This document shows positions 1 to 44,918 of a stretch of 44,918 nucleotides of DNA, piece after piece (within the stretch, counting starts at the first letter, position 1; every line of letters starts with the position of its first letter). The stretch is taken from the sequence record OZ035798.1; one strand, given 5' to 3'. Under the pieces are notes generated by a model, which saw only the letters and a program-made list of their open reading frames with translations, was not told where the DNA came from and ran no database searches. The translations under genes were made by a program, and so were the position numbers. The stretch comes from Vectrevirus LI10P3.

Positions 1-29
1 TAATAAGTTCAAGATTTGGAGGGAGAAGC

Positions 30-329
30 GTGAGCGTACACAATAAACATGCAGCTACAGAGGACGAGGTTGGCATTCTGCATGGTGCTATTACCAAAAT
101 CTTCAATAAGAAAGCACAGGCAATACTGGACACTATAGAAGAAGACCCTGATGCAGCATTACATTTAGTGTCTGGTAAGGATATTGGTGCGATGTGTAAG
201 TGGGTTCTTGATAACGGCATTACCGCCACACCTGCTGCACAGCAGGAAGAGTCCCAGTTATCTAAGCGCCTCAAGGCTATCCGAGAGGCATCCAGTGGCA
301 AGATTATTCAGTTTACAAAAGAGGAGTGA
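30..329 (+). CDS. Terminase small subunit (gp18-like), GTG start
   Basis: 99 aa ORF directly after the holin and before the large terminase; GGAGGG RBS 6 nt upstream of GTG. Assignment is by position and size only. Confidence 0.5.
   Translation: MSVHNKHAATEDEVGILHGAITKIFNKKAQAILDTIEEDPDAALHLVSGKDIGAMCKWVLDNGITATPAAQQEESQLSKRLKAIREASSGKIIQFTKEE
121..143 (+). promoter_or_regulatory. Phage RNAP promoter-like site embedded in coding sequence
   Basis: caATACTGGACACTATAGAAGAAG matches the core of the repeated promoter consensus; upstream ATTTA is degenerate. Confidence 0.45.
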
Positions 330-330
330 T

Positions 331-774
331 ATGCATAGATGGTGTGAATCTCAAGGTTATACCATCTTACCTTCTGGTGTCATCCTTTCAAAGGGTGGCA
401 CCCCTCTCAAACCATTCAAGGCGGGTAGGGGTTATTTAGCAGTTAAAATTAAAAATAAAGAAGGTAAATGGCGTAATGTCTATGTTCATCAATTAGTGGC
501 TTATAAGTATTTACCTAAAACTAATAATGAAGTAAACCACAAAGACGGCGATAAGTACAACAATGATGTTAGCAACTTGGAGTGGGTAACAAGAAGCGAG
601 AATAACTATTTAAAATGCAATGGAAATGATAGGAGTGCCTTAAATAGCTATTTAGCAAGATTAAAAGATTGCTTCTTGCAAGGTAAGGGTGTAGCAGAAA
701 CCGCTAGACTTACTGGTAAAAGTGAACCAAGAGTTTCTTCTCTCTTTAAGGAGTGGCGAAATGGCAAAGGCTAG
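331..774 (+). CDS. HNH homing endonuclease
   Basis: ATG at 331 with GAGGAG RBS; motif VNHKDGDKYNNDVSNLEW; sits between the two terminase genes; paralogous to the ORF at 8285. Confidence 0.8.
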   Translation: MHRWCESQGYTILPSGVILSKGGTPLKPFKAGRGYLAVKIKNKEGKWRNVYVHQLVAYKYLPKTNNEVNHKDGDKYNNDVSNLEWVTRSENNYLKCNGNDRSALNSYLARLKDCFLQGKGVAETARLTGKSEPRVSSLFKEWRNGKG

Positions 775-2659
775 AGAATCACAGGCAGAGGCATTAAAGC
801 GGTGGGAAAACCTTAAAGAACTACAAGACACTTTTAAATATACAGCGGAAGGTTTGCTTCTCTTTGCAGATACAGTTATTCATAACTTAATTGCAGGCAA
901 CCCTCATCTGATTCGTATGCAGGCGGATATCTTGAAGTTCCTATTTTACGGACACAAGTACCGCCTCATCGAAGCGCCTCGTGGTATCGCTAAGACAACA
1001 CTATCAGCAATCTATACGGTATTCCGTATTATTCATGAACCGCATAAGCGTATCATGGTTGTGTCCCAAAACGCCAAGCGAGCAGAGGAAATCGCAGGTT
1101 GGGTAGTTAAAATCTTCCGTGGCTTAGACTTTCTTGAGTTTATGCTGCCGGATATCTACGCTGGGGACCGTGCATCCGTTAAGGCGTTTGAGATTCATTA
1201 CACCCTACGTGGTAGTGATAAGTCTCCTTCTGTATCCTGTTACTCAATCGAAGCAGGTATGCAGGGTGCTCGTGCTGATATTATTCTAGCGGATGACGTA
1301 GAGTCGATGCAGAATGCTCGTACGGCAGCGGGCCGTGCCTTGCTTGAGGAACTGACTAAGGAGTTTGAATCTATCAACCAGTTTGGGGATATCATTTACC
1401 TTGGTACACCTCAGAACGTAAACTCTATCTACAACAACCTACCTGCTCGTGGTTACTCTGTTCGTATCTGGACTGCGCGTTACCCTTCAGTAGAGCAAGA
1501 GCAATGTTATGGCGACTTCCTTGCACCTATGATTGTTCAAGATATGAAGGACAACCCAGCACTTCGCTCAGGGTACGGGTTGGATGGTAATAGTGGTGCA
1601 CCTTGTGCCCCTGAAATGTATGATGATGAAGTCCTGATTGAGAAGGAAATCTCTCAGGGTGCTGCTAAGTTCCAGCTTCAGTTCATGCTTAACACTCGCA
1701 TGATGGATGCTGACAGATACCCATTACGCCTGAACAATCTAATCTTCACCTCGTTTGGTACAGAGGAAGTCCCTGTGATGCCTACGTGGAGTAATGATTC
1801 CATAAACATCATTGGTGATGCACCTAAGTATGGTAACAAGCCTACGGATTTCATGTACAGACCTGTAGCTCGCCCATACGAATGGGGTGCTGTCTCCCGC
1901 AAGATTATGTATATTGACCCTGCGGGTGGTGGTAAGAACGGAGACGAGACGGGTGTAGCCATCGTATTCCTGCACGGCACATTCATTTATGTGTATCAGT
2001 GCTTTGGTGTACCTGGCGGATACCGAGAGTCGTCCCTGAATCGCATTGTGCAGGCCGCAAAGCAGGCGGGTGTTAAAGAGGTATTCATTGAGAAGAACTT
2101 TGGTCATGGCGCGTTTGAGGCGGTAATTAAGCCGTACTTTGAACGAGAGTGGCCTGTAACTCTGGAAGAGGATTACGCCACCGGACAGAAAGAGTTGCGT
2201 ATCATTGAGACGCTGGAGCCGCTCATGGCAGCCCATAGGCTTATCTTCAATGCAGAGATGGTGAAGTCAGACTTTGAGTCGGTACAGCACTATCCGCTTG
2301 AACTACGCATGTCCTACAGTCTTTTCAATCAAATGTCGAACATAACGATTGAGAAGAACAGCCTCCGGCACGATGACCGCCTAGACGCCCTGTATGGCGC
2401 TATACGGCAATTAACTTCTCAGATAGACTATGATGAGGTTACACGGATTAATCGCCTCAGAGCGCAGGAGATGCGCGATTACATCCATGCTATGAACACA
2501 CCTCATCTACGCAGGGCAATGCTATATGGAGATTACGGTACTGAGCGAAGAGTGACCAACACTTCCGTAGCGATGCAGCAGCGAGTTTACGGGCAGAACT
2601 ACCGAAATAAATCGGCAAGCAGAAATACACTTTCTGCAAGGATTTCAAGGACTTATTAA
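761..2659 (+). CDS. Terminase large subunit (gp19-like)
   Basis: 632 aa from ATG 761 (RBS AGGAGTGG); size and position fit a T7-like large terminase; 14 nt overlap with the HNH gene. Confidence 0.85.
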   Translation: MAKARESQAEALKRWENLKELQDTFKYTAEGLLLFADTVIHNLIAGNPHLIRMQADILKFLFYGHKYRLIEAPRGIAKTTLSAIYTVFRIIHEPHKRIMVVSQNAKRAEEIAGWVVKIFRGLDFLEFMLPDIYAGDRASVKAFEIHYTLRGSDKSPSVSCYSIEAGMQGARADIILADDVESMQNARTAAGRALLEELTKEFESINQFGDIIYLGTPQNVNSIYNNLPARGYSVRIWTARYPSVEQEQCYGDFLAPMIVQDMKDNPALRSGYGLDGNSGAPCAPEMYDDEVLIEKEISQGAAKFQLQFMLNTRMMDADRYPLRLNNLIFTSFGTEEVPVMPTWSNDSINIIGDAPKYGNKPTDFMYRPVARPYEWGAVSRKIMYIDPAGGGKNGDETGVAIVFLHGTFIYVYQCFGVPGGYRESSLNRIVQAAKQAGVKEVFIEKNFGHGAFEAVIKPYFEREWPVTLEEDYATGQKELRIIETLEPLMAAHRLIFNAEMVKSDFESVQHYPLELRMSYSLFNQMSNITIEKNSLRHDDRLDALYGAIRQLTSQIDYDEVTRINRLRAQEMRDYIHAMNTPHLRRAMLYGDYGTERRVTNTSVAMQQRVYGQNYRNKSASRNTLSARISRTY

Positions 2660-2680
2660 TTACTGGACACTATAGAAGGA
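2658..2680 (+). promoter_or_regulatory. Phage RNAP promoter
   Basis: AATTACTGGACACTATAGAAGGA, near-perfect consensus. Confidence 0.8.
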
Positions 2681-2749
2681 AGGCCCAGAGAATAAGAGAA
2701 ATAACAAGGATAATATAGTTAACCTAGGTTATATAGGTTACTATAGTAT

Positions 2750-2769
2750 GGGTGTACTCCTGTACACCC
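2750..2769 (+). promoter_or_regulatory. Leader stem-loop
   Basis: GGGTGTAC-tcct-GTACACCC, perfect 8 bp stem between the promoter and the gene at 2812. Confidence 0.3.
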
Positions 2770-2811
2770 TATTCCTACTTACTATTTACTTATATGTATA
2801 AGGAGTATTAG

Positions 2812-3093
2812 ATGGCTAATGATTATAGTGATCAACCTTTAACTGGTCGATATGACCGTAAGCAGATTACACCGACCAGTGAGGCATTAATGCTCCCTGT
2901 TGTTACAGAGGAGTCTATTACGAAGAAAGCCAATGTTATCAATGATGCAACCAAATCTGGTAAACAGAAAGCAGCAATGGTATGTCGTCCTGTAGGTGGC
3001 ACTCTTGAGATTGCCATTGCTACTGGTAGCAAAGAGGATGCAGATTGGTTGTCTGTTAAAATGGACAGCGTTGGTCTTATTACACCGGCTTAA
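2812..3093 (+). CDS. Hypothetical protein, paralog A of a tandem pair
   Basis: 93 aa; shares SGKQKxAMV and IAIAxGS blocks with the next ORF. Confidence 0.6.
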   Translation: MANDYSDQPLTGRYDRKQITPTSEALMLPVVTEESITKKANVINDATKSGKQKAAMVCRPVGGTLEIAIATGSKEDADWLSVKMDSVGLITPA

Positions 3094-3110
3094 TAAAAGG
3101 AGAAGATAAT

Positions 3111-3398
3111 ATGTCTAAGTATGGCGATGCAGGTACGACTACTGGTCAGGTTTTTCGTGTAAAAGCAGTACAAACTATTGCAACTGCAATTCCTATGCCT
3201 ATCGTGGCAGAAGCTGACCTTAAAAAGAAAGATCATCCAATTAATATTGAACACCTATCTGGTAAGCAGAAAGGTGCTATGGTGGTTGTAGATAAAGGAG
3301 ATAGCCTTTATATTGCTATTGCGCGTGGCTCTGCACCAACTGACAAGTGGGATGCAACTACTATGGAGGTGACACCTGTCACTCCAGAAGGGGATTAA
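3111..3398 (+). CDS. Hypothetical protein, paralog B of a tandem pair
   Basis: 95 aa; AGGAG-like RBS; same conserved blocks as 2812..3093. Confidence 0.6.
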   Translation: MSKYGDAGTTTGQVFRVKAVQTIATAIPMPIVAEADLKKKDHPINIEHLSGKQKGAMVVVDKGDSLYIAIARGSAPTDKWDATTMEVTPVTPEGD

Positions 3399-3400
3399 TA

Positions 3401-3745
3401 ATGCTTAACAAATACTTCAAGCGTAAAGAGTTCGCTTGCCGTTGTGGGTGCGGTACATCCACTGTTGATGCTGAATTACTACAGGTAGTCACAGATGTGC
3501 GTGAGCACTTTGGTTCTCCTGTAGTTATCACTTCGGGGCATCGCTGTGCTAAGCACAATGCTAATGTAGGAGGGGCTAAGAACTCCATGCATCTTACTGG
3601 TAAGGCTGCTGACATTAAGGTACGAGGTATCTTACCTTCTGATGTACATAAGTATCTTACTGATAAGTACCAAGGCAAATATGGGATTGGTAAGTATAAC
3701 TCCTTTACTCATATTGATGTACGCGACGGGTGTGCACGATGGTAG
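3401..3745 (+). CDS. Endolysin, zinc peptidase M15 family (L-Ala-D-Glu peptidase-like)
   Basis: ATG 3401; SxHxxGxAxD motif (SMHLTGKAAD) plus downstream FTHIDVRD, as in VanY/M15 peptidases; lies in the lysis cassette. Confidence 0.75.
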   Translation: MLNKYFKRKEFACRCGCGTSTVDAELLQVVTDVREHFGSPVVITSGHRCAKHNANVGGAKNSMHLTGKAADIKVRGILPSDVHKYLTDKYQGKYGIGKYNSFTHIDVRDGCARW

Positions 3746-3853
3746 GTTGTGTTGCATGGTGTGAACGCATGGTTGCTAAGGCTTCAGAGGAAGGCAACTA
3801 TGAAGATTGGCAGAACTACTCAACTTTATTAGCTCAATGGAAAGGGAGATGCA

Positions 3854-4003
3854 ATGAAAAAGCTGTTCAAATCTAAGAAGGTTGTAGGTGCACTAGTTGC
3901 ATTGGCAATTGCTCTTGTTTCTGTAGGTCTTGGTGTAGACCTTGGCTCTGGCACGGAATCCTCTGTGACAGACGTGGTCTGCCAAGTGATCACCTGTGAA
4001 TAA
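3854..4003 (+). CDS. Small membrane or secreted protein (possible holin/antiholin)
   Basis: 49 aa; AGGGAG RBS; basic N-terminus then hydrophobic stretch VVGALVALAIALVSVGLGV. Confidence 0.4.
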   Translation: MKKLFKSKKVVGALVALAIALVSVGLGVDLGSGTESSVTDVVCQVITCE

Positions 4004-4217
4004 GTTTCTAGAAGTGCTGGCAGGTCTTATTGGCCTGCTTGTCTCTGCTAAGAAGAAACAAGAAGAGAAGGAGGCACAAAGTGAAGCGAATCATGTTAGT
4101 GACAATCCTGCTGATTGGTTCGCTGACCACTTCCGGGTGTCAGCAGGCGTTACCAGAGAAAGCAATGGTGAAACCTCTGAGGCCGACGCTGACGGAAGTT
4201 TACGAGGTAGACGATAA
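3996..4217 (+). CDS. Putative i-spanin (Rz-like), unusually short
   Basis: GTG start; N-terminal hydrophobic segment followed by charged KKKQEEKEAQ region; overlaps the lipoprotein ORF in another frame. Confidence 0.35.
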   Translation: MNKFLEVLAGLIGLLVSAKKKQEEKEAQSEANHVSDNPADWFADHFRVSAGVTRESNGETSEADADGSLRGRR

Positions 4218-4290
4218 GGTCTGCTTTAGTAAGCCTGACGCTACAAAATTAGGTTTGTATATTCTTTCGCTGGAACGCGGATATAATTAA
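4093..4290 (+). CDS. Putative o-spanin lipoprotein (Rz1-like)
   Basis: Signal-like N-terminus ending in lipobox-like LTTSGC, then Pro-rich segment; starts inside 3996..4217 and runs past its stop. Confidence 0.45.
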   Translation: MLVTILLIGSLTTSGCQQALPEKAMVKPLRPTLTEVYEVDDKVCFSKPDATKLGLYILSLERGYN

Positions 4291-4319
4291 TACATAGCTT
4301 TATGCATCAGTGTCTTACG

Positions 4320-4342
4320 ATTTACTGGACACTATAGAAGAG
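4320..4342 (+). promoter_or_regulatory. Phage RNAP promoter
   Basis: ATTTACTGGACACTATAGAAGAG, perfect consensus upstream of tailspike 1. Confidence 0.85.
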
Positions 4343-4421
4343 GTAAGATAGCGCCGTTCTTTTGAGCGGCCTATTACTAGCCAATCTTCATAGGGAGGGT
4401 TGGAAAGTAATAGGAGATAGC

Positions 4422-6320
4422 ATGGCTAAATTAACCAAACCTAATACTGAAGGAATCTTGCATAAAGGACAATCTTTGTATGAGTACCTTGATGCGAGAG
4501 TTTTAACATCAAAGCCGTTTGGTGCTGTAGGTGACGCCACTACTGATGATACGGAGGTTATAGCTGCTTCATTAAACTCTCAGAAAGCTGTCACAATCTC
4601 AGACGGTGTATTCTCTAGCTCTGGTATTAATAGTAATTACTGTAACTTAGACGGTAGGGGTAGTGGGGTGCTAAGTCACCGTTCCAGTACAGGTAACTAC
4701 TTAGTATTTAACAACCCACGTACAGGTCGCTTAAGTAATATTACGGTAGAAAGTAATAAGGCGACTGATACAACTCAGGGACAGCAGGTATCTCTTGCTG
4801 GTGGAAGTGATGTTACTGTAAGTGACGTTAACTTCTCAAACGTTAAAGGTACTGGTTTCAGTTTAATCGCATACCCTAATGATGCGCCACCTGATGGACT
4901 TATGATTAAAGGCATTCGAGGTAGCTATTCAGGCTATGCTACTAATAAGGCAGCCGGATGCGTACTTGCTGACTCCTCAGTTAACTCCCTCATAGATAAC
5001 GTCATTGCTAAGAACTACCCTCAGTTCGGAGCAGTAGAGTTGAAAGGTACAGCCAGTTACAACATAGTCAGTAATGTTATAGGGGCAGATTGCCAGCATG
5101 TAACTTACAACGGCACTGAAGGGCCAATAGCTCCTTCTAATAACCTTATCAATGGGGTGATGGCTAATAACCCTAAGTATGCAGCGGTTGTTGCAGGCAA
5201 AGGAAGTACGAACTTAATCTCAGACGTGCTCGTAGATTACTCAACTTCTGATGCTAGGCAGGCTCATGGTGTTACAGTAGAGGGTTCTGATAACGTCATA
5301 AATAATGTGCTTATGTCAGGATGTGATGGTACTAACTCTTTAGGACAAGGGCAGACTGCTACAATTGCACGCTTTATAGGTACAGCTAATAACAACTATG
5401 CGTCTGTATTTCCTAGCTACAGTGCTACAGGTGTTATTACTTTCGAATCCGGCTCTACCCGTAACTTCGTAGAGGTAAAGCACCCTGGCAGGAGAAACGA
5501 CCTTCTCAGTTCTGCTAGTACTATTGACGGTGCAGCTACTATTGACGGCACTAGTAATAGTAACGTAGTGCACGCACCTGCCCTAGGGCAGTACATAGGT
5601 AGTATGTCAGGTAGGTTCGAATGGCGGATTAAGTCCATGTCACTCCCTTCAGGCGTTCTTACTTCTGCTGATAAGTACAGAATGCTTGGAGATGGTGCTG
5701 TGTCATTAGCTGTAGGTGGGGGCACTTCTTCTCAAGTTCGCCTATTTACTTCTGATGGTACTTCTCGGACAGTGTCCCTCACCAACGGTAACGTGCGTCT
5801 TTCTACCAGTAGCACAGGCTTTTTGCAGTTAGGTGCTGATGCAATGACCCCAGACAGTACTGGTACATACGCATTAGGTTCCGCCAGTCGAGCATGGTCT
5901 GGCGGTTTTACTCAAGCAGCATTCACTGTTACCTCAGATGCTCGGTGTAAAACAGAACCTCTTACTATCTCAGATGCCTTACTAGATGCTTGGTCTGAAG
6001 TTGACTTTGTGCAGTTTCAGTATTTGGATCGTGTTGAGGAGAAGGGTGCAGACTCAGCTAGATGGCACTTTGGCATCATCGCTCAGCGAGCTAAGGAGGC
6101 CTTCGAACGTCACGGTATAGATGCACATCGCTATGGCTTCTTGTGCTTCGACAGTTGGGATGATGTATACGAGGAAGATGCCAATGGCTCTCGTAAACTG
6201 ATTACACCAGCAGGTTCCCGCTACGGTATTCGTTACGAGGAAGTACTGATATTAGAGGCTGCGTTGATGCGGAGGACTATTAAGCGTATGCAGGAAGCAC
6301 TAGCTTCCCTGCCTAAGTAA
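4422..6320 (+). CDS. Tailspike 1: beta-helix depolymerase with C-terminal intramolecular chaperone (S74-like) domain
   Basis: ATG 4422; N-terminal FGAVGDATTDDTEV pectate-lyase-like motif; Ser/Thr/Gly/Asn-rich core; C-terminal ~128 aa starting at SDARCK (nt 5934). Confidence 0.85.
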   Translation: MAKLTKPNTEGILHKGQSLYEYLDARVLTSKPFGAVGDATTDDTEVIAASLNSQKAVTISDGVFSSSGINSNYCNLDGRGSGVLSHRSSTGNYLVFNNPRTGRLSNITVESNKATDTTQGQQVSLAGGSDVTVSDVNFSNVKGTGFSLIAYPNDAPPDGLMIKGIRGSYSGYATNKAAGCVLADSSVNSLIDNVIAKNYPQFGAVELKGTASYNIVSNVIGADCQHVTYNGTEGPIAPSNNLINGVMANNPKYAAVVAGKGSTNLISDVLVDYSTSDARQAHGVTVEGSDNVINNVLMSGCDGTNSLGQGQTATIARFIGTANNNYASVFPSYSATGVITFESGSTRNFVEVKHPGRRNDLLSSASTIDGAATIDGTSNSNVVHAPALGQYIGSMSGRFEWRIKSMSLPSGVLTSADKYRMLGDGAVSLAVGGGTSSQVRLFTSDGTSRTVSLTNGNVRLSTSSTGFLQLGADAMTPDSTGTYALGSASRAWSGGFTQAAFTVTSDARCKTEPLTISDALLDAWSEVDFVQFQYLDRVEEKGADSARWHFGIIAQRAKEAFERHGIDAHRYGFLCFDSWDDVYEEDANGSRKLITPAGSRYGIRYEEVLILEAALMRRTIKRMQEALASLPK

Positions 6321-6327
6321 GCAACAG

Positions 6328-6350
6328 GCAGTGCGTAAGCACTGCTTTTC
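6328..6350 (+). terminator. Stem-loop with T-run after tailspike 1
   Basis: GCAGTGC-gtaa-GCACTGC followed by TTTT. Confidence 0.5.
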
Positions 6351-6405
6351 ACGCAACTTTTCTTAAAGGTTATCATGGTGGTAGCCTTTCAGAAGAGGAG
6401 GTTAC

Positions 6406-8118
6406 ATGCTTCAAAGATTAAGTGCTTACTTGGTGAAGTACAAGAGTAAACTAACAGGTACTATTGAGCGCCTGCTATCTGATAAACTATCGGATACAAT
6501 AGATGTTGCGGATTTTGGAGTTACTCCATCTTCCAATGACAACAGGCAAGCACTTCAAGCTGCGTTCAATGCAGTCAGAGTGTTAGGCGGTGGCACTGTA
6601 TTAGTCACTAAAGCTGGAAAATACAAACTCAGTGGTACTGTTGAGATATTTGCTAATACACACTTCAAGGTTGCTAAAGGTGTAACATTTGTACGTGACT
6701 ACGAAACAGGAGATACGCTATTCAGATTATCACAAGGGCAAGCTAGTAATGTAACAGTCAGTGGAGGTATCTATGAAGGCAATGGTCACACTAAGGGAGA
6801 TACACCTTTTGTAGTATTTGCATCTACTAGTAATAATGATTTGAAGTTTGAAGGCATAACAGTTAACAATGTAGTGGACTACCACGCCATAGATTTAGCA
6901 GATTGGAACAACGTAGTTATTCGTGATTGTAAATTCCTAGGTTTTAAGAATACAGGCAGTCGTAACTTCTCAGAGGCTATACAGTTAGACCCAGGTCTTA
7001 TTACAGTTGGTCACTATGTACAGTCAAGTGGTATGCTGGTGGAGAATTGCTATGCTGGTCCAAACACAGAATCAGGGTTTGGAGGTTATGGTGCACTAAT
7101 TGGAAATCACGCCTCAGCTTACGGTGTACAGGACAACAATATCCGTATCTTGAATTGCACTACAGATGGTGCTCTCTTTGCAGGTGTACGTGTATTTAAC
7201 TGGAAAAACTGGACAGTGCGTGGTTGCACATTTAGGAACTCTAATGCAAGAGGTGTCCATGTTACACCTTTCTCATCTCAGACTAAACCGCAGGGTACTC
7301 GACAAGGTAGTATTGTAGATTGCACTTTTGATGGCGTAAGGACACCAGTGCTAATTGCTGCACCATCTTGGCCTTTTACCGATATTAGTGACATTTGGCA
7401 TGACCATATTGAAATTTCTAATAATACTATGATCCTCACAGAGGATGTATCCTATGGTGTAGATGCAAGGTGGTGTAAGAATTTAATTGTAAAAGGTAAT
7501 ACAGGCTCTGGTGGCTTAGGGTTAATAGGTTTACGCTTTGGGACAAAATACCACATCGAAGGTAATACTTGGGAAAACGGAAGAGGTAGTGGGATTTGGC
7601 TAGGTGAGTCTGATGCTACTACATTCATTGGTACTGGTTTATCAGGAGAAGGTATACTTAGTCGTAATATCTTCTCTAAATTAGGGCAATATGGTATTCA
7701 TGTAAACTGCAAGGCTAGCGGTCTAGTGATTAAAGCCAATAATATGAAGGAGGTATCTACAGATGAAGCAGGTAGGCACTTCATTAGTATAGACACAGGG
7801 GCTAACAACATCCTAGTAGAAGGTAATATTGGAGTAGATGGAGAAAGCCCTAACAAGCCAAGCCTTGGTATTCGTGTTACTTCTTCTTGTTCCAATATTA
7901 AACTCATTGGCAATGATTGCTATGGCACACAGGCGCCTCAGAATAACCAAGGAGTCGGTTCTAGTACGGTGATTGTTTATGGACTAAATGGCAACCCTAC
8001 AACTTTAGGCGTAGGTGCACCTGTAGGCTCTTTAGCAACTGATATCAATGGTTCTGGTGGTAGTACATTGTACGTTAAAGAATCTGGTACATCTGCTCAA
8101 GGTTGGGTTGCAAAGTAG
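6406..8118 (+). CDS. Tailspike 2: pectate-lyase-superfamily beta-helix depolymerase
   Basis: 570 aa; GAGGAGG RBS; N-terminal DVADFGVTPSSNDNRQALQAAFNA motif; repetitive Gly/Asn-rich beta-helix-like sequence. Confidence 0.8.
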   Translation: MLQRLSAYLVKYKSKLTGTIERLLSDKLSDTIDVADFGVTPSSNDNRQALQAAFNAVRVLGGGTVLVTKAGKYKLSGTVEIFANTHFKVAKGVTFVRDYETGDTLFRLSQGQASNVTVSGGIYEGNGHTKGDTPFVVFASTSNNDLKFEGITVNNVVDYHAIDLADWNNVVIRDCKFLGFKNTGSRNFSEAIQLDPGLITVGHYVQSSGMLVENCYAGPNTESGFGGYGALIGNHASAYGVQDNNIRILNCTTDGALFAGVRVFNWKNWTVRGCTFRNSNARGVHVTPFSSQTKPQGTRQGSIVDCTFDGVRTPVLIAAPSWPFTDISDIWHDHIEISNNTMILTEDVSYGVDARWCKNLIVKGNTGSGGLGLIGLRFGTKYHIEGNTWENGRGSGIWLGESDATTFIGTGLSGEGILSRNIFSKLGQYGIHVNCKASGLVIKANNMKEVSTDEAGRHFISIDTGANNILVEGNIGVDGESPNKPSLGIRVTSSCSNIKLIGNDCYGTQAPQNNQGVGSSTVIVYGLNGNPTTLGVGAPVGSLATDINGSGGSTLYVKESGTSAQGWVAK

Positions 8119-8129
8119 TAGGAAGTTGA

Positions 8130-8273
8130 ATGCCATTAATCAAATCAGTTAAGCAAAGTGCTGTACGCCAGAACACAGAAGAGCTTATTCAATCAGGACG
8201 TGACCCTAAGCAAGCTTATGCCATTGCCAAGGATGTTCAACGTCGTGCCTTGAAGAAACCTTCTGCATCTTAA
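8130..8273 (+). CDS. Small basic hypothetical protein (47 aa)
   Basis: AGGAAG RBS; compact ORF filling the gap before the HNH gene. Confidence 0.35.
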   Translation: MPLIKSVKQSAVRQNTEELIQSGRDPKQAYAIAKDVQRRALKKPSAS

Positions 8274-8284
8274 AGGAGATTGAT

Positions 8285-8659
8285 ATGGAAACGTGGGTAA
8301 CTGTCCCTGGCTACCCACGGTATCAAGTGTCTACTCATGGATGTGTCAAATCACTCATTGGTAATCACAAGATACTGAAGCCGGGCAAGTCAAAGAGTGG
8401 GTATTTGAACGTAGTTCTTAGTAATGAGGAAGGCAAGAAGACATTCCGTGTGCATCGCTTGGTTGCACTGTGTCATTTGCCTAATCCTCATAATCTTCCC
8501 TTAGTGAACCACAAGGATGAAGACAAGGCACATAATCATGTAGACAATTTAGAGTGGTGTACTGAAGAGTACAATCTCAAGTATTCACGTGACTACGATA
8601 GGTCTTCTCTTAGTGTAACCCAAGGACAGAAGAAGGTATGGCTTCCAGTAGACCTGTAA
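8285..8659 (+). CDS. HNH homing endonuclease (NUMOD4-like N-terminus)
   Basis: AAGGAG RBS; WVTVPGYPRYQVSTHGCV then VNHKDEDKAHNHVDNLEW; paralog of 331..774. Confidence 0.8.
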   Translation: METWVTVPGYPRYQVSTHGCVKSLIGNHKILKPGKSKSGYLNVVLSNEEGKKTFRVHRLVALCHLPNPHNLPLVNHKDEDKAHNHVDNLEWCTEEYNLKYSRDYDRSSLSVTQGQKKVWLPVDL

Positions 8660-8699
8660 CATTCAGGTAACAAAGTCAAAATTTTGATATAGGCGTGTG

Positions 8700-8860
8700 T
8701 CAGCTCTCTCGCCCTCGCCCTCGCCGGATTTCCCCCATATAGGGCCGCGCTGCGGTTGGCTTGGGAATTGGGCTGGGCTGGTCCGTCTTCAACCTGCTGC
8801 CGCAGGAAGCTCGACGGGTGGCCTAGGGCTTGCCGAGGTCTGCTCTTAGTGGCTGCACAA
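8700..8860 (+). other. GC-rich non-coding block, probable genome-terminus / terminal-repeat region
   Basis: Composition differs sharply from the rest of the window; no ORF on either strand; lies between the last late gene and the first early gene. Confidence 0.35.
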
Positions 8861-9039
8861 GGAGAACTCCTAGGAAGCGCTAGGGTACGCCTTAGTATTG
8901 GACAAGGTGATTGCCTTAGTTCAACCGCTTAGGGCTTACACGGGCCGTTTTAGGGCCATTCCTGAGCGTTTGACAGGGTGTGAGGGCGTGGACTATCTGT
9001 TCGTTTCGTTCACTCCGCTTGCGCTACGTTCACTCGCTC

Positions 9040-9180
9040 ACGTGTACCTTAGGTTATTCCTTGATGGATAGCTTAGGTTAGCCTTAGTGGATTACCTTAG
9101 TTAAAGCCTTAGTGCTTCACTTAGTATCCGCTTAGTAGTGTACCTTAGTAAGTCTTAGTGTCTTCTCTTAGTGATTGCAC
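9040..9180 (+). repeat. Array of short direct repeats, CTTAGT(G/A), at least 10 copies
   Basis: Irregularly spaced CCTTAGT/CTTAGTG copies; extra copies at 8845-8925 and 9316-9500; analogous to the heptamer arrays next to T7 terminal repeats. Confidence 0.6.
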
Positions 9181-9369
9181 ATGCAAGCATGTAAGATGCC
9201 ATTAGGTCGCGGTCGGTAGACCGCTAAAGAAGAAGTATAGTAATAAGATGCAGTAGGAGGAACACCAGAAACCTAGCCAACCTAGCCTATCCTAGCTCTG
9301 CATCTATTGCTTTTCCTTAGTCTCACATGTTAGACAACCTATCTTATTCTTAGTGATGATAACTTAGTG

Positions 9370-9398
9370 TTGACAAGATAATCTTAGTGTAATACTAT
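9370..9398 (+). promoter_or_regulatory. Candidate host sigma70 early promoter
   Basis: TTGACA, 17 nt spacer, TACTAT. Confidence 0.4.
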
Positions 9399-9470
9399 GC
9401 ATCACGTAGGCGGTGCTGAGGCACCTAGTAGCCAGCTAGTAAGGCATACGAAGAGACTAGCGCTTACATT

Positions 9471-9483
9471 GCTCTTTAACAAT
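9471..9483 (+). promoter_or_regulatory. boxA-like antitermination element, copy 1
   Basis: GCTCTTTAACAAT, identical to the rrn-type boxA core; ~66 nt downstream of the candidate promoter. Confidence 0.5.
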
Positions 9484-9541
9484 TTGCTTAGTGTAACCTA
9501 TGTATGCCGTGGTCAATTACTTATTGAATGAGGGATTAACT

Positions 9542-9721
9542 ATGACATTAAACAACCGTGAACTATCCGTTCTCTTCACTCTGTTGTGCTACATGATTCG
9601 TAAAAACGAATTGCTTACAGATGACGAGTTAGCCTTGTATCACCGCTTTCTTAACGAAGGTTGGACCGATACAGTTAATCAATACCGTAACATGATAGAT
9701 GAGTTGAGGGAGGGTAAATAA
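9542..9721 (+). CDS. Early hypothetical protein (59 aa)
   Basis: GAGGGA RBS; first ORF after the terminus region. Confidence 0.55.
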   Translation: MTLNNRELSVLFTLLCYMIRKNELLTDDELALYHRFLNEGWTDTVNQYRNMIDELREGK

Positions 9722-9945
9722 TGTATCAGCATGAGGTTTTCTTTGAGTCAGCTAGTGAAGCTATCCGCTTCCTTGAAGATATGCTACAAGCTGGCGTAGG
9801 TGTTGATGTACATCACTTCCTACTAGATTACGACACTGAATATCACCGAGTTACCTTAGTATCTGAGTATGACAACCAAGTCATTACTGAGTACCTAGGC
9901 AGTGAAGATTACGATTATGATGAAGTAATCACGACAAATCTCTAA
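9721..9945 (+). CDS. Early acidic hypothetical protein (74 aa)
   Basis: GAGGGAGGG RBS; very Asp/Glu/Tyr-rich C-terminal half. Confidence 0.6.
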   Translation: MYQHEVFFESASEAIRFLEDMLQAGVGVDVHHFLLDYDTEYHRVTLVSEYDNQVITEYLGSEDYDYDEVITTNL

Positions 9946-9953
9946 ATTAACTG

Positions 9954-9982
9954 TTGACAGCCACGGCATACAAGGCTACATT
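9954..9982 (+). promoter_or_regulatory. Candidate host sigma70 early promoter
   Basis: TTGACA, 17 nt spacer, TACATT. Confidence 0.45.
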
Positions 9983-10015
9983 AAGCATCAAGACGGCGAC
10001 GTCTTTAAACATCCC

Positions 10016-10028
10016 GCTCTTTAACAAT
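10016..10028 (+). promoter_or_regulatory. boxA-like antitermination element, copy 2
   Basis: cGCTCTTTAACAAT, ~27 nt downstream of the predicted start site of the promoter at 9954. Confidence 0.5.
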
Positions 10029-10227
10029 ACGGTTTGTGTCTTGATAGGCTAACTAACTAACTAAGGTAATTATCATGAAAGGTTTAATTTGTGTAGAACG
10101 TATGGTCAATGGTAAACTTGAAATATTACCACTGGAAAACCAATCTAGCTTCAAAGAGTGGTATGGCTGTTTCTCACTTATTTAAGGTAAAGGCTGGCAC
10201 TAGTCAGCCTATCAAGGCGCAAACCAA

Positions 10228-10240
10228 GCTCTTTAACAAT
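10228..10240 (+). promoter_or_regulatory. boxA-like antitermination element, copy 3
   Basis: GCTCTTTAACAAT, ~100 nt upstream of the ocr start codon. Confidence 0.5.
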
Positions 10241-10336
10241 TTGGATGGTAGCTTCTTAGTCTGGATAGGTTAAACCTAGGGGACTCTCTTGAGTCTCCTA
10301 TAATGTAACCTAACTAACTAAATGAGGATTAATAAC

Positions 10337-10690
10337 ATGGCTATGTCTAATATGACTTACTCTCAGGTTTACAACACCGCTCATGCTGCATTAGTTGAAC
10401 GTATCTGGAATGATGATATTGATTGTATCGATAACGCACATGATGCAATCCATGAGGTAGCGGACAGTGCTGTACCAATCTATTATGCTGACATCTTCTC
10501 AGTAATGGCGAGTGAGGGTATTGATCACTTCTTCGAAGACTCCGGCCTGATGCCAGATACTAAGGATGTAACGGTCGTACTACAAGCCCGTATTTATGAA
10601 CAACTCACCATTGATTTATGGGAACGTGTTCAAGATATGATTGTTGCGTACACCACTTACGCTGAGTATTCAGAAGAAGAGGAGGAATAA
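10337..10690 (+). CDS. ocr: Ocr (gp0.3-like) DNA-mimic anti-restriction protein
   Basis: MAMSNMTY...[19 protein letters not shown]...[13 protein letters not shown]...[15 protein letters not shown]...EEEEE closely matches recalled T7 Ocr; 117 aa, highly acidic. Confidence 0.85.
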
Positions 10691-10795
10691 GATGGAAAAG
10701 CTATACAACTTCATCTTTTCAGACGGTGTAACCCTGAAGTGTTCCCTGCGTTTCGCACAAATTCGTGAGGAAGTACTAGGCACTACATACAAACT

Positions 10796-10818
10796 ATTTA
10801 GCTGACACTATAAGAGAA
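10796..10818 (+). promoter_or_regulatory. Phage RNAP promoter variant
   Basis: ATTTAGCTGACACTATAAGAGAAGG. Confidence 0.5.
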
Positions 10819-10880
10819 GGCTTAACAAGGCGTTACTAAGGTAGCGCCTGATTAAACTTTCACTTACTAGGAGTAAGACT

Positions 10881-11108
10881 ATGGATTTAGATAGCATCAT
10901 TATGGCATTTGCTCTTATTGGCTTAAGCTGGTGCTCCTATCACCTTTACCGTGAGTTCTTATTTGATAAAGCTAAACGCAAACTAAGAAAGGAAGGCGGT
11001 AATTACCTTTGTGTAAGAGATGGGCTTGTAGAATACATTGCACCTAACGGCACGGAATGCGCCATTAGCAAAGATGCATTTATAGAAACGTGGCATTACA
11101 TCAAGTAA
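10881..11108 (+). CDS. Early small membrane protein (75 aa)
   Basis: AGGAG RBS; N-terminal hydrophobic segment IIMAFALIGLSWCSY. Confidence 0.55.
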   Translation: MDLDSIIMAFALIGLSWCSYHLYREFLFDKAKRKLRKEGGNYLCVRDGLVEYIAPNGTECAISKDAFIETWHYIK

Positions 11109-11171
11109 CTAGCCTATAGCCTACCTGAGTGGGCTATGTGATATTTACTTACACTATATAAGGTGACTATT

Positions 11172-12095
11172 ATGACTACTGAAAACACCCTCCTGTCTGT
11201 TCGTGAAGCTGCAACCGCTGAGATCAAGCAACACTTAGACAATATCGGCACTTCTTACATCAAAGTTGGCGCTTGTCTTAATGAGTTACGCGGTGACTTT
11301 GAAGGTCAAAAAGACTTTTTGGCTTATGTAGAATCAGAATTTGGAATCAAGAAAGCACAATGCTACAAGCTGATGAGTGTAGCCCGTGTCTTTGAAGGAG
11401 ACGAACGCTTTAAAGGTGTGGCTATGCGTGTAATGCTGGCGCTTGTTCCTTTCGCTGATGAAAATATAATCATGGAGAAGGCCGCAGAACTCGCCGCAGA
11501 GGGCAAGCTGGACACTAACGCCGTAAACGCCCTGATTGATCCTAAGAAAGAGACAAAGGCCGAGACGGTACAATCTAAGGTTGAGTCGGTAAAACCGCAG
11601 GAGAACGCGACTGAGGCCGCAGAAACTATGCAAGGACATGCAACCTTTGAGGATTTCATCTTAGAGAAGGCGAAAGAGGATTTACAAAGTGTGCCGCCAG
11701 TAAGTGAGTCGGGTAACGACGAATCCGCACCGTGGGAAGATGAAAGCAAGCCGGAAGACACAAAGGCAGCGCCACGGGATAACACGGCTAATACTGAGAA
11801 TGCCGCTATTGCTGGTCTGCTGGCACAAATTAAAGCACTGACTGAGCAATTACAGGCAGCTAATGACCGCATTGCCTCCTTAAGCAGCGCACGCGAAAGC
11901 AAGAAAGCAGCCGCGCCTATGCTGCCGCAATTCAAATCTTCCTGCTTCTATGCTCGCTTAGGTTTAAGCGCTGAGGAGGCAACGAAGAAAACAGCAGTTA
12001 ACAAGGCACGCCGCGAACTGGTTAAGCTAGGCTACGGCGAAGGCCATGAAGCATGGCCCTTAATCTCTGAGGCAGTAGAAGAATTAACTAAGTAA
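11172..12095 (+). CDS. Early hypothetical protein with predicted N-terminal helical domain and Ala/Glu/Lys-rich C-terminal region
   Basis: 307 aa from ATG 11172; low-complexity charged middle and C-terminal heptad-like region; occupies the slot of T7 gene 0.7 but shows no kinase motifs. Confidence 0.6.
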   Translation: MTTENTLLSVREAATAEIKQHLDNIGTSYIKVGACLNELRGDFEGQKDFLAYVESEFGIKKAQCYKLMSVARVFEGDERFKGVAMRVMLALVPFADENIIMEKAAELAAEGKLDTNAVNALIDPKKETKAETVQSKVESVKPQENATEAAETMQGHATFEDFILEKAKEDLQSVPPVSESGNDESAPWEDESKPEDTKAAPRDNTANTENAAIAGLLAQIKALTEQLQAANDRIASLSSARESKKAAAPMLPQFKSSCFYARLGLSAEEATKKTAVNKARRELVKLGYGEGHEAWPLISEAVEELTK

Positions 12096-12158
12096 CCCTA
12101 TCGGTGGCATCTTATTAGGTGTCACCTATTAAGGTTTCTTTCACTAGGAGTAAACAAG

Positions 12159-14786
12159 ATGCAAGACCTACACGCTATTCAACTTCAACTTGAAGAAGAA
12201 ATGTTTAACGGCGGTATCCGTCGCTTTGAAGCGGACCAACAACGCCAGATTGCATCCGGTAATGAATCAGACACGGCATGGAATCGCCGCTTATTGTCCG
12301 AGTTAATCGCGCCAATGGCTGAAGGTATTCAGGCTTATAAGGAAGAGTACGAAGGCAAGCGCGGTCGTGCACCACGTGCATTGGCTTTCATTAACTGCGT
12401 AGAAAATGAAGTGGCAGCGTATATCACGATGAAGATCGTAATGGATATGCTTAACACTGATGTAACCTTGCAAGCTATCGCTATGAATGTAGCTGACCGC
12501 ATTGAGGACCAAGTGCGCTTCAGTAAACTAGAAGGCCATGCAGCTAAATATTTTGAGAAGGTCAAGAAGTCACTTAAGGCAAGTAAGACTAAATCATATC
12601 GCCATGCGCACAACGTAGCGGTCGTGGCTGAGAAGTCAGTAGCTGACCGTGACGCTGATTTCTCTCGCTGGGAAGCGTGGCCTAAAGATACCTTGCTACA
12701 AATTGGGATGACCTTGCTTGAAATCTTAGAGAATAGCGTATTCTTCAACGGGCAACCTGTCTTCCTCCGCACCTTGCGCACTAATGGCGGCAAACATGGT
12801 GTTTACTACCTACAGACTAGCGAACACGTGGGTGAATGGATAACTGCATTTAAAGAGCACGTAGCTCAGCTGAGTCCAGCCTATGCGCCTTGCGTGATTC
12901 CTCCTCGTCCGTGGGTGTCACCTTTTAATGGCGGTTTTCACACTGAGAAGGTGGCAAGCCGTATTCGTCTGGTTAAAGGTAACCGCGAGCACGTCCGCAA
13001 GCTGACCAAAAAGCAAATGCCAGCGGTTTACAAGGCTGTTAACGCCTTACAAGCTACTAAGTGGCAGGTTAACAAGGAAGTATTGCAGGTAGTAGAAGAT
13101 GTTATTCGTCTAGACCTCGGTTATGGTGTACCTTCCTTTAAGCCGCTCATTGACCGCGAGAACAAACCAGCTAACCCTGTTCCTCTTGAGTTCCAGCACC
13201 TGCGAGGCCGTGAATTGAAAGAGATGCTAACACCGGAGCAATGGCAGGCCTTCATCAACTGGAAGGGTGAATGTACTAAGCTGTATACCGCTGAGACTAA
13301 GCGCGGCAGCAAGTCGGCGGCGACCGTCCGCATGGTAGGACAGGCCCGTAAATACAGCCAGTTTGACGCTATTTATTTTGTATATGCACTGGACAGCCGT
13401 TCACGCGTTTATGCGCAATCTAGCACGCTCTCGCCGCAATCAAACGACTTAGGCAAGGCATTGCTCCGTTTTACCGAAGGGCAGCGTCTTGATAGCGCTG
13501 AGGCGCTTAAGTGGTTTTTGGTGAACGGGGCGAATAACTGGGGTTGGGATAAGAAAACTTTTGACGTGCGCACCTCTAACGTGCTGGATGGCGAATTTCA
13601 AGACATGTGCCGCGACATTGCAGCCGATCCGCTGACCTTCACTCAATGGGTAAATGCCGACTCCCCTTACGGCTTCCTTGCATGGTGCTTTGAATATGCG
13701 CGTTATCTGGATGCACTGGATGAAGGCACGCAAGACCAATTCATGACGCATCTACCCGTCCATCAAGACGGTAGTTGCTCTGGTATCCAGCACTATAGCG
13801 CGATGTTACGCGATGAAGTAGGTGCGAAAGCAGTAAACCTTAAGCCCTCTGACTCTCCTCAAGATATTTATGGTGCCGTTGCGCAGGTAGTAATTCAGAA
13901 GAACTATGCATACATGAATGCAGAGGATGCGGAAACCTTCACTTCTGGCAGCGTGACTTTAACAGGTGCGGAGCTGCGTAGTATGGCTAGTGCGTGGGAT
14001 ATGATAGGAATCACTCGCGGCCTGACCAAAAAGCCCGTAATGACACTACCTTATGGCAGCACACGTCTAACCTGCCGTGAGTCAGTGATTGATTATATCG
14101 TTGATTTAGAAGAAAAAGAGGCCCAACGGGCTATTGCGGAAGGGCGTACCGCCAATCCTGTACACCCTTTTGATAATGACCGTAAGGACAGCCTGACACC
14201 TAGCGCAGCTTATAACTATATGACAGCTTTAATCTGGCCTTCTATTTCGGAAGTGGTTAAAGCTCCTATAGTGGCAATGAAAATGATTCGTCAGCTTGCA
14301 CGTTTCGCAGCTAAAAGGAATGAAGGCTTAGAGTACACCTTGCCTACTGGCTTCATCTTGCAACAAAAGATAATGGCGACAGATATGCTCCGCGTATCTA
14401 CTTGCTTGATGGGAGAAATCAAGATGAGTCTACAGATTGAAACGGACGTAGTGGATGAAACGGCTATGATGGGCGCTGCTGCCCCTAACTTTGTGCACGG
14501 TCATGATGCCAGTCACCTTATCTTAACGGTCTGCGACCTTGTTGATAAAGGGATTACATCTATCGCAGTAATTCATGATTCTTTTGGCACTCATGCAGGT
14601 CGCACCGCAGACCTACGTGATAGTCTAAGGGCAGAAATGGTGAAGATGTATCAAGGCCGTAACGCTCTGCAAAGCCTGTTAGATGAGCATGAAGAACGCT
14701 GGTTAGTAGACACCGGAATCCAAGTGCCAGAGCAAGGAGAGTTTGACCTTAACGAAATCTTAGTATCTGACTATTGCTTCGCATAA
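12159..14786 (+). CDS. Single-subunit DNA-dependent RNA polymerase (T7/SP6 gene 1-like)
   Basis: 875 aa; [52 protein letters not shown] and HDSFGTHAG motifs; C-terminal ...CFA. Confidence 0.95.
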
Positions 14787-14794
14787 TATTAATA

Positions 14795-14824
14795 GGCCAT
14801 TCCTTCGGGAGTGGCCTTTCTTTT
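14795..14824 (+). terminator. Stem-loop with UUCG tetraloop and T-run after the RNAP gene
   Basis: GGCCATTCC-ttcg-GGAGTGGCC then TTTCTTTT; could alternatively be an RNase III-type site. Confidence 0.5.
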
Positions 14825-14858
14825 ACCTACTACCGGTAACATTTCATTAACATAAAGT

Positions 14859-14874
14859 GTCTCACATGTGAGAC
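14859..14874 (+). repeat. Conserved palindrome GTCTCACATGTGAGAC, copy 1
   Basis: Perfect 16 bp palindrome abutting the promoter at 14877. Confidence 0.7.
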
Positions 14875-14876
14875 TT

Positions 14877-14899
14877 ATTTACCGGACACTATAGGATAG
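14877..14899 (+). promoter_or_regulatory. Phage RNAP promoter variant (ori-associated A)
   Basis: ATTTACCGGACACTATAGGATAG. Confidence 0.6.
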
Positions 14900-14947
14900 C
14901 CGTCGGAGACGGGAAAGAAAGGGGAAGATAAAGGATATAAAAAGGAA

Positions 14948-14994
14948 GTAATAGGTATTAAAGGCTATATAGGTTATCTAGGAATACCTATTAC
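14948..14994 (+). promoter_or_regulatory. Large hairpin
   Basis: GTAATAGGTATT ... AATACCTATTAC, perfect 12 bp stem with 23 nt loop. Confidence 0.45.
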
Positions 14995-15000
14995 CTTCTT

Positions 15001-15029
15001 CCTTCCTCTTATTACTACTTAGAGGAAGG
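15001..15029 (+). promoter_or_regulatory. Hairpin
   Basis: CCTTCCTCT-tattactactt-AGAGGAAGG, perfect 9 bp stem. Confidence 0.4.
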
Positions 15030-15042
15030 GCAGATCTAGGTT

Positions 15043-15058
15043 GTCTCACATGTGAGAC
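15043..15058 (+). repeat. Conserved palindrome GTCTCACATGTGAGAC, copy 2
   Basis: Perfect 16 bp palindrome a few nt upstream of the promoter at 15064. Confidence 0.7.
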
Positions 15059-15063
15059 TTCGT

Positions 15064-15086
15064 ATTTACCGGACAGTATAGATAAG
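15064..15086 (+). promoter_or_regulatory. Phage RNAP promoter variant (ori-associated B)
   Basis: ATTTACCGGACAGTATAGATAAG. Confidence 0.5.
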
Positions 15087-15111
15087 ACTAACTTACTTTG
15101 GAGATTTAACC

Positions 15112-15240
15112 ATGCGTAACTTTGAGAAGATGACCCGTAAAGCTAACCGTTTTGACATGGAAGAAGGGCAGAAGAAAGGCAAGAAGCTGAATAAACCTGT
15201 CCGTGACCGTGCATCTAAACGCGCTGCGTGGGAGTTCTAA
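15112..15240 (+). CDS. gp1.1-like small basic protein (42 aa)
   Basis: MRNFEKMTRKANR...KLNKPVRDRASKR matches recalled T7 gp1.1; GGAG RBS; below the 60 aa cut-off of the ORF track. Confidence 0.6.
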   Translation: MRNFEKMTRKANRFDMEEGQKKGKKLNKPVRDRASKRAAWEF

Positions 15241-15243
15241 GTT

Positions 15244-17232
15244 ATGGCTATTATTCAGAATGTACCGTGTCCTGCCTGTCAAAAGAATGGACATGATATT
15301 ACTGGCAACCATCTTATGATATTTGAGGATGGCGCTGGTTACTGTAACCGTGGTCACTTCCATGATAATGGGAAGCCTTATTACCATAAGCCAGAGGGTG
15401 GCATCGAGATAACCGAGTTACCTATTACTGGCAATATCAAATATACACCTTCTCAATTCAAAGAAATGGAGAAGGAAGGGAAGATAAGCGACCCTAAGCT
15501 ACGCGCCATCGCTCTTGGTGGTATGCGTATGAAAGACCGTTGGGAGGTCATGAATGAGCAAGAAAGGGCAGACCAAGAAGCAGAGTGGAAACTTGATGTT
15601 GAATGGTTCCTCACGCTTAAGCGTAAGAACCTTGTATCCCGTCACATTCGAGGTGACATCGCAGCAATGTACGATGTGCGCGTTGGACACGATGAAGAGG
15701 GAAGAGTCAACCGTCACTATTATCCACGATATGAAAAGGGTGTGCTTGTTGGGGCAAAATGCCGGACGTTGCCGAAGGATTTTAAGTTCGGACACCTAGG
15801 TAAACTCTTTGGTATGCAAGATCTTTTCGGTATGAACACTTTGTCTCACGTGTTAGACAAGGGAAGACGAAAGGATTGCTTGCTTATTGTAGGCGGTGAA
15901 CTTGATGCACTAGCAGCGCAGCAGATGCTCCTTGATTCTGCCAAGGGTACTAAGTGGGAAGGCCAGCCATACCATGTATGGTCTGTCAACAAAGGCGAGT
16001 CTTGTCTTGAAGAGATAGTGCAAAACCGTGAGCATATCGCCCAATTCAAGAAGATTATATGGGGTTTTGATGGAGATGAGGTAGGGCAGAAGCAGAATCA
16101 GCAAGCGGCTCGCCTGTTTCCTGGCAAATCCTATATCCTTGAATACCCCTCTGGTTGCAAAGATGCTAACAAGGCATTGATGGCTGGCAAGGCCAAAGAG
16201 TTTGTTGATGCATGGTTTAATGCCAAGTCATCTGATGAAGTCTTTGGTAGCCAGATTAAATCTATCGCCTCTCAAAGGGATAAGCTCAAGGCTGCACGTC
16301 CAGAGCAAGGACTATCATGGCCTTGGCCTAAGCTGAACAAGGTAACGCTAGGTATTCGTAAGAACCAACTTATCATTGTAGGCGCAGGCTCTGGTGTAGG
16401 TAAGACTGAGTTCCTTCGTGAAGTAGTTAAGCACCTCATTGAAGAACACGGTGAATCTGTAGGCATCATTTCTACAGAAGACCCGATGGTCAAGGTGTCC
16501 CGTGCTTTTATCGGCAAGTGGATTGATAAGCGTATTGAGTTACCGCCAACCAACGACCCTAAAGAAGACGGATACCGTGAGGTGTTCGACTACACCGAGG
16601 AAGAAGCTAACGCCGCCATTGATTATGTAGCTGATACAGGTAAGCTGTTTGTAGCTGACCTAGAGGGTGACTATTCGATGGAAAAGGTAGAGCAAACTTG
16701 CCTAGAGTTTGAGGCTATGGGTATTTCTAATATCATCATTGATAACTTAACGGGGATTAAATTAGATGAGCGTGCTTTTGGTGGGAAGGTTGGTGCACTT
16801 GATGAATGCGTCAAGCGGATTGGTACTATCAAAGACCGACACCCGGTTACTATATTCCTTGTATCACACCTTACACGTCCTCCGGCAAACCGTACCCAAC
16901 ACGAAGAAGGTGGCGAAGTTATCCTTTCTGACTTCCGAGGCTCAGGAGCTATCGGATTCTGGGCATCTTACGCCTTGGGGATTGAGCGTAACACAAGAGC
17001 TGAAACGCTTGATGAAAGAACTACCACGTACATCTCATGTGTCAAAGACCGCGACCAAGGTATCTGGACTGGAACCAAGGTCATGCTTAAGGGTGACATT
17101 CAAACCGGACGTTTAATGGAACCACAAGCCCGTACTAAGTCATTTGATACAGGTGAAGCAAGGCAACAAGAAGTACCAGATTTACCGGACACTATAGAAG
17201 AGACTAACTTCGATGAAGAAAGTGAGTTCTGA
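15244..17232 (+). CDS. DNA primase/helicase (gp4-like)
   Basis: N-terminal zinc-binding CPACQ...CNRGH; Walker A GAGSGVGKT; acidic C-terminus FDEESEF. Confidence 0.9.
   Translation: MAIIQNVPCPACQKNGHDITGNHLMIFEDGAGYCNRGHFHDNGKPYYHKPEGGIEITELPITGNIKYTPSQFKEMEKEGKISDPKLRAIALGGMRMKDRWEVMNEQERADQEAEWKLDVEWFLTLKRKNLVSRHIRGDIAAMYDVRVGHDEEGRVNRHYYPRYEKGVLVGAKCRTLPKDFKFGHLGKLFGMQDLFGMNTLSHVLDKGRRKDCLLIVGGELDALAAQQMLLDSAKGTKWEGQPYHVWSVNKGESCLEEIVQNREHIAQFKKIIWGFDGDEVGQKQNQQAARLFPGKSYILEYPSGCKDANKALMAGKAKEFVDAWFNAKSSDEVFGSQIKSIASQRDKLKAARPEQGLSWPWPKLNKVTLGIRKNQLIIVGAGSGVGKTEFLREVVKHLIEEHGESVGIISTEDPMVKVSRAFIGKWIDKRIELPPTNDPKEDGYREVFDYTEEEANAAIDYVADTGKLFVADLEGDYSMEKVEQTCLEFEAMGISNIIIDNLTGIKLDERAFGGKVGALDECVKRIGTIKDRHPVTIFLVSHLTRPPANRTQHEEGGEVILSDFRGSGAIGFWASYALGIERNTRAETLDERTTTYISCVKDRDQGIWTGTKVMLKGDIQTGRLMEPQARTKSFDTGEARQQEVPDLPDTIEETNFDEESEF
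17180..17202 (+). promoter_or_regulatory. Phage RNAP promoter inside the helicase 3' end
   Basis: ATTTACCGGACACTATAGAAGAG. Confidence 0.6.
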
Positions 17233-17248
17233 TTAGTGTATTTATCAG

Positions 17249-17275
17249 GGCTTGTCTCACATGTGAGACAGGCTC
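17249..17275 (+). repeat. Conserved palindrome, copy 3 (extended hairpin, terminator-like)
   Basis: GGCTTGTCTCACATGTGAGACAGGCTC then CTTATT; nearly identical to the copy at 40549. Confidence 0.65.
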
Positions 17276-17308
17276 TTATTAAGTACATTAAATAACTGGA
17301 GATTGATT

Positions 17309-17992
17309 ATGTATAAATTAGTATTGAATGTAGGTGATTATGTTCGTAACATCAATGAAGCCTCACGTCGTTATCGTTGCCGTGGTGTAGTGGCTCGTGT
17401 AAGTGAGAACATGTATCATGTAGAATATGAGGATGGTATTAAGGCTTCTTACCACAAGAAGACAGCACATAAATATCTTGAAAAGATTGTAGAGATAAAC
17501 AATCAATGTAAGTGCATACATGATGAGTTTTGCGATAAATGTGCTCGCCAGATGCTTAAGAATTTCCTAGCTCCTCTTTATTATGGTGCTGGTCCTCAAA
17601 CACTAGCAGAGTACATGGCAGAAAAGAAAACCACACTCAAGAAAGAGCGCCGCAATGTAATCACTGGTAAGACTCAAAGTGAAATGATTAAACTATGTGG
17701 CACTGCATTAGGTGTTACGCAGTTTAATACTCGTTCATTGGGTAAATCCACAGGGCAAGCTATGGTGAAGATTGGTGAAGCCATGATGCATCCAAATGTA
17801 CCTGTACGAATCAGGGATGTTGACCATGCAATCACAGAACATGGTACGCAACGACGTGTAATTAATAAGCATTTTGCCGACACTATAGAAGGTATTATTC
17901 GTAAGCAAGGGTTGAAAGGTCTTCACATCTTGAATGATGAAGAGTTACTGTACCTCCCTATTGTTACTGAAGAAACCTACGTGAATATCTAA
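17309..17992 (+). CDS. Hypothetical protein (227 aa) with Cys cluster
   Basis: GGAG RBS; CKCIHDEFCDKC cluster; lies between helicase and DNA polymerase. Confidence 0.6.
   Translation: MYKLVLNVGDYVRNINEASRRYRCRGVVARVSENMYHVEYEDGIKASYHKKTAHKYLEKIVEINNQCKCIHDEFCDKCARQMLKNFLAPLYYGAGPQTLAEYMAEKKTTLKKERRNVITGKTQSEMIKLCGTALGVTQFNTRSLGKSTGQAMVKIGEAMMHPNVPVRIRDVDHAITEHGTQRRVINKHFADTIEGIIRKQGLKGLHILNDEELLYLPIVTEETYVNI
17871..17893 (+). promoter_or_regulatory. Weak phage promoter-like site inside a CDS
   Basis: ATTTTGCCGACACTATAGAAGGT; core conserved, upstream part divergent. Confidence 0.35.
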
Positions 17993-18002
17993 GGAGTTAA
18001 TC

Positions 18003-18221
18003 ATGACTAAAGTATTAATTTATATGCGTGGACCTCATAAATGCTATGCAGTTGTAGCACCAAATGGTGTTAAGCCCTATAGTACTTCAAAAGGATTGGC
18101 ATTAATAGGTGCTAGTAGTAGTGCAAGTTTCCAAATGGAACTTTTTGGTCATTGGAATGAAAGGCAATTCCGTGAGGATTTTAAAGTCATTGGCAGCTTC
18201 ATGGTGAAACATGCAGAATAA
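18003..18221 (+). CDS. Hypothetical protein (72 aa)
   Basis: AAGGAG RBS. Confidence 0.5.
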   Translation: MTKVLIYMRGPHKCYAVVAPNGVKPYSTSKGLALIGASSSASFQMELFGHWNERQFREDFKVIGSFMVKHAE

Positions 18222-18387
18222 ACATAGTCTTAAAATGTTCGATGGTCATGAAGACCTGCAAGCCAAGATTACTAACCAAGCCTTCCTGTTTGCACAGTTA
18301 ACTATGGCTGAAGCAAAGAAGAATAGCCTGACGCGTGAACAGGTTATCAAGGAAAGTGAAGTGAAACGTAAGATTCGCAGTCGATAA
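18211..18387 (+). CDS. Hypothetical small protein (58 aa)
   Basis: GGTGA RBS; short overlap with the previous gene; below ORF-track cut-off. Confidence 0.3.
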   Translation: MQNKHSLKMFDGHEDLQAKITNQAFLFAQLTMAEAKKNSLTREQVIKESEVKRKIRSR

Positions 18388-18393
18388 GTCAAG

Positions 18394-18417
18394 GGTTGTC
18401 TCACGTGTGAGACAGCC
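18394..18417 (+). repeat. Conserved palindrome, copy 4 (G at centre)
   Basis: GGTTGTCTCACGTGTGAGACAGCC then TTTCAT. Confidence 0.65.
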
Positions 18418-18444
18418 TTTCATCATATTGATTGGAGGTGCATT

Positions 18445-18552
18445 ATGCCACGTGATTATGATTCTGATTGGGATTTCCAAGATTCAATGAATCCAAAACC
18501 AGAACGTTCAGATGATTACTACGAAACAGAGGCAATGTATGAAGACTATTAA
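18445..18552 (+). CDS. Acidic micro-protein (35 aa)
   Basis: Strong GGAGGTG RBS; MPRDYDSDWDFQDSMNPKPERSDDYYETEAMYEDY. Confidence 0.35.
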   Translation: MPRDYDSDWDFQDSMNPKPERSDDYYETEAMYEDY

Positions 18553-18757
18553 ATTAAGCAAGGTTTGCTCTTGCGGTAAAGGTTATCGCAGTCGTATTGA
18601 TGGTAAGTGTGGGCATTGCAGGTCTAAGAAAGAGGCTGCTTTGTTTGATAAGTACCACAATGAATTAGCATATAACTATCCTCATCTAACACCTAATTCT
18701 TTATTAGGACTTGGTTATAGGGTTAAATACTTTGGAGCAATCTATGAAATCAATTGA
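18539..18757 (+). CDS. Small zinc-ribbon-like protein (72 aa)
   Basis: CSCGKGYRSRIDGKCGHC; overlaps the DNA polymerase start. Confidence 0.45.
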   Translation: MKTIKLSKVCSCGKGYRSRIDGKCGHCRSKKEAALFDKYHNELAYNYPHLTPNSLLGLGYRVKYFGAIYEIN

Positions 18758-21290
18758 TTGGAAGAAGGAGGCAGAAGGTCGTATCCTCGTGATGGATGCG
18801 GAAGCTAAAGGACTCCTTGACGCTATCCGATATGGACACCGTGAAGATGTGCATATCATTTGCTGCATGGATTTGCTTACTACCGAGGAGTTTCTCTTCT
18901 TTGACCCGTATGAGATGCGTGACCCTGAAGCAAGAGAACGCCTGAAGGAATGGGAAGGTCATCAAGACGGAACCTTGGTTGATGGTGTTAACTTCCTGAA
19001 GCATTGTGAAGCTATTGTGTCACAGAACTTCCTAGGGTATGACGGACTTCTCTTTGAGAAAGCATTCCCTGATATTTGGAAAGGCTTTAACTATACCGAG
19101 AAGCGCGGTAAGGGCAGACTCCGTGCTGACCTGTGTCCGGTGCGAGTCATGGATACGCTGGTGATGAGTCGCCTGTTAAACCCCGATAGACGCCTTCCTC
19201 CGCAAGCATATGCCAAAGGTATGGGTAACGTCGCCCCTCACTCAATTGAGGCGCACGGCATCCGTATAGGCCGCTATAAACCGGAGAACGAGGACTGGTC
19301 TAAACTAACTGACCACATGGTTCACCGTGTACGTGAGGACGTGGCGATTGGTCGTGACTTGTTCCTCTGGCTCTTTAACGGGGAATGGATGGAGCACAAA
19401 CGCCGTGGCGTGAATAAACGCACTGGCCTAGGTATTGAGACAGCCTTCCACATGGAGTCCATTGTGGCGCTGGAGATGAGCCGTCAGGCAGAGCGTGGAT
19501 TCCGTCTGGATATTGACAAAGCACTAGCGCGATGCGAAGAACTGGACGCTAAGATTGACGAGACAGTCGCAGCGTTCCGCCCTCACATGCCTATGCGTAT
19601 CAAGTCTAAGCCTTTTAAACCGGAAGAAAAGAATGAAGTATGCCAACGCGCAAATGAGTATGGAGCTAGCAACAATATACCTACTGTCCTTGACCCCTCA
19701 CACTTTCTTCATGCCGAGAGACGAGGAGATCGCAAGACAGTATGGAGTGTCACTACTAAGTCTGGTGATTGGTCGGCTAGTGTCAAGAAAGACTTTCCTC
19801 ACCTTAGAGGAAACCGTAATGACACGCCAAGCATCAAGTGGATTGGCGCTTACTCGCCTGTTACTTTCGAAGAGATTCCCTTGGGTAACAGGGATACAGT
19901 TAAGCAAGTGCTCTATGAGTATGGATGGAAAGGTGTTGAATTTAACGATACCGAGCAAGCTCATCTCGATGAGCACGGAGTGTTACCAAAACCTTGGAGT
20001 GGTAAGATAAATGAAAAGTCCCTCACTTTATGGCAAGAAAGAGCCGCACGTGAAGGTAAAACAGTCCCTGATTGGTGCTTGGGTATCGCTGCATGGTACA
20101 TACTCGTATCCCGTCGTGGTCAGATACTCAACCGTGGTGACGTTGAAGCCTTCAACGAGAAGGGAACGTGGCCCTCGCAGGCTGGTGTACGAAAGTGTCG
20201 CGGCCTTGTACCTGTAGCATTCAACAAGGAGCTAGGAATCAATGCGCAGCAATACTACGAGAGGTACGGATGTTGGCCTACGTCTGACAAAGATGACGGA
20301 GAGTGGCGTGTTCCAGCTGTTGCTATTAGTATTGGCACTTCTACGTTCCGTATGCGTCATCGTAATGTGGTTAATATTCCTGCCCGTGGCTTGTATCCTT
20401 TACGTGATTTATTCATAGCAGGGAAAGGCAAGCTAATCCTTGGTTGTGACGGTGCAGGTCTTGAACTGCGTGTCCTGTCTCACTTCATGAATGACCCTGA
20501 GTACCAAGAGATTGTACTGCACGGTGATATTCATACGCATAACCAGATGAAGGCTGGTCTTCCTAAGCGTGATATGGCGAAGACGTTTATATACGCCTTC
20601 CTCTATGGTTCTGGTATAGCCAACCTTGCAGCAGTCTGCGGTGTTACTGAGGAAGAAATGAAGGAAGTTGTGGCAAGATTCGAGATTGAACTACCGTCTC
20701 TTGCACGTCTTCGTGAGAATGTTATCGCACAAGGTAACAAGTTTGGCTACCTGCAAGCACCTGATGGGCATTGGGGTCGCATCCGCATGTCTGGTGGTGA
20801 ACTTAAAGAGCACACGATGCTTAACGTATTACTCCAGATGACTGGCTCTTTGTGTATGAAATATGCACTAGTCAAGGCATTTGCAGTAATGCGCAAGGAA
20901 GGTGTAGCTTTGGATGCTATGGGAAATCCTTGTGGTGTGGCTAACGTGCATGATGAAATCCAGATGGAAGTTCCTGAAGAGGAGGTCTTGTATCTTAACT
21001 ACGACCTACCTTTCACCTTAGATGGGTTCGAAACAGAGAAGGCTGCTGTGAAAGCAGTTTTCGATGCAGAGGAGAAACGTGTTCATGTGGATTCTGAAGG
21101 ACGTATGTGGTCTGCTGCAAACCTCGTTAGCGTTGATGCTGATGCTGGTGTATTGCATTGCCAGCGCCGTTATCACCGTGCAGGTCATATCATTGCCGAC
21201 GCCATGACTTGGGCAGGGCAGTATCTGAAGATGCGTTGCCCGATGGCAGGAGAATATAAGATTGGCGCAAGCTGGAAGGAAACACACTGA
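18744..21290 (+). CDS. DNA polymerase, family A (gp5-like)
   Basis: ATG 18744 with GGAG RBS; motif B RDMAKTFIYAFLYGSG; motif C VANVHDEIQMEV; N-terminal exonuclease-like LVMDAEAKG. Confidence 0.9.
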   Translation: MKSIDWKKEAEGRILVMDAEAKGLLDAIRYGHREDVHIICCMDLLTTEEFLFFDPYEMRDPEARERLKEWEGHQDGTLVDGVNFLKHCEAIVSQNFLGYDGLLFEKAFPDIWKGFNYTEKRGKGRLRADLCPVRVMDTLVMSRLLNPDRRLPPQAYAKGMGNVAPHSIEAHGIRIGRYKPENEDWSKLTDHMVHRVREDVAIGRDLFLWLFNGEWMEHKRRGVNKRTGLGIETAFHMESIVALEMSRQAERGFRLDIDKALARCEELDAKIDETVAAFRPHMPMRIKSKPFKPEEKNEVCQRANEYGASNNIPTVLDPSHFLHAERRGDRKTVWSVTTKSGDWSASVKKDFPHLRGNRNDTPSIKWIGAYSPVTFEEIPLGNRDTVKQVLYEYGWKGVEFNDTEQAHLDEHGVLPKPWSGKINEKSLTLWQERAAREGKTVPDWCLGIAAWYILVSRRGQILNRGDVEAFNEKGTWPSQAGVRKCRGLVPVAFNKELGINAQQYYERYGCWPTSDKDDGEWRVPAVAISIGTSTFRMRHRNVVNIPARGLYPLRDLFIAGKGKLILGCDGAGLELRVLSHFMNDPEYQEIVLHGDIHTHNQMKAGLPKRDMAKTFIYAFLYGSGIANLAAVCGVTEEEMKEVVARFEIELPSLARLRENVIAQGNKFGYLQAPDGHWGRIRMSGGELKEHTMLNVLLQMTGSLCMKYALVKAFAVMRKEGVALDAMGNPCGVANVHDEIQMEVPEEEVLYLNYDLPFTLDGFETEKAAVKAVFDAEEKRVHVDSEGRMWSAANLVSVDADAGVLHCQRRYHRAGHIIADAMTWAGQYLKMRCPMAGEYKIGASWKETH

Positions 21291-21406
21291 TGGATAGGCT
21301 TGACATTATTTGCCTATTCTTCACTCTCTTTCTTACACTCCTTATGCTTGCTTGTTATGGGAGTATGAGACTAGATGTACCTGATGAAGAAGAGGGTTAC
21401 GACTAA
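21290..21406 (+). CDS. Hydrophobic micro-protein (38 aa)
   Basis: ATG overlaps the polymerase stop (TGATG); MDRLDIICLFFTLFLTLLMLACYG...PDEEEGYD. Confidence 0.4.
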   Translation: MDRLDIICLFFTLFLTLLMLACYGSMRLDVPDEEEGYD

Positions 21407-21504
21407 TGCAAACTGCTTTTATTATTCTTGGTATCATATTATTTATGGTAGTACTCTGGGCCTTCTCTGGCATTGACCCGGATTGTGATGGTAACTACGA
21501 CTGA
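21406..21504 (+). CDS. Hydrophobic micro-protein (32 aa), similar to the previous one
   Basis: TAATG coupling; MQTAFIILGIILFMVVLWAFSGIDPDCDGNYD. Confidence 0.4.
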   Translation: MQTAFIILGIILFMVVLWAFSGIDPDCDGNYD

Positions 21505-21511
21505 GTTATAC

Positions 21512-21545
21512 TCAAGGTCACTTACGAGTGGCCTTTATGGATAAC
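21512..21545 (+). promoter_or_regulatory. T7-type RNase III processing site-like hairpin
   Basis: ACTCAAGGTCACTTACGAGTGGCCTTTATGG resembles the recalled T7 R-site pattern CTCAAGGTC...GAGTGGCCTTTATGAT. Confidence 0.45.
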
Positions 21546-21572
21546 TTATCCCTACTTATTTTGTCTAACATG

Positions 21573-21595
21573 ATTTACTGGACACTATAGAAGGA
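21573..21595 (+). promoter_or_regulatory. Phage RNAP promoter
   Basis: ATTTACTGGACACTATAGAAGGA, perfect consensus. Confidence 0.85.
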
Positions 21596-21659
21596 AAGCC
21601 TAGACAATCTAGGTTTATAAGGTAGTATAGGTAATTAAGTAAATATAGGAGATATAAAT

Positions 21660-22037
21660 ATGTCTATGGTAACTACTCTGGTATTCGTGGCTCAATACTT
21701 TCGTGGTCTGGCTAATAAGTTCAAGTCCAAGGCTATCAAAGCTATTGAGGCTCGCATCGAAGCAGTACAGGCAGAGCAAGTTAAAGTTGAAGAACATCGT
21801 AGTTCTCAAATGATTGACTGCCATAACCGCTACTATGCATCTCGTGATGACCTTAATGCACGCCAAGTCAAAGAGGTTGAAGATATGATGGCACGTCACC
21901 AGCAAGAGCGTGACAGCATGAAAGCTGAATTTGAAGAGAACAAGGCATCCATTGCTCTGGTACACCAATCTGCATCTGACAGTCTGAAGAAAGAGATTGT
22001 TATGCTTGAAATCGAACTGGACAACCTGACCAAATAA
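21660..22037 (+). CDS. Hypothetical coiled-coil protein (125 aa)
   Basis: AGGAG RBS; hydrophobic N-terminus then charged heptad-like sequence. Confidence 0.6.
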   Translation: MSMVTTLVFVAQYFRGLANKFKSKAIKAIEARIEAVQAEQVKVEEHRSSQMIDCHNRYYASRDDLNARQVKEVEDMMARHQQERDSMKAEFEENKASIALVHQSASDSLKKEIVMLEIELDNLTK

Positions 22038-22043
22038 GGAATT

Positions 22044-22343
22044 ATGATGGAAGAAGTAATTCAAGCTAAACATGTAGGTATCATTTTTCGTGATCTAGAG
22101 CAGCGTAAAGTTGCAGGTCACACTCGTCTGGCTAAAGAGGAAGACACCGCAATCACTACGGTAGAACAAGCAGATGCCTATCGTGGTCCGGAGTTCACTC
22201 AAGGTGAAACTTGTCACCAATTGAGCCTATCACTTTGTGACACTATGGCTATTGTAAATGTGCAAGAAGTCGAAGAGGGTGAGTGTGTCAGTTACATCTA
22301 CCCTTTAGATACTATTGCACGCATTAAGGTAATCCATAAGTAA
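22044..22343 (+). CDS. Hypothetical protein (99 aa)
   Basis: AAGGA RBS; compact ORF ending at the next promoter. Confidence 0.55.
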   Translation: MMEEVIQAKHVGIIFRDLEQRKVAGHTRLAKEEDTAITTVEQADAYRGPEFTQGETCHQLSLSLCDTMAIVNVQEVEEGECVSYIYPLDTIARIKVIHK

Positions 22344-22364
22344 TTACTGGACACTATAGAACAA
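22342..22364 (+). promoter_or_regulatory. Phage RNAP promoter
   Basis: AATTACTGGACACTATAGAACAA; followed by a structured ~140 nt leader. Confidence 0.75.
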
Positions 22365-22503
22365 TAGGTCGGCTTAGTTCGGCCTATGATTGTAAAGTGT
22401 TGAACCATTGTGCATCTTGCACAACCCGATACCGTATCGGGCTTTCTAGTGAGTACATGCTTGTGCTCAGTACAAAGCTAACTGACAATAGGAGACTAAA
22501 TAA

Positions 22504-23310
22504 ATGGCACGTGGTGATTTTGATTTTGGTGCTTCCGTATCTAAAGCTGAAGGTAAAGTCTTTAAGAACCCAGAAGTAGGTGATCATGAAGCAGTAATCT
22601 CTGGCATCATTCATGTTGGTTCCTTCCAAGACATCTTTAAGAAAGGTAATACCACTGAAGTTAAGAAGCCAGCAAACTTTGTTCTAGTTAAGATTGTCCT
22701 GATGGGCGACGATGACAAGAACGAAGATGATTCTCGCATGGAACAATGGATGGCTGTTCCTCTGAAGTCTGGTGATAAGGCAACACTGACTAAGTTCCTA
22801 AATGCAGTTGACCCTAAAGAGCTGCTTGGTGGTTTCGATGACTTCATCGGTGAATGCCTGACTGCAACTATGGTTGGCTCTGGCGACAAGAATGATGATG
22901 GTACTTTCAAGTATGTTAACTGGAAAGGCTTTGGCGGTATGCCTGATAAGTTGAAGAAGCTTGTACTGGCTCAGGTAGAAGAGGAAGGTCTGTCTATGAC
23001 AGGTCATATCACCTTCGACAAGCTGACCAAAGAAATCCTTGATGACATCCCAGCTAACTTGGTGCGTCAATACTTCCTTAATGAAACACCTCGTGGTAAG
23101 AACCTGTCTGTTGCTGGTTCTCACGTAGAAGCAATCATTAAAGCTGCTCGTGAAGAAGACCCAGAGTGGAAGAAAGCCAAGAAGAAAGATGACGAGGATG
23201 CTACTCCAGCTAATCGTAAATCTCTGGATACTGGTGAGTCTGTTCCACAGGAAGTACCTGAAGCAGAAGATACTCCTGCACCGGAGATGGATGAGGACGC
23301 GGAATATTAA
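22504..23310 (+). CDS. Single-stranded DNA-binding protein (gp2.5-like)
   Basis: 268 aa; acidic C-terminal tail ending in aromatic residue (...EMDEDAEY), as in T7 gp2.5; AGGAGA RBS. Confidence 0.65.
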   Translation: MARGDFDFGASVSKAEGKVFKNPEVGDHEAVISGIIHVGSFQDIFKKGNTTEVKKPANFVLVKIVLMGDDDKNEDDSRMEQWMAVPLKSGDKATLTKFLNAVDPKELLGGFDDFIGECLTATMVGSGDKNDDGTFKYVNWKGFGGMPDKLKKLVLAQVEEEGLSMTGHITFDKLTKEILDDIPANLVRQYFLNETPRGKNLSVAGSHVEAIIKAAREEDPEWKKAKKKDDEDATPANRKSLDTGESVPQEVPEAEDTPAPEMDEDAEY

Positions 23311-23319
23311 GGAGAAAGG

Positions 23320-23538
23320 ATGAAAGTACAAATCGTAACTCTGCACTGCAAGAAAGGTATCACAACGCTCGGAGGTAGCACTTTCCACTCTTTCTCCGAA
23401 GGGGAGATTTATGCTGACCTGCACTACATCTGGCGCGACGGACAGCACGTGGTGAACTACAGCGACCCAGCTACGGGGAAGCGCCACGGCGTATCGCTTC
23501 CGGCGCATGACATTGCTCAGGTGAACACAGTTTTATAA
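23320..23538 (+). CDS. Hypothetical protein (72 aa)
   Basis: GGAGAAAGG RBS. Confidence 0.5.
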   Translation: MKVQIVTLHCKKGITTLGGSTFHSFSEGEIYADLHYIWRDGQHVVNYSDPATGKRHGVSLPAHDIAQVNTVL

Positions 23539-23539
23539 A

Positions 23540-23555
23540 GTCTCACGTGTGAGAC
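23540..23555 (+). repeat. Conserved palindrome GTCTCACGTGTGAGAC, copy 5
   Basis: Perfect palindrome 15 nt upstream of the promoter at 23571. Confidence 0.65.
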
Positions 23556-23570
23556 AAATCGGTGTCCGGT

Positions 23571-23593
23571 ATTTACTGGACACTATAGAAGAG
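23571..23593 (+). promoter_or_regulatory. Phage RNAP promoter
   Basis: ATTTACTGGACACTATAGAAGAG, perfect consensus. Confidence 0.85.
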
Positions 23594-23642
23594 AAGAATT
23601 TTAATCGGCGATAATGCCACAACTAACAAAGGAGAATTTAAT

Positions 23643-24023
23643 ATGTTCAAGATTGAAACTATCGTAAACCGTGTTGTTAAAGGTGCTGCTCTGGTATCCG
23701 TTGAGTCTTTCATTATCGTCGATGAAGCTGATCAACTGGTAGCTGGTACTAAGGCTTACGATACCCGTGAAGAAGCTCAGGCTAAGATTGACAGCATGGG
23801 TAACTTCGCTGCTGGTCTGGAGTTCGCTCGCGCTTGCTTCCCTGAGCAGGCTGACAAAGCTCAGATTGGTAAGGCTAATATCGTAGCTGAATATCTGGAT
23901 TGGATTGCTGCTGGTAAGCCGGTGAAAGAAGTTAAGTCTGCTGAAGAAGCTGAATCTCAGGCAGTAGAAGAAGAAGTAGCTGCACCGGTAGATGCTCCGG
24001 TAAGCGAAGAGGAAGAGTTTTAA
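23643..24023 (+). CDS. Hypothetical protein (126 aa) with acidic C-terminal tail ending in Phe
   Basis: AAGGAGAA RBS; ends ...PVSEEEEF; codon usage looks like a highly expressed gene. Confidence 0.65.
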   Translation: MFKIETIVNRVVKGAALVSVESFIIVDEADQLVAGTKAYDTREEAQAKIDSMGNFAAGLEFARACFPEQADKAQIGKANIVAEYLDWIAAGKPVKEVKSAEEAESQAVEEEVAAPVDAPVSEEEEF

Positions 24024-24028
24024 TTGAT

Positions 24029-24061
24029 GCCCTGTCTGCCTTAGTGTAGGCAGGGTCTTTT
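24029..24061 (+). terminator. Terminator-like hairpin
   Basis: Imperfect GC-rich stem (CTGCC/GGCAG) followed by TCTTTT. Confidence 0.35.
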
Positions 24062-24087
24062 GCGTAATAGTTATTGGAGAATGAATT

Positions 24088-24393
24088 ATGCCGACTATTA
24101 AATCTCGTTTAGTAGCAGACTATGTGTATGGTCGTGACTTAAAGTTAATGCAAGATTACTTTAAAGTAATCATCCTGCTGGATGGAGAAGTGTTTCACAC
24201 TAAAACATTCACCCTTCCTGAATTGTTTGATTTAGGTTATTGGGGTTATGCATATCAGGCCATAGCAGACAAGGTGCTACTCAGTGTATTAGAGGAGTGG
24301 CCTACATGCGACCAAACTTCGACTTCGGAGCTACAGTATCGGAAGACAATAACCTGTTGCTGTGGCCGACTGAAGGTAATCGAATCGCTTTAA
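24088..24393 (+). CDS. Hypothetical protein (101 aa)
   Basis: GGAG RBS; overlaps the exonuclease start by ~88 nt, so the gene model is uncertain. Confidence 0.3.
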   Translation: MPTIKSRLVADYVYGRDLKLMQDYFKVIILLDGEVFHTKTFTLPELFDLGYWGYAYQAIADKVLLSVLEEWPTCDQTSTSELQYRKTITCCCGRLKVIESL

Positions 24394-25334
24394 TAGATGC
24401 TGATATGTTACCTTACATCGTCGGGTATACAATCAGTGACATGACTTATGTACGAGCTACAACTCGTGTTAAGTCAGGACAAGTCCCATCAATCAAAGAT
24501 ACCCCTGAGTGTAAGCAAGCGTGTGACCGTGTGAACTCCTTGCTTAACTCTTGGGTGTATGCAGCAGAGTGTGATGCTGCTAAGTTATTCATGACGAAAT
24601 CAGAAGCTAACTTCCGAGTTCGCCTAGCCTTCACCAAACCTTATAAGGGTCAACGTAAGACCGAGAAGCCTCCGTTCTTCTATGAATTGCGAGAGCATCT
24701 CTTAGAGGTTCATGGTGCAATATTGGCAGATGGAGAAGAGGCTGATGACCTCATGAGCATTGCACAATGGGACAGCCACCGCCGCTTCCAGCAAGATACA
24801 GGTAACGAGTTCCCTATCGGTAGTCCAGAGCATAAAGCATTCTCTGATACTTGCATCGTTTCCTTAGATAAGGATTTGATGATTGTTCCCGGTTGGCATC
24901 TTCAGCCGGGTCAAGAGAAGAAATGGGTAGAGCCTATGGGTTGGCTTGAGTTACGCCGTAAGGCTAATGGTCAGGTTAAAGACCTTAAAGGTGCTGGCCT
25001 CATGTTTCATTATGCACAGATGATTATCGGTGATGATATTGATAACTATGCTGGCATACCTGGACGTGGTGCTAAATACGCCTATGATCTTCTCAAAGAT
25101 TGTAAGACAGAGAAAGAGTTGTACATGGCAGTGCTTGGTGCTTACAAGGCTAAGTTCGGACATGGACAAGTTAAGATTAAGAATTACCGAGGTGGTTATC
25201 GTATCGGCAAGGCTTTTGACCTGATGCTCGAATGTGGTCGCCTAGCTCACATGGCAAGATTCAAAGGTGATATATGGCGAGCCGATAAGAACCCAATCTT
25301 GTGGGGAGATGATGCAGAATGGTTAGCAAATTAA
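24306..25334 (+). CDS. 5'-3' exonuclease (gp6-like, FEN family)
   Basis: IALIDADMLPYIVGYT, EEADDLMSIA, LDKDLMIVPGW and IGDDIDNYAGIPGRG blocks parallel recalled T7 gp6. Confidence 0.8.
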   Translation: MRPNFDFGATVSEDNNLLLWPTEGNRIALIDADMLPYIVGYTISDMTYVRATTRVKSGQVPSIKDTPECKQACDRVNSLLNSWVYAAECDAAKLFMTKSEANFRVRLAFTKPYKGQRKTEKPPFFYELREHLLEVHGAILADGEEADDLMSIAQWDSHRRFQQDTGNEFPIGSPEHKAFSDTCIVSLDKDLMIVPGWHLQPGQEKKWVEPMGWLELRRKANGQVKDLKGAGLMFHYAQMIIGDDIDNYAGIPGRGAKYAYDLLKDCKTEKELYMAVLGAYKAKFGHGQVKIKNYRGGYRIGKAFDLMLECGRLAHMARFKGDIWRADKNPILWGDDAEWLAN

Positions 25335-25729
25335 AATCATCGGAGGTAGCAGCTTATAAGAGGGAACTGCTAGAGAAGCAAGGATGGAAGTGCCCCCTAT
25401 GTGGCGGCAGCCTCAAGGCTGTTACTCCTATAAACCGTGTACTTGACCATGACCATGAGACAGGATTCTGCCGTGCTGTTGTATGCCGAGGCTGCAATGG
25501 TGCAGAAGGAAAGATTAAGGGTGTTATCTCTGGTTATGGTAAGGCTGGTAACAACCGTTACTTCCAGCTTCAATGGTTAGAGCGACTATATGAATACTGG
25601 AAGTTACATAGTACGCCTCAGACAGATAAGTTATATCACAAACATCAAACGGAGGCAGAGAAGCGCGAGGTTAAGAACCGTAAGGCACGCCTTGCTTATG
25701 CAAGAAAGAAGGAGGTTAAAGTTGGGTAA
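25319..25729 (+). CDS. Endonuclease VII-family junction-resolving nuclease
   Basis: CPLCGG...LDHDHETGFCRAVVCRGCNGAEG, typical Endonuclease_7 zinc-binding and catalytic motif. Confidence 0.75.
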   Translation: MVSKLKSSEVAAYKRELLEKQGWKCPLCGGSLKAVTPINRVLDHDHETGFCRAVVCRGCNGAEGKIKGVISGYGKAGNNRYFQLQWLERLYEYWKLHSTPQTDKLYHKHQTEAEKREVKNRKARLAYARKKEVKVG

Positions 25730-26729
25730 GCTTCGCAGCTTGTACAAAGACTCCGAGGTACTTGATGCAATCGAGCAAGCTACCGACGAGAAAGGTAATG
25801 TTAATTACAATGAGATGGCACGTGTATTATCGTGTCACCCTGTGGGTAAGAAGATTACCCGCCAGTTGGCTCGATACTGGCATGGTCAATTCAAGAAGAC
25901 CAAGAAGAATGGTGATTATTACCAGACCCTTCTGCAAGAAGATAAGCGTATCAAAGAAGAGCGTAAGCTCAGGACTCCTGACCGCTACGAGGATTTGGCT
26001 ATTGTACCATTGCCTGACTCGCCTCATCGAAGTGTATTGGTAATCCCTGATACTCATGCACCTTATGAGCATCCAGATACCTTAGAGTTCCTTGCAGCAG
26101 TCGCGGCACGTTACCGTCCAGACACAGTGGTACACCTAGGAGATGAGGCAGACAAACATGCCTTGTCATTCCACGATTCGGACCCAAATCTGGATAGTGC
26201 TGGCATGGAGTTAGAGAAGTCTCGTATCTTCATGCACAAATTGCACAAGATGTTCCCTGTGATGCGCCTGTGTCACTCCAACCACGGCTCTATGCACTTC
26301 CGTAAGGCAAGCGCCAAGGGCATCCCTGTGCAATACCTGCGCACCTACCGTGAAGTTTTCTTCCCGCAGGGAGGTGGCGACCAGTGGGATTGGCAACATA
26401 CGCACGTCCTTGAGTTGCCGAATGGTGAGCAAGTGGCATTCAAGCATCAACCTGCTGGCTCTGTCCTAGCGGATGCAGCGCATGAGCGTATGAACCTTGT
26501 GTGTGGTCACTTGCACGGTAAGATGTCTGTGGAGTACGCACGTAATACACATGAACAGTATTGGGCTGTGCAAGGTGGCTGCTTAATTGATGAGTCATCC
26601 CGTGCATTTGCCTATGGGCGTGAGTCTAAATACAAGCCAGCATTAGGTTGTGTGGTTATTCTGGAGGGTGTACCTCATATTGTCCCGATGCAAACCAATA
26701 GCGACAACCGTTGGATTGGCAAGATTTAG
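25722..26729 (+). CDS. Calcineurin-like metallophosphoesterase
   Basis: Motifs PDTHAPYEHPD, HLGDEADKHA, SNHGSMH, CGHLHG; proposed TTG start with GGAGG RBS, start uncertain. Confidence 0.65.
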   Translation: MGKLRSLYKDSEVLDAIEQATDEKGNVNYNEMARVLSCHPVGKKITRQLARYWHGQFKKTKKNGDYYQTLLQEDKRIKEERKLRTPDRYEDLAIVPLPDSPHRSVLVIPDTHAPYEHPDTLEFLAAVAARYRPDTVVHLGDEADKHALSFHDSDPNLDSAGMELEKSRIFMHKLHKMFPVMRLCHSNHGSMHFRKASAKGIPVQYLRTYREVFFPQGGGDQWDWQHTHVLELPNGEQVAFKHQPAGSVLADAAHERMNLVCGHLHGKMSVEYARNTHEQYWAVQGGCLIDESSRAFAYGRESKYKPALGCVVILEGVPHIVPMQTNSDNRWIGKI

Positions 26730-26746
26730 TTGACACTATAGAACAA
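26724..26746 (+). promoter_or_regulatory. Phage RNAP promoter
   Basis: ATTTAGTTGACACTATAGAACAA, SP6-like. Confidence 0.7.
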
Positions 26747-26829
26747 AGGGCTAGGTAAGACTTTATCGGCTGGCGTATCCAAATGATATTGCACTAGCCC
26801 TTGATTGTATAGTGAATGGAGGATTCAAT

Positions 26830-27333
26830 ATGTCACACTATGAATGTAAGAAGTGTCATAAGCGTTATGATTACTGTACTTGTGGTCAAGAGAAAACATC
26901 TTTTAAAGTTGGAGACAAGGTATTTCGTAATGAAAAAGATTCTATTCCTTGGAATCAATTCTGCAAAGAAGCTGGTATTGACCCTGATAGCCCTGTAACC
27001 ATAGATGATATTGATGGCATTAACTTGTGCTTTCGTGAGGTGAGGGGTACAGGTTGGGATTCCAAAAAATTCAAACTTGCATCTGATAAGTTAGACAACA
27101 ATATGGTAACTCAGCCTAAGCACTACGAGTTCTTTGATGGTGTAGAGGCAATCACTATCATTGCCCGCAGTATGACTGAAAAGCAATTCGCTGGGTACTG
27201 CATGGGTAATGCCCTTAAGTATCGCCTGCGTGCAGGTAAGAAGTTCAATACTGAAGAAGACTTGAAGAAGGCAGACTATTATAAAGAGTTATTCCAGAAG
27301 CATCGTCACGAATGTATTGATGAGGATATTTAA
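26830..27333 (+). CDS. gp1.7-like protein (DUF3310 C-terminal domain, putative nucleotide kinase) with N-terminal Cys cluster
   Basis: KHYEFFDGVEAITIIARSMTEKQFAGYCMGNALKYRLRAGKK...ADYYKELFQKH parallels the recalled T7 gp1.7 C-terminus; GGAGGA RBS. Confidence 0.65.
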   Translation: MSHYECKKCHKRYDYCTCGQEKTSFKVGDKVFRNEKDSIPWNQFCKEAGIDPDSPVTIDDIDGINLCFREVRGTGWDSKKFKLASDKLDNNMVTQPKHYEFFDGVEAITIIARSMTEKQFAGYCMGNALKYRLRAGKKFNTEEDLKKADYYKELFQKHRHECIDEDI

Positions 27334-27334
27334 T

Positions 27335-27508
27335 ATGGAAGGTAAACTGTATAGAGGGTACTTCGGTAACTTATATAAAGTAAGCTCTCGCGGTTTTGTA
27401 TTGACCTCTGATGATGAAGGTGCAATGTGGCACCTAAGTGCATATGGTTCTAACTTAGCACACTTTAAAGAGGCAATAGTCAAAGGTGTGATGAAGGAGG
27501 TGAAATGA
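27335..27508 (+). CDS. Hypothetical protein (57 aa)
   Basis: GAGGA RBS; couples to the ligase start. Confidence 0.4.
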   Translation: MEGKLYRGYFGNLYKVSSRGFVLTSDDEGAMWHLSAYGSNLAHFKEAIVKGVMKEVK

Positions 27509-28452
27509 ACATCTTCCAATTCCTAGGTCTTCCAGAAGACCACCGCAATCATCCATTCATGCTGGTGAAGCATCGCGGTGAAGTTCCTGAGAAGAAACTT
27601 ACTTTTCCATGTTATGCACAGGTGAAACGAGATGGAATATTCAGTGCTGTTGTGGTGCGCAATGATGGTGCTGTTGCCATCTTTGGTCGTACTGGTAAGA
27701 AGCTCGCAAATGTTGAATCCTTGGAAAAGACATTTAGTGTATTTCCTGTCGGGTTGTATCTTGGTGAGTTGCAATCTATGGCTGTTGATGTTTATCTTGA
27801 AGCTCTGTCAGGAGTGGTAAACCCTAATCGTACAGAGCCACTTGACTTCATAGGCCAGCAGATTAAAGACAACCTGTATATCGACTTCTTCGATATGTTA
27901 ACTATTAAGGCATTCCATGATGGATTCACTGATGTTTCTTATCTCAAACGTTACGATGCTTTACATCGCCGCATCGGCGCTCATCTTAGCGGGTACAACG
28001 CTATCCTTCCTATTACTCCTTGCCATAATGAGCGAGAAGTTGAAGCGTTTGCGCAAGAGCAGATAGACGCAGGCCGAGAAGGTGCGGTATTTAAACTTGA
28101 CGTGGAGTACGAAAGTGGGCACAAGGGCTATCGTCAAACGAAGATCGTTCGTATGGTATCTTACGACCTAACCTGTATTGGGTGGGAGGAAGGAAAAGGT
28201 AAGTATAAAGGTAAAGTAGCTAATTTAATCTTTAAATGGAAAGGTGGTAAGTCCGTTAAGGCTATGCTGGGGCGTGGCTGGTCACATGAGGATGCAGCAC
28301 AGATGTATCACGATATTAAACACGGTGGCGAACTAAACGTCATTGGGAAAATCTTCGCTGTTAAGGCGTTACAGGAATCTAGTAAGGGAGTTCTGAGACT
28401 TCCCAAGGTTTCTGAACTTAGGTTTGATAAGGAAGTCCCTGATGTCTTCTAA
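27505..28452 (+). CDS. ATP-dependent DNA ligase
   Basis: Adenylation motif I KRDG (AQVKRDGIF); 315 aa; GGAGGTG RBS. Confidence 0.85.
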   Translation: MNIFQFLGLPEDHRNHPFMLVKHRGEVPEKKLTFPCYAQVKRDGIFSAVVVRNDGAVAIFGRTGKKLANVESLEKTFSVFPVGLYLGELQSMAVDVYLEALSGVVNPNRTEPLDFIGQQIKDNLYIDFFDMLTIKAFHDGFTDVSYLKRYDALHRRIGAHLSGYNAILPITPCHNEREVEAFAQEQIDAGREGAVFKLDVEYESGHKGYRQTKIVRMVSYDLTCIGWEEGKGKYKGKVANLIFKWKGGKSVKAMLGRGWSHEDAAQMYHDIKHGGELNVIGKIFAVKALQESSKGVLRLPKVSELRFDKEVPDVF

Positions 28453-28927
28453 TCCAAATTATCGAAAACCACCTCGTACACCGCCAAGACCACTTGCCTA
28501 CTGTCCTTTTACTGGAAAGCTTTTCCGTAAGTTCAAAGATGGCTGGAGAGAAACAGGACTTAGCAGAAAGAGTGATGGATATTTACAGTGTAAAGTCGAT
28601 GGTAAGACTGTAAGTGTTCATGTTTTAGCAATGAATATGATGGGTTATGACACTACCGGCTTTACAGTAGATCACATAAATCATATACGCTGGGATAATA
28701 GGTTTATTAATCTACGTCTATTATCTCATAAAGATAATTGTTTAAATAGAGAGGCGATACATATAAGTAAGCTGCCGAGTGGTAACTACAGAGCGCGATG
28801 TGGAAATGTTCATCTTGGCGTATTTGAGGATAAGTTACTTGCTCGTGGTGCTATCCTATGGTATCGCCATAGGAGATTTAATAATGTTAAATTCAATGAA
28901 GGCAACGCGTGCCGTAGAAGTAGCTGA
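28442..28927 (+). CDS. HNH endonuclease
   Basis: VDHINHIRWDNRFINLRLLSHKDN motif; overlaps the ligase stop. Confidence 0.75.
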   Translation: MSSNPNYRKPPRTPPRPLAYCPFTGKLFRKFKDGWRETGLSRKSDGYLQCKVDGKTVSVHVLAMNMMGYDTTGFTVDHINHIRWDNRFINLRLLSHKDNCLNREAIHISKLPSGNYRARCGNVHLGVFEDKLLARGAILWYRHRRFNNVKFNEGNACRRSS

Positions 28928-29078
28928 AGCTATATTTGAAACTCTATCCTGTGGCATGGAAGTGCCATATACTTTACTGGCTGATGCAGAAGCGCTTGGT
29001 CTTTCTGTAGAAGCTATCCAAGAGAAGGTTGACGAATTATATGGTACAGACGAAGAAGAAACCGACGATTTCATTTGA
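28884..29078 (+). CDS. Hypothetical small acidic protein (64 aa)
   Basis: GGAG RBS; ends ...TDEEETDDFI; start uncertain. Confidence 0.3.
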   Translation: MLNSMKATRAVEVAEAIFETLSCGMEVPYTLLADAEALGLSVEAIQEKVDELYGTDEEETDDFI

Positions 29079-29207
29079 AGGAATGGAGATGCTTGAGATG
29101 ATTCTCAAGCCTTCTTCTCCTAAGGTGACTAAGACTCATGAAGAGTTAATCGTTGATGAGGTTAAGCGTTACATCATGGATTGTGTCAGAGCACAACTGG
29201 TGATCCA

Positions 29208-29669
29208 ATGATACGTCCAGCTTCCTTCCTAGATATTCCTGAGATTATAAACCTTGGGAATAAATATGTGGAAGAGGAAGTCAAGGTTGTAGCCCACCAC
29301 TCAGCCTCATGGAATGCAGAACAAAGTGCACATAACCTTTGTGCATCTCTTAGTAGAGAAGATTTATTCCTATGGGTTGCTGTAGATGAAGGGCAGATTG
29401 TAGGGTTCCTGTGGGCTGGCTATCACGAGTTGGCCCCTTGGACACCTGTAAGAGTTGCCTCTGACATTCTCTTTTATATTATACCAGAGAGGCGAGGAAC
29501 ACTTCTTGGTATGCGTCTCATCAAAGCCCTAAAGCAATGGGCTAGTGATAATGAATGCTCTGAGGTTCGCCTGTCTATCGCCTCTGGTATTAATGAAGAA
29601 CGTGTCGGACGTATGTATAAGCGACTTGGCTTTGAACCGTTTGGCACTGTGTATAACATGAAGTTCTAA
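29208..29669 (+). CDS. GNAT-family N-acetyltransferase
   Basis: 153 aa; acetyl-CoA-binding type motif RRGTLLGMRLIKAL and overall GNAT-like pattern. Confidence 0.55.
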   Translation: MIRPASFLDIPEIINLGNKYVEEEVKVVAHHSASWNAEQSAHNLCASLSREDLFLWVAVDEGQIVGFLWAGYHELAPWTPVRVASDILFYIIPERRGTLLGMRLIKALKQWASDNECSEVRLSIASGINEERVGRMYKRLGFEPFGTVYNMKF

Positions 29670-29678
29670 GGAGATAAC

Positions 29679-29888
29679 ATGGGTGTTGTAAAGAAAGCAT
29701 TTAAGGCTATCGGTCTTGCTCAAGATGCACCACGTATTGAAGCCAAAGTACCAGCACAGCAGCTTGAGCGTAAGCCTGAGACTGAAGCTGAAGATATTCA
29801 AATTGGTGCAGGTGGTGATGATGCGACTGCATCTGCAAAAGGTAAGCGCGGCCTTGTCCGTCCGGTAGCTTCTAGCTTGAAGGTGTGA
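29679..29888 (+). CDS. gp6.7-like small virion protein
   Basis: AAGGAGA RBS; Gly/Ala-rich, basic C-terminus; sits immediately before the portal gene. Confidence 0.45.
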   Translation: MGVVKKAFKAIGLAQDAPRIEAKVPAQQLERKPETEAEDIQIGAGGDDATASAKGKRGLVRPVASSLKV

Positions 29889-29889
29889 T

Positions 29890-31440
29890 ATGAAACAGAG
29901 CACAGATTTGGAGTATGGAGGTAAGAGATCTAAGATACCTAAGCTATGGGAGAAGTTCTCCACTAAACGTAGCTCTTTCCTTGATAGGGCGAAGCATTAC
30001 TCCAAATTAACCTTGCCCTATCTGATGAATGACAAAGGTGATAATGAGACTTCGCAGAATGGATGGCAAGGTGTGGGTGCTCAGGCAACTAATCATCTAG
30101 CCAACAAGCTAGCGCAAGTACTATTCCCTGCACAGCGTTCCTTCTTCCGTGTAGACTTAACTGCACAAGGTGAGAAGGTTCTTAATCAGCGTGGCCTGAA
30201 GAAGACAGAGCTAGCTACCATCTTCGCTCAAGTGGAAACACGGGCAATGAAAGAGTTAGAGCAACGTCAATTCCGGCCTGCTGTAGTAGAAGCATTTAAG
30301 CATCTTATTGTTGCTGGCAGCTGTATGCTATACAAGCCGAGCAAAGGTGCAATCAGTGCTATCCCAATGCATCACTACGTAGTTAACCGTGATACCAATG
30401 GCGACCTGTTAGACATTATCTTGCTACAAGAGAAAGCCTTACGTACCTTTGACCCAGCTACACGTGCTGTAGTAGAGGTTGGCCTGAAAGGTAAGAAGTG
30501 CAAGGAAGATGACAGCGTTAAGCTGTACACACATGCTAAGTATCTTGGTGATGGATTTTGGGAACTCAAGCAATCTGCTGATGATATCCCTGTGGGTAAG
30601 GTGAGTAAAATCAAATCAGAAAAGCTACCTTTCATCCCATTAACTTGGAAGCGAAGCTATGGTGAGGATTGGGGTCGCCCTCTTGCAGAGGATTACTCCG
30701 GTGATTTATTCGTTATCCAATTCTTATCTGAAGCGGTTGCCCGTGGTGCTGCGCTGATGGCAGATATCAAGTACCTGATTCGTCCGGGTGCTCAAACTGA
30801 TGTTGACCACTTTGTTAACTCTGGCACTGGTGAGGTTGTCACTGGTGTAGAAGAAGACATCCATATTGTACAGTTAGGTAAGTACGCAGACCTCACACCT
30901 ATTAGCGCGGTTCTAGAGGTATACACTCGCCGTATCGGTGTTGTCTTTATGATGGAGACAATGACACGCCGTGACGCCGAACGTGTTACTGCTGTAGAAA
31001 TCCAGCGAGATGCGTTAGAGATTGAGCAGAACATGGGTGGTGTATACTCCCTCTTTGCTACTACTATGCAATCGCCAGTAGCGATGTGGGGTCTGCTGGA
31101 GGCAGGGGAGTCCTTCACTAGTGACCTAGTGGACCCTGTGATTATCACAGGTATTGAAGCTTTAGGACGCATGGCTGAGTTGGATAAACTGGCTAACTTT
31201 GCCCAGTATATGTCACTGCCATTACAATGGCCTGAGCCTGTCCTAGCTGCTGTGAAATGGCCTGACTATATGGATTGGGTGCGTGGTCAAATCTCTGCTG
31301 AACTGCCGTTCCTTAAATCGGCTGAAGAGATGGCACAAGAACAGGAAGCACAGATGCAAGCACAGCAAGCACAGATGCTTGAAGAAGGTGTGGCTAAGGC
31401 CGTGCCGGGTGTAATTCAACAAGAACTTAAGGAGGCGTAA
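29890..31440 (+). CDS. Portal (head-tail connector, gp8-like)
   Basis: QNGWQGVGAQATNHLANKLAQVLFP and ERVTAVEIQRDALEIEQNMGGVYS blocks parallel recalled T7 gp8; 516 aa. Confidence 0.9.
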   Translation: MKQSTDLEYGGKRSKIPKLWEKFSTKRSSFLDRAKHYSKLTLPYLMNDKGDNETSQNGWQGVGAQATNHLANKLAQVLFPAQRSFFRVDLTAQGEKVLNQRGLKKTELATIFAQVETRAMKELEQRQFRPAVVEAFKHLIVAGSCMLYKPSKGAISAIPMHHYVVNRDTNGDLLDIILLQEKALRTFDPATRAVVEVGLKGKKCKEDDSVKLYTHAKYLGDGFWELKQSADDIPVGKVSKIKSEKLPFIPLTWKRSYGEDWGRPLAEDYSGDLFVIQFLSEAVARGAALMADIKYLIRPGAQTDVDHFVNSGTGEVVTGVEEDIHIVQLGKYADLTPISAVLEVYTRRIGVVFMMETMTRRDAERVTAVEIQRDALEIEQNMGGVYSLFATTMQSPVAMWGLLEAGESFTSDLVDPVIITGIEALGRMAELDKLANFAQYMSLPLQWPEPVLAAVKWPDYMDWVRGQISAELPFLKSAEEMAQEQEAQMQAQQAQMLEEGVAKAVPGVIQQELKEA

Positions 31441-32360
31441 TGTCTTTCTCATTTACTGAACCGTCAACCACTCACCCTACTGCTGAAGAGGGTCCGGTAG
31501 AAACCAAGGAGGTAACAACTGATGCTGCTACTACTGATGCTCCTGCTGACGCTGGCACTGCTGTACAAGATGACAATGCTGGTGCACAACCTACTGAAGA
31601 CACCGGAGGAGAAGCTTCTGGACAGCCTTCAGAAAAAGGAGACAATGGCGGAGAGAATGGTGAACCTAAGCCAGATGATACCACGACCGACACTGAGGAA
31701 GTGCAATACTTCTTCGGAGAACATGAAGTAACAGTAGACATCCCACAGGATGTAACTGACAGCCTTAAAGAGAAAGGCATTGATGCCAAGCAGGTTGCCA
31801 AGGAACTCTATTCCAAAGGTGGCAAGTTTGAACTGTCAGATGCAACCAAGCAGAAATTGTATGATGCTTTTGGCAAGTTTGCGGTAGATGCTTACCTGTC
31901 AGGTCTTAAGGCTCAAAATGAAGCCTTCTTCCTGAAAGAAGCCAACGCAGCTAAAGAGTTGGAAGCAGCTAACACCCAACGCTTCTCTGATGTTTCTAAG
32001 GAAATTGGTGGCGAAGAAGGTTGGTCCCGTCTTGAGGAGTGGGCACTTGAAGCGCTGTCTGATGACGAACTAATGGCATTCAATGCGGTGATGGAGTCTG
32101 GCAACCAGTACCTCCAGCAGTACGCTGTGCGTGAACTGGAGAGCCGCCGTAAGGCTGCACAGGGTGATGATAGGCCATCCCTGATTGAGCCATCAGCACC
32201 TGCTAAGGCTAATGAAGAGAATGGCCCACTGACGCGAGATCAGTACGTTCAAGCAATCGCAACTCTTAGCCAGAAGTACGGCAATGACCGTAAAGCTATG
32301 GCAGAAGCTCAGGCTAAACTGGACGCCCGTCGCCGTGCTGGCATGGCTCGCGGTATCTAA
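31440..32360 (+). CDS. Capsid assembly scaffolding protein (gp9-like)
   Basis: Acidic low-complexity N-terminus, helical C-terminus; position between portal and capsid. Confidence 0.75.
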   Translation: MSFSFTEPSTTHPTAEEGPVETKEVTTDAATTDAPADAGTAVQDDNAGAQPTEDTGGEASGQPSEKGDNGGENGEPKPDDTTTDTEEVQYFFGEHEVTVDIPQDVTDSLKEKGIDAKQVAKELYSKGGKFELSDATKQKLYDAFGKFAVDAYLSGLKAQNEAFFLKEANAAKELEAANTQRFSDVSKEIGGEEGWSRLEEWALEALSDDELMAFNAVMESGNQYLQQYAVRELESRRKAAQGDDRPSLIEPSAPAKANEENGPLTRDQYVQAIATLSQKYGNDRKAMAEAQAKLDARRRAGMARGI

Positions 32361-32366
32361 TTCAGT

Positions 32367-32389
32367 ATTTACTGGACACTATAGAAGGG
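32367..32389 (+). promoter_or_regulatory. Phage RNAP promoter (major late, capsid)
   Basis: ATTTACTGGACACTATAGAAGGG, perfect consensus upstream of the capsid gene. Confidence 0.9.
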
Positions 32390-32439
32390 AGAAAAGTTCT
32401 CCCTAGTTATCAATTTGATTTATAAGGAGATTATAATAC

Positions 32440-33648
32440 ATGTCTACACCGAATACTCTGACTAACGTTGCTGTATCTGCATCCGGTGAGGTTGACAGCC
32501 TTCTCATTGAGAAGTTTAATGGTAAGGTCAATGAGCAGTACCTGAAAGGTGAGAACATTCTGTCCTACTTTGATGTACAAACTGTTACTGGCACTAACAC
32601 AGTGAGCAACAAATATTTGGGCGAAACTGAGTTGCAGGTGCTAGCACCGGGTCAGTCTCCTAATGCCACCCCTACTCAGGCGGATAAAAACCAGTTGGTA
32701 ATTGATACCACTGTCATTGCTCGTAACACTGTGGCTCACATCCACGATGTACAAGGTGACATCGATAGCCTGAAACCAAAACTGGCTATGAACCAAGCCA
32801 AGCAACTGAAACGTCTGGAAGACCAGATGGCAATCCAGCAGATGCTGTTAGGCGGTATTGCTAACACCAAGGCCAAACGTAACAAGCCGCGTGTTAAAGG
32901 GCATGGCTTCTCTATCAACGTTAACGTAACTGAGAGTGAAGCACTGGCTAACCCTCAGTATGTTATGGCTGCGGTAGAGTATGCTCTGGAGCAACAGCTT
33001 GAGCAGGAAGTGGACATCTCTGATGTAGCTATCATGATGCCGTGGAAGTTCTTCAATGCTCTGCGTGATGCAGACCGAATTGTAGATAAGACTTACACTA
33101 TCAGCCAGTCTGGTGCAACCATTAATGGCTTCGTTCTCTCTTCTTATAACTGCCCTGTGATCCCGTCTAACCGATTCCCTACCTTCGCTCAGAATCAGGC
33201 TCACCACCTGCTGTCTAATGAAGATAACGGCTATCGTTATGACCCTATCGCAGAGATGAATGGTGCAGTTGCTGTTCTGTTCACTGCCGACGCACTGCTG
33301 GTGGGTCGTACCATTGAAGTGACTGGTGACATCTTCTATGAGAAGAAAGAGAAGACTTATTACATTGACACCTTCATGGCTGAGGGTGCAATCCCTGACC
33401 GTTGGGAAGCAGTGTCTGTAGTTACCACTAAACGTAATGCAACTACTGGTGCTGCTGAAGGTTCTGGTGATGATCACGCAACCGTACTGGCTCGTGCACA
33501 GCGTAAGGCTGTATATGTCAAAACCGAAGGTGCTGCGGCTGCATTCTCTGCTGCCCCAGCAGGTATCCAAGCGGAAGACCTTGTAGCGGCGGTACGTGCT
33601 GTAATGGCAAATGACATCAAGCCGACTGCAATGAAACCTGCTGAGTAA
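32440..33648 (+). CDS. Major capsid protein (gp10-like)
   Basis: AAGGAGA RBS; 402 aa; N-terminal pattern similar to recalled T7 gp10; followed by a strong terminator. Confidence 0.9.
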   Translation: MSTPNTLTNVAVSASGEVDSLLIEKFNGKVNEQYLKGENILSYFDVQTVTGTNTVSNKYLGETELQVLAPGQSPNATPTQADKNQLVIDTTVIARNTVAHIHDVQGDIDSLKPKLAMNQAKQLKRLEDQMAIQQMLLGGIANTKAKRNKPRVKGHGFSINVNVTESEALANPQYVMAAVEYALEQQLEQEVDISDVAIMMPWKFFNALRDADRIVDKTYTISQSGATINGFVLSSYNCPVIPSNRFPTFAQNQAHHLLSNEDNGYRYDPIAEMNGAVAVLFTADALLVGRTIEVTGDIFYEKKEKTYYIDTFMAEGAIPDRWEAVSVVTTKRNATTGAAEGSGDDHATVLARAQRKAVYVKTEGAAAAFSAAPAGIQAEDLVAAVRAVMANDIKPTAMKPAE

Positions 33649-33656
33649 TACCTATG

Positions 33657-33689
33657 CCCTATCTACCTTGCGTAGGTAGGGTTCTTTTT
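33657..33689 (+). terminator. Intrinsic terminator after the capsid gene
   Basis: CCCTATCTAC-cttgc-GTAGGTAGGG, 10 bp stem, then TTCTTTTT. Confidence 0.6.
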
Positions 33690-33702
33690 GTTAGGAGGAT
33701 TC

Positions 33703-34440
33703 ATGCCTGTTATTAAACAACAAAGTTACACTGGCTATACTGTCTCAGATGTAGCCTTTCAAGTGATTGATAGTAAGCTGGAGGCTGTTAACCTTTGTAT
33801 GCGAGCCATTGGTCGTGAGGGTGTGGATTCTCTCGACTCAGGCGACCTTGATGCTGAAGATGCTAGCAAAATGATTGATATCGTCTCCCAACGTTTCCAA
33901 TACAACAAAGGAGGTGGTTGGTGGTTTAACCGTGAGCCTAACTGGCAGCTTGCACCAGATACTAATGGTGAGGTTAACTTGCCTAATAACTGCCTAGCTG
34001 TATTGCAGTGCTACGCATTGGGTGAGAAGAAAGTGCCTATGACTATGCGTGCAGGTAAGCTTTACTCCACATGGAGTCACACCTTTGATATGCGCAAGCA
34101 TGTTAATGCTAATGGCATGATTCGTCTTACCTTACTTACCTTACTACCCTACGAGCATCTACCTACAAGTGTAATGCAGGCTATTGCCTATCAAGCTGCT
34201 GTAGAGTTTATTGTGTCTAAGGATGCAGATCAGACTAAGCTAGCCACTGCGCAGCAGATAGCCACTCAGCTTCTTATGGATGTACAATCTGAGCAAATGT
34301 CACAGAAGCGATTAAACATGCTGGTACATAACCCCACTCAGCGACAGTTTGGCATCATGGCTGGTGGCTCTCAGAATGTACCTGCTTACTCTCATTCACC
34401 TTATGATAGTTGGGCGCTCCGTCCGTGGGAGGATCGTTAA
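33703..34440 (+). CDS. Tail tubular protein A (gp11-like)
   Basis: GGAGGA RBS; position and size. Confidence 0.8.
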   Translation: MPVIKQQSYTGYTVSDVAFQVIDSKLEAVNLCMRAIGREGVDSLDSGDLDAEDASKMIDIVSQRFQYNKGGGWWFNREPNWQLAPDTNGEVNLPNNCLAVLQCYALGEKKVPMTMRAGKLYSTWSHTFDMRKHVNANGMIRLTLLTLLPYEHLPTSVMQAIAYQAAVEFIVSKDADQTKLATAQQIATQLLMDVQSEQMSQKRLNMLVHNPTQRQFGIMAGGSQNVPAYSHSPYDSWALRPWEDR

Positions 34441-36842
34441 TGGAAGTACAAGGTTCATTAGGTAGACAAATCCAAGGCATTAGCCAGCAGCCGCCAGCGG
34501 TACGCTTGGATGGTCAGTGCACAGCCATGATTAATATGATACCTGATGTAGTGAATGGTACTCAATCACGCATGGGTACAACTCATATTGCAAAGATACT
34601 TGATGCGGGGACTGATGACATGGCTACTCATCATTATCGCAGAGGTGATGGTGATGAAGAGTATTTCTTCACGTTGAAGAAAGGACAAGTTCCTGAGATA
34701 TTTGATAAGTATGGGCGCAAATGTAATGTGACTTCACAAGATACACCTATGGCTTACTTGGCTGAGGTGATAAACCCAAGAGAAGATGTACAATTCATGA
34801 CGATAGCTGATGTTACTTTCATGCTTAATCGTAGGAAAGTAGTTAAAGCTAGTAACAGGAAGTCACCTAAAGTTGGAAACAAAGCCATTGTGTTTTGTGC
34901 GTATGGTCAATATGGTACATCTTATTCCATTGTAATTAATGGGACCAACGCTGCTAGTTTTAAAACACCGGATGGTGGAAGTGCAGACCATGTTGAACAA
35001 ATTCGAACTGAACGTATCACTTCTGAATTGTACTCTAAGTTGCAGCAATGGAGCGGTGTGAGTGACTATGAAATACAAAGAGACGGTACTAGTATATTTA
35101 TCGAGAGACGGGATGGTGCTAGCTTTACAATAACAACCACCGATGGTGCAAAAGGTAAGGACTTAGTGGCTATCAAGAATAAAGTTAGCTCTACTGACCT
35201 ACTCCCTTCTCGTGCTCCTGCTGGTTATAAAGTACAAGTGTGGCCCACTGGCAGCAAACCTGAGTCTCGTTACTGGCTGCAAGCTGAGCCTAAAGAGGGA
35301 AACCTTGTGTCTTGGAAAGAAACAATAGCTGCCGATGTATTACTTGGGTTTGATAAAGGCACAATGCCTTATATCATTGAACGTACAGGTATCGTAGACG
35401 GCATAGCTCAATTCAAGATAAGACAAGGCGATTGGGAAGATCGTAAAGTAGGAGATGACCTGACTAACCCTATGCCTTCTTTTATTGATGAAGAAGTACC
35501 TCAGACAATAGGTGGGATGTTCATGGTGCAGAACCGCCTATGCTTTACAGCAGGTGAAGCTGTTATTGCTTCTCGTACATCATACTTCTTCGATTTCTTT
35601 CGTTATACGGTTATCTCTGCATTGGCAACTGACCCATTTGATATTTTCTCAGATGCTAGTGAAGTCTACCAGCTAAAACATGCAGTGACCTTAGATGGCG
35701 CTACCGTGTTGTTCTCTGATAAGTCACAATTCATACTGCCAGGAGATAAGCCTTTAGAGAAGTCAAATGCATTGCTTAAGCCTGTTACAACATTTGAAGT
35801 GAACAATAAAGTGAAGCCAGTAGTAACTGGTGAATCGGTAATGTTTGCCACTAATGATGGTTCTTACTCTGGTGTACGAGAGTTCTATACAGACTCTTAT
35901 AGTGACACTAAGAAGGCACAAGCAATCACAAGTCATGTGAATAAACTCATCGAAGGTAACATTACCAACATGGCAGCAAGCACCAATGTCAACAGGTTAC
36001 TTGTCACTACCGATAAGTATCGTAACATAGTCTACTGCTACGATTGGTTATGGCAAGGAACAGACCGTGTACAATCAGCATGGCATGTATGGAAGTGGCC
36101 TATAGGTACAAAGGTGCGAGGTATGTTTTATTCTGGCGAATTACTTTACCTGCTCCTTGAGAGAGGCAATGGTGTCTATCTGGAGAAGATGGATATGGGT
36201 GATGCATTAACCTATGGTTTAAATGATCGCATCCGAATGGATAGACAGGCAGAGTTAATCTTCCAGCATTTCAAAGCAGAAGATGAATGGGTATCTGAAC
36301 CGCTACCTTGGGTTCCTACTAACCCAGAACTTTTAGATTGCATCTTAATCGAGGGTTGGGATTCATATATTGGTGGTTCTTTCCTATTCAAATACAACCC
36401 CGGTGATAACACCTTGTCTACAACCTTTGATATGCATGATGATAGCCACGTAAAAGCGAAGGTTATTGTTGGTCAGATTTACCCTCAAGAGTTTGAACCA
36501 ACACCTGTAGTTATCAGAGATAGGCAAGACCGTGTATCCTATATTGATGTACCTGTTGTGGGACTAGTTCACCTTAATCTTGATATGTATCCTGATTTCT
36601 CCGTGGAGGTTAAGAATGTGAAGAGTGGTAAAGTACGCAGGGTGCTAGCGTCAAACCGTATAGGTGGTGCTCTCAACAATACAGTAGGTTATGTTGAACC
36701 AAGAGAAGGTGTCTTCAGATTCCCACTGAGAGCTAAGAGTACGGATGCTGTTTATCGTATTATTGTAGAATCACCTCACACATTCCAGCTTCGTGATATT
36801 GAGTGGGAAGGGAGCTACAATCCAACCAAAAGGAGGGTCTAA
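34440..36842 (+). CDS. Tail tubular protein B (gp12-like)
   Basis: TAATG coupling; N-terminal GISQQP motif as in recalled T7 gp12; 800 aa. Confidence 0.85.
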   Translation: MEVQGSLGRQIQGISQQPPAVRLDGQCTAMINMIPDVVNGTQSRMGTTHIAKILDAGTDDMATHHYRRGDGDEEYFFTLKKGQVPEIFDKYGRKCNVTSQDTPMAYLAEVINPREDVQFMTIADVTFMLNRRKVVKASNRKSPKVGNKAIVFCAYGQYGTSYSIVINGTNAASFKTPDGGSADHVEQIRTERITSELYSKLQQWSGVSDYEIQRDGTSIFIERRDGASFTITTTDGAKGKDLVAIKNKVSSTDLLPSRAPAGYKVQVWPTGSKPESRYWLQAEPKEGNLVSWKETIAADVLLGFDKGTMPYIIERTGIVDGIAQFKIRQGDWEDRKVGDDLTNPMPSFIDEEVPQTIGGMFMVQNRLCFTAGEAVIASRTSYFFDFFRYTVISALATDPFDIFSDASEVYQLKHAVTLDGATVLFSDKSQFILPGDKPLEKSNALLKPVTTFEVNNKVKPVVTGESVMFATNDGSYSGVREFYTDSYSDTKKAQAITSHVNKLIEGNITNMAASTNVNRLLVTTDKYRNIVYCYDWLWQGTDRVQSAWHVWKWPIGTKVRGMFYSGELLYLLLERGNGVYLEKMDMGDALTYGLNDRIRMDRQAELIFQHFKAEDEWVSEPLPWVPTNPELLDCILIEGWDSYIGGSFLFKYNPGDNTLSTTFDMHDDSHVKAKVIVGQIYPQEFEPTPVVIRDRQDRVSYIDVPVVGLVHLNLDMYPDFSVEVKNVKSGKVRRVLASNRIGGALNNTVGYVEPREGVFRFPLRAKSTDAVYRIIVESPHTFQLRDIEWEGSYNPTKRRV

Positions 36843-37588
36843 TGGCTATAGGTTCAGCCGTTATGGCTGGTATGTCTTCTATTGGTAGTATGTTTGCAGG
36901 TAGCGGTGCAGCCGCCGCTGCTGGTGGTACTGCCGCAGCCGCAGGAGGGACAGCCGCCGCAGGTGGCGGAGGTTTGCTTGGCTCCCTTGGTAGTTTCTTA
37001 GGAGGTTCTTCTGCTGGCTTCTCTAATGCAGGACTGCTTAGTGCAGGTATGCAAGGTCTTGGTCTTCTAGGCAATCTTTTTGGTGGAAGTGATGAAGCCA
37101 AAGCTATGAAGAAAGCTCAGGAGGAGCAATGGCGGCAGCAGTTAATTGCTACACAAGAAGCATATAAGACAGTGGCAGATGCAGAACGCTCTGCTGCTAA
37201 ACAGTATCATGCGGATGCAATAAGCAATCAGGCTTCACTGCTACAGCAAAGAGCGCAGGTTGCACTACTTGCAGGTGCAACTGGCACTGGTGGTAACTCT
37301 GTATCTTCTATGCTGAATGACTTAGCAGCAGAGGGCGGGAGGAACCAGAGTACAATTATTGATAACTATGAGAATCAGAAGATTAACTTCACCAATCAGC
37401 TTAAGTCTATCCAGCGAGGTGGACAGATGCAGATGCGTGAGTTTAAGAAGCCTTCTGCCGTGAGCACCTTGGTGCAAGGTATACCGAGTCTGGCATCTGC
37501 CTATGTAACAGGTAGTAAGTCCGGCATGGCTTTAGGTAAAGCTTTAACTGATTCTCGTACATATTCATCTGGAACAAGAGGTATTTAA
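36842..37588 (+). CDS. Internal virion protein (Gly/Ala-rich)
   Basis: GGAGGG RBS; poly-Ala/Gly low-complexity N-terminal half; translationally coupled on both sides. Confidence 0.7.
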   Translation: MAIGSAVMAGMSSIGSMFAGSGAAAAAGGTAAAAGGTAAAGGGGLLGSLGSFLGGSSAGFSNAGLLSAGMQGLGLLGNLFGGSDEAKAMKKAQEEQWRQQLIATQEAYKTVADAERSAAKQYHADAISNQASLLQQRAQVALLAGATGTGGNSVSSMLNDLAAEGGRNQSTIIDNYENQKINFTNQLKSIQRGGQMQMREFKKPSAVSTLVQGIPSLASAYVTGSKSGMALGKALTDSRTYSSGTRGI

Positions 37589-40536
37589 TGGCAATTGAGC
37601 GACAAGCAGTACAAGGTCTGCCACAAGTGCAGGCCACTTCTCCTAATGTCATGACCTTTGCACCTCAGCGAGTTGGAGGTGTGGAGGCTGGCGTAGCTTC
37701 TACCTCCGGTAGTCGATTTATCGAAGACCTTATTCGAGCAGCCAGTAGTGTAGCTGATGTAACCACTGGTATCCTTAATCAAAAGATTGAGGAAGATAAG
37801 GTTGTTCAAATGGAACGGGCATATAACGGATTAATGCCTTCTGAGGATGCAACTCGTGGTGGCGCTCGTGCTAACATGCTTGTCAAAGCTCAACTGCTAG
37901 CTAATGATGAAGCAGCACGAATGAAAGACATGGCTACTCGTTTCCAAGGAACGGATGACGAGTGGACACAACTTATGGTTGACTCTCGTAATGAGATGCA
38001 GAATAAGCTGTTCCAGCAATACCCTGAGTTGCAAGGTGACAAAGATACTATGCGTATGGTCACTAATGTCTTCCAAGAACAGCAGCCTCAGATTTGGGCT
38101 ACACGAACCCAGCATAAACTTGACCGTGAACAAGCAGACCGTGAGGATACCTTTGACGGTCGAGTGGCTTCTACTTGGGATTCTAATATTGACCCTGAAG
38201 CCTCTGGCTATGCTTTACAGGAACGAATCCGCGAAGGTCTTACTCAAGGATTACTACCTGAACAGATGCACAAGAAGTTAGTCCAGCGAGCAATTTCACT
38301 TGCACAAGGCGGTGATGTTAGCATGGCTGAAGCCCTGAAGTATGTGAAGGACGATAAGGGTGTTTCTGTTTATGCTAAGAATCCACAGCTTATCACAGCC
38401 ATCACTAGTGGTAATGCAGTTTGGGCTAGGAATAATGTAGCTGATGTAACTCGTATGTCTTTCGAAGTTAAAGAATCCTACCTTGCAGGTGATTTAACTG
38501 ATGAAGAATTGTTGGAACGAGCACAGCACATTAATAATCTGACAGGTAACTCTGTCTTCTCTAATCCAGAGCTAGAGGCACTGATGCGCCAACGGGCTAA
38601 GCAGAATGCAGAGCTAGGTGCAATGCAGGATATGCGACGTGAGCTTTACTCCGACCGCCTGACTGGCTTCCAAGGTAAGACTGATAAAGAGAAGAAGGCT
38701 TACATTGATGTTATCAAACAGGATAGCCAACTTTATGCAGACCAGCAAATCAAACAACGTGGCTTGGACCCTTACAGTCAAGAGGCTGAAGCTATTCGTG
38801 GTGCAGTGGAAGTGCAGCGCCTGCAATTCATGAACTCCAAAGGCTTAGTGGATGATACCTTTGAGTCTCGTATCAAAGCCATGGAATCTATGCTATCGCC
38901 TGAGCACTTTGCCAAGGGCGAACCACAGGAGTTGATGACTATTCGCCAGTTGTGGGAACAGTTGCCAGAAGAGAGCCGAGGTGTCTTTGGTGACACGGTG
39001 AATGGCTACATGGATAACTACAACACTGCACTACAAATGGGAGAGACACCTTTGCAGGCTGCAAGGTTTGCGCGTGAAGCACAGCAGAAATTCTCTCGTA
39101 CTGAGAAGGAAACCAAGAAGTTCAACTCAGCTATTGGAGATGCACTGGATGAGGTATCTGGTGCTGGCTGGTTTGATGGTAAAACCGAAGTGTCAGACTT
39201 AGGTAAAGCTATTGCGGAAGAAGAGTTACGAGCTAAGGCCAATATGTTGTGGTCTAGTGGTATGCGTAACATGGATTCTATCAAGAAGGCTTTAATTACT
39301 TGGGGCAATAAACGCTACACTCAAACAGAGGATGCAAAGACTTCCGGTGGCTATTTCATTAAAGGTGATTACACTTCTGCATCTGATATGCTTATGTCAG
39401 TTGGGAAAGGCGTAAACCCTACCGATGTACCTCTGGCGCTTGGTAGGTATGTAGAAACACAGATGCCAGAATTGAAGAAGGAGCTTCAAGAGTGGGAAAC
39501 TAAAGATGATATATACATTGATTACAATGAACAGAAAGGAACTTTTGTGATTCGTGCTGGTGCAGCAGGTCGCCCTCTTTCTGGAGTAATCCCTGTAACC
39601 TCTTTAGATACTACTTCACTACTAGATTCTGCCTATCAGAAGAAAGTAGAGGAACGAGATAAAGGCGAGTATGTCCACCCGTATCGTACAGATATTGGTG
39701 CACAAGAGCCTATGCCAGCTAAACCAACTGCCAAAGATATTGGTAAATTTGGACTAGCTAACTTCCTCATGTCTTCTGCTTTTGCTTCTGGTGAGAATCT
39801 GCCTTCTAACTTCGAGATTAACTATCGAGGTAATATGCAACAATTCTATGACAAGCTAGCTATGGATGAGAATAAAGATAAAGTTGGCTTTAATAAGGCA
39901 ACTGGAACCTTTACTCCATATAAAGACGCTCGCGGTGAGTCTATCGGTTACGGTCATTTCTTAACGGAAGAAGAGAAGCGAAACGGGTATATTAAGATTG
40001 GTGATGAACTAGTTCCCTATCGAGGGTCTATGTCTCAGCTTACAGAGAGCAAGGCTCGCGCTCTTATGGAGCAAGATGCTAAGAAGCATGTGCCTCCTAC
40101 TCGTGACTGGAAGATTCCGTTTGACCAGATGCATCCTGCACAGCAACGTGGCTTGATGGATTTAACCTACAATTTAGGTAAAGGTGGAATCCAGAACTCA
40201 CCGCGTGCTTTTGCTGCATTCAAAGCTGGTAAGCTTACGGAAGGCTTTATCGAAATGCTGGGCACTGCATCAAGTGAAGGTAAGCGTATTCCTGGCCTAC
40301 TGAAGCGACGCGCTGAGGCATACAATATGGCATCTGCTGGTGGTGTGCCTAAGATTACCGAAGTGGAGACTCGTGAAGATGGCTCCATGTGGGTTAGGTT
40401 TGGTGGACCTATGCCAGCAGGTTCTGTCTCGGCATGGACTCATAAACGTATTGGCGCGGATGGTTGGTATCAGGTTTATGAGGCTGCACCTACCAAGTTA
40501 GCTAAAGGTTCTAAGGTAGGTAAATTTAAGTTGTAG
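37588..40536 (+). CDS. Internal virion (ejection) protein with C-terminal lysozyme-like domain
   Basis: 982 aa; region ~aa 780-930 (YKDARGESIGYGHFLTEEEK...GLMDLTYNLGKGG...KRRAEAYNM) resembles a T4-lysozyme-type (GH24) fold. Confidence 0.75.
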   Translation: MAIERQAVQGLPQVQATSPNVMTFAPQRVGGVEAGVASTSGSRFIEDLIRAASSVADVTTGILNQKIEEDKVVQMERAYNGLMPSEDATRGGARANMLVKAQLLANDEAARMKDMATRFQGTDDEWTQLMVDSRNEMQNKLFQQYPELQGDKDTMRMVTNVFQEQQPQIWATRTQHKLDREQADREDTFDGRVASTWDSNIDPEASGYALQERIREGLTQGLLPEQMHKKLVQRAISLAQGGDVSMAEALKYVKDDKGVSVYAKNPQLITAITSGNAVWARNNVADVTRMSFEVKESYLAGDLTDEELLERAQHINNLTGNSVFSNPELEALMRQRAKQNAELGAMQDMRRELYSDRLTGFQGKTDKEKKAYIDVIKQDSQLYADQQIKQRGLDPYSQEAEAIRGAVEVQRLQFMNSKGLVDDTFESRIKAMESMLSPEHFAKGEPQELMTIRQLWEQLPEESRGVFGDTVNGYMDNYNTALQMGETPLQAARFAREAQQKFSRTEKETKKFNSAIGDALDEVSGAGWFDGKTEVSDLGKAIAEEELRAKANMLWSSGMRNMDSIKKALITWGNKRYTQTEDAKTSGGYFIKGDYTSASDMLMSVGKGVNPTDVPLALGRYVETQMPELKKELQEWETKDDIYIDYNEQKGTFVIRAGAAGRPLSGVIPVTSLDTTSLLDSAYQKKVEERDKGEYVHPYRTDIGAQEPMPAKPTAKDIGKFGLANFLMSSAFASGENLPSNFEINYRGNMQQFYDKLAMDENKDKVGFNKATGTFTPYKDARGESIGYGHFLTEEEKRNGYIKIGDELVPYRGSMSQLTESKARALMEQDAKKHVPPTRDWKIPFDQMHPAQQRGLMDLTYNLGKGGIQNSPRAFAAFKAGKLTEGFIEMLGTASSEGKRIPGLLKRRAEAYNMASAGGVPKITEVETREDGSMWVRFGGPMPAGSVSAWTHKRIGADGWYQVYEAAPTKLAKGSKVGKFKL

Positions 40537-40548
40537 TATCTAACTCAA

Positions 40549-40575
40549 GGCTTGTCTCACATGTGAGACAGGTCT
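40549..40575 (+). repeat. Conserved palindrome, copy 6 (extended hairpin, terminator-like)
   Basis: GGCTTGTCTCACATGTGAGACAGGTCT then TTATG. Confidence 0.65.
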
Positions 40576-40600
40576 TTATGATAGGCACTATGGAGGAATT

Positions 40601-43600
40601 ATGGAACAAGACATTAAGACTAATTGGGCTGGATATGTCCAGTCTACTCCTGAGCCGTTTTCTATTGAGGCGGCTCCGGTATCGGCTCCTACGATACGCC
40701 AGCGTAATGAGTTACAAGAGCAAGTTCTTGAAGCTAAAGCTGATGCTGATATCTTAGGTGCTGTAGGTGCTGCCTTCCAGAATGAGTGGTTGGCATTCGG
40801 AGGCAAGCGGTGGTATGACCGTGCCACTGCTGATTTCACACCTCAACCAGACTTCGAGATACAACCTGAGCAACGTGAAGCACTACGTTTCAAATATGGT
40901 ACAGATATGATGCAGACAATCACTGAGGGTGTTCGTTCTGAGGATGAATTGAACTTCCGTATTCAGAATGCTGATGAAGACCTTGAGCGCAATAAGCGCA
41001 TTACTCAGGCTGGCTGGGTTGGCTCTGTGGCGACGATTGGCGCTGCTGTGCTTGACCCAGTGGGTTGGGTTGCCTCTATCCCAACTGGCGGTGCAGCCAA
41101 AGTCGGCCTCGTAGGTCGTGCCGTGCGTGGCGCTATCGCCGCTGGCGTGAGCAATGCCGCTATTGAATCCGTATTGGTCCAAAGTGACATGACTCGTGAT
41201 TTAGATGACATTATGGTAGCACTAGGTTCCGGTATGGCTATGGGTGGCGTTATTGGCGCTGTAGCGCGTGGTAGGGCCACTAAGCTCAGTGAGCAAGGGG
41301 ATGACAGGGCTGCGAGCATTGTGCGCAGTGCAGACGCAGGGGACCGCTATGTGCGTGCTGTTGCTGATGACAGTATCGGTGCGATGCGTGTTAAGGGCGA
41401 AGAGGTACTCACTGAGGGCGCATTTGATATATCTAGTAAAGGCGAAGACTTGCTGAAAACATTGCAGAGGGAGGGGAACTCTATTGATATGACCCCTCGC
41501 CGCTGGGCCGGAACCATGTCTGCCCTTGGGACTGTCGTGCACTCCTCTCATGATGCTAGTGTTCGTGGCCTCGGTGCTCGCCTGTTTGAGTCTCCGCAAG
41601 GTTTAGGTATGCAAAAGGCATCTGCCAGTCTTATGCAGAATACCAACTTGAATCGACTGAAGTCTGCTGATATGAACCGTTTCAATGACGGGTTTGACTT
41701 ATGGCTCAAAGAAAATAATATCAATCCAGTTGCAGGCCATACTAACTCTCACTATGTGCAGCAATATAATGAGAAGGTATGGGAAGCTGTACGCATCGGT
41801 ATGGATGAGTCTACGCCTAAGTCTATCCGTATGGCAGCAGAGGGGCAGCAAGCTATGTACCGAGAAGCCTTAGCTTTAAGGAAGCGCTCCGGTGAAGCTG
41901 GCTTTGAAAACATTAAAGCAGATAATAAGTATATGCCTGATATCTTTGACACTATGAAAGCTCGCCGTCAATTTGATAGGATAGGAAAGGATATAGATAA
42001 AGAAGATATCATTGAGTTATTCTCTCGTGCTTATCAGAACGGCGCTCGTAAAATTCCAAAAGAAGTAGCGGATGAAATTGCACGAGCACAAGTAAACCGT
42101 GTTGTGGATGCCACTCTGACAGGACGTATGAGTTTCGAAAAGGCTATGTCTGGTCAGACTAAAGCCGAGTATGAAGCAATAATGCGCAAGGCAGGCTTCA
42201 GTGATGAAGAAATTGAAAAGATGGTAGAAGCTCTGGATAACAAAGAAACCAGAGATAACATCTCTAACCGAGCTAAAATGAGTTTAGGATTAGATGTTAC
42301 TCAAGAATACAATGGTATTCGTATGCGTGACTTCATGAATACCAACGTGGAAGAGCTAACAGATAACTATATGAAGGAGGCAGCAGGTGGCGCTGCATTG
42401 GCCCGTCAAGGATTCTCTACCTATCAGGCTGCACTTAATGCAATTGACCTTGTAGAGCGAAATGCACGAAACGCGGCTAAGGATAGCAAGGCTAGCTTAG
42501 CACTAGATGAAGAGATTCGTCAAATGCGAGAAGGGCTTCGCTTGATTATGGGTAAATCTATCGATGTAGACCCACAGGCTTTGTCTACTAAAATGCTGCG
42601 ACGTGGTCGTGACATTACAGGTGTACTTCGCTTAGGTCAGATGGGCTTCGCACAGCTAGGTGAACTTGCTAACTTCATGGGTGAGTTTGGTATTGCTGCA
42701 ACCACTATAGCTTTAGGTAAGCAATTCCGCTTTACATCTAAGGCTTTGCGGAGCGGTGATGGCTTCTTTCGAGATAAGAACTTGGCAGAAGTAGAGAGAA
42801 TGGTAGGTTACATTGGTGAGGATAACTGGCTAACAACCAAGGGTGCACGTCCAGATGAGTTTGGTGATGTAACCACAGTAAAAGGGATGATGGCTCACTT
42901 TGACCAATCCATGAACTCAATACGTCGTGCTCAGACCAACCTATCACTTTTCCGCATGGCACAGGGTTCTCTGGAGCGAATGACCAATAGGCAAATAGCT
43001 TTGTCTTTCATTGACCACCTTGAAGGCAAGAAGATTATTCCTCAGAAGAAACTGGAGGAACTTGGTCTTACTCAGGAGTTCATGACTAATCTACAGAAGC
43101 ACTATGATGCTAACTCTAAAGGTTCTGGCTTGCTTGGCTTTGATACAATGCCTTATGCCATGGGTGAAACTTTAGCTAATGCTATTCGTCGTAAGTCAGG
43201 TCTAATTATCCAACGTAACTTCATTGGTGATGAAGGTATCTGGATGAACAAAGCACTAGGTAAGACATTTGCACAGCTTAAGTCATTCTCTCTTGTATCT
43301 GGTGAGAAGCAATTTGGTCGAGGGATTCGCCACGATAAAATTGGTCTTGCTAAGAAGACAGCTTACGGGTTTGCTTTGGGTTCAATAGTATATGCGGCAA
43401 AAGCCTATGTGAACTCTATTGGGCGAGAAGACCAAGATGAATATTTGGAAGAGAAGTTATCTCCTAAAGGGTTGGCCTTTGGTGCAATGGGTATGATGAG
43501 TACAACTGCTGTATTTAGTCTAGGTGGAGATTTCTTAGGTGGCCTAGGTGTTCTACCTTCTGAGTTAGTACAATCCCGTTATGAGGCTGGCTTTCAGACT

Positions 43601-43798
43601 AAGGGTTTGATAGACCAAATACCACTAGTAGGTGTTGGTCAAGATGCATATCGTTTAGCAGATTCTATAACTAAATATGCAGAGGGTGATACAGAAGGTG
43701 TAGATGTGGCACGTAGGGCTTTACGCTTAGTGCCTCTAACTAATGTAATAGGAATCCAGAACGCATTGCGTTATGGCTTAGATGAACTGGAGGATTGA
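40601..43798 (+). CDS. Large internal virion / core protein
   Basis: 1065 aa; GGAGGA RBS; position after the other internal proteins. Confidence 0.75.
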   Translation: MEQDIKTNWAGYVQSTPEPFSIEAAPVSAPTIRQRNELQEQVLEAKADADILGAVGAAFQNEWLAFGGKRWYDRATADFTPQPDFEIQPEQREALRFKYGTDMMQTITEGVRSEDELNFRIQNADEDLERNKRITQAGWVGSVATIGAAVLDPVGWVASIPTGGAAKVGLVGRAVRGAIAAGVSNAAIESVLVQSDMTRDLDDIMVALGSGMAMGGVIGAVARGRATKLSEQGDDRAASIVRSADAGDRYVRAVADDSIGAMRVKGEEVLTEGAFDISSKGEDLLKTLQREGNSIDMTPRRWAGTMSALGTVVHSSHDASVRGLGARLFESPQGLGMQKASASLMQNTNLNRLKSADMNRFNDGFDLWLKENNINPVAGHTNSHYVQQYNEKVWEAVRIGMDESTPKSIRMAAEGQQAMYREALALRKRSGEAGFENIKADNKYMPDIFDTMKARRQFDRIGKDIDKEDIIELFSRAYQNGARKIPKEVADEIARAQVNRVVDATLTGRMSFEKAMSGQTKAEYEAIMRKAGFSDEEIEKMVEALDNKETRDNISNRAKMSLGLDVTQEYNGIRMRDFMNTNVEELTDNYMKEAAGGAALARQGFSTYQAALNAIDLVERNARNAAKDSKASLALDEEIRQMREGLRLIMGKSIDVDPQALSTKMLRRGRDITGVLRLGQMGFAQLGELANFMGEFGIAATTIALGKQFRFTSKALRSGDGFFRDKNLAEVERMVGYIGEDNWLTTKGARPDEFGDVTTVKGMMAHFDQSMNSIRRAQTNLSLFRMAQGSLERMTNRQIALSFIDHLEGKKIIPQKKLEELGLTQEFMTNLQKHYDANSKGSGLLGFDTMPYAMGETLANAIRRKSGLIIQRNFIGDEGIWMNKALGKTFAQLKSFSLVSGEKQFGRGIRHDKIGLAKKTAYGFALGSIVYAAKAYVNSIGREDQDEYLEEKLSPKGLAFGAMGMMSTTAVFSLGGDFLGGLGVLPSELVQSRYEAGFQTKGLIDQIPLVGVGQDAYRLADSITKYAEGDTEGVDVARRALRLVPLTNVIGIQNALRYGLDELED

Positions 43799-44760
43799 TG
43801 AGTTATACTTTCACAGAACATATAGCCAACGGTACGCAAGTAACCTATCCCTTTAGATTTGCTGGCAGGGATAAAGGCTATCTTCGTGCCTCAGATGTGA
43901 TAGTGGAATCTCTTCAAGGTAACACTTGGATTGAGGTTACATCTGGCTGGCAACTAACTGGCACGCACCAGATTACTTTTGATGTAGCACCAGTTGCAGG
44001 TTTGAAGTTCCGTATTCGAAGGGAAGTACAAAAGGAGTATCCATACGCTGAGTTTGACCGTGGTGTTACCTTGGATATGAAGTCTTTAAATGGTTCTTTC
44101 ATTCATATACTGGAGATTACACAGGAGTTACTTGACGGGTTTTATCCAGAAGGATACTTCATTAAACAGAATGTAAGCTGGGGCGGCAATAAGATTACTG
44201 ATTTGGCTGATGGCACAAATCCTGGAGATGCAGTAAATAAAGGGCAGCTTGATGCCATCGACAAGAAGCATACAGATTGGAACGCCAAACAGGACATTGA
44301 GATTGCTGGCCTTAAGGCTGGTATGACTTCTGGTATTGCGCACAGAACTGTTCCTTGGTACACGATAGCCAAAGGTGGTGAGATTTCCGTAAAACCACCT
44401 TATGAATTTCAAGATGCACTAGTTTTCCTTAATGGGGTGTTGCAGCACCAAATTGTAGGCGCATACTCTATAAGCAACAACACTATCACTTTCGCAGAGC
44501 CGCTTGTGGCGGGTACAGAGGTGTATGTGCTGATTGGTAGTCGTGTGGCTACATCTGAACCTAATATTCAGTTAGAGTTGAACTTTGACTTAGTAGAAGG
44601 CCAACAAGTAGTACAGATTGGCTCTGCATTTAAGTACATTGAGGTCTACCTTGATGGATTATTACAACCTAAACTTGCTTATCAGGTAGACGGTGACATT
44701 GTTACTTTCTCAGAAAGAGTACCAGAATGCCGGATGACTGCTAAGATTATCACAGCATAA
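43798..44760 (+). CDS. Tail-fibre adaptor protein (T7 gp17 N-terminal-domain-like)
   Basis: ATGA coupling with the upstream gene; 320 aa; N-terminus has the gp17 tail-attachment pattern; likely anchors the two tailspikes. Confidence 0.75.
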   Translation: MSYTFTEHIANGTQVTYPFRFAGRDKGYLRASDVIVESLQGNTWIEVTSGWQLTGTHQITFDVAPVAGLKFRIRREVQKEYPYAEFDRGVTLDMKSLNGSFIHILEITQELLDGFYPEGYFIKQNVSWGGNKITDLADGTNPGDAVNKGQLDAIDKKHTDWNAKQDIEIAGLKAGMTSGIAHRTVPWYTIAKGGEISVKPPYEFQDALVFLNGVLQHQIVGAYSISNNTITFAEPLVAGTEVYVLIGSRVATSEPNIQLELNFDLVEGQQVVQIGSAFKYIEVYLDGLLQPKLAYQVDGDIVTFSERVPECRMTAKIITA

Positions 44761-44769
44761 GGAGGTGGG

Positions 44770-44918
44770 ATGATTAACTCCGAACTGGTAGATAGTGGTG
44801 TGAAGCTTGCGCCACCTGCACTCGTATCAGGTGGGTACTTCCTCGGTATCAGTTGGGATAATTGGGTGTTAATAGCAACATTCATTTATACCGTGTTGCA
44901 AATTGGGGACTGGTTTTA
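44770..44918 (+). CDS. Holin (gp17.5-like), truncated by the window end
   Basis: MINSELVDSGVKLAPPALVSGGYFLGISWDNWVLIATFIYTVLQIGDWF... parallels recalled T7 holin; ORF runs off the window. Confidence 0.65.
   Translation, partial: MINSELVDSGVKLAPPALVSGGYFLGISWDNWVLIATFIYTVLQIGDWF

Follow-up and report, generated by a model that had tools for sequence, protein, structure and literature searches.

The window, the whole stretch of DNA analysed here, is the 44,918-nucleotide sequence of Vectrevirus LI10P3 (OZ035798.1), a circularly permuted genome of SP6/K1E type. The region studied matches Escherichia phage EC120 (Vectrevirus, Molineuxvirinae, Autographiviridae) with 99.9% identity, and K1E-, K1-5- and SP6-like phages match it at 78-99% identity. 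Two small adjacent genes, ORF1 and ORF2, separate the large terminase gene from that of an M15 endolysin, as had been described from the sequence in an earlier note (Table 1). The endolysin gene directly follows ORF2 in the same transcription unit and starts 2 nt after the ORF2 stop codon. Between 2679 and 4327 there is no promoter match and no convincing terminator; a generic scan for sigma-70 promoters and terminators was uninformative.

Table 1. Genes and signals at the ORF1/ORF2 locus, in window coordinates.
Feature	Position	Strand	Details
Large terminase (TerL)	761-2659	+	Upstream flank of the pair
SP6/K1E-type phage RNA polymerase promoter, AATTACTGGACACTATAGAAGG	2658-2679	+	Overlaps the terminase stop codon
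First leader hairpin	2710-2749	+	AU-rich, imperfect; weaker call; predicted in the MFE and centroid folds of 2676-2830
Second leader hairpin, GGGTGTAC-TCCT-GTACACCC	2750-2769	+	Perfect 8-bp GC-rich stem; -14.3 kcal/mol, z=-3.75
ORF1 ribosome-binding site, AAGGAG	2800-2805	+	6 nt 5' of ATG; read from the sequence
ORF1, 93 aa	2812-3093	+	One domain of ~85 aa; K1E/K1-5 gp41, SP6 gp42 type, 'MANxYS...TGR/K'
ORF2 ribosome-binding site, AAGGAG	3097-3102	+	8 nt 5' of ATG; read from the sequence
ORF2, 95 aa	3111-3398	+	One domain of ~85 aa; K1E/K1-5 gp42, SP6 gp43 type, 'MxKYG...TGQxFRxK'
M15 peptidase endolysin	3401-3745	+	Pfam PF08291 (Peptidase_M15_3), 3.1e-33; PHROG lysis families
Holin	3854-4003	+	PHROG; followed by spanin genes
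Next phage promoter	4327		Downstream of the lysis genes
Tailspike genes	4362-6320		Close downstream of the pair and the lysis genes

Upstream of the locus, an HNH homing-endonuclease gene (331-774, plus strand) lies between TerS and TerL in the window phage and in EC120. LL11 has no HNH gene, and its TerS directly abuts TerL. A promoter-like site with one mismatch to the consensus (128-142) is present inside the TerS gene (30-329), just upstream of the HNH gene. Downstream, a candidate i-spanin gene (3996-4217, plus strand; phrog_9219, 'unknown function') overlaps, out of frame, the gene for an Rz1-like o-spanin (4030-4290, plus strand; phrog_8971). The 49-aa gene product assigned as a holin by the PHROGs is called a candidate i-spanin in the LL11 record, and lysis-gene annotations are inconsistent across this phage group.

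ORF1 and ORF2 are paralogs. BLASTP aligns them with 33 identities in 83 positions (40%, E=8e-13), and the alignment covers the blocks from which their relationship had first been proposed (SGKQKAAMV/SGKQKGAMV and LEIAIATGS/LYIAIARGS). The similarity is significant, with a Smith-Waterman score of 115 compared to 27.2 +/- 5.0 (maximum 52) for 2000 shuffles (z=17.6). Both proteins match phrog_2725 (PHROG 2725; ORF1 E=8.5e-37, ORF2 E=6.8e-45) and a profile built from 110 diverse family members (1e-28 and 6.6e-34, respectively), and a six-frame scan of the window with the 110-member profile found no third copy of the domain. Values of dN/dS relative to LL11 are ~0.27 for ORF1 and ~0.23 for ORF2, which indicates that both code for proteins under purifying selection.

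The pair's orthologs are labelled 'acetyl-CoA acetyltransferase' in RefSeq, in PHROG 2725, in the SP6 record (AY288927, genes 42/43) and in many deposited records, a name that has been propagated, and 'hypothetical protein' in other records. Assignment as an acetyl-CoA acetyltransferase (thiolase) was rejected on size, since these proteins have 93-95 residues compared to ~390 for the enzyme. Neither ORF matches Pfam at E<=1 or any PDB sequence, and the one NCBIfam match is sub-threshold and unrelated. With a single cysteine in ORF1 and none in ORF2, the proteins cannot contain the catalytic Cys/His/Cys set. The Pfam, NCBIfam and PDB sequence searches of each ORF returned nothing useful, and neither protein has a signal peptide, a membrane segment or an enzymatic motif of a known kind.

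The phage promoter reported earlier upstream of the pair was recovered, its core GGACACTATAGAAGG matching exactly at 2665-2679. The window contains 13 matches to the core (12 on the plus strand), compared to 1.24 expected by chance. The core at the pair is identical to the one before the major capsid gene (32374), and the pair's promoter is conserved in LL11, Phi100-A and SP6. By analogy with the SP6 promoter, transcription would start at G2675. The capsid-identical core, together with the strong AAGGAG sites in front of both genes, would fit high late expression of the pair.

The transcript leader is predicted to form two hairpins, of which the second is the perfect 8-bp structure also seen in the earlier note. 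The sequence of the first is partly conserved in LL11 and SP6. An 8-bp hairpin occupies the position of the second in the leaders of SP6 (AY288927 about 2117-2135; stem GGGAGGTA/TACCTCCC), Klebsiella phage PA45-9 (about 2837-2856; stem GGGTACTC/GAGTACCC) and Erwinia phage Era103 (about 4894-4913; stem ATCCCCTC/GAGGGGAT). The stem sequences are wholly different in the four lineages while position and strength are kept, which indicates that the hairpin structure is conserved by compensatory change. This conservation suggests a selected RNA structure, which may stabilise the 5' end, mark a site of processing or cause pausing; no Rfam family matches the leader. Record MK373771 annotates a 'terminator' at the leader hairpin.

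The window pair corresponds to genes 41/42 of K1E and K1-5 and to genes 42/43 of SP6. Searches with tblastn located the family at 355 places in 192 phage records, mostly two per genome, and the phages are all T7-supergroup podophages of ~43-47 kb with hosts in Escherichia, Salmonella, Klebsiella, Proteus, Pectobacterium, Erwinia, Vibrio, Aeromonas and Pseudomonas. The tandem order TerL, pair, lysis genes also occurs in LL11, SP6, PA45-9, Era103, Vc1, Tola and EC120. ORF1-type and ORF2-type sequences form two lineages, each conserved in its own right, and the duplication is therefore ancient. By its distribution the pair is a conserved hallmark of the SP6/K1E-like phage group, so the suggestion that a local duplication here is unusual for these phages does not hold. 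The pair is already known as conserved and annotated, and the RefSeq record of LL11 already notes 'most likely a duplication region'.

Between two and four separate genes occupy the locus in different phages. SP6 has three cassette genes (42/43/44), the third being truncated; Pectobacterium phages PP1/POP72 and Raoultella phage P3a have three each, and Klebsiella phage PA45-9 has four, of 88, 88, 178 and 238 aa. The truncated SP6 gene 44 (AY288927 2798-3043, 81 aa) is a third copy of the 'TGQRS' type, which elsewhere has a C-terminal extension. The adjacent gene 45 (3066-3233, 55 aa) may be a remnant of the lost extension, and the two together resemble a decayed third cassette gene. Phages SHAK7163 and SHAK7704 (OR594179, OR594181) have an extra gene after the ORF2 ortholog that starts with the family domain; they share ~90% nucleotide identity with the window phage over the region, and cassette size thus varies within the genus.

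Vibrio phage Vc1 (NC_047746) is filed under Drexlerviridae (siphoviruses), a taxonomy line that looks wrong; its late genes run tail fibre, holin, TerS, TerL, cassette, which is an order of T7/SP6 type. A chromosomal relative was found in Aeromonas bestiarum (JAOPLV010000005), where one 87-aa family gene (10001-10264) lies in an island of ~8 kb (5858-13596) that encodes an integrase, a resolvase, HNH proteins and a pRha-type regulator and has no recognisable structural genes. Several Aeromonas genomes carry similar copies, and the island may be a satellite-like or defective element. An 85-aa gene upstream of the Aeromonas homolog was considered as a paralog and rejected. Word-indexed homolog searches returned close relatives only, even with a profile of 110 sequences.

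Identity between the window phage and LL11 is 98% for TerL and 96% for the endolysin, compared to 63% for ORF1 and 72% for ORF2. The corresponding dS values are 0.12, 0.45, 1.07 and 0.74, those of ORF1 and ORF2 being six to nine times that of TerL and about twice that of the endolysin. The pair is much more diverged than its flanks, which indicates that the cassette has a different history from them. On these values the cassette is a mosaic segment, exchanged horizontally within otherwise near-identical genomes. It behaves as an exchangeable module, like the tailspikes, yet under purifying selection, and a divergence this high relative to the flanks is typical of exchangeable surface modules. 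A 95-aa protein (P0102) combines an ORF1-type N-terminal half with an ORF2-type C-terminal half, as if recombined at the SGKQKGAMV block. Its gene directly follows TerL in two independent metagenome assemblies (L019 1632-1919, L020 1023-1310); both contigs end ~45 nt downstream, so that replacement of the pair and an assembly artefact are both possible.

To describe the wider family, a 40-member profile was compared with 1.84 billion representative proteins, which gave 230 representatives at E<=1e-3, and domain copies were re-called on the best 144 of these matches. Among the 144 proteins, 101 have a single copy (85 bare, and 16 with a C-terminal extension of at least 40 aa) and 36 have three. 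The other seven were called as two-copy proteins. Most of these have the same length as three-copy proteins, and six have a C-terminal remainder of ~91-98 aa (197 aa in P0260), so a diverged third copy is probable in six of the seven. On this count about 42 of the 43 multi-copy proteins have three copies (36 clear and 6 probable). None of the 144 has four or more copies, and none has an N-terminal extension of at least 40 aa, which places the domain always at the N-terminus.

Three-copy genes occur directly 3' of a T7-type TerL (PF22530) on metagenomic podophage contigs, the same locus as that of the window pair, and on one contig the three-copy gene is followed by a further copy with a glycine linker. 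In tblastn searches the three-copy protein aligns collinearly over the tandem genes of vectreviruses; repeats 1-3 have no clear position-specific orthology to ORF1 and ORF2. By the gene-fusion argument, the fused chains indicate that the separately encoded proteins act together and that the functional unit is three domains.

Near-invariant positions of the domain are G12, N44, S49, G50, K51, G54, A70, G72, W79 and P92 (ORF1 numbering). The module of ~85 residues is predicted to be a small beta-barrel preceded by an extended N-terminal arm, and TG, P, N, SGK.xGA, A.G and W are conserved in it. Structure prediction, which had been proposed earlier as a check on the pair, was weak for ORF1 alone and confident for a three-copy relative. 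The AlphaFold model of ORF1 (pLDDT 66.8) shows a small sheet and little definition in the N-terminal arm, and was left out of the fold search because of its low confidence. The AF2 model of the three-copy protein, made with 28 homologs, reached a pLDDT of 87.4 and a pTM of 0.80, the latter indicating that the three units have a fixed mutual arrangement. From the pTM and the copy number we infer pseudo-three-fold packing of the units. Foldseek found nothing in the PDB below E=2, no PDB sequence matches the family profile, and BFVD returned only uncharacterised family members.

The extended relatives provide a lead to function. P0303 has a C-terminal Phage_head_fibr domain (Pfam PF11133, 5.2e-6, above the curated cut-off), and P0318, of the Era103 gp48 type, matches a PHROG head-fibre family (phrog_4366, 1.4e-10). 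Within Era103 gp48, residues 87-115 match the first part of the phi29 gp8.5 shaft (117-145, E=9e-6), and the C-terminus matches the tip of gp8.5. Gene 63 of Aeromonas phage Tola, deposited as 'head fiber protein' (PMC9145550), encodes the family domain (E=3.9e-21) followed by an alanine-rich fibre tail, and is adjoined by a bare copy. Other relatives carry additions of other kinds: Hoc-like decoration families match the Ig I-set domain added in P0258 (2.4e-23), the 178-aa protein of PA45-9 joins an Ig I-set domain of this kind to the family domain, and P0245 and P0299 have an Sf6-type needle knob (PF16532, 1.7e-30 and 5e-43). In the 238-aa protein of PA45-9 the C-terminal domain is beta-rich, and among its tblastn matches are phage genes annotated 'tail needle knob'. 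Scans of viral contigs with P0173, P0174, P0245 and alignment A3 gave knob-only matches or no conserved stretches, and the domain context was not found in them.

Judged by these matches, the C-terminal extensions of the relatives are all surface-display or fibre modules. The domain precedes them in the chain and therefore occupies the position of the virion-attachment base in a fibre. Tail fibres can carry shaft, Ig and knob modules as well, so these support the virion surface in general and not the capsid in particular. The earlier note had seen no assignable function for the pair. No experimental assignment exists, and in that respect the statement stands; the domain fusions and three-copy chains do, however, give a lead that can be tested.

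Comparison with known systems places the window pair closest to its direct orthologs, K1E/K1-5 gp41-gp42 and SP6 gp42-gp43 ('ACLAME 971'), which have the same lineages, locus, promoter and hairpin leader and show no difference in kind. The likeness to phi29 gp8.5 (PF11133) lies in the gp8.5-like shaft that extended relatives have C-terminal to the domain, which gives the domain the place held in gp8.5 by the capsid-binding base, and it would extend to the implied three-fold stoichiometry. The gp8.5 base, however, is not homologous to the family domain (hhalign probability 0.5%); the window ORFs have no shaft and no Pfam match, the match being confined to the C-terminal part of extended relatives; and the gp8.5 gene adjoins the capsid gene, whereas the window pair follows the terminase.

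The closest conceptual parallel is found in PhiM1, an Autographiviridae-type podophage with bare and extended copies, as in the family. Its gp44 and gp43 are decoration proteins with a common capsid-binding motif, one bare and one with a fibrous arm; they are separately expressed and occupy different quasi-equivalent capsid sites, as alpha-helical dimers at two-fold axes (PMC11440229). In contrast, members of the family are predicted to be rich in beta structure and to work in threes, and have no sequence or fold relation to the PhiM1 proteins. Lambda gpD, T4 Soc, phage L Dec and T4 Hoc, which are trimeric or displayed decoration proteins of capsids, are small, late, abundant accessory proteins of the dispensable type, and some family relatives carry Ig domains like those of Hoc. 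The family does not share the fold of known decoration proteins (gpD/beta-tulip, Soc, the OB-fold of Dec, the Ig fold of Hoc, or the alpha-claw). Its resemblance to SH3/PUA/KOW/Tudor-like beta-barrels is a generic one of fold, with scores below the usual significance and no sequence relation.

The explanation that we prefer is that ORF1 and ORF2 are abundant late virion-surface proteins which act in threes as a decoration or a fibre base, most probably on the capsid; we judge this about equally likely to be right or wrong. Under this explanation they are the two 'naked' members of a conserved post-terminase cassette of SP6-like and related T7-supergroup podophages, and the module they share would be a base that assembles in threes. 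They would form homo- or hetero-trimers, many of which would sit on the outer face of the virion, the likeliest sites being three-fold or quasi-three-fold positions on its T=7 capsid. There they would serve as a decoration or as the base of a head fibre from which the fibre is absent. The leader hairpin would probably stabilise or process an abundant late transcript shared with the lysis genes. More tentatively, and with somewhat less expectation that it will hold, the family as a whole may be an unrecognised, widespread virion decoration or head-fibre base with a fold absent from the PDB, a three-unit anchor that serves as a platform for plug-in Ig, knob and fibre domains. It would then be specific to SP6-like and allied T7-supergroup podophages, among them the therapeutic phages K1E, K1-5 and SP6, and be encoded either by two to four tandem genes or by one three-repeat chain.

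Several observations count against a surface protein. The pair is far from the head genes and heads the lysis transcription unit, the Aeromonas chromosomal copy is in an integrase/resolvase/HNH island without structural genes, and the fused repeats are not position-orthologous to ORF1 and ORF2. No virion proteomics, cryo-EM or other high-resolution structure of any phage bearing the family, and no functional study of these genes, was found in the literature searched. To our knowledge, capsid decoration was not reported in the older low-resolution reconstructions of K1E, K1-5 and SP6.

The strongest rival is a non-structural late pair that is oligomeric, forms no part of the particle and acts as a lysis-timing regulator, a packaging or maturation helper, or a factor directed at the host or its defences. 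Such a role would fit a pair that stands between the terminase gene and the endolysin, holin and spanin genes and shares a transcript with these lysis genes, and it would fit the non-structural surroundings of the Aeromonas copy. No report of either protein in virions was found in the literature searched, and the best fold neighbours are SH3/PUA/KOW/Tudor-like barrels, often binders of nucleic acids or peptides. It would leave unexplained, however, the C-terminal fibre shafts, Ig/Hoc-like domains and receptor-type knobs of the relatives, as well as the strict N-terminal position of the domain and the three-copy fusions, and the proteins lack a signal peptide, a membrane segment and any known enzymatic motif. 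We consider it unlikely, though it keeps appreciable weight. Placing the same trimeric module on the tail, as a small accessory or fibre base at the adaptor, nozzle or tailspike hub, has in its favour the relatives with an Sf6-type tail-needle knob, the tailspike genes close downstream (4362-6320), BFVD neighbours that include proteins named 'tail fiber protein' and an SGNH-esterase fusion (weak E-values), and an Ig domain that also matches major-tail-protein PHROGs. A tail site seems improbable all the same, because the tailspike adaptor of the SP6/K1E group is already known (the product of a tail-fibre-like gene located upstream of that for the terminase), all relatives that bear a name are of head-fibre type, and a promoter core shared with the capsid gene suggests many copies per virion.

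Two further readings carry very little weight. The tandem arrangement and the apparently truncated third copy in SP6 (gene 44) could be taken as signs of a recent, local and functionless duplication with one copy decaying, or of chance ORFs. Retention of both lineages across genera, paralogs only 40% identical, dN/dS of 0.23-0.27 and consensus ribosome-binding sites on both ORFs make this highly improbable. That ORF1 and ORF2 are thiolases, which nothing but the database label favours and which size, absent homology and missing catalytic residues contradict, has practically no chance of being correct.

In the sources searched we found no function for the family, no mention of the fused three-copy form and no link to fibre, Ig or knob modules. 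Phages of the SP6, K1E and K1-5 types are therapy candidates, engineering chassis and sources of RNA polymerases, and in hundreds of records a wrong enzyme label stands on two late genes that, by sequence, have a strong promoter. If the proteins prove to lie outside the virion, the three-copy and display-type fusions will need another explanation. If the trimeric surface anchor is true, the annotation would be corrected, the variable cassette beside the tailspikes would be explained, and the family would constitute a new structural family within a known kind, that of decorations or fibre bases. The anchor would then also offer a natural display site for foreign domains, one to which nature already fuses Ig, knob and fibre modules C-terminally.

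Follow-up and report, generated by a model that had tools for sequence, protein, structure and literature searches.

How short, and how split, can a system that bridges or fuses the membranes of a Gram-negative cell be? Spanins carry out the last step of lysis by Gram-negative phages, and their mechanism is known almost wholly from lambda Rz/Rz1. The question is raised by the K1-5/K1E/SP6 group, which includes therapeutic and model phages and contributes the smallest and least convincing entries to SpaninDB (Kongari et al. 2018, PMC6139136). We address it here with the 44,918-nt sequence OZ035798.1 (the window), a rotated, K1-5/K1E-like Vectrevirus genome of a K1-5/SP6-type E. coli phage. The lysis cassette in question has already been catalogued, but inconsistently, with the same three genes being named holin, i-spanin, o-spanin or hypothetical. 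SpaninDB treats gp44 and gp45 of K1-5, K1E and SP6 as a "separated" spanin, for which the place behind the endolysin is the curators' only argument and to which they attached the remarks "Too small?" and "Too short"; for UAB_Phi78, the same database lists the equivalent of the gene in between (orfX here) as an overlapped i-spanin of 69 aa. RefSeq names gp44 "holin", the CPT records of LL11 and Premi call it an i-spanin, and in AY288927.2, a record of SP6, the name "o-spanin" is given to the orfX frame. A literature search on the cassette found no experimental or functional paper for any of its members.

Four genuine small genes behind the endolysin

The M15 endolysin, which carries neither a signal nor a SAR sequence, is followed by four tiny genes, orfA, gp44, orfX and gp45 (Table 1), all of which are genuine and under selection. 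A preliminary description of the window had rightly called the cassette atypical and had listed a 49-aa protein, a 73-aa ORF and a +1-frame lipoprotein ORF, all present, while missing orfA, which is found in most of the relatives compared. The genes are tightly packed: orfA overlaps the endolysin stop with its ATG (ATGGTAG) and gp44 with 23 nt at its 3' end; the GTG of orfX, within tGTGAATAAg, lies in an 8-nt overlap with the gp44 stop and has no Shine-Dalgarno sequence of its own; and gp45, in the +1 frame relative to orfX, overlaps the latter by 137 nt and begins 336 nt past the endolysin stop. The description was also correct that the lipoprotein gene begins inside the 73-aa gene and runs past its end, but not about its start. 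The TTG at 4030 is merely where a mechanically called ORF begins, as the upstream extension is unconserved and its frame shows a pN/pS of 1.18 over 4004-4080; the start is instead the GTG at 4081, 6 nt past AAGGAGG and as annotated for K1-5 gp45.

Codon-level comparison of each reading frame over 33 non-identical relatives gave the lowest pN/pS in its own frame for every gene, indicative of purifying selection. Specifically, the values were 0.33 for orfA (at least 1.05 in the other frames), 0.32 for gp44, 0.41 for the part unique to orfX (4004-4080; 1.18 and 3.48 in the other frames), 0.35 for orfX over 4081-4149, with 1.11 for its tail, and 0.14 for the part unique to gp45. Together with the codon-position bias within 4004-4080 (chi-square p=5e-4), these values identify the 73-aa ORF, with its hydrophobic N-terminus and charged region, as a gene under selection. 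Further, over 30 genomes, each sequenced independently, show the same three-frame layout; therefore, a sequencing frameshift that merges the ORFs, which had been named earlier as a possible explanation, is excluded, in agreement with the frame-specific selection.

The separate holin expected ahead of the terminase genes was also confirmed. Its gene is split over the two ends of the window because the genome is rotated, and the joined 64-aa product matches Pfam PF10746 (Phage holin T7 family; E=1.5e-27, 95.5 bits vs. a cut-off of 25.4). Its position ahead of the small terminase gene, which has PF11123 and phrog_891 matches, agrees with LL11 and K1-5. At the other end of the cassette there is a promoter-like sequence, which we take to represent the SP6-type promoter consensus. 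Kpp-61 and pKP-M186-2.1 (M186) carry ATTTAGGTGACACTATAGAAGAG at the homologous position, and the annotation of Pm5460 has a promoter at the corresponding site. Sigma-70 promoters and intrinsic terminators were also sought inside the cassette, and none was found above shuffled expectation.

Table 1. Lysis-related features of the window (positions in nt; all on the strand shown)
Feature	Position	Strand	Evidence or remark
T7-type holin, 5' part	44771..44918	+	K1-5 gp38 equivalent
T7-type holin, 3' part	1..46	+	overlaps small terminase gene 30-329
Endolysin, Peptidase_M15_3, 114 aa	3401..3745	+	Pfam PF08291 E=3.1e-33; phrog_894 endolysin E=4e-45
orfA, 45-aa soluble Cys-containing protein	3739..3876	+	phrog_1312 E=4e-18
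gp44, 49-aa single-pass membrane protein	3854..4003	+	phrog_4712 "holin"; charge-free run, KD19
orfX, 73 aa	3996..4217	+	GTG start; phrog_9219 E=6.5e-33
Shine-Dalgarno AAGGAGG for gp45, within orfX	4068..4074	+	read from sequence; SpaninDB lists same for K1-5, K1E
gp45, 69-aa predicted outer-membrane lipoprotein precursor, o-spanin class	4081..4290	+	phrog_8971 "Rz-like spanin" E=4.5e-39
Phage RNA-polymerase promoter-like sequence ATTTACTGGACACTATAGAAGAG	4320..4342	+	lysis cassette end / tailspike unit start

Properties of gp45, gp44 and orfX

The lipoprotein signal of gp45 proposed in the preliminary description is real. The signal MKRIMLVTILLIGSLTTSG, with lipobox LTTSGC and the codon of the lipidated Cys predicted at 4138-4140, leaves a mature protein of 50 aa with one internal, conserved Cys, and MKRIMLVTILLIGSLTTSG followed by this Cys fits the PROSITE PS51257-type lipobox pattern, as do the corresponding segments of 22/22 homologues. 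Sorting by the Lol pathway follows the rule of Asp at +2; gp45 has Q at this position and none of the 22 homologues has D, which predicts sorting to the outer membrane. As is typical of an o-spanin, its gene overlaps that of a partner within a lysis cassette, here and in every orfX context examined, and UniRef names the protein "O-spanin". The homologues, from hosts ranging from E. coli to those of marine samples, share a mature length of 45-53 aa and an invariant C-terminal motif, and an AF2 model of low confidence (pLDDT about 59) consists of a 20-aa linker, a beta-hairpin and a C-terminal helix. gp45 does not combine its lipobox with a C-terminal TMD, as a unimolecular spanin does; it has no hydrophobic C-terminal segment and ends in ...KLGLYILSLERGYN. 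A likeness of its C-terminus to the C-terminal motif of Rz was supported by neither hhalign nor Pfam.

gp44 consists of MKKLFKSKK, a 19-residue hydrophobic and charge-free run, and an acidic tail of 21 residues that ends in CxxxxC. Our own hydropathy scripts (charge-free run, KD19, flank charge), on which the TMD judgements for both gp44 and orfX are based, gave a KD19 of 2.64, the same as for the lambda Rz TMD, and predicted an N-in/C-out orientation from flank charges of +5 (N) and -2 (C), which are +4/+5 and -2/-3, respectively, over 13 lineages. That is, gp44 is predicted to possess the N-terminal anchor and orientation of an i-spanin, for which SpaninDB remarks "good TMHMM hit", and the retention of CxxxxC over the 13 lineages suggests that the tail is located in the oxidising periplasm. 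An i-spanin is also expected to be inherited together with its o-spanin; gp44 is instead present without gp45 in two phages (below), and unrelated TM proteins stand in for it in remote cassettes that retain the lipoprotein family. With the low-complexity filter, tblastn matches of gp44 were confined to close relatives.

The earlier suggestion that gp44 is an extra, holin-like protein holds in part. phrog_4712 is labelled "holin", and a 2-TMD protein at the gp44 position of a remote cassette matches holin PHROGs as well as phrog_4712 (E=5e-4), which provides a distant link to holins; gp44 itself has a single TMD, with the charged region at its N-terminus, and a T7-family holin is already present in the phage. 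It is not simply "extra", as a small TM gene precedes orfX in all contexts examined except one, where the two are fused.

The product of orfX starts with a hydrophobic/amphipathic N-terminal helix, followed by KKK and a charged helix, DNPADWFADHF, and an unconstrained acidic tail, with the motif (D/N)PxxWFxxHF being invariant in the family. The AF2 monomer (helices 2-30 and 37-44) is of low confidence (pLDDT 59) and was used for secondary structure only. By our scripts, orfX lacks a convincing TMD family-wide: the stretch free of charges measures 12 aa here, against 6 aa in Gajwadongvirus relatives (hydrophobic moment 0.58-0.61), its median over 49 family clusters is 10 aa, with only 2/49 reaching 17 aa or more, and KD19 is 1.25 here and 1.46 at most over 14 lineages. 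In addition, a K/R cluster lies C-terminal to the helix in 46/49 clusters, for which the positive-inside rule predicts a C-in orientation, with the conserved domain in the cytoplasm, apart from gp45. No export signal was found either. Like an i-spanin gene, orfX thus accommodates the o-spanin gene in a second reading frame, but by hydropathy its product does not have the N-in/C-out TM anchor. Searches against Pfam, NCBIfam and the spanin PHROGs returned no match to orfX, its sole match being phrog_9219 ("unknown function"), and the hhalign comparisons with T7 gp18.5 and lambda Rz stayed under 1% probability; a likeness of its N-terminus to T7 gp18.5 was supported by neither hhalign nor Pfam. 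No PDB relatives were found in a search for them. A disruptin-like cationic peptide is ruled out by the net charge of -3, and a programmed frameshift from gp44 into orfX by the frame of orfX relative to gp44, which is +1 here and -1 in Gajwadongvirus and several metagenomic cassettes. An ATG/GTG is always found at the junction of the TM gene and orfX, which points to reinitiation coupling.

Distribution of the orfX family and what the cassette may do

What is new here is the orfX family, as revealed by profile search: at least 55 clusters, all of small proteins (about 70 aa), with an overlapping lipoprotein gene and a coupled TM gene of three unrelated kinds. The gp44/orfX/gp45 trio is found in Vectrevirus, Zindervirus, Ulipvirus, Acadevirus and Gajwadongvirus, and also in Aeromonas, Vibrio, Pantoea, Erwinia and Edwardsiella phages, and it is kept even with a different type of endolysin. 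Order, coupling and overlap are conserved in 22 contexts; a gene of one and the same lipoprotein family overlaps orfX in all contexts examined, and the stop of the small membrane-protein gene overlaps or abuts the orfX start in all of them except one. Eight remote metagenomic contexts show the same pattern, with orfX placed after the endolysin (8/8), overlapped by a phrog_8971 lipoprotein gene (8/8) and preceded by the gene of a small TM protein, the stop of which overlaps the start of orfX (7/8). The upstream TM proteins belong to three unrelated kinds (phrog_4712, 2-TMD holin-like, and phrog_9685), and therefore a membrane protein is always supplied beside orfX while its sequence is free to vary; those of the remote cassettes have almost no periplasmic part. 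The exception is P0120/L070, a single metagenomic contig seen in two samples, in which a gp44-like TMD is fused directly to orfX without a separate TM gene. Separate Pfam-recognised holins are present in two remote cassettes and in the window, and hence the small TM protein is not the sole holin. Finally, orfX and gp45 have been lost together, with gp44 kept, in Klebsiella phage M186 and Pectobacterium PP1. It is important to note, however, that orfX and gp45 would travel together for no other reason than that the two genes physically overlap, and thus their co-occurrence is weak evidence of interaction.

We consider it quite possible, albeit short of probable, that a gp44 anchor, orfX and the gp45 o-spanin constitute a three-gene, spanin-like module, which has the appearance of an outer-membrane-breaking system in an unusually small and split form. 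Under this hypothesis, the T7-type holin would open the inner membrane, the signal-less M15 endolysin would then degrade the cell wall, and the three-gene module would subsequently remove the outer-membrane barrier. gp45 would serve as the 50-residue outer-membrane lipoprotein of the o-spanin class, and the inner-membrane side, for which Rz combines in one polypeptide the anchor and the charged helical domain that hosts the Rz1 gene, would be split into two translationally coupled proteins: gp44 as a single-pass anchor (N-in/C-out) with small holin-like proteins as relatives, and orfX as a helical protein of ~70 residues within whose gene the lipoprotein gene starts. Outer-membrane disruption by the module, the interaction of the three proteins and the location of orfX are what we infer. 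The P0120 fusion of a gp44-like TMD with orfX counts in favor of the module, as it points to a periplasmic orfX. Counting against it are the missing export signal of orfX and the basic cluster after its helix, the small periplasmic total (71 residues, from the 21-residue gp44 tail and the 50-residue mature gp45), which was flagged "too short", and the remote TM proteins with nearly no periplasmic part. Spanins are dispensable in the laboratory, and the retention of gp44 without the orfX+gp45 unit in M186 and PP1 fits a module that is dispensable there.

Alternatively, gp44 and gp45 might form a classical, separated two-component spanin, joined via the Cys-rich gp44 tail and the conserved C-terminal domain of gp45, with orfX being an unrelated accessory or regulatory occupant of the spacer; we regard both this assignment and this manner of joining as rather unlikely. 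gp44 has the required N-in/C-out TMD, its CxxxxC is kept over 13 lineages, gp45 has one conserved internal Cys, and Kongari et al. argue that disulfides between molecules are general in spanins; the total of 71 periplasmic residues falls inside the range of 62-300 reported in SpaninDB, and both SpaninDB (K1-5, K1E and SP6) and CPT (LL11 and Premi) made the assignment. However, the SpaninDB curators themselves doubted the size and argued from position only, gp44 persists without gp45 in M186 and PP1, and in remote cassettes the C-terminal motif of gp45 remains invariant although the TM replacements have little or no periplasmic part and no Cys. The conservation of orfX, its coupling to the TM gene and its constant presence would also be left unexplained.

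A similarly doubtful reading, shared by SpaninDB (for UAB_Phi78) and the Nufs112 authors, is that orfX is a minimal, overlapped i-spanin on its own short N-terminal helix, with gp45 as the o-spanin and gp44 as a second holin-like protein or antiholin. Rz/Rz1-type pairs typically overlap in the +1 frame as here, part of orfX is helical and charged, its N-terminal helix in Vectrevirus has a 15-residue hydrophobicity sum (0.9) close to that of T7 gp18.5 (1.2), an overlapped i-spanin of 69 aa is listed for UAB_Phi78, and the gp44 family has its weak link to holin PHROGs. The preliminary description had likewise proposed a minimal two-part spanin of orfX and the lipoprotein, which stands insofar as the two are an invariant pair that is jointly lost. 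Against this reading, the N-terminal helix is no TMD family-wide (median run 10 aa), K/R on the C-side predicts C-in, homology to Rz, T7 gp18.5 and the spanin PHROG or Pfam families was not found, and the constant, coupled upstream TM gene has no place in this reading.

A bolder proposal, which we deem unlikely, is that the orfX family represents an unrecognised class of outer-membrane disruption, a split, holin-released i-spanin widespread in Autographiviridae and unrelated phages, including marine ones. The TMD-less, ~70-residue orfX would be held back in the cytoplasm or at the membrane's inner face and would gain the periplasm only upon holin opening, like the signal-less endolysin; there it would link the small membrane protein or, via the amphipathic N-helix, the inner membrane itself to the lipoprotein, with the invariant WFxxHF motif making the contact to the latter. 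Least probable is the absence of any periplasm-spanning complex, with gp45 acting alone at the outer membrane or in a non-lysis role (e.g., superinfection exclusion) and the TM protein and orfX forming an antiholin-like pair that regulates the holin from the cytoplasmic side of the inner membrane: the positive-inside pattern of orfX, the holin-like relatives and tiny periplasmic parts of the upstream proteins, and the location of gp45 directly upstream of the tailspike genes in this phage would fit, but the remote modules come after the endolysin and do not adjoin receptor-binding genes, an overlapped lipoprotein after the endolysin is in the classic spanin position, and the uniform mature length and invariant C-terminal motif argue against a host-receptor-specific exclusion protein.

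Comparison with known systems

A real third gene, at least 55 clusters and a constant pairing turn what was an annotation oddity into a testable question. For annotation purposes, we recommend calling all four small genes and setting the lipoprotein start at the GTG behind AAGGAGG. The gp44 and gp45 proteins of K1-5, K1E and SP6 are orthologous to those described here (92-98% protein identity to K1-5), with the same Shine-Dalgarno sequences, lipobox TSGC and place behind the M15 endolysin; the difference is that SpaninDB skips the 73-aa gene in these phages, whereas all three genes are real and part of a wider three-gene pattern.

Lambda Rz/Rz1, T7 gp18.5/18.7 and P2 LysB/LysC likewise have a +1-frame lipoprotein gene that starts inside a lysis gene past the endolysin and encodes a small lipoprotein with an internal Cys, although no sequence similarity between the cassette and these systems was found with Pfam or hhalign. 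The Rz-type i-spanins (115-153 aa in the examples read) include a TMD of their own and a long helical domain in the periplasm, whereas the hosting gene here encodes ~70 aa with no convincing TMD, and a separate 49-aa protein bears the TMD. The unimolecular spanin T1 gp11 is also a short lipoprotein of a lysis cassette, but gp45 lacks a C-terminal TMD and ends instead in a short amphipathic helix (LERGYN). A similar size class is found in the Vibrio podophages VP4/ICP3, from another Autographiviridae group, which, by their SpaninDB entries, have a "separated" spanin consisting of a 47-aa i-spanin and a 65-aa o-spanin, that is, an i-spanin of the same tiny size class and a mature o-spanin of about 49 residues.

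Genome context and neighbouring genes

The window comprises an entire K1-5/K1E-like genome (Autographiviridae, Molineuxvirinae) in rotated form; a megablast search with 3300-4400 returned 118 phage records, topped by Vectrevirus T205P4 (99%), with K1-5 at ~92%. The small and large terminase genes are placed at the window start. Both window ends carry a part of the T7-family holin gene and, therefore, the window represents a rotated or circularly written complete genome; this gene is absent from ORF listings.

The two tandem paralogues carry the PHROG/RefSeq name 'acetyl-CoA acetyltransferase' (phrog_2725), for which no Pfam or NCBIfam support was found; homologues in the Kp7 record are called 'minor capsid protein (with Ig-domain)', and the enzyme name is apparently an annotation error that has been passed on. 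The promoter-like sequence separates the lysis cassette from the first tailspike gene, and at its position the canonical SP6 version, ATTTAGGTGACACTATAGAAGAG, is found in relatives. The first tailspike is the counterpart of the K5-lyase-type spike of K1-5 and LL11, while the second (570 aa) has the size and position of the LL11 tail spike with a noted glycoside hydrolase domain, not of the K1-5 endosialidase, which suggests that the host range may differ from that of K1-5.

Features of the lysis cassette and its surroundings; pN/pS values refer to the segment unique to each gene
Feature	Coordinates	Own-frame pN/pS	Other-frame pN/pS	Description
Tandem paralogues	2812-3093; 3111-3398			93-95 aa (K1-5 gp41/gp42)
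Endolysin	3401-3745			M15 type
orfA	3739-3876	0.33	at least 1.05	Conserved 45-aa soluble ORF, MVGCVAWCERMV...WKGRC; phrog_1312, function unknown
gp44	3854-4003	0.32	1.40, 1.96	49-aa membrane protein; phrog_4712 ('holin')
orfX	3996-4217 (unique 4004-4080)	0.41	1.18, 3.48	73 aa; phrog_9219 (unknown function)
gp45	4081-4290	0.14	1.07, 3.83	69-aa lipoprotein, +1 frame relative to orfX; phrog_8971 ('Rz-like spanin')
Promoter-like sequence	4320-4342			ATTTACTGGACACTATAGAAGAG, which we take to be of the SP6/K1-5 phage RNA-polymerase type
First tailspike	4362-6320			
Second tailspike	6406-8118			
T7-family holin	44771-44918 + 1-46			Cut by window boundary; joined 64-aa product, Pfam PF10746, E=1.5e-27

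Gene starts and coding constraint

The three ORFs of the preliminary description (a hydrophobic protein, an i-spanin-like ORF and an overlapping lipoprotein) are all present where it had placed them, but its layout needs two amendments: the lipoprotein starts at GTG 4081, not TTG 4030, and one gene, orfA, has to be added. GTG 4081 is preceded by AAGGAGG 6 nt upstream and gives the product annotated as gp45 in K1-5 and K1E; TTG 4030 was rejected given that the frame 5' of GTG 4081 is unconserved in relatives (pN/pS 1.18). The orfX start is a GTG overlapping the gp44 stop (tGTGAATAAg) with no Shine-Dalgarno sequence of its own, and in other lineages an ATG or GTG within an ATGA, GTGA or TAATG junction, that is, the signature of a putative translational coupling. 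The ATG of orfA overlaps the endolysin stop, its 3' end shares 23 nt with gp44, and almost every relative has the gene, Gajwadongvirus and Aeromonas phages with another endolysin type among them.

From an alignment of 33 non-identical relatives (GenBank, IMG/VR), we assessed variation per codon position and, in each of the three frames, Nei-Gojobori pN/pS. In each segment, purifying selection was confined to the frame of the gene proposed there (Table), and changes in the orfX-unique segment were distributed 28/16/47 over codon positions 1/2/3 (chi-square p=5e-4). This frame-specific selection in every segment excludes a sequencing error that merges the ORFs. Within the orfX/gp45 overlap the constraint switches from the former gene to the latter: over 4081-4149 the orfX frame is constrained (pN/pS 0.35) and the gp45 signal-peptide frame free (0.97), whereas over 4150-4217 the constraint lies on gp45 (0.46), with the orfX tail free (1.11). 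Hence, orfX is a real protein, of which the first ~51 residues matter.

Existing annotation and the wider orfX family

The cassette is already catalogued and thus not a discovery of new genes. The SpaninDB supplement (Kongari et al. 2018, PMC6139136) assigns 'separated' spanins to K1-5, K1E and SP6, gp44 being the i-spanin and gp45 the o-spanin; its curators remarked 'Too small?' and 'Too short', and their sole argument for the pair is its place directly behind the endolysin, while the SP6 relative UAB_Phi78 is listed as 'overlapped' with a 69-aa i-spanin (PMC6139136). The latter protein is the orfX orthologue. Elsewhere, gp44 is an i-spanin (CPT annotation of LL11 and Premi) or a 'holin' (RefSeq), and orfX is 'Rz-like' according to the Nufs112 authors. 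For SP6, the RefSeq record (NC_004831.2; 1005-1223 in our L005) has the orfX frame as gp48 and leaves the lipoprotein out, and AY288927.2 (823-1020 in our L060) names a CDS in the orfX frame 'o-spanin' and leaves out the true lipoprotein ORF, located at 39670-39880 per SpaninDB (PMC6139136), which is a frame or label error in the reference genome. Our literature search found no experimental paper on the cassette. The sources searched describe neither the orfX family, conserved and poor in TMDs, nor the three-gene pattern; together they represent a new variant of the spanin theme.

By tblastn, 155 phage records contain orfX and 162 contain gp45. The full gp44-orfX-gp45 set is also present in Gajwadongvirus (ECBP5, PP99, MR4), Vibrio JSF38, Aeromonas Aer_P220, Pantoea Nufs112, Erwinia VL73 and Edwardsiella WAG25P1, where the endolysin is a transglycosylase, not an M15 peptidase. 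Against 1.84 billion representative proteins, a profile search gave 55 orfX clusters, mostly of 60-80 aa and with no long Rz-like protein among them, which share the order leucine-rich N-terminal helix, basic cluster, KEQxxAQxEAD, (D/N)PxxWFxxHFxG and low-complexity tail. In all eight remote metagenomic contexts read, orfX lies downstream of an endolysin (M15, lysozyme or DUF5675) and is overlapped by a phrog_8971 lipoprotein gene, and its start falls at the stop of a gene for a small membrane protein in all except L070, a TARA contig seen in two samples. Upstream, the membrane protein belongs to one of three unrelated types (that of gp44; a 2-TMD holin-like one, with a weak match to phrog_4712 too; phrog_9685), and two remote cassettes have, as in the window, a separate Pfam-recognised holin. 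In L070 (329-616), a 95-aa protein, P0120, fuses a gp44-like TMD (RTVWGALLAITATISQLFGWDLGD) to the orfX domain; the overlapping lipoprotein gene is kept, with no separate membrane-protein gene, and the fusion may link gp44 with orfX in the Rosetta-stone sense.

Two natural isolates, Klebsiella phage pKP-M186-2.1 (L013, 1480-1680) and Pectobacterium PP1 (L014, 1770-1990), keep a gp44-like gene, directly followed at its stop by an SP6-type promoter, and lack orfX and the lipoprotein. Separately, the apparently temperate Vibrio phage vB_VpaM_R19R (L069, 980-1189) has a solitary lipoprotein that shares a C-terminal motif with gp45 (...YILDLERGYKQ) and adjoins an integrase gene, with no orfX-type or gp44-type gene beside it.

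Candidates for the inner-membrane partner

Every functional statement on the cassette is drawn from sequence and synteny; no Pfam, NCBIfam or PDB relative was found for gp44, orfX or gp45. The lipoprotein gp45 passes a PROSITE-type lipobox test (+2 residue Q), as do 22/22 homologues examined (mature lengths 45-53 aa), 20 of which have a single internal Cys at mature position 24-30, and a low-confidence AF2 model predicts that a disordered linker of ~20 residues precedes a beta-hairpin and a C-terminal helix. For its partner, we tentatively favor, at somewhat less than even chances, a three-gene spanin-like module in which gp44 would be the anchor, orfX the second component and gp45 the o-spanin.

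The pairing of gp44 with gp45 given by the curators, in which orfX would be an accessory, seems unlikely. The charge-free run of gp44 (19 residues, N-side flank +5 and C-side flank -2) has the hydrophobicity of the lambda Rz anchor, and the CxxxxC at the end of its tail is kept across 13 lineages; the predicted topology is right for an i-spanin, but only 21 residues would be periplasmic. Further, the lipoprotein family is present elsewhere without gp44, and gp44 persists without the lipoprotein in two phages. We consider equally doubtful the pair proposed in the preliminary description, orfX+gp45 with a holin-like gp44, which finds partial support. Its overlapped i-spanin architecture stands, as does orfX as the invariant companion of the lipoprotein; a credible orfX anchor does not. 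That is, orfX fails the defining anchor test of an i-spanin: the charge-free run is 12 aa in the window and 6 aa in Gajwadongvirus (hydrophobic moment there ~0.6), with a median of 10 aa across 49 clusters and at least 17 aa in only two of these. The same crude scales rate the accepted T7 gp18.5 anchor weak too and, therefore, it is chiefly the pattern across the family, and not this phage alone, that carries the argument. That the cassette forms no bridging complex whatever appears improbable.

The location of orfX, for which helix 2-30, a second short helix (PADWFADH) and then a disordered tail are predicted, is pulled in two directions. K/R residues lie on the C-side of the helix in 46/49 clusters so that, by the positive-inside rule, the conserved domain would stay in the cytoplasm, while the P0120 fusion would place it in the periplasm. 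Holin-dependent release of orfX, as for a signal-less endolysin, would reconcile both locations and, if true, would be new; we regard it as a long shot.

As to the three-gene module, the natural fusion in L070 supports the view that gp44 and orfX may act as one functional unit. Compared with Rz, neither gp44 nor orfX alone behaves alike, whereas the two coupled together would be Rz-like, an anchor plus a charged helical protein that hosts the lipoprotein start in its gene.

Follow-up and report, generated by a model that had tools for sequence, protein, structure and literature searches.

The stretch of DNA analysed here, hereafter the window, is the whole 44,918-bp genome of Vectrevirus LI10P3 (OZ035798.1), which is circularly permuted as deposited. 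A first-pass annotation had called two consecutive tailspike genes of 632 and 570 codons in it, and both open reading frames were recovered at the same positions (Table 1). The core of the promoter preceding them, GGACACTATAGAAGAG, which we take to be the K1-5/SP6 promoter consensus, occurs at 12 exact sites in the whole window, every one on the + strand, whereas chance alone would give 0.41, and an AGGAG lies 6 nt upstream of the tailspike 1 start. The 85-nt spacer that separates the two tailspike genes is near-identical in LI10P3, K1-5 and LL11, and its hairpin falls where the LL11 record has an annotated terminator. Downstream of tailspike 2, the DNA of the small gp48 homologue is 94% identical to positions 43758-43905 of K1-5, with an equivalent gene annotated in both LL11 and K1-5.

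Table 1. Features of the tailspike locus and the adaptor gene of Vectrevirus LI10P3, in window coordinates.
Feature	Position	Strand	Details
Phage-RNA-polymerase promoter ATTTACTGGACACTATAGAAGAG for the tailspike genes	4320..4342	+	Exact core GGACACTATAGAAGAG at 4327-4342
Tailspike 1	4422..6320	+	ATG 4422, stop 6318-6320; 632 aa, 66.8 kDa precursor; K5 capsule (heparosan) lyase KflA / K1-5 gp46 homologue
Tailspike 1 N-terminal adaptor-binding peptide (putative)	4422..4511	+	About residues 1-30
Tailspike 1 C-terminal intramolecular chaperone domain (Peptidase S74)	5934..6317	+	Residues 505-632, 14.7 kDa
Terminator-like GC-rich hairpin GCAGTGC-GTAA-GCACTGC, then TTTT	6328..6349	+	In the 85-nt spacer between the tailspike genes
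Tailspike 2	6406..8118	+	ATG 6406, stop 8116-8118; 570 aa, 60.6 kDa; gp47 (endosialidase) position
Tailspike 2 N-terminal adaptor-binding peptide (putative)	6406..6519	+	Residues 1-38, resembles K1-5 gp47
K1-5 gp48 homologue, small conserved gene	8130..8273	+	47 aa; bounds the exchangeable tailspike-2 cassette on the downstream side
Adaptor protein (K1-5/SP6 gp37 type)	43798..44760	+	320 aa; has the N-terminal tail-attachment domain of T7 gp17 but no receptor-binding distal part

The start codon of the adaptor gene overlaps the TGA of the gene upstream. Its product had been described as a separate gp17-N-terminal-like adaptor, and a Pfam match to PF03906 (Phage_T7_tail) over residues 4-154 bears this out. 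All 320 residues also match phrog_2710, covering only the first 322 of its 781 positions, and homologues in the same genomic position were found in 159 podovirus records from Vectrevirus and related genera. On its sequence, the protein is an adaptor of the gp37 type, and we found no counter-evidence. The dual-specificity apparatus of K1-5, K1E and SP6, in which an adaptor mediates the attachment of two tailspikes, was reportedly described by Leiman et al. in 2007. Its plan is that of LI10P3: the gp37-type adaptor has a gene of its own, and two neighbouring tailspike genes follow the lysis genes, with a conserved spacer and a short N-terminal docking peptide proper to each slot. The short N-terminal anchors claimed for both spikes are indeed present: the alignment of tailspike 1 with PDB 9VVR, a related spike fused to a T7 fibre and endowed with a different 241-residue N-terminus, begins at residue 31, and the gp47-like part of tailspike 2 is confined to residues 1-38. 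The K1-5/SP6 architecture proposed in the first-pass annotation, a separate adaptor with two adjacent short-N-terminus tailspikes, is that of the published adaptor-plus-two-spikes model (PMC5380687).

The two slots differ in how far they follow K1-5. The product of the first is the same protein as gp46, whereas that of the second shares with gp47 only the region of residues 1-38; K1-5 has there an 811-aa beta-propeller endosialidase, and LI10P3 a 570-aa beta-helix protein which, unlike the endosialidase, has no self-cleaving chaperone domain. LL11 has the same gene pair, annotated and discussed likewise. Given its near-identity to characterised proteins, the gp37-type adaptor would attach to the tail by its T7-gp17-like N-terminal domain and would give docking sites to two different trimeric tailspikes, each held by its short N-terminal peptide. 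It is almost certain that the locus serves receptor recognition in a K1-5-like podovirus, with a KflA spike and an exchangeable second spike on a gp37-type adaptor.

Tailspike 1 is identical to K1-5 gp46 at 626 of 632 positions, with equal length. The six substitutions are A36V, V59I, L99P, A101T, T222A and K243N, none of them in the chaperone domain, and the N-terminal anchor, the beta-helix body and the C-terminal chaperone domain with S505 and K510 are all as in KflA / gp46. Residues 1-505 align with PDB 2X3H, 'K5 lyase' (E = 0), and the match to phrog_14895 spans all 632 residues. These comparisons, in which no counter-evidence was found, place tailspike 1 as the homologue of the K5 lyase KflA / K1-5 gp46. 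The K5 lyase of coliphages K5A and K1-5 was reportedly characterised by Scholl et al. in 2001 and Thompson et al. in 2010, the latter with structure 2X3H. Near-identity to KflA leads us to infer the same lyase activity for tailspike 1, and the scores of related KflA-bearing Vectreviruses on 15 of 16 K5 strains in a published host-range matrix are consistent with heparosan cleavage. That tailspike 1 is KflA / K1-5 gp46 itself (99% identity), with its structure already solved, had been missed in the first-pass annotation; because of this identity, what was proposed there as experiments on tailspike 1 has been carried out before, on a protein that is essentially the same.

The C-terminal module of tailspike 1 had been read as a self-cleaving chaperone of about 128 aa with a Ser-Lys dyad, starting at the motif SDARCK (residues 505-510; S505 codon at nt 5934-5936), and this reading holds. 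Pfam PF13884 (Peptidase_S74, 'Chaperone of endosialidase') matches residues 505-565 with 54.4 bits against a cutoff of 22, and the homology reaches residue 630 in alignments with 3GUD and 3GW6. The domain aligns with those of GA-1 (3GUD), endoNF (3GW6, an S911A mutant) and T5 pb1 (4UW8). S505 and K510 fall opposite S911(A) and K916 of 3GW6 and the SDERHK of 3GUD, R490 falls opposite the sensor Arg in the 'snRf' segment of endoNF, and the three residues occupy the catalytic columns in the alignments with all three proteins. More generally, the Ser-x4-Lys dyad and the upstream 'LGSxxxRW' Arg of MEROPS S74 / PF13884 domains (endosialidase NF, GA-1 gp12, T5 pb1) align with tailspike 1, whose module likewise has about 128 residues and follows a triple-beta-helix stalk, with no difference of substance; within SDARCK, a Cys stands between the Arg and the Lys, where the 9VVR relative has Asp. 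C-terminal intramolecular chaperone domains are reportedly the subject of work by Schwarzer in 2007 and Schulz in 2010.

The ends of solved structures and the masses both bear on cleavage. The GA-1 structure 3GUD starts at the Ser equivalent to S505, and the crystallised, 99%-identical chain 2X3H ends at S505. A cut at this position would convert the 66.8-kDa precursor into products with computed masses of 52.1 and 14.7 kDa, and the change from 66.8 to 52.1 kDa agrees with the 67 and 52 kDa published for K1-5 ORF46 ('67/mature form 52/trimer'; PMC5380687). We infer the processing of tailspike 1 from its near-identity to this characterised protein. The alternative that the module stays uncleaved, as a permanent receptor-binding or stabilising domain, gained no support from the analysis and is extremely improbable: tailspike 1 retains the catalytic Ser and Lys together with the sensor Arg, the crystallised protein ends at S505 and the mature K1-5 form is reported at 52 kDa. 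C-terminal domains do differ in some related proteins, such as the phage phi92 endosialidase and some fibres. In cleavage of this type, the roles of the catalytic Ser, of the Lys and of an Arg from the neighbouring chain have been described (PMC4690869). Applied to tailspike 1, the last 128 residues would nucleate trimerisation of the preceding triple beta-helix, after which the chaperone would cut itself off at S505 with K510 as base, leaving a 52-kDa mature spike whose KflA beta-helix would cleave the heparosan (K5) capsule by beta-elimination. The evidence divides on which side of S505 the chain is cut: 2X3H ends with S505, unlike the pattern in T5 pb1 and K1F, where the catalytic serine departs with the chaperone (PMC4690869).

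An adaptor with two spikes, a K5 lyase and a self-cleaving chaperone domain on that lyase are all well characterised in phages already, and the genome itself is published. What the first-pass annotation stated adds nothing new to this; the value of the locus lies in tailspike 2. The DNA is near-identical to that of K1-5 up to ~55 nt into the tailspike 2 gene, spacer included, and then diverges. In the protein, 20 of the first 38 residues are identical to the K1-5 gp47 N-terminus and the similarity stops there, so that the statement in the LL11 announcement that CPT_LL11_053 is 'distantly related to K1 endosialidase' holds for the N-terminal anchor alone. The predicted structure has pLDDT values of 43-53 over residues 1-30 and a confident fold from about residue 31, a right-handed parallel beta-helix. 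Of the 'depolymerase-like' character given to tailspike 2 in the first-pass annotation, which had itself called for structure prediction, the fold therefore stands, at the level of a predicted beta-helix; a specific catalytic family was not found in Pfam, NCBIfam or PDB sequence searches. H160, D163, E190, Q193, D195 and H235 are invariant and lie on the helix, as candidate catalytic residues that were not matched to an active site.

Twenty-one deposited phages carry tailspike 2, with a full-length open reading frame of at least 96% aa identity in 20 of the 21 records. CPT_LL11_053 of LL11 and the copies in 6948, EEc2, Sem1-4, EC120, T147_P1/7/9/10 and others are 96-99.8% identical at the amino acid level and occupy the same genomic position; none of these copies is characterised, nor did we find any other characterised relative of tailspike 2. 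The best structural neighbour is PfbA of Streptococcus pneumoniae (PDB 3ZPP/4MR0), which shares with it the fold and the first half of the beta-helix, including a SEAIQLDP-like segment. The same fold and first half recur in tailspikes of phages of Gram-positive bacteria (SPO1 gp18.3 and relatives), themselves uncharacterised. Identity in both cases is just 23-29%, PfbA acts as an adhesin, and neither it nor the phage proteins allow a function to be carried over to tailspike 2. Comparison with K1-5 shows the boundaries of what would be an exchangeable cassette in the endosialidase slot, with the conserved spacer and anchor codons at its upstream end and the gp48 homologue at its downstream end. 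Its product would fold without a releasable chaperone and confer a second host specificity.

The isolation strain LI10 is an ST131 O25:H4 strain with ABC capsule type K2 (Gaborieau/Guelin collection preprint). Of the published host-range matrix, 49 phage columns were used here; that of LI10_P3 lies outside them, and the T147 phages with tailspike 2 were taken instead. These four Vectreviruses (T147_P1, P7, P9 and P10) have tailspike 2 at 96-97% aa identity and no KflA. Two of them score on nine of the ten K2 strains. The majority of scores on K2 strains are of the weakest grade (1), which could represent clearing without productive infection. In the 283 strain rows covered in full for the comparison, seven of eight K2 strains were positive, as against 19 of 275 non-K2 strains (Fisher test, p = 1.8e-7). 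Five Vectreviruses that carry the K5 lyase but not tailspike 2 hit 15 of 16 K5 strains and none of the ten K2 strains (score 0). Because phages with tailspike 2 score on K2 strains and K5-lyase phages without it do not, the K2 capsule is a likely but unproven target, and our judgement of the host-range data leans, if only slightly, towards the E. coli K2 capsule as the substrate of tailspike 2.

Several observations weaken the K2 reading. T147_P1 and T147_P7, with the same tailspike 2, miss five K2 strains, none of the four T147 phages scores on the K2 strain NILS75, and two ST131 strains typed '5', not K2, have a K2-like score pattern. It also counts against K2 that tailspike 2 could be given no enzyme class and that PfbA, its nearest neighbour in structure, is an adhesin. 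Phage KMB47, whose host CFT073 is K2, was considered as independent support and set aside as ambiguous, since its deposited tailspike 2 is frameshifted by a 55-nt duplication. A literature search for an E. coli K2-specific tailspike or for the sister phages (KMB47, 101101UKE1 and others) returned nothing relevant; a published paper on CFT073 K2 deals with other phages.

One might expect tailspike 2 to target an O-antigen instead, such as the O25b of the ST131 strain used for isolation, in the manner of the beta-helix tailspikes of P22, HK620 and CBA120. Homologues with 45-52% identity carry the P22 head-binding domain (PF09008) or the CBA120-type TSP N-terminal domain (PF18668), architectures that usually go with O-antigen-specific spikes; HK620 and CBA120 TSP3 are among the Foldseek neighbours, and LI10, of type O25:H4, also yielded O25b-type Kayfunaviruses. 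The K2 strains on which the tailspike 2 phages score, however, span seven O-type designations (O1, O4, O6, O25, O75, O107 and O-negative), and the score is 0 on the O25 strains without K2 (ECOR-52, ECOR-54, H1-001-0093-R-A and NILS01). Nor has tailspike 2 any similarity to the LM33_P1-type receptor-binding protein. We consider an O-antigen target improbable, and O25b as the target was dropped as the leading explanation, as the K2-linked activity crosses seven O-types and is missing on O25 non-K2 strains.

A little less improbable, but still unlikely, is that tailspike 2 is a non-enzymatic binder or an esterase/deacetylase, or that it is vestigial and the K2-associated activity comes from another feature common to these phages. 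Against this stand the conservation of the full-length reading frame noted above, the invariant His, Asp, Glu and Gln residues on the helix, and the isolation of LI10_P3 on a non-K5 strain, where KflA should be useless. So does the fact that the phages of LI10 and of T147 have tailspike 2 in common and differ in the first-position tailspike, that of the T147 phages having only MA[KR]LT[KR]P in common with tailspike 1.

K2, frequent in ExPEC lineages (ST131, ST73 and CFT073 among them), is a teichoic-acid-like polymer of galactosyl-glycerol-phosphate. This would be in keeping with the tailspikes of phages of Gram-positive bacteria, which are the sole distant relatives of tailspike 2. If K2 is indeed the target, LI10_P3 would be a natural dual-specificity phage, for K5 and K2. 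There is about an even chance that with tailspike 2 a depolymerase or receptor-binding protein specific for the group 2 capsule K2 of E. coli has been identified at the molecular level for the first time. A K2-specific tailspike 2 would be a new tool to type, and to strip of their capsule, important uropathogenic and bloodstream strains of E. coli (ST131, ST73), and phage host range could be engineered with it as a new module. In addition, it would give a further example of the exchange of capsule-specificity cassettes at a fixed site in Vectrevirus genomes.

Both consecutive tailspike genes of the first-pass annotation were recovered at its coordinates, on the + strand, in the ORF listing. 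The product of the first, tailspike 1, is, judged by its sequence, the K5 lyase KflA itself: it is identical to K1-5 gp46 (K5 lyase) at 626 of 632 positions, and its residues 1-505 align with PDB 2X3H, the crystal structure of the K5A lyase KflA, in which the last residue of the chain corresponds exactly to S505. The C-terminal chaperone domain with a Ser-Lys dyad at SDARCK, proposed from the sequence alone, is borne out by a Pfam Peptidase_S74 match ('Chaperone of endosialidase') at residues 505-565 (54.4 bits, cutoff 22 bits) and by a residue-level alignment that puts S505 and K510 in the catalytic columns, opposite the mutated catalytic Ser911 and Lys916 of endosialidase NF (3GW6), SDERHK at the start of the GA-1 chaperone structure (3GUD) and the Ser/Lys pair of T5 pb1. 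The conserved upstream Arg is matched by R490, within LGSASRAW. In T5, correct folding of the trimer is sensed by an Arg that a neighbouring chain contributes, and the Ser is activated by Lys, a mechanism that K1-5 and K5 are among the phages presumed to use (PMC4690869). The computed masses (precursor, 66.8 kDa; residues 1-505, 52.1 kDa; released domain, 14.7 kDa) agree with the '67/mature form 52/trimer' tabulated for K1-5 ORF46 (PMC5380687) and, with the chain end of 2X3H, support by analogy the suggested autoproteolytic loss of the domain. In tailspike 1 this Ser may stay on the mature spike, as it does in the 2X3H sequence, or be released together with the chaperone, as is reported for T5 and K1F (PMC4690869). 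Tailspike 1 is a protein already cloned, processed and crystallised.

Features of the tailspike and adaptor loci (window coordinates)
Feature	Position	Strand	Remarks
Phage-polymerase promoter core GGACACTATAGAAGAG	4327-4342	+	exact copy, upstream of tailspike 1
Tailspike 1 gene	ATG 4422 to stop 6318-6320	+	ORF listing, 632 aa
GC-rich hairpin followed by TTTT	6328-6349		within the 85-nt spacer between the tailspike genes
Tailspike 2 gene	ATG 6406 to stop 8116-8118	+	ORF listing, 570 aa
gp48 homologue	8130-8273		DNA identity with K1-5 returns here
Adaptor gene	ATG 43798 to 44760		320 aa; ATG overlaps the preceding gene's stop codon

The whole locus is likewise the already known gp37/gp46/gp47-type host-recognition apparatus, here in a published relative of K1-5. 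[quoted passage not shown] The short N-terminal anchors are also recovered. In PDB 9VVR the tailspike 1 body is fused to a different 241-residue N-terminus and similarity begins at residue 31, so that the docking peptide comprises about 30 residues. In tailspike 2, similarity to the K1-5 endosialidase gp47 is confined to residues 1-38 (20 of 38 identical). DNA identity with K1-5 covers the spacer and ~55 nt at the start of the tailspike 2 gene and then collapses. The same cassette structure has been described for K1-5, K1E and SP6 (PMC5380687), so that the K1-5/SP6 architecture read from the sequence is supported. In two T147 phage records (L003 and L004, 509-2401), the first tailspike position is occupied by a beta-helix-like protein of 630 aa that is not related to KflA and whose host range tracks K5 and O6 strains; only the N-terminal MA[KR]LT[KR]P is common to both, which suggests a very short docking signal for this position.

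Besides the record of LI10P3 (99.2% identical), the region has 16 full-length matches at 96-99% identity, LL11 among them; the K1-5 match is limited to the tailspike 1 gene and its flanks. The promoter core occurs 12 times in the window, in each case on the + strand, versus 0.41 expected by chance, and an AGGAG ribosome-binding site precedes tailspike 1. LL11 has an annotated terminator at the position of the spacer hairpin. As the left end of K1-5 and its 234-bp terminal repeat map to about 8740-8995, the window is a circular permutation of the linear virion genome, which puts the adaptor at its far end and the tailspikes near its start. The physical ends fall within this ORF-poor stretch, where the K1-5 left end aligns from nt 105. 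Downstream of the gp48 homologue, before the genome end, lies a 124-aa NUMOD4/HNH homing-endonuclease-like gene (8285-8659). K1-5 has nothing comparable there: its right end aligns at 8124-8271 and resumes at 8667; the HNH gene of LL11 at the same site is longer (153 aa), so the window copy may be truncated. At 3996-4217 and 4081-4290, two genes overlap in different frames: a 73-aa ORF whose product has a hydrophobic N-terminal helix and a charged tail (phrog_9219, E = 6.5e-33), and a lipobox-containing o-spanin gene (phrog_8971). The two look like an overlapped i-spanin/o-spanin pair, whereas the LL11 and K1-5 annotations take a 49-aa ORF farther upstream as the spanin partner.

Tailspike 2 matches a generic Beta_helix model with E = 2e-12 and a PHROG of tail spikes with E = 1e-57, and its AlphaFold model (13 aligned sequences; pLDDT 85, pTM 0.86) predicts an unbroken beta-helix spanning residues ~31-524, in line with the fold first assigned to it. 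Confidence is low at both ends, in the N-terminal peptide and over the final ~45 residues. The latter (residues ~526-570; 7981-8115) keep GAPVGS..D(G/I)..G..TLYVKESGT...GWVAK even in homologues of 26-33% identity; poorly modelled in the monomer despite this conservation, they may be a trimerisation cap whose folding requires the trimer. Only 21 of 50,697 phage records carry tailspike 2, all at 94% nucleotide identity or more and all from E. coli or Klebsiella phages; the next matches (<32% identity) are in phages of Bacillus, Streptomyces and Staphylococcus. Metagenomic and prophage homologues (45-52% identical) join the body to P22-type head-binding or CBA120-type N-termini, a typical case of module shuffling. 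The LL11 genome announcement calls the protein no more than 'distantly related to K1 endosialidase' and a possible source of a second host specificity, and our literature search found no paper assigning a K2-specific coliphage spike.

K5 is the capsule for which KflA is specific, yet the isolation strain of LI10_P3, LI10, is typed ST131 O25:H4 with ABC capsule K2 (Gaborieau et al. preprint supplement). T147_P1, P7, P9 and P10, from a different isolation strain, are four Vectreviruses that have tailspike 2 at 96-97% amino acid identity but, in the first position, an unrelated 630-aa beta-helix protein in place of KflA; all four infect LI10. We combined the capsule types of the collection with part of the Gaborieau interaction matrix; the LI10_P3 column lies outside that part, and the T147 phages were read instead. 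T147_P9 and T147_P10 scored at least 1 on 9 of 10 K2-typed strains (ECOR-46, ECOR-66, IAI67, NILS42, NILS58, NILS65, NILS73, NILS74 and LI10, of O1, O4, O6, O25, O75, O107 and O-negative backgrounds), NILS75 being the sole negative. Among the 283 fully read rows, 7 of 8 K2 strains were positive versus 19 of 275 non-K2 strains (Fisher test, p = 1.8e-7). Most of the non-K2 positives are K5 or O6 strains, which the unrelated Kayfunavirus T147_P5 hits as well, and so reflect another receptor; with T147_P5-positive strains removed, six in these rows remain, four K2 and two ST131 typed '5', and ECOR-46 and LI10, outside these rows, follow the pattern of the remaining K2 strains. Five KflA-bearing Vectreviruses without tailspike 2 (T205_P4/5, PDP21_P3/6, DIJ06_P1) scored 0 on all ten K2 strains and hit 15 of 16 K5 strains. 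O25b would be the other candidate target in LI10; in the matrix, O25 strains without K2 were not hit by the T147 phages bearing tailspike 2, which, with a host range tracking K2 across O types, favours the capsule. Many scores on K2 strains are of the weakest grade, and T147_P1 and T147_P7 miss several of these strains. The sister phage KMB47 was isolated on the K2 strain CFT073, yet in its deposited sequence a tandem duplication of 55 nt (L006, OR424385.1, about 2415-2500; window ~6490), directly behind the anchor codons, shifts the frame of tailspike 2, which is annotated as two fragments; the duplication may stem from assembly or be a genuine change, either inactivating or regulatory. All told, we put the chances that tailspike 2 targets the K2 capsule at about even.

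NILS55 and NILS64 (ST131 O25:H4; ABC locus typed '5', flagged incomplete) show a weak T147_P9/P10-only pattern like that of K2 strains (Gaborieau preprint Supplementary Tables 1 and 3), so the ST131 locus typed '5' may resemble K2 or derive from it.

As to what tailspike 2 acts on and by what chemistry, host-range data already in the public domain supply a testable hypothesis, the K2 capsule.

Follow-up and report, generated by a model that had tools for sequence, protein, structure and literature searches.

A long non-coding interval between an HNH gene and the first early gene

We analyzed one strand of the genome sequence of Vectrevirus LI10P3 (OZ035798.1), a stretch of 44,918 nt that we refer to throughout as the window, and followed up the non-coding gap at 8660-9541, which lies between the end of an HNH ORF (8659) and the start of the first early gene (9542). 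At 882 bp, this gap exceeds every other in the window, the runner-up among the retained ORFs being a gap of ~458 bp (14786-15244), in agreement with an earlier note on this DNA that had described a single long non-coding interval at this place. The gap also stands out in composition: a 200-bp segment from 8701 is the GC maximum of the window (0.625, against a mean of 0.45 with a standard deviation of 0.045), and positions 8708-8995 have a GC content of 60%. The GC-rich segment that had been placed at 8700-8860 does coincide with the highest GC content of the window, but its right limit was drawn too early, as the enrichment continues past 8860, to 8995.

An Rfam scan of 8200-10000 returned nothing but a chance match to a snoRNA (E = 0.34), and single-strand folding gave no greater stability than that of shuffled sequences for 8660-8760, 9172-9275 or 9400-9545. 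A consensus scan for promoters of the phage RNA polymerase (ATTTACTGGACACTATAGAAG) found none within the interval, the nearest being the last late promoter upstream (~4313-4340, plus strand) and the first downstream promoter at ~10790; nor did the promoter scan find a leftward promoter equivalent to T7 A0. A TTGACA hexamer at 8970-8975 was considered as part of a sigma-70 promoter at the junction and rejected: its -10 element is poor, it was not called by the scan, and IME184, phD2B and Kp7 lack the -35 element.

The window is a circularly permuted genome opened inside the holin gene

Using megablast, we matched positions 8600-9600 to 118 phage records, nearly all of which belong to Vectrevirus (K1E/K1-5-like coliphages) or to other Molineuxvirinae, with the best match covering the full length at 93% identity. 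The gene order is that of the T7 supergroup, almost wholly on the plus strand, and the gene content comprises early genes including ocr, RNA polymerase, replication and structural genes, a holin, the small and large terminase, and tailspikes. The small terminase (30-329) is 68-78% identical to the proteins of SP6, PM93, phD2B and Kp7, and the large terminase (722-2659) contains the T7 RNaseH-like terminase domain (PF22530, E = 1.6e-35).

The holin ORF is split by the ends of the window, running from 44770 to 44918 and continuing at 1-46. When the last 400 and the first 400 bases were joined artificially, the resulting junction, which covers tail fibre, holin and small terminase, was found uninterrupted in linear relatives (100% coverage, 99.5% identity). 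The continuity of the junction in linear relatives shows the window to be a complete genome whose opening point is arbitrary; and since its ends are contiguous while the terminal repeat described below occurs only once, it is best read as a permuted representation in which the direct terminal repeat (DTR) has collapsed. Such collapse to a mid-contig position is a documented assembly artefact in T7-like phages (PMC10438801). The artificial junction thereby sustains the proposal of the earlier note that the holin gene cut by the window end marks a circularly permuted linear genome. Judged by these alignments, the window is a complete, circularly permuted Vectrevirus (K1E/K1-5-like) assembly, the ends of which meet within the holin gene.

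A single collapsed copy of the direct terminal repeat

The GC-rich block is homologous to the DTR of related phages. One collapsed copy of ~288 bp lies at 8705..8995 (plus strand, GC 0.60), and no second copy is present in the window. In the records of seven relatives, by comparison, exact repeats are found at both ends: 286 bp in mutPK1A2, 267 bp in Mt1B1_P10, 288 bp in K1E, 234 bp in K1-5, 174 bp in SP6, 262 bp in phD2B and 238 bp in Kp7. The window aligns base for base, and continuously, with the right unique end, then the DTR, and then the left unique end of relatives. By alignment, the left terminus falls at 8705 (SP6), 8707 (K1E, ACG-C91), 8708 (mutPK1A2, Mt1B1_P10) or 8709 (K1-5), the reference left ends being spread across 5 nt. 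The right terminus always falls at 8995 (...GTGGACTA), including in K1-5, VEc3, AAPEc6 and EC120, and additional records begin or end at window positions 8707/8708 and 8995. Inside the repeat are three tandem copies of CTCGCC (8708-8725), the palindrome CCCCCATATAGGG (8732-8744) and, all on the plus strand, CTTAGT at 8845, 8891 and 8915 and CTTAGG at 8928.

In UAB_Phi78, an SP6-like phage, a 179-bp DTR with defined ends has been mapped by Bal31 digestion and run-off sequencing (PMC4837284). Relative to the SP6 positions, the annotated boundaries of this DTR are shifted leftward by 15 and 10 nt, and because an experimentally mapped repeat is offset in this manner, we attach an uncertainty of ~15 nt to the boundaries given here. 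Within that margin, the virion DNA would run from ~8705-8709 (TCTCTCGCC...) to 8995, and a repeat of ~288 bp at both virion ends would bring the true genome length to ~45.2 kb. Its homology identifies the GC-rich block as the terminal repeat proper and not as flanking sequence, and the interval is a member of the SP6/K1E-type family of genome ends. The seven relatives with repeats at both ends thus speak for the view that the genome ends are internal to the window, at 8660-9540. The companion suggestion that short repeats flank the terminal repeat describes the 10-copy array that follows the DTR, but does not account for the three CTTAGT and one CTTAGG inside it.

A conserved 34-bp box next to the predicted left cut site

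Relatives carry a cluster of three repeat copies (CTTAGTgtacaCAAGGgcagaCTTAGGtttgctCTTAGTgtaatcCAAGGAGG) at their right end, after a gp51-like ORF. In the window, homology to these relatives stops at 8272 and restarts at ~8667, and the HNH ORF (8285-8659), which matches NUMOD4 (E = 1e-9), HNH_3 and the HNH families of PHROG, sits between the two points. One copy of the cluster survives inside the 3' end of the HNH ORF (CTTAGTGTAACCCAAGGA, 8609..8626, plus strand), and window positions 8599-8626 match the third cluster copy of K1E. Two more repeat copies within the ORF, at 8417 and 8500, are of uncertain meaning.

On its left side, the predicted left cut site is bordered by a 34-bp box (CAAAGTCAAAATTTTGATATAGGCGTGTGTCAGC, 8671..8704, plus strand), which includes the 12-bp palindrome TCAAAATTTTGA (8676-8687). 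A near-identical box precedes the right DTR copy in K1E, K1-5, mutPK1A2, Mt1B1_P10, SP6, PM93, phD2B, IME184 and Kp7. In a search among distant phages, the box alone still matched Proteus, Klebsiella, Pectobacterium and Lelliottia phages at 83-97% identity; it is almost invariant (also in Escherichia and Salmonella phages) even where the repeat has diverged, and together with ATCTGTT at the opposite boundary it is kept across five genera. We consider this box a candidate terminase recognition/cleavage (pac-type) element, and as a target for the small terminase it would appear better suited than the variable short repeats.

ATCTGTT straddles the right boundary of the repeat

The heptamer ATCTGTT at 8995..9001 (plus strand) straddles the right boundary of the DTR. 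It is the only plus-strand copy in the window, and with the preceding base it reads TATCTGTT (8994-9001), a form of HATCTGTT. T7-type RNA polymerases respond to this octamer as their class II pause/termination signal (10.1101/2021.01.11.426313; 10.64898/2026.02.12.705533), and any base change in ATCTGTT abolishes termination by T7 polymerase (10.1101/2021.01.11.426313). ATCTGTT is kept at this position in nine relatives (among them K1E, K1-5, mutPK1A2, SP6, UAB_Phi78, PM93, phD2B and IME184), and the position corresponds to the concatemer-junction (CJ) site of T7, at T7 161, directly after the 160-bp terminal repeat (TR). In T7, the class II pause signal in the concatemer junction is linked to concatemer maturation. 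Kp7 and L037 read ATCTGTC here, and with this exception in mind, the conservation of ATCTGTT may reflect a nuclease cut site and not a polymerase pause. Between the last late promoter and 8705, a consensus scan, which cannot exclude termination, found no convincing terminator.

CTTAGT repeats on one strand of the interval

The hexamer CTTAGT occurs 16 times on the plus strand of 8660-9540 and not once on the minus strand, against an expectation of 0.32 copies (Poisson P = 4e-22); the rest of the genome (44 kb) holds 16 copies on the plus and 20 on the minus strand. Counted by other patterns, the interval contains 13 copies of CTTAGT(G/A) and 19 of CTTAG(T/G). The figure of at least 15 CTTAGT(G/A) repeats given previously is thus reached by the hexamer, but not by the strict heptamer, of which there are only 13. 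Three of the 16 hexamers lie in the terminal repeat, eight in an array at 9048-9172, and five around the early promoter.

This array consists of ten (C)CTTAG(T/G) copies in one orientation (9048..9172, plus strand) with a mean period of 11.9 bp and near-regular spacings (24, 11, 13, 12, 12, 11, 13, 10 and 13). Its conservation was assessed in 22 distinct relatives, among them IMG/VR contigs found by pattern search. Motif columns were more conserved than spacers (0.91 versus 0.69, P = 3e-13), and copy number ranged from 4 to 10, with no copies on the opposite strand. The CTTAGT layout is also found in K1E, K1-5, mutPK1A2, SP6, PM93 and IME184, and is shared by Vectrevirus, Zindervirus and Acadevirus. 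Similar layouts are built from other units elsewhere: CATGATG, the unit of Tuodvirus, in phD2B; CTGTGGATA inside the repeat and ATAGTGC after it in Kp7; and CCTAAAG in T7. By position, the array at 9048-9172 is the analogue of T7 SRL; as its unit differs from CCTAAAG, it is not a sequence homologue.

We weighed the small terminase, gp1, the phage RNA polymerase and a host factor as proteins that could read these repeats, and found no candidate among them. In the alignment of small terminases, CTTAGT phages are not set apart from the rest by any block, the window protein being 76% identical to that of SP6 and 78% to that of PM93, versus 69% for phD2B and 68% for Kp7. Since it is uniformly conserved across motif classes, the small terminase is not an obvious reader of repeats that vary. 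The product of the first early gene, gp1 (9542-9721, phrog_9275), is present in SP6, PM93 and IME184, which carry CTTAGT, and absent from phD2B and Kp7, which carry other motifs; it was nevertheless rejected, being small and acidic (7 K/R versus 10 D/E), with a correlation to motif class that follows phylogeny. The phage RNA polymerase was rejected because its promoter consensus is unlike the repeat. Moreover, the SP6 promoter (ATTTAGGTGACACTATAGAAG) differs upstream from the consensus of the window although SP6 has the same repeat. A host factor is unlikely, as phages of the same host carry different motifs: T7 infects the same host as K1E, and IME184 the same host as Kp7, and yet the motifs differ within each pair, which makes a phage-encoded reader likelier than a host one.

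Hairpins, early promoter and boxA-like leader

Downstream of the array are two hairpins on the plus strand, ACATGC-AA-GCATGT (9179-9192) and GCGGTC-GGTA-GACCGC (9209-9224), accompanied by two copies of TAAGATGC, one directly after the first hairpin (9192-9199) and the other 20 nt downstream of the second (9244-9251). Among relatives, the first hairpin occurs in five stem versions and the second in two (GCGGTC and GCTTGC, the latter with one additional pair in two sequences), and all of these are perfectly complementary. Hairpins and TAAGATGC copies together (9179-9251) form a conserved element. They are followed by three CCTAGC copies (9272..9296, plus strand) at a spacing of 9-10 bp, which are kept in K1E, K1-5, mutPK1A2 and SP6.

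The early promoter zone (9316..9398, plus strand) contains CTTAGT at 9316, 9349, 9363 and 9383, and a quasi-palindrome, GTCTCACATGTTAGAC, at 9320-9335. Its sigma-70-type promoter (9370-9398) is composed of TTGACA (9370-9375), a 17-nt spacer and TACTAT (9393-9398); with 10 of 12 consensus matches it is the top-scoring promoter of the region. One CTTAGT adjoins the -35 element and another sits in the spacer. The core of the promoter is kept in K1-5, PM93, K1E and SP6, and a 33-bp insert before it is present in K1E, SP6 and mutPK1A2 and absent from the window and K1-5. The leader of the first early transcript carries a boxA-like sequence, GCTCTTTAACAAT (9471..9483, plus strand), which presumably represents the rrn boxA antitermination consensus, and the last CTTAGT (9487, plus strand) lies between this sequence and gene 1. 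Copies of GCTCTTTAACAAT are found in the window at 9472, 10017 and 10229, and in T7 at 814; two or three copies occur in the early regions of SP6, PM93, phD2B and Kp7, and the sequence is invariant in the alignment of relatives.

Comparison with known genome ends

The closest known systems are the SP6-like phages SP6, K1-5, K1E and mutPK1A2 (Autographiviridae, Molineuxvirinae), to which the whole interval is homologous, with 85-95% identity to Vectrevirus records. They share with the window the CTTAGT layout and the sequences at both termini (TCTC(TC)GCC... on the left, and ...GGGCTA before and TCTGTT after the right boundary). The differences are that the window, as a result of circularised assembly, has one copy of the repeat, and that its HNH gene (NUMOD4/HNH_3) replaces most of the three-copy cluster at the right end.

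In T7, the elements have the same order and orientation. Its record contains a 160-bp TR with 3 CCTAAAG, ATCTGTT at 161, an 8-copy array on the same strand at 175-333, and a further 2 copies immediately before the right TR, so that the likeness to T7 terminal-repeat short repeats, to which the earlier note had pointed, extends to the order of the elements. Like the window, T7 has a repeat with same-strand heptamers, the boundary ATCTGTT, a dense same-strand array, early promoters and a leader with GCTCTTTAACAAT. Both left ends begin with TCTC and have a CCCCAT..GGGG palindrome ~25 nt in; T7 starts with TCTCACAG and carries CCCCCATAGGGGG at the same distance from the end as CCCCCATATAGGG in the window. 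Unlike T7, however, the window uses CTTAGT instead of CCTAAAG, its repeat is longer and GC-rich, and its interval has no phage promoter of the phiOL type. As T7 belongs to a different subfamily, we regard the likeness of the interval to the TR, CJ and short-repeat arrays (SRL/SRR) of T7 as an analogy of architecture and not as sequence homology, apart from a few short motifs.

Short repeats beside a terminase cut site are also known from phages that package differently. Repeated hexamers or heptamers flank the cut site in P1 pac (TGATCA/G repeats) and in the pacL/pacR boxes of SPP1; these phages package by the headful mechanism, have permuted genomes, and their repeats have been demonstrated to bind a terminase subunit. 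The window resembles them in having multiple short repeats of the same sequence around the putative cut site.

A model for the interval and alternative explanations

Considering this evidence together, we are confident that the interval represents the concatemer junction of a linear T7-supergroup genome (SP6/K1E type), which the assembler circularised and opened inside the holin gene. In such a genome, replication would link genomes head to tail into concatemers, each junction holding one repeat, just as the window does. To recognize the junction, a terminase of the T7 type would use two conserved sequences, the 34-bp box at its left and the one at the right boundary; it would cut at both boundaries, and DNA synthesis would duplicate the repeat, by analogy with T7/T3. 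Of the T7 terminase subunits, the small one (gp18) binds PacB and the large one (gp19) cuts PacC (PMC9860248). Because no convincing terminator lies between 4340 and 8705, late transcription would be expected to reach the junction, where phage RNA polymerase that started at the last late promoter (~4313-4340) may pause at ATCTGTT, as in T7. The same-strand CTTAGT copies would most likely bind a phage-encoded protein that marks the genome-end region and assists in its processing, the least secure step of the model; a part in concatemer processing would presumably fall to these repeats, as it presumably does in T7 itself. Upon ejection, the left end would enter first, and host RNA polymerase would start at 9370-9398 and read through the boxA leader into gene 1.

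The main rival concerns this role of the repeats, and holds that the CTTAGT copies are not packaging elements but regulatory or entry sites for a lineage-specific phage factor that acts on the first-entering DNA and the early promoter, for example in shut-off or timing of host polymerase. The motif of every lineage adjoins or overlaps its own early promoter, as seen from CTTAGTgTTGACA...CTTAGTgtaaTACTAT in the window, ATAGTGCTTGACA in Kp7, TTGCATGATG in phD2B and TTGACTTAAAGT in the T7 A1 promoter. The change of motif between genera that have a conserved small terminase fits such a role as well, and so do the different motifs in T7/K1E and IME184/Kp7, which point to a phage-encoded reader. However, a purely promoter-linked function leaves the copies inside the DTR and those upstream at the right end unexplained, and no DNA-binding candidate was found for it, gp1 tracking motif class but being acidic. 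We therefore see a regulatory role as a genuine possibility, though an unlikely one.

It is also conceivable that the array and the adjacent hairpins constitute a replication origin, with iteron-like repeats beside structured DNA, and this description would suit the ten direct repeats, which are phased, with the two covarying hairpins beside them. Nevertheless, the interval has neither an AT-rich unwinding stretch nor a phage promoter, no initiator gene is known in this phage group, and the same motif recurs inside the DTR and at the right end, all of which renders an origin improbable. For the GC-rich block, headful (pac) packaging would imply permuted ends without fixed termini and reduce the block to a pac region, consistent with the window itself being permuted and having no second repeat copy. 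We judge this highly improbable, as the terminase is of the T7 type, the linear records of many relatives have identical ends, located at the same bases, UAB_Phi78 has defined ends (PMC4837284), and collapse of a DTR is a known assembly artefact (PMC10438801). That the block was inserted from a foreign source or encodes a structured non-coding RNA, as its composition, the most extreme in the window, might suggest, has a negligible chance of being correct, given its full-length homology to the DTR of relatives, the lack of an Rfam match, and folds of 8660-8760 that are no better than shuffled.

Implications

The end architecture described here is already known for phages of the T7/SP6 type, and this phage does not depart from what is known for its group. 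For the record itself, the reading as a concatemer junction means that it can be re-oriented to begin at ~8705-8709, with a second copy of the repeat added (~45.2 kb), and that a DTR, a pause site, a repeat array, an early promoter and a boxA leader can be entered as features of the 882-bp gap.

The turnover of motifs under a conserved layout provides a comparative handle on what reads the repeats beside terminal repeats. As a speculation, which we think rather doubtful, the short repeats would make up a recognition code that evolves fast, is specific to each lineage and is read by a phage-encoded factor; its motif is swapped wholesale between sister genera, while the copies keep their number and strand, their placement with respect to the repeat and their contact with the early promoter. 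The same cis-element could also include the covarying hairpins and both TAAGATGC copies (9179-9251). If true, such a code would connect the marking of genome ends with the control of early transcription.

Terminal repeats and their flanking short repeats

The short repeat beside the terminal repeat was compared between the window and four related phages, phD2B (1-800), Kp7 (1-1000), PM93 (1-600) and IME184, and we found that genera of the Molineuxvirinae differ in the unit used (CTTAGT, CATGATG, ATAGTGC or CTGTGGATA). Even the two Klebsiella phages IME184 and Kp7 have different units. Despite this change of unit, the number, strand and position of the short repeats are retained. For the terminal repeat itself, we compared UAB_Phi78 (records L047/L020, 1-200), whose experimentally mapped direct terminal repeat is annotated at 1-180, with SP6 (record L045, 1-180). 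Relative to the SP6-type termini, the UAB_Phi78 repeat is shifted to the left, by 15 nt at its start and by 10 nt at its end, an offset that reflects either a true difference in termini between close relatives or imprecision in one of the two determinations.

Elements surrounding the early promoter

Two short hairpins (9179-9251) precede the one good early promoter (9370-9398), a position from which they may act either as RNA or as DNA. Their stems vary among relatives (ACATGC, ATAGCT, ATAGC, ACAAGC and ATATGC for hairpin 1; GCGGTC and GCTTGC for hairpin 2), while full complementarity is kept. The sequence TAAGATGC lies immediately 3' of hairpin 1, with a second copy 20 nt downstream of hairpin 2. 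Rfam returned no match for the hairpin region.

Between the hairpins and the promoter lies a degenerate copy (9320-9335) of a 16-bp palindrome, GTCTCACATGTGAGAC, of which the window contains four perfect copies (14858-14873, 15043-15058, 17253-17268 and 40552-40567). Two of the four immediately precede phage promoters, and in two the stem is longer and runs into a T-rich stretch, which gives them the look of a terminator. A related sequence, TCCAACATGTTGGACA, precedes the early promoter in PM93, Kp7 and phD2B. In K1E (~660-700), SP6 (record L009, ~520-560) and mutPK1A2 (~640-680), an insert of 33 bp ahead of the early promoter contains TGTGACATGTATCACA, which fits the CRP-site consensus TGTGA-N6-TCACA without a mismatch; the window and K1-5 lack this insert.

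Ahead of the early gene blocks, the window contains three copies of GCTCTTTAACAAT (9471-9483, 10016-10028 and 10228-10240), a sequence that matches the rrn boxA consensus for antitermination exactly. This element is kept in SP6, PM93, phD2B, Kp7 and T7 (813-825 in the latter), and its presence and conservation suggest that early transcripts made by the host polymerase undergo Nus-dependent antitermination. The first early gene (9542-9721) encodes a 59-aa acidic protein (phrog_9275) that is present in members infecting E. coli, Salmonella, Citrobacter and Raoultella, as well as some Klebsiella members. The Proteus phage PM93 showed a weak match only. phD2B and Kp7 have unrelated first genes and yielded no homologue.

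HNH endonuclease genes and genome mosaicism

A NUMOD4/HNH_3 homing-endonuclease gene (8285-8659), flanked by a gp51-like ORF (8130-8273) on one side and by the conserved right-end box (8671-8704) on the other, takes the place of a CTTAGT cluster that has three copies in relatives. Within the gene, CTTAGT occurs three times on the same strand (8417, 8500 and 8609; 0.15 expected, P = 5e-4). One of these copies falls in the codons for the HNH motif (PLVNHKD), and one corresponds by homology to copy three of the K1E cluster. Another HNH_3 endonuclease ORF (184-774) interrupts the terminase genes, between the small (30-329) and the large (722-2659) subunit. It is absent from some relatives (K1-5, EEc2/4 and G9), whose match to an 800-base query joining the last and first 400 bases of the window ends at base 730.

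The genome is a mosaic. At the holin/terminase junction, 101101UKE1 and KMB47 match the window with 99.5% identity, and VEc3 and AAPEc6 with 99.1%, while the end region (8660-9600) reaches at most 93% identity to any record, its top matches being other phages (OZ035735 and OZ035797).

Follow-up and report, generated by a model that had tools for sequence, protein, structure and literature searches.

Three rrn-type boxA elements adjoin conserved RNA helices in the early leader of Vectrevirus LI10P3, a candidate rrn-like cassette architecture

The window analyzed here is the whole 44,918-nucleotide stretch of sequence record OZ035798.1, a circularly permuted Vectrevirus genome (K1E/K1-5/SP6-like) named LI10P3. 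Its early leader contains two predicted sigma70 promoters, three boxA elements, two long-range stems that enclose small open reading frames (ORFs), and local hairpins, one of which precedes ocr (Table 1). According to the ORF coordinates, ~45% of the first 930 nt of the leader is untranslated. Gene 1 bears the same annotation in K1-5 and SP6, and the 36-aa ORF enclosed by stem B has no family match; in relatives, stem B encloses non-homologous ORFs of 37 to 95 aa. A comparison of the early ORFs with Pfam gave no family match besides ocr, the identity of which, proposed in a first-pass annotation made from the sequence, was borne out by this match. In an Rfam scan of positions 8600 to 15200, the sole match was to a meaningless miRNA (E=0.43).

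Table 1. Positions of the early-leader features of LI10P3, numbered from the first nucleotide of the window
Feature	Coordinates	Strand	Remarks
Predicted sigma70 promoter P1, TTGACA-17-TACTAT	9370..9398	+	consensus score 10/12; kept in relatives
boxA1 (tGCTCTTTAACAATttg)	9471..9483	+	16 nt common to E. coli rrn leader boxA region
Stem A, 5' strand	9486..9513	+	begins 3 nt after the boxA1 12-mer
Gene 1	9542..9721	+	59 aa, phrog_9275; cargo of stem A
Gene 2	9721..9945	+	74 aa, phrog_6403; cargo of stem A
Predicted sigma70 promoter P2, TTGACA-17-TACATT	9954..9982	+	consensus score 10/12; kept in relatives
Stem A, 3' strand	9960..9986	+	3' of the gene 2 stop; 29 nt separate its end from boxA2
Hairpin AAGACG-GCGA-CGTCTT	9990..10005	+	read from sequence; present in the fold
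boxA2	10016..10028	+	exact 13-mer
Stem B, 5' strand	10031..10055 (core 10031-10050)	+	begins 3 nt after the boxA2 12-mer
36-aa ORF	10075..10185	+	cargo of stem B
Stem B, 3' strand	10201..10225 (core 10206-10225)	+	ends 2 nt before boxA3
boxA3	10228..10240	+	exact 13-mer; 109 nt 5' of ocr start; copy common to T7-like phages
Hairpin C, local, irregular	10252..10327	+	between boxA3 and the ocr ribosome-binding site; fold z=-4.4
ocr (DNA-mimic anti-restriction protein)	10337..10690	+	Pfam PF08684, E=3.4e-43
First phage-RNAP promoter	10798..10819	+	bounds the host-RNAP-only RNA on its 3' side

The first-pass annotation had reported three perfect copies of the 13-mer GCTCTTTAACAAT, confined to the early region. 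A count on both strands of the window agreed with this report, since the plus strand carries the three copies and neither strand holds a further match. No copy occurred in 100 dinucleotide-preserving shuffles, compared with three in the real sequence, and a chance origin of the three boxAs was rejected on these figures. When the boxA 12-mer was relaxed to ≤2 mismatches, six extra sites appeared, including a 1-mismatch boxA-like site at 8027 within the tailspike ORF; the 9 sites found versus 5.2 expected put this relaxed search at chance level. The proposed identity with the leader boxA of the E. coli rRNA (rrn) operons holds in real genomes: the rrn leader sequence that starts with TGCTCTTTAACAATTTATCAG was found upstream of 16S in 5426 of 5426 genomes, and it is also present in locus L176. 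All three phage copies fit the rrn sequence GCUCUUUAACAA as well as GYTCTTTAANA, the functional gamma-proteobacterial boxA consensus (PMC5725501).

P1 and P2, the two promoters that the first-pass annotation had named, turned out to be the two best sigma70-type matches within positions 8000 to 16000; the total of promoter-like matches in this interval is not above that of shuffles. Their score and their conservation in relatives support them as predicted promoters. An equivalent of P1 is present at the matching place in K1-5 and most Vectrevirus loci. The spacer and -10 element of P2 double as the 3' strand of stem A, and a promoter is likewise placed within a helix arm in SP6, Klebsiella phage K13PH07C1L, and Pseudomonas phage Njord. 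The proposed spacings were confirmed: relative to the predicted starts, boxA1 is at about +66 and boxA2 at about +27. From boxA3 to the ocr ATG (10337) the distance is 109 nt, for which ~100 nt had been given. All boxAs are on the sense strand, 3' of the two best predicted sigma70 matches and 5' of the first phage promoter (10799), so they fall within RNA made only by host RNAP. Since T7 RNAP does not use Nus factors (PMC5725501), the confinement of the boxAs to this RNA fits the model that we develop below.

As an early feature of LI10P3, boxA is real but not special to this phage, as T7 has the same 13-mer at positions 813 to 825. One exact boxA lies ahead of the first early gene in T7, T3, phiYeO3-12, KP32, and a Pseudomonas T7-like phage, and SP6-like phages have two to four copies. 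Both the position and the sequence of boxA are conserved across T7-like and SP6-like phages, whereas the 5' flanks are not. Across 59 distinct boxA contexts from these phages, the 5' flank is almost without information, and positions 13, 15, and 16, which lay outside the boxA search pattern, are conserved at 95 to 97% (GCTCTTTAACAATyTG). boxA1 shows no variation among its 17 distinct orthologous or paralogous copies (alignment A2). A boxA is found 100 to 115 nt 5' of ocr in 25 of the 30 loci anchored on ocr, and in a 26th the distance is 192 nt. The one-mismatch variants all differ (10 of 10) at position 2 or 10, which are the degenerate positions of GYTCTTTAANA. Two copies with a C2A change are an exception to the consensus, as A does not fit Y at position 2. 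This variant, GATCTTTAACAA, occurs outside the published consensus at the ocr-proximal site of SP6 and one T7-like phage, showing that the ocr-proximal copy is not under absolute constraint. Vibrio phage ICP3 has no boxA within one mismatch, and the element is therefore not universal in the family. By this comparison, boxA is under purifying selection relative to its flanks, and, the two C2A copies excepted, its substitution pattern is compatible with Nus binding. The diversity sampled came from a tblastn search of a phage collection; an RNAP-anchored search of IMG/VR yielded no new lineages.

The GenBank records of T7, T3, phiYeO3-12, SP6, and K1-5 carry no boxA annotation, and among these five only those of T3 and phiYeO3-12 have RNase III sites annotated. 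In open-access full text, we found no paper linking boxA with T7-, SP6-, or K1-5-type phages. The T7 boxA is mentioned in older T7 literature, with no function assigned to it.

The first-pass annotation had treated the boxAs as isolated antiterminators. Their consensus, sense orientation, and conservation stand, but their isolation does not, as each one adjoins a conserved RNA helix and two of these helices enclose ORFs. Stem A (27 to 28 bp) and stem B (20 to 25 bp; an inverted repeat of 25 nt, 88% complementary) are the two inverted repeats that stand out in this region. Their arms lie outside ORFs, in untranslated RNA, and both stems are present in the MFE and the centroid fold (z=-5.1). The length required of an rrn-type helix is >17 to 20 bp (PMC10250234), and both stems consist of complementary strands above this length that flank cargo. 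Duplex energies range from -37 to -52 kcal/mol versus -16 to -24 kcal/mol for shuffles in 12 of the 12 loci tested. In the rest of the early region (10300 to 15300), we found no long-range helix comparable to stems A and B.

Covariation supports both helices. In stem A, 98.7% of the cells are paired, with double changes in 5 pairs and only 26 to 34% pairing in slid controls; in stem B, which was compared across 10 sequences including those of Klebsiella and Edwardsiella phages, 98.5% are paired and 7 of 20 pairs show double changes. The slid controls of the two stems taken together gave 25 to 46% pairing. Among the non-Watson-Crick cells of both stems, the ratio of G.U to A.C is 47:4, which assigns the structure to the plus strand RNA.

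Stem A might also be a feature of the DNA, either an inverted duplicate of P2 (a leftward promoter like A0 of T7) or a cruciform, given that the reverse complement of its 5' strand resembles the spacer and -10 element of P2 and that TTGACC stands at the right distance in LI10P3. However, the would-be -35 element reads TTAACC or CTAACC in most relatives, whereas the true P2 -35 is near-invariant (alignment A2; of 17 sequences, 16 read TTGACA and that of SP6 reads TTGACT). Moreover, the 5' strands of stem B and of the stems in distant phages contain no promoter, and the non-Watson-Crick cells of stem A alone show 27 G.U to 4 A.C. In view of the nonconserved -35 element and the G.U bias, we rejected this reading, for which the probability is close to nil.

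The association of boxA with a helix is kept across subfamilies. In all phage instances, the 5' strand of the long-range helix begins at +2 or +3 nt after the boxA 12-mer, and the 3' strand ends about 0 to 29 nt before the next boxA. The same architecture recurs with unrelated arm sequences in Klebsiella phage K13PH07C1L (4 boxAs), Edwardsiella phage DT115P1 (2 boxAs), and Pseudomonas phage Njord (3 boxAs and a 34-nt stem with a dG of -54). The lineage has kept boxA and the adjacent long-range helix while swapping helix sequences and cargo, and this retention of the layout despite replaced arms and cargo is an independent line of evidence, from evolution, that the juxtaposition as such has a function.

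Such swapping could mean that the boxAs are recombination linkers without RNA function, placed at the boundaries where early-gene cassettes are exchanged between phages. The order of the modules indeed varies, with stem A before stem B in LI10P3 and K1-5 and stem B before stem A in SP6 and L166, and the cargo of stem B is non-homologous between phages. Nevertheless, a linker has no need for identity with the host rrn boxA, for variation limited to positions tolerated by Nus, or for strand specificity, and the compensatory changes and G.U bias found in the arms are the mark of selection acting on the RNA. We consider a pure linker function very improbable, and the exchange of cassettes is more readily understood as a result of having repeated modules than as the purpose of these modules.

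Local hairpins accompany boxA2 and boxA3. P2 transcripts are predicted to begin with the first of these, which lies 10 nt upstream of boxA2, where rrn leaders have boxB; in SP6, a different hairpin immediately precedes the first boxA. At its base, hairpin C pairs with a portion of the Shine-Dalgarno sequence of ocr, and the hairpin sits at the position of the RNase III site R0.3 of T7 and T3, a site annotated ~30 nt after an exact boxA in the T3 and phiYeO3-12 records. Comparable hairpins form in SP6 and L170, and the L166 version is weaker and non-significant (z=-1.0). The upper stem of hairpin C covaries. The RNAalifold consensus for this hairpin is poor because MAFFT misaligns the divergent versions, so that the evidence for it consists of single-sequence folds and of the upper-stem covariation. 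The toxicity of a T7 promoter fragment (PMC11863960) is uninformative on boxA; in that study, a stabilizing 45-bp T7 deletion removes the region of the 0.3 ribosome-binding site, and the author blames a gp0.3 fragment.

Another reading is that Nus factors bound at the boxAs repress translation of the downstream ORFs, as at suhB, where boxA mediates translational repression (PMC5725501). A related idea is that the boxAs form a sink that titrates NusB/NusE/SuhB off the host rrn operons and thereby contributes to host shut-off, for which the strong (predicted) promoters and the several boxAs per transcript would be suited. RNAalifold pairs the CUCUU of boxA with the ocr Shine-Dalgarno region, but this pairing is invariant and thus uninformative. 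The distances to start codons are 47 to 97 nt, mostly beyond the ≤50 nt of the suhB-type survey; a sink requires neither a fixed place beside helices nor a fixed distance to ocr, and T7-like phages carry one copy only. A sink or repressor function therefore seems improbable to us.

We propose that the early leader is built of iterated cassettes that mimic rrn operons, in which the Nus complex would serve antitermination, co-transcriptional folding, and RNase III processing, a reading to which we give a probability of about 0.5. The first ~0.95 kb of early RNA (about 9405 to 10340) would comprise three rrn-type modules, each with a boxA as a putative NusB/NusE site and, immediately 3' of it, the 5' strand of a helix. 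The helix of modules 1 and 2 would be long-range and close around small ORFs, its 3' strand being located just past the cargo stop codon and just before the next boxA, and in module 3 a local hairpin would precede ocr, like in T7 and T3. Host RNAP starting from P1 or P2 would transcribe boxA and become faster and Rho-resistant across the partly untranslated leader. boxA tethered at the RNA exit channel would hold the adjacent 5' strand until the 3' strand emerges, so that the long-range helix would form co-transcriptionally. RNase III would then cut the helix, like the rrn leader-trailer helices and R0.3 of T7 and T3, which would release cargo mRNAs with paired ends and sever the used boxA. 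Finally, the next boxA, 2 to 29 nt downstream, would reload the complex.

The rrn counterpart of this scheme is the looping model of Wahl for the rrnTAC, a complex of NusA/B/E/G, SuhB, and S4, in which boxC lies inside the 5' strand of the helix (PMC10250234). With the complete rrnTAC, RNase III cleaves the long-range helix co-transcriptionally ~5-fold more, and transcription runs twice as fast (bioRxiv 10.64898/2026.03.17.712431). By analogy, the boxA-helix layout of the phage points to a role of the Nus complex in RNA looping and processing at least as much as in antitermination.

In a pure antitermination model, which follows the first-pass annotation, the Nus complex would confer speed and resistance to Rho on host RNAP as it transcribes the incoming genome. 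boxA would then be an antitermination or speed element only, and the helices would be independent RNase III or stability elements that are adjacent by chance in a compact leader. The evidence from boxA copies, consensus, and conservation applies equally to this explanation, and a leader that is ~45% untranslated over its first 930 nt is the kind of RNA on which Rho acts. In addition, an rrnTAC can form with boxA alone (PMC10250234), boxA elements protect other untranslated RNAs, among them CRISPR arrays (PMC7665894), and T7-like phages have boxA without a long-range helix. Antitermination alone nevertheless leaves unexplained why the 5' strand follows boxA by 2 to 3 nt throughout, even when the arms are unrelated, why a new boxA comes about 0 to 29 nt after each 3' strand, and why the same juxtaposition exists in rrn operons. 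We regard this explanation as possible, though rather unlikely.

The rrn-mimicking cassettes face difficulties of their own. T7 plates normally on classical nus mutants, which counts against the cassette model, and we know of no precedent for leader-trailer helices around mRNAs. Translation of the enclosed ORFs is a further difficulty, since a stable Nus complex might be disturbed by ribosomes or by NusG-S10 coupling. Part of the reason why boxA and helix lie so close together could be the compaction of a small genome. That T7-like phages manage with one boxA, their four further RNase III sites having none, shows that reloading is not needed in general. Mutation of the rrn boxA decreases 30S function only 2- to 3-fold (PMC10250234), and the phenotype of a phage boxA mutation may accordingly be small.

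We tentatively extend the cassette model, with somewhat less than even confidence, to the early operons of SP6-like and related autographiviruses infecting Escherichia, Salmonella, Klebsiella, Edwardsiella, and Pseudomonas. These operons may be chains of portable "mini-rrn" cassettes with the order boxA, 5' strand, variable small ORFs, 3' strand (sometimes with a sigma70 promoter), and next boxA, in which the RNA looping of the rrnTAC would be co-opted for mRNA folding and RNase III processing. Classically, the rrn-type boxA and the Nus complex have been associated with rRNA, and only lately with a few other RNAs; whether this complex is mainly an antiterminator or an RNA-looping chaperone for RNase III helices is only now being settled, in vitro. 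If the cassette model is true, it would be the first case of the rrnTAC looping machinery acting on mRNAs and would provide a natural system, amenable to genetics, in which to examine the looping model, the cassettes being short (0.2 to 0.8 kb), non-essential, and thus suited to in vivo tests. It would also explain the long-unexplained T7 boxA, since the model proposes a role for the unannotated boxA of the T7 group. The layout suggests that small early genes, possibly including anti-defence candidates, are slotted into a ready-made frame for expression and processing. Its recognition would improve the annotation of the largely unannotated early leaders of therapeutic-candidate phages.

Among known systems, lambdoid nut sites resemble the LI10P3 leader in that a phage early transcript carries an rrn-like boxA for Nus loading (predicted in LI10P3). 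An IMG/VR scan retrieved a lambdoid-type contig (L077) in which a cI-like repressor gene has this 13-mer on its downstream side. We rejected the possibility that the LI10P3 elements are lambdoid nut sites, as a Pfam search of the early ORFs revealed no N-family protein. A conserved 15-nt boxB hairpin is absent 3' of boxA, where a strand of the long helix is found instead. With no N-like protein and no conserved 3' boxB, the system would need host factors only, like rrn. In the PeSL cassettes of T4-type phages, variable small early ORFs are bordered by repeated motifs made of an early promoter and a stem-loop, and modules are reshuffled among related phages, as are the LI10P3 cassettes; the PeSL differ by the absence of boxA, by their local stem-loops, and by their proposed role in recombination rather than in RNA processing. 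A non-rrn boxA also recruits Nus factors to the leader in the suhB 5'UTR (PMC5725501) and in CRISPR-array leaders (PMC7665894). Those boxAs are single and without a long-range helix, unlike the phage elements, and suhB is repressed, not protected.

In the T7/T3 group, a single boxA precedes gene 0.3, with promoter A3 on its 5' side and the RNase III site R0.3 on its 3' side. This group shares with LI10P3 the 13-mer with its continuation AATCTGG, a distance of ~110 nt to ocr, and the succession of boxA and a structured RNase III-type hairpin. Judged from sequence, boxA3 with hairpin C is the direct counterpart of boxA with R0.3 in T7 and T3. The T7-like phages differ by having one boxA and local hairpins only, compared to three boxAs and two ORF-enclosing long-range helices in LI10P3.

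The E. coli rrn operons depart from the phage leaders in several respects. The phage cargo consists of translated small ORFs (0.14 to 0.75 kb) and not of rRNA; 280 nt with tRNAs separate the 3' strand from the next boxA in rrn, versus about 0 to 29 nt in phages; the 3' strand of a phage helix is, in one case, also a sigma70 promoter; and the phage contains no exact boxC, only a GTGT motif 8 to 9 nt after boxA. In other respects, the phage layout matches the real rrn layout. The boxA 12-mer is identical, with 16 nt in common in the case of boxA1, and the 5' strand of a long-range helix comes right after boxA, at +2 or +3 in phages and at +1 in rrn, where we computed this position both for the 16S leader-trailer helix after the leader boxA and for the 23S helix after the spacer boxA. 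The helices are of 20 to 34 bp in phages and 25 to 40 bp in rrn, a second boxA is located past the first helix, some boxAs have a hairpin on their 5' side, and transcription is by host RNAP from strong promoters, which are predicted in the phage.

Three exact copies of the rrn-type boxA 13-mer GCTCTTTAACAAT are present in the window, all on the plus strand, and none occurred in 100 shuffles. The first-pass annotation had placed them in the early region only, and indeed no further exact copy was found in the window on either strand, while boxA-like sites with up to two mismatches occur elsewhere at chance frequency. Their identity with the host element held as well: the E. coli leader sequence beginning TGCTCTTTAACAATTTATCAG lies upstream of 16S in 5426 of 5426 complete E. 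coli genomes, and boxA1 has 16 consecutive bases in common with the rrn leader. The two sigma70 promoters named with them, P1 and P2, are the top-scoring matches of the region and recur in relatives, and they stand as predicted starts. The boxA observation is sound and goes well beyond what chance would yield. A one-mismatch sequence, GCTCTTTAGCAA, lies within a beta-helix tailspike ORF; this is most likely a chance match, since the mismatch (A9G) hits a base that never varies in boxA and the sequence belongs to the late region transcribed by the phage RNAP.

Features of the early leader and its surroundings in the window
Feature	Position	Description
Tailspike ORF	6406-8118	beta-helix
boxA-like GCTCTTTAGCAA	8027-8038	one mismatch
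124-aa ORF	8285-8659	NUMOD4 motif (Pfam E=1e-9)
Non-coding left end	8900-9370	short direct repeats
P1	9370-9398	predicted sigma70 promoter
boxA1	9471	exact
Stem A	9486-9513 with 9960-9986	starts 3 nt past the boxA1 12-mer; encloses genes 1 and 2
P2	9954-9982	predicted sigma70 promoter
boxA2	10016	exact
Stem B	10031-10050(55) with 10206(01)-10225	starts 3 nt past boxA2; 36-aa ORF inside
CTAACTAACTAA	10049-10066 and 10310-10327	ahead of the Shine-Dalgarno sequences of the stem B ORF and ocr, respectively
boxA3	10228	exact
boxA3 UCUUU with ocr Shine-Dalgarno GAGGA	10230-10234 with 10324-10328	RNAalifold pairing
Hairpin C	10252-10327	76 nt, irregular, 3' of boxA3; z=-4.4
ocr	10337-10690	Pfam PF08684, E=3e-43
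First phage-type promoter	10799	
Single-subunit RNAP gene	12159-14786	
Terminator-like hairpin	14794-14817	strong, directly 3' of RNAP gene
Origin-like region	14794-15090	
Palindromes GTCTCACATGTGAGAC	14859 and 15043	perfect, 16 bp
Phage-type promoters	14880 and about 15064	one after each palindrome
Purine-rich stretch and 18-nt inverted repeat	14942-15000	between the palindromes

The 2.2 kb around the boxA sites are 91-97% identical to genomes of Vectrevirus, the K1E/K1-5 group of SP6-like Autographiviridae. The window is circularly permuted: since the K1-5 record starts at the genome end and has its first boxA at 710, the physical left end of the genome lies near 8760. Together with the positions of ocr, the RNAP gene and the first phage-type promoter, this places the boxA sites within the first entering kilobase, in RNA made by host RNAP alone. 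The non-coding left end is dense in short direct repeats of several families built on CCTTAGT(G), resembling the arrays at the left end of T7; the motif recurs inside the P1 spacer and the stem A 5' strand. Just ahead of the physical genome end, the 124-aa NUMOD4 ORF has an HNH-like H-N-H signature by eye and probably encodes a homing endonuclease. The hairpin, palindromes and promoters downstream of the RNAP gene resemble the T7 primary replication origin, with its tandem phi1.1A/B promoters and AT-rich region.

Each boxA of the window is the 5' neighbor of an RNA helix, a point missed by the first-pass annotation. No inverted repeats in the region are stronger than the two that form the long-range stems A and B, and these flank the boxAs; the 3' strand of stem A coincides with the spacer and -10 of P2, and stem B ends 2 nt short of boxA3. 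The local hairpin C takes part of the ocr Shine-Dalgarno sequence into its base and sits where T7 and T3 have R0.3. Folding the entire leader gave both stems in the minimum free energy structure as well as in the centroid (z=-5.1), and the SP6 leader fold contains both long-range stems, too. All 12 SP6-like loci of the first comparison showed pairing between the 50 nt past a boxA and the 75 nt leading up to the following one, the boxA-to-boxA duplexes reaching -37 to -52 kcal/mol versus -16 to -24 (standard deviation, about 3.5) for shuffles. A search for long-range pairing found no comparable helix further downstream in the early region.

The sequence CTAACTAACTAA, conserved in SP6 and two other compared loci (L166 and L170), forms the 3' strand of hairpin C, where its partner is CTTAGTCTGGATAGGTTA. 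It also looks akin to the stem B 5' strand (GTGTCTTGATAGGCTAACTAACTAA), a likeness suggesting that a local hairpin can turn into a long-range stem, or the reverse, through gain or loss of a loop ORF. RNAalifold also paired boxA3 with the ocr Shine-Dalgarno sequence in 17 of 17 sequences, without covariation for or against because both sides are invariant; this pairing could reflect a suhB-like interplay or be meaningless.

Covariation shows that selection acts on stems A and B as RNA. Among 17 distinct stem A sequences (28 pairs), standard pairs occupied 98.7% of cells and both sides had changed at 5 pairs; 0 of 500 shuffles attained any of five measures, and slid controls were 26-34% paired with 0-1 double changes. 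Stem B, compared in 10 sequences including the Klebsiella and Edwardsiella phages, was 98.5% paired with double changes in 7 of 20 pairs (18 cells), and its slid controls were 25-46% paired with 0-3 double changes. Non-Watson-Crick cells comprised 47 G.U versus 4 A.C, so the structure is that of the sense RNA, not of DNA or an antisense transcript. That stem A is instead an inverted promoter acting as DNA is scarcely credible, as it is contradicted by this G.U bias and by a non-conserved -35.

Comparison of genomes indicates that boxA is a conserved trait of T7 supergroup phages. T7 carries the identical 13-mer at 813-825, between promoter A3 and gene 0.3, and T3 and phiYeO3-12, whose gene 0.3 is unrelated (SAM hydrolase), nonetheless keep an exact boxA about 30 nt ahead of the record-annotated RNase III site R0.3. 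Of 30 ocr-anchored IMG/VR loci, 26 carry a boxA no more than 300 nt ahead of the ocr start (20 exact, 4 GTTC..., 2 GATC...), at 100-115 nt in 25 of them. KP32 and Pseudomonas putida phage Bosely have a single boxA, before the first gene, and SP6-like phages have 2-4 copies. The older T7 literature already notes this boxA but gives it no function. GenBank records of T7, T3, phiYeO3-12, SP6 and K1-5 lack a boxA annotation, and our literature search found no open-access paper on boxA in these phages. As a candidate reading, the earlier proposal of Nus loading agrees with all the tests that sequence can offer; for the T7 group it is no novelty.

Across 59 distinct sequence contexts, the 5' flank of boxA is near information-free and conservation sets in abruptly at G1; positions 13, 15 and 16, which lay outside the search pattern, are 95-97% conserved, yielding GCTCTTTAACAATyTG. 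One-mismatch variants affect position 2 (8 copies) or 10 (2 copies) and no other, coinciding with both degenerate positions of GYTCTTTAANA, the functional consensus of gamma-proteobacteria (PMC5725501). Two C2A copies fall outside this consensus: the ocr-proximal boxA reads GATCTTTAACAAT in SP6 (L032, 1536-1548) and in one T7-like phage (L018), a change of independent origin in the two lineages. Either A is tolerated at position 2 or the copy is decaying. An IMG/VR scan yielded at least 120 viral contigs with GCTCTTTAACAATNTG (L034-L153); among those listed, a T7-type RNAP was nearby in only 15 and none adjoined a 16S or 23S gene, and GACGCTT[ACT]GCTCTTTAACAATCTGG was common to many. In contig L077 (9600-10013), boxA is preceded by a cI-like (S24-type) repressor gene and followed by a 73-aa ORF, an arrangement that looks like lambdoid nutL. 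Judging from these contigs, temperate phages would also seem to carry rrn-type boxA widely.

The boxA-helix architecture predates its sequences. Klebsiella phage vB_Kpn_K13PH07C1L, whose RNAP is 69% identical, has an exact boxA four times; a helix follows three of them, and gaps of 1 and 16 nt separate the 3' strands of helices 1 and 2 from the boxA that comes after. In Edwardsiella phage DT115P1 (46%), the 3' strand of the helix after boxA abuts a second boxA. Pseudomonas phage Njord (Colwellvirinae, 42%) has three boxAs and two helices with arms unrelated in sequence to those of the window; the gaps from their 3' strands to the following boxA are 5 and 20 nt, and in one helix (34 nt, dG -54 kcal/mol) the 3' strand again coincides with a TTGACA promoter, in its spacer and -10. 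T7-like phages have one boxA only, with local structure. The modules, each a boxA plus its adjoining helix, act like cassettes: stem B precedes stem A in SP6 and L166 and follows it in the window and K1-5, stem B carries non-homologous ORFs of 36-95 aa that differ among phages, and stem A always carries gp1 and gp2, with at most two further ORFs. Such shuffling is real, but that the boxAs are recombination linkers only is very unlikely: the motif is strand-specific and matches that of the host exactly, and the arms covary as RNA.

What the analysis shows is the anatomy of the leader, the covariation of its helices as RNA and the parallel with rrn; factor binding, antitermination, looping, cleavage and reloading are inferred, and we regard this mechanism as the most likely, with a probability of about 0.5. 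Host RNAP starting at P1 or P2 would pick up the Nus/SuhB complex at boxA, giving faster, Rho-protected transcription of a leader that is roughly 45% untranslated; in T7-type phages, transcription also pulls the genome into the cell. The tethered boxA would keep the adjoining 5' strand at the exit channel, so that the long-range helix closes once its 3' strand is made. RNase III would then cut the helix, freeing cargo mRNAs with paired ends and detaching the used boxA, and the complex would load anew at the next. The last module, boxA3 with hairpin C, would correspond to the T7-type R0.3 arrangement and might unmask the ocr ribosome-binding site. It is possible, if doubtful, that boxA serves antitermination only and the helices are independent of it, which accounts for boxA but leaves the invariant adjacency unexplained. 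A role of boxA as a Nus-factor sink or in suhB-like translational repression is unlikely. Against the loading-and-cleavage mechanism stand the two C2A copies at the ocr-proximal site, the translation of the helix cargo, the further RNase III sites of T7 that lack a boxA, and the modest phenotype of rrn boxA mutants (PMC10250234). What is new here is the iteration of rrn-mimicking boxA-plus-helix cassettes, kept across subfamilies despite turnover of sequence and cargo; we found this architecture neither described in open-access papers nor annotated in the records examined.

In the E. coli rrn operon (L176), the 16S leader-trailer helix (dG -57.7 kcal/mol) has a 5' strand that begins at +1 from the leader boxA (GCTCTTTAACAA), and the 23S helix (-50.3 kcal/mol) has one that begins at +1 from the spacer boxA (beginning GCTCTTTAAAAATCTGGAT). 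NusB-held boxA at the RNA exit channel has been proposed to keep the strand until the trailer emerges (PMC10250234). In a 2026 single-molecule study, the complete rrnTAC, the host complex of NusA/B/E/G, SuhB and S4, doubled transcription speed, suppressed Rho termination and made RNase III cut the long-range helix about 5-fold more during transcription, and cleavage of full-length pre-17S RNA was almost abolished without the complete complex (bioRxiv 10.64898/2026.03.17.712431). The phage leaders have the same layout, boxA and then the 5' strand of a helix, and their continuation AATyTGG resembles the spacer version of the rrn boxA.

What the first reader, a model, noticed from the sequence alone, without database searches (positions are those of the whole stretch)
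9542..10690. Ocr-centred anti-defence cluster with uncharacterised acidic and small neighbours
The ORF at 10337-10690 is a clear Ocr homolog (DNA mimic that blocks type I restriction-modification and BREX). Directly upstream are a 59 aa protein and a 74 aa highly acidic protein (9721-9945, ending DYDTEYHRVTLVSEYDNQVITEYLGSEDYDYDEVITTNL) with no recognisable motif, plus possible micro-ORFs at 10075-10185 and 10693-10806. The acidic protein sits in the same leader and has charge composition suggestive of another nucleic-acid mimic, so it is a candidate undescribed anti-defence factor.
Basis: partly seen in the sequence, partly recalled or inferred. Interest (0 to 1): 0.65.

Follow-up and report, generated by a model that had tools for sequence, protein, structure and literature searches.

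The report
K1-5-like phage early genes around Ocr
This is the first-entering "early" gene block of a K1-5/K1E-like E. coli podophage: it holds a genuine Ocr anti-restriction gene flanked by real, conserved but functionally unstudied small genes, and nothing beyond charge and position shows that the acidic 74-aa neighbour is a DNA mimic.

Summary
Every ORF named is present at the stated coordinates. The 10337-10690 ORF is a true Ocr (Pfam 146.6 bits; 66% identical to T7 Ocr, no gaps). The window is a circularly permuted Vectrevirus genome, 99.7% identical to a deposited phage. The region equals K1-5 genes 1-6.

The 74-aa acidic protein is K1-5 gene 2 / SP6 gp4 (phrog_6403, unknown function).
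- It is a real gene (pN/pS 0.23).
- It is the most acidic ORF in the genome (net -15).
- It lies about 1 kb from the leading DNA end.
- It has a confident ferredoxin-like beta-alpha-beta-beta-alpha-beta model (pLDDT 93).
- That fold is generic (PII/CutA/ACT-like) and matches no known DNA mimic or anti-defence protein.
- Its acidic positions are mostly not conserved across the family.

The DNA-mimic reading therefore stays a guess. A host-protein-binding early inhibitor is my best inference.

Both "micro-ORFs" are real genes. The unannotated 36-aa ORF at 10075-10185 belongs to a phage-only micro-protein family absent from Pfam and PHROGs. In three lineages it sits directly upstream of three different anti-restriction genes (Ocr, SAM lyase, ArdA). 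That is the most interesting lead here.

The parts
9370..9398 (+). sigma-70-like early promoter (TTGACA-17-TACTAT) ahead of genes 1-2
   Evidence: 10 of 12 consensus matches. Consensus match only; the number of such sites in the region is no higher than in shuffles.
9471..9482 (+). boxA-like element 1 (GCTCTTTAACAA)
   Evidence: three exact copies, all in the early leader, against 0.43 expected matches (exact or one mismatch). Present in nearly all relatives. The identification with rrn/T7 boxA rests on my own knowledge.
9542..9721 (+). gene 1 (59 aa) = K1-5/K1E gene 1, SP6 gp3; phrog_9275, function unknown
   Evidence: pN/pS is 0.12-0.17.
9721..9945 (+). gene 2 (74 aa, net charge -15) = K1-5/K1E gene 2, SP6 gp4; phrog_6403; predicted ferredoxin-like fold; function unknown
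9954..9982 (+). second sigma-70-like promoter (TTGACA-17-TACATT); TTGACA is found at this position in all relatives compared
10016..10027 (+). boxA-like element 2
10075..10185 (+). 36-aa micro-gene ('o36'), a member of a phage-only micro-protein family with the motif ICVxR..G...Q..YxEWxGCF; unannotated in most relatives
10228..10239 (+). boxA-like element 3, directly ahead of the Ocr leader hairpin
10256..10321 (+). long irregular RNA hairpin in the Ocr leader, in the position of the T7 R0.3 RNase III site
   Evidence: z = -3.39; 1 of 200 shuffles folds as well. Two compensatory pair changes in relative L006. The RNase III assignment is an inference by analogy.
10337..10690 (+). Ocr (gene 3), T7-type allele, 117 aa, net charge -21
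10693..10806 (+). gene 4 (37 aa), phrog_11746, function unknown
   Evidence: pN/pS is 0.03.
10881..11108 (+). gene 5 (75 aa, hydrophobic N-terminal segment), phrog_21597; present in only some relatives
11163..12095 (+). gene 6 (310 aa), phrog_4571, function unknown; last early gene before the RNA polymerase gene
12159..14786 (+). single-subunit phage RNA polymerase (gene 7); marks the end of the host-transcribed early block

Best explanation
The segment is the class-I early block, transcribed by the host RNA polymerase, of a K1-5/K1E-like Vectrevirus (Autographiviridae, Molineuxvirinae). The physical left end of the genome maps to about window position 8707. Gene 1 therefore starts 835 nt, gene 2 1014 nt and Ocr 1630 nt from the leading end.

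Shown:
- Ocr is a bona fide T7-type DNA-mimic anti-restriction protein.
- Genes 1, 2 and 4 and the 36-aa ORF are real protein-coding genes under purifying selection.
- Gene 2 is a subfamily-wide core early gene. Its product is a compact, very acidic domain with a confident ferredoxin-like model (beta-alpha-beta-beta-alpha-beta).
- The C-terminal half of that protein (beta3, alpha2, the EDYDYDE loop, beta4) is almost invariant within the genus.

Inferred:
- Gene 2 protein is made within the first minutes of infection.
- It acts stoichiometrically by binding a host macromolecule through that conserved acidic, tyrosine-rich surface.
- It is probably a homo-oligomer. Conserved hydrophobic residues fall on both faces of the sheet, as in PII/CutA/ACT-type proteins.
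- Because the gene is fixed in phages of Escherichia, Salmonella, Proteus and Klebsiella, the target is more likely a conserved host protein than a sporadic defence system. I favour a nucleic-acid-handling or other basic-surfaced protein.

An anti-defence role remains possible but is not shown.

The exchangeable part of the locus is the stretch from gene 2 to gene 4. It holds cassettes of small ORFs, each behind its own boxA, followed by an anti-restriction gene that comes in two Ocr alleles or is replaced outright.
For: Identity of the locus:
- 99.7% DNA identity to Vectrevirus LI10P3.
- Gene-for-gene match to K1-5 genes 1-7 and to K1E.
- Left end mapped from K1E and Mt1B1_P10.
- Ocr confirmed.

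Gene 2 is coding:
- pN/pS is 0.23 overall and 0.078 for codons 41-74. Variable sites by codon position are 27/16/52.

Gene 2 family:
- 46 clusters at 72% identity or more, all 74 aa and, where the contig is long enough to judge, on 42-46 kb contigs.
- Remote members are SP6 gp4, Kenya-K30, UAB_Phi78, Proteus PM116/BigMira, P0166 and P0171. All are phrog_6403.
- Where a long contig shows the context, the gene lies at the head of the early block, upstream of Ocr and the RNA polymerase gene.
- Present in 60 phage records.

Fold:
- AF2 with the diverse alignment gives pLDDT 93.3 and pTM 0.80, with all five models at 88.8 or above.
- The first run gave the same topology.

Acidity:
- Most acidic of 64 ORFs.
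- Every family member tallied is net negative, from -6 to -15.

Variable slot and Ocr replacement.
Against: - No experiment or paper on any member was found.
- Oligomerisation and the binding surface are inferred from sequence patterns.
- Early timing is inferred from position and promoter-like sites. The number of such sites is no higher than in shuffled sequence.
- Ocr itself is also widely conserved, so 'core gene' does not exclude an anti-defence role.
- The lower synonymous divergence of the C-terminal half (pS 0.25 against 0.51) suggests that part of its conservation reflects recombination flanks of the cassette slot.
Confidence: 0.5

Rival explanations
1. Gene 2 protein is a second DNA or nucleic-acid mimic. 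It blocks a DNA-targeting defence (R-M, BREX, RecBCD-dependent or similar) alongside Ocr.
For: - Net charge is -15 over 74 aa (23% D+E). It is the most acidic ORF in the genome and more acidic per residue than Ocr.
- It is encoded ahead of Ocr on the first kilobase to enter the cell.
- All family members tallied are net negative.
- The N-terminal half shows two allele classes and a higher pN/pS of 0.29.
- Known mimics have many different folds (my own knowledge), so a new fold is no bar.
Against: - No structural match to any known mimic or anti-defence protein in PDB or BFVD.
- Acidic positions are not conserved across the family, except the [DE][DE] pair before beta4.
- SP6 and Proteus members carry only -7.
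- The gene is never swapped or lost among the 13 relatives whose gene 2-to-gene 4 stretch was compared, whereas Ocr and the cassettes beside it are.
- Composition alone is weak evidence. Three other unknown-function ORFs in this genome are also strongly acidic.
Confidence: 0.17
2. Gene 2 protein serves the phage's own early programme. It might modulate host RNA polymerase, Nus-factor antitermination at the three boxA sites, or transcription-coupled genome entry.
For: - Three exact boxA-like elements punctuate the early leader.
- Gene 2 is the first conserved product made.
Against: - uS10 is one of hundreds of equally good ferredoxin-like matches.
- A protein with net charge -15 and only two basic residues is unsuited to bind boxA RNA.
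- There is no sequence similarity to any Nus factor or RNA polymerase-binding protein.
Confidence: 0.1
3. Gene 2 protein is a PII/ACT-like small-molecule binder, for example a sponge for an immune signalling nucleotide.
For: The best structural neighbours are PII/GlnK, SbtB, CutA and ACT domains, which bind nucleotides or metabolites at oligomer interfaces.
Against: - Foldseek E-values are only about 1e-3 and TM-scores about 0.66.
- There is no T-loop-length insertion.
- Only two basic residues are present (R16, R43), and neither is conserved across the family.
- No sequence relationship to these families was found.
Confidence: 0.05
4. The small ORFs are chance ORFs or decaying remnants with no function.
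For: They are short. Several are unannotated in reference genomes.
Against: - Purifying selection acts on genes 1, 2, 4 and 5.
- The 36-aa ORF is conserved at protein level across phage subfamilies, with 11 synonymous and 9 non-synonymous codon changes and a third-position bias.
- It has 14 aligned divergent members that share eight invariant residues.
Confidence: 0.03

Closest known systems
Phage T7 gene 0.3 protein Ocr and its leader (boxA plus the R0.3 RNase III site)
   Same: The window ORF at 10337-10690 is 117 aa, collinear with T7 Ocr and 66% identical to it. It keeps 23 of 34 acidic positions. It is preceded by a boxA-like element and a long hairpin, as I recall for T7.
   Different: In T7, Ocr is the first gene after promoters A1-A3. 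Here two conserved genes (1 and 2), a second promoter and a 36-aa gene come before it. The window protein is less acidic (25 D+E against 34).
K1-5 genes 1-6 / K1E genes 1-6 / SP6 gp3-gp7 (early region of Molineuxvirinae)
   Same: The match is gene for gene: gene 1, gene 2, Ocr (gene 3), gene 4, gene 5, gene 6, then the RNA polymerase gene.
   Different: - The window carries the T7-type Ocr allele, whereas K1-5 and K1E carry a 61%-identical allele.
- The slot between gene 2 and Ocr holds the o36 cassette. K1E has genes 2.5 and 2.8 there instead.
Small acidic phage inhibitors that mimic nucleic acid (Ocr, ArdA, T7 gp5.9, Arn, Ugi)
   Same: Gene 2 protein shares small size, strong net negative charge and expression from a phage genome.
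   Different: It has no sequence or fold similarity to any of them. A conserved array of carboxylates could not be shown.
PII / CutA / ACT-type ferredoxin-like domains
   Different: There is no sequence homology, no T-loop and no conserved ligand-binding basic residues. The resemblance is at fold level only.

Membership tests
Ocr (Pfam PF08684, T7 gp0.3) | Profile match above the curated threshold over the whole domain | tested here: met
   146.6 bits against a cut-off of 25, profile positions 1-100 of 101. PHROG 2568 E=7.9e-48.
Ocr (Pfam PF08684, T7 gp0.3) | Collinear similarity to the structurally solved T7 protein | tested here: met
   1S7Z E=3.4e-41 over residues 1-117 of both proteins. 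77/117 identical with no gaps.
Ocr (Pfam PF08684, T7 gp0.3) | Strongly acidic surface composition | tested here: met
   25 D+E against 4 K+R. 23 of 34 T7 acidic positions are retained.
Ocr (Pfam PF08684, T7 gp0.3) | Inhibition of type I R-M or BREX by binding the methyltransferase core | not testable with these tools
   Needs plaque assays or binding assays.
DNA-mimic proteins (claim for gene 2) | High acidic content and low pI | tested here: met
   23% D+E, net -15, computed pI 4.05. Most acidic of 64 ORFs.
DNA-mimic proteins (claim for gene 2) | Fold or sequence relationship to a known mimic | tested here: not met
DNA-mimic proteins (claim for gene 2) | Conserved array of surface carboxylates spaced like DNA phosphates | tested here: inconclusive
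   Only the [DE][DE] pair before beta4 is conserved family-wide.
DNA-mimic proteins (claim for gene 2) | Binding to a DNA-binding protein in competition with DNA | not testable with these tools
   Needs co-folding or biochemistry.
phrog_6403 / K1-5 gp2 / SP6 gp4 family | Full-length profile match | tested here: met
   E=2.5e-28, residues 1-74. SP6 gp4, BigMira_03/04, P0166 and P0171 hit the same PHROG.
phrog_6403 / K1-5 gp2 / SP6 gp4 family | Conserved position at the head of the early block, upstream of Ocr and the RNA polymerase gene | tested here: met
PII/CutA/ACT ferredoxin-like superfolds | beta-alpha-beta-beta-alpha-beta topology | tested here: met
   E2-8, H11-23, E28-34, E40-48, H52-61, E68-73, at pLDDT 93.3.
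PII/CutA/ACT ferredoxin-like superfolds | Sequence homology or ligand-binding residues of those families | tested here: not met
   No Pfam hit. Basic residues are scarce and not conserved.
Pentatricopeptide repeat proteins | Tandem 35-residue helix-turn-helix repeats | tested here: not met
   The hits cover only profile positions about 11-35. They score by summing over many repeats of the target, and no single stretch passes. Gene 2 has one such segment, which the model places as alpha1 followed by beta2.

The most novel reading that the evidence does not exclude
One or both of the unstudied small proteins is a new counter-defence factor.

(a) The phrog_6403 protein (gene 2) may be a new ferredoxin-fold acidic inhibitor. 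It would be made before Ocr to neutralise a host nuclease or sensor that acts on the entering DNA end.

(b) The 36-aa 'o36' micro-protein belongs to a family absent from Pfam and PHROGs and from 185,579 bacterial species genomes. It may be a portable partner or second line of anti-restriction genes. It lies directly upstream of Ocr, of SAM lyase and of ArdA in three different phage lineages.
Probability: 0.2. Interest if true: 0.65.

Novelty: already known. Interest (0 to 1): 0.33.

Why it matters
As it stands, the locus is the known early region of K1-5/SP6-type phages with a known Ocr, so it changes little.

Its value is as a short, well-defined list of candidates.
- A subfamily-wide first-expressed protein with a confident structure model and no known function.
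- A cassette hotspot next to the anti-restriction gene.
- An overlooked 36-aa gene family that travels with three unrelated anti-restriction genes.

K1-5-like phages are used against K1-capsulated and uropathogenic E. coli. Knowing what their first proteins do would help predict host range on strains with different defence repertoires.

Tried and rejected
1. PPR similarity. The gene 2 profile hit designer and plant PPR proteins with seemingly strong E-values. I rejected this. Only a stretch of about 22 residues (helix then turn) matches, the score is summed over repeats, and no single stretch passes.
3. PII-like nucleotide sponge. Kept only as a low-probability rival, because there are no conserved basic residues.
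4. Domain-fusion clue. P0169 (190 aa) carries a gene-2-like C-terminal domain. Its N-terminal 117 residues hit no PHROG, and an internal Met starts the homologous part. It is probably two genes read as one.
5. Rfam scan of 8600-12300 found nothing credible.
6. Literature. Searches for the PHROG number, the accession numbers and for Vectrevirus, Molineuxvirinae, K1-5 or SP6 early genes found no functional study.
8. The first AF2 run, with only close homologues, was weak (one model at 77.6, the others at 50-56). Confidence came only after SP6-type and Proteus-type members were added.
9. The neighbours of o36 homologues in aquatic phage contigs are mostly PHROGs of unknown function. The association with anti-restriction genes rests on 3 of about 12 lineages and may simply reflect an early-region location.
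Full report
**What the window is.**
- The 1.9 kb around the finding is 99.7% identical to Vectrevirus LI10P3. It is 92-98% identical to many Escherichia phages of the genus Vectrevirus (Autographiviridae, Molineuxvirinae).
- It corresponds gene for gene to K1-5 genes 1-7 and to K1E.
- Position 1 of the K1E and Mt1B1_P10 records, the latter with an annotated terminal repeat, aligns to window 8707-8708. The window is therefore a circularly permuted genome whose physical left end lies near 8707.
- Gene 1 starts 835 nt, gene 2 1014 nt and Ocr 1630 nt from that end.
- From my own knowledge: in T7-type phages the left end enters first and is transcribed by the host polymerase. That this holds for K1-5-like phages is an assumption.

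**Observation check.** All ORFs exist as described.
- Ocr at 10337-10690 matches Pfam PF08684 at 146.6 bits (cut-off 25) and PHROG 2568.
- It aligns without gaps to T7 Ocr 1S7Z, with E=3.4e-41 and 77/117 identical.
- The 74-aa ORF at 9721-9945 has 17 acidic and 2 basic residues. It is the most acidic of 64 ATG ORFs of at least 50 aa on the + strand, with Ocr second.
- The 59-aa ORF is K1E gp1 / SP6 gp3.
- The 9542 start is supported by its Shine-Dalgarno sequence. In addition, the upstream in-frame stretch is reused in front of a different gene in PDP21P6.

**Gene 2 is a real, constrained gene.**
- Across 14 distinct sequences, pN/pS is 0.23. It is 0.29 for codons 1-40 and 0.078 for codons 41-74.
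- Variable sites by codon position are 27/16/52.
- Within the genus, residues 41-74 (YHRVTLVSEYDNQVITEYLGSEDYDYDEVITTNL) are almost invariant. Helix 1 and strand 2 come in two allele classes.
- Synonymous divergence is also lower in the C-terminal half (0.25 against 0.51). Part of that conservation may therefore reflect its role as a recombination flank of the neighbouring cassette slot. This is an inference.

**Gene 2 family and distribution.**
- The word-indexed search found only 46 clusters, all at 72% identity or more and all 74 aa. Those on contigs long enough to judge lie on 42-46 kb contigs.
- The exhaustive HMM search of 1.84 billion representatives added three credible remote members: P0166, P0171 and P0169.
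- P0171 bridges to SP6 gp4 and to Proteus phages.
- A profile search then recovered SP6, Kenya-K30, UAB_Phi78, Proteus PM116 and others.
- The six remote members tested (SP6 gp4, BigMira_03 and BigMira_04, P0166, P0171) all fall in phrog_6403, 'unknown function'.
- In SP6, BigMira and the metagenomic contig L019, the gene sits at the head of the early block, upstream of an Ocr homologue and the RNA polymerase gene.
- BigMira has two tandem paralogues.
- The gene is found in 60 phage records. By comparison, 77 records share the RNA polymerase gene at megablast level.
- Gene 1 is missing in L019. Other ORFs can be inserted between genes 1 and 2 (K1E 1.5, and a 49-aa ORF in PDP21P6). Gene 2 therefore does not depend on gene 1.

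**Gene 2 structure.**
- With close homologues only, AF2 was weak.
- With the diverse alignment A4, all five models scored 88.8-93.3 pLDDT, with pTM 0.80. The elements are E2-8, H11-23, E28-34, E40-48, H52-61 and E68-73. This is a ferredoxin-like beta-alpha-beta-beta-alpha-beta domain.
- Foldseek against the PDB gave no hit with E of 1e-3 or better. The best were PII/GlnK, ACT, NikR-C, S6 and IsdG.
- BFVD returned uncharacterised proteins of CrRp3, PP1 and PM116, which I take to be the same family by size and source phage. It also returned proteins of CC2 and LUZ7.
- No known DNA mimic or anti-defence protein appears among the listed hits.

**Testing the mimic idea.**
- The nine representative members tallied are all net negative, from -6 to -15. 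The extreme value is specific to Vectrevirus.
- In the broad alignment, the conserved positions are mostly hydrophobic strand residues plus the motif [YF][DE][DE]VIT.
- By my reading of the strand pattern, conserved hydrophobic residues fall on both faces of the sheet (V6/F7, V44-L46 against Y41/T45, V69/I70). This suggests the open face is buried in an oligomer or a partner. It is an inference, not a computation.
- Composition and position therefore fit a mimic, but nothing specific supports one.

**Regulatory anatomy.**
- Two sigma-70-like sites (9370, 9954) match the consensus at 10 of 12 positions. The count of such sites is not above shuffles.
- TTGACA at the second site is present in all 13 relatives compared.
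- Three exact copies of GCTCTTTAACAA lie at 9471, 10016 and 10228. The pattern (one mismatch allowed) has four matches in the window against 0.43 expected, and no shuffle reached four.
- These copies recur in relatives, one per cassette. From my own knowledge, this is the rrn-type boxA that T7 also carries ahead of gene 0.3.
- The Ocr leader folds into a long hairpin at 10256-10321, with z = -3.39. Relative L006 has two compensatory pair changes in it. This is analogous to the T7 R0.3 RNase III site, by inference.

**The variable part of the locus.** The stretch from the stop of gene 2 to the start of gene 4 ranges from 454 to 1276 nt in the 13 relatives compared.
- Ahead of the anti-restriction gene it holds alternative small ORFs. 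These are o36, K1E 2.5 (70 aa, weak HTH hint), K1E 2.8 (54 aa), a 55-aa ORF and a 37-aa ORF.
- Some relatives (P433.1, NIC06P3) have no extra ORF there.
- Ocr occurs as a T7-type allele and a K1-5-type allele. The latter is about 61% identical to the window protein over residues 18-94.
- In PDP21P6, Ocr is replaced by an 89-aa phrog_3199 protein.
- Gene 2 alleles and Ocr alleles assort independently.
- Genes 1, 2, 4 and 6 are the fixed frame. The arms-race signature lies between genes 2 and 4, not in gene 2.

**The micro-ORFs.**
- Gene 4 (10693-10806) is under very strong purifying selection, with pN/pS 0.03.
- The 36-aa ORF at 10075-10185 has an AAGG Shine-Dalgarno sequence 7 nt upstream.
- Among six close relatives, the only two substitutions inside it are synonymous third-position changes.
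- It is 100% identical in 34 phage records but annotated in only some of them.
- It is 75% identical in Enterobacter phage EV136_1 (Kayfunavirus). There, 11 codon differences are synonymous and 9 are not, and differences by codon position are 9/6/17.
- It is 49% identical in Ralstonia phage P-PSG-11.
- IMG/VR and JGI metagenome scans added about 35 loci.
- No relative was found in one genome each of 185,579 bacterial and archaeal species.
- Fourteen aligned members share the invariant residues V7, R9, G13, E28, W29, G31, C32 and F33.
- The family is in neither Pfam nor PHROGs.
- Its immediate downstream neighbour is Ocr here, a SAM lyase in EV136_1 and L031 (PF23780, E=9e-40), and ArdA in L041 (PF07275, E=7e-29).
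- In other lineages the neighbours are PF17338 GP88-like proteins or PHROGs of unknown function.
- Three of roughly twelve lineages lying next to three unrelated anti-restriction genes is suggestive. It could equally reflect a shared early-region location.

**Mechanism and rivals.** I put about 0.5 on the overall account.
- In that account the locus is the known early block, and gene 2 protein is an early, probably oligomeric, stoichiometric binder of a conserved host protein.
- It would bind through its invariant acidic, tyrosine-rich C-terminal surface.

A role in the phage's own early transcription gets about 0.1. A PII-like ligand sponge gets about 0.05. 'Not functional' gets about 0.03.

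**Comparison and novelty.**
- The Ocr gene is a member of a well-known family.
- The gene order matches the annotated K1-5, K1E and SP6 genome records.
- The acidic protein belongs to a catalogued family of unknown function. I found no functional study of it.
- Recent work stresses that the first-injected region of Autographiviridae is variable and rich in anti-defence genes (PMC12455610). It also reports that DNA mimics act broadly (bioRxiv 10.1101/2025.06.06.658234). The candidates here are reasonable but unproven.
- I rate the feature as already known, with modest interest. The o36 family is the one observation that I did not find in the family libraries or papers searched.

**Limits.**
- No multimer prediction was possible.
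- I had no access to model coordinates.
- There are no expression data.
- All functional statements about genes 1, 2, 4 and o36 are inferences.

Noticed in passing
window 10075-10185; L026 851-958; L031 2501-2614; L041 2402-2617: The unannotated 36-aa ORF belongs to a phage-only micro-protein family (ICVxR..G...Q..YxEWxGCF) that is absent from Pfam and PHROGs. It lies directly upstream of three unrelated anti-restriction genes in three lineages: Ocr, SAM lyase and ArdA.
   Followed up: yes
window 9471-9482, 10016-10027, 10228-10239: There are three exact copies of the rrn/T7-type boxA sequence GCTCTTTAACAA, one ahead of each early translation unit. Relatives carry one per inserted cassette. 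Multiple boxA elements within one phage early leader seem unusual.
   Followed up: partly
window 10256-10321: A long irregular hairpin lies between boxA 3 and the Ocr ribosome-binding site (z -3.39). One relative has two compensatory pair changes in it. It is probably an RNase III processing site like T7 R0.3.
   Followed up: partly
window 9946-10336 and the matching stretch in L003-L017: The interval between gene 2 and Ocr is a cassette hotspot. At least five alternative small ORFs (36-70 aa) occupy it in different Vectrevirus genomes. The o36 version of this interval is 99% identical in DNA among the six genomes aligned, although their gene 2 sequences differ more. That suggests recent spread by recombination.
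   Followed up: partly
L014 2893-3162 (Vectrevirus PDP21P6): In this relative, Ocr is replaced at the same position by an 89-aa protein of phrog_3199 (unknown function). This protein is a candidate alternative anti-restriction gene.
   Followed up: partly
L025 1047-1259 and 1259-1468 (Proteus phage BigMira-UFV01): Two tandem paralogues of the gene 2 family (both phrog_6403) sit at the head of the early region.
   Followed up: partly
window 8285-8659: An HNH endonuclease gene (phrog_59, E=1.5e-39) lies immediately before the physical genome end at about 8707. It is the last gene of the right end.
   Followed up: partly
window 11163-12095: Gene 6 (310 aa, phrog_4571, unknown function) occupies the place of T7 gene 0.7, just before the RNA polymerase gene. 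Relatives annotate it inconsistently: 'endolysin' in P433.1 and 'TonB periplasmic protein' in BigMira. These labels look like mis-annotations.
   Followed up: no
window 10050-10066 and 10310-10322: A repeated TAACTAACTAA motif, which places stop codons in all three frames, precedes the ribosome-binding sites of both o36 and Ocr.
   Followed up: no
window 28806-29078, 23643-24023, 22044-22343: Three further strongly acidic ORFs (net -13, -14 and -7) belong to PHROGs of unknown function. High acidity is therefore not unique to the early region in this genome.
   Followed up: partly
L023 422-994 (protein P0169): A 190-aa predicted protein carries a gene-2-like domain at its C-terminus, after an unrelated 117-residue N-terminal part with no PHROG hit. 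An internal Met at the junction suggests two genes merged by gene calling rather than a true fusion.
   Followed up: partly
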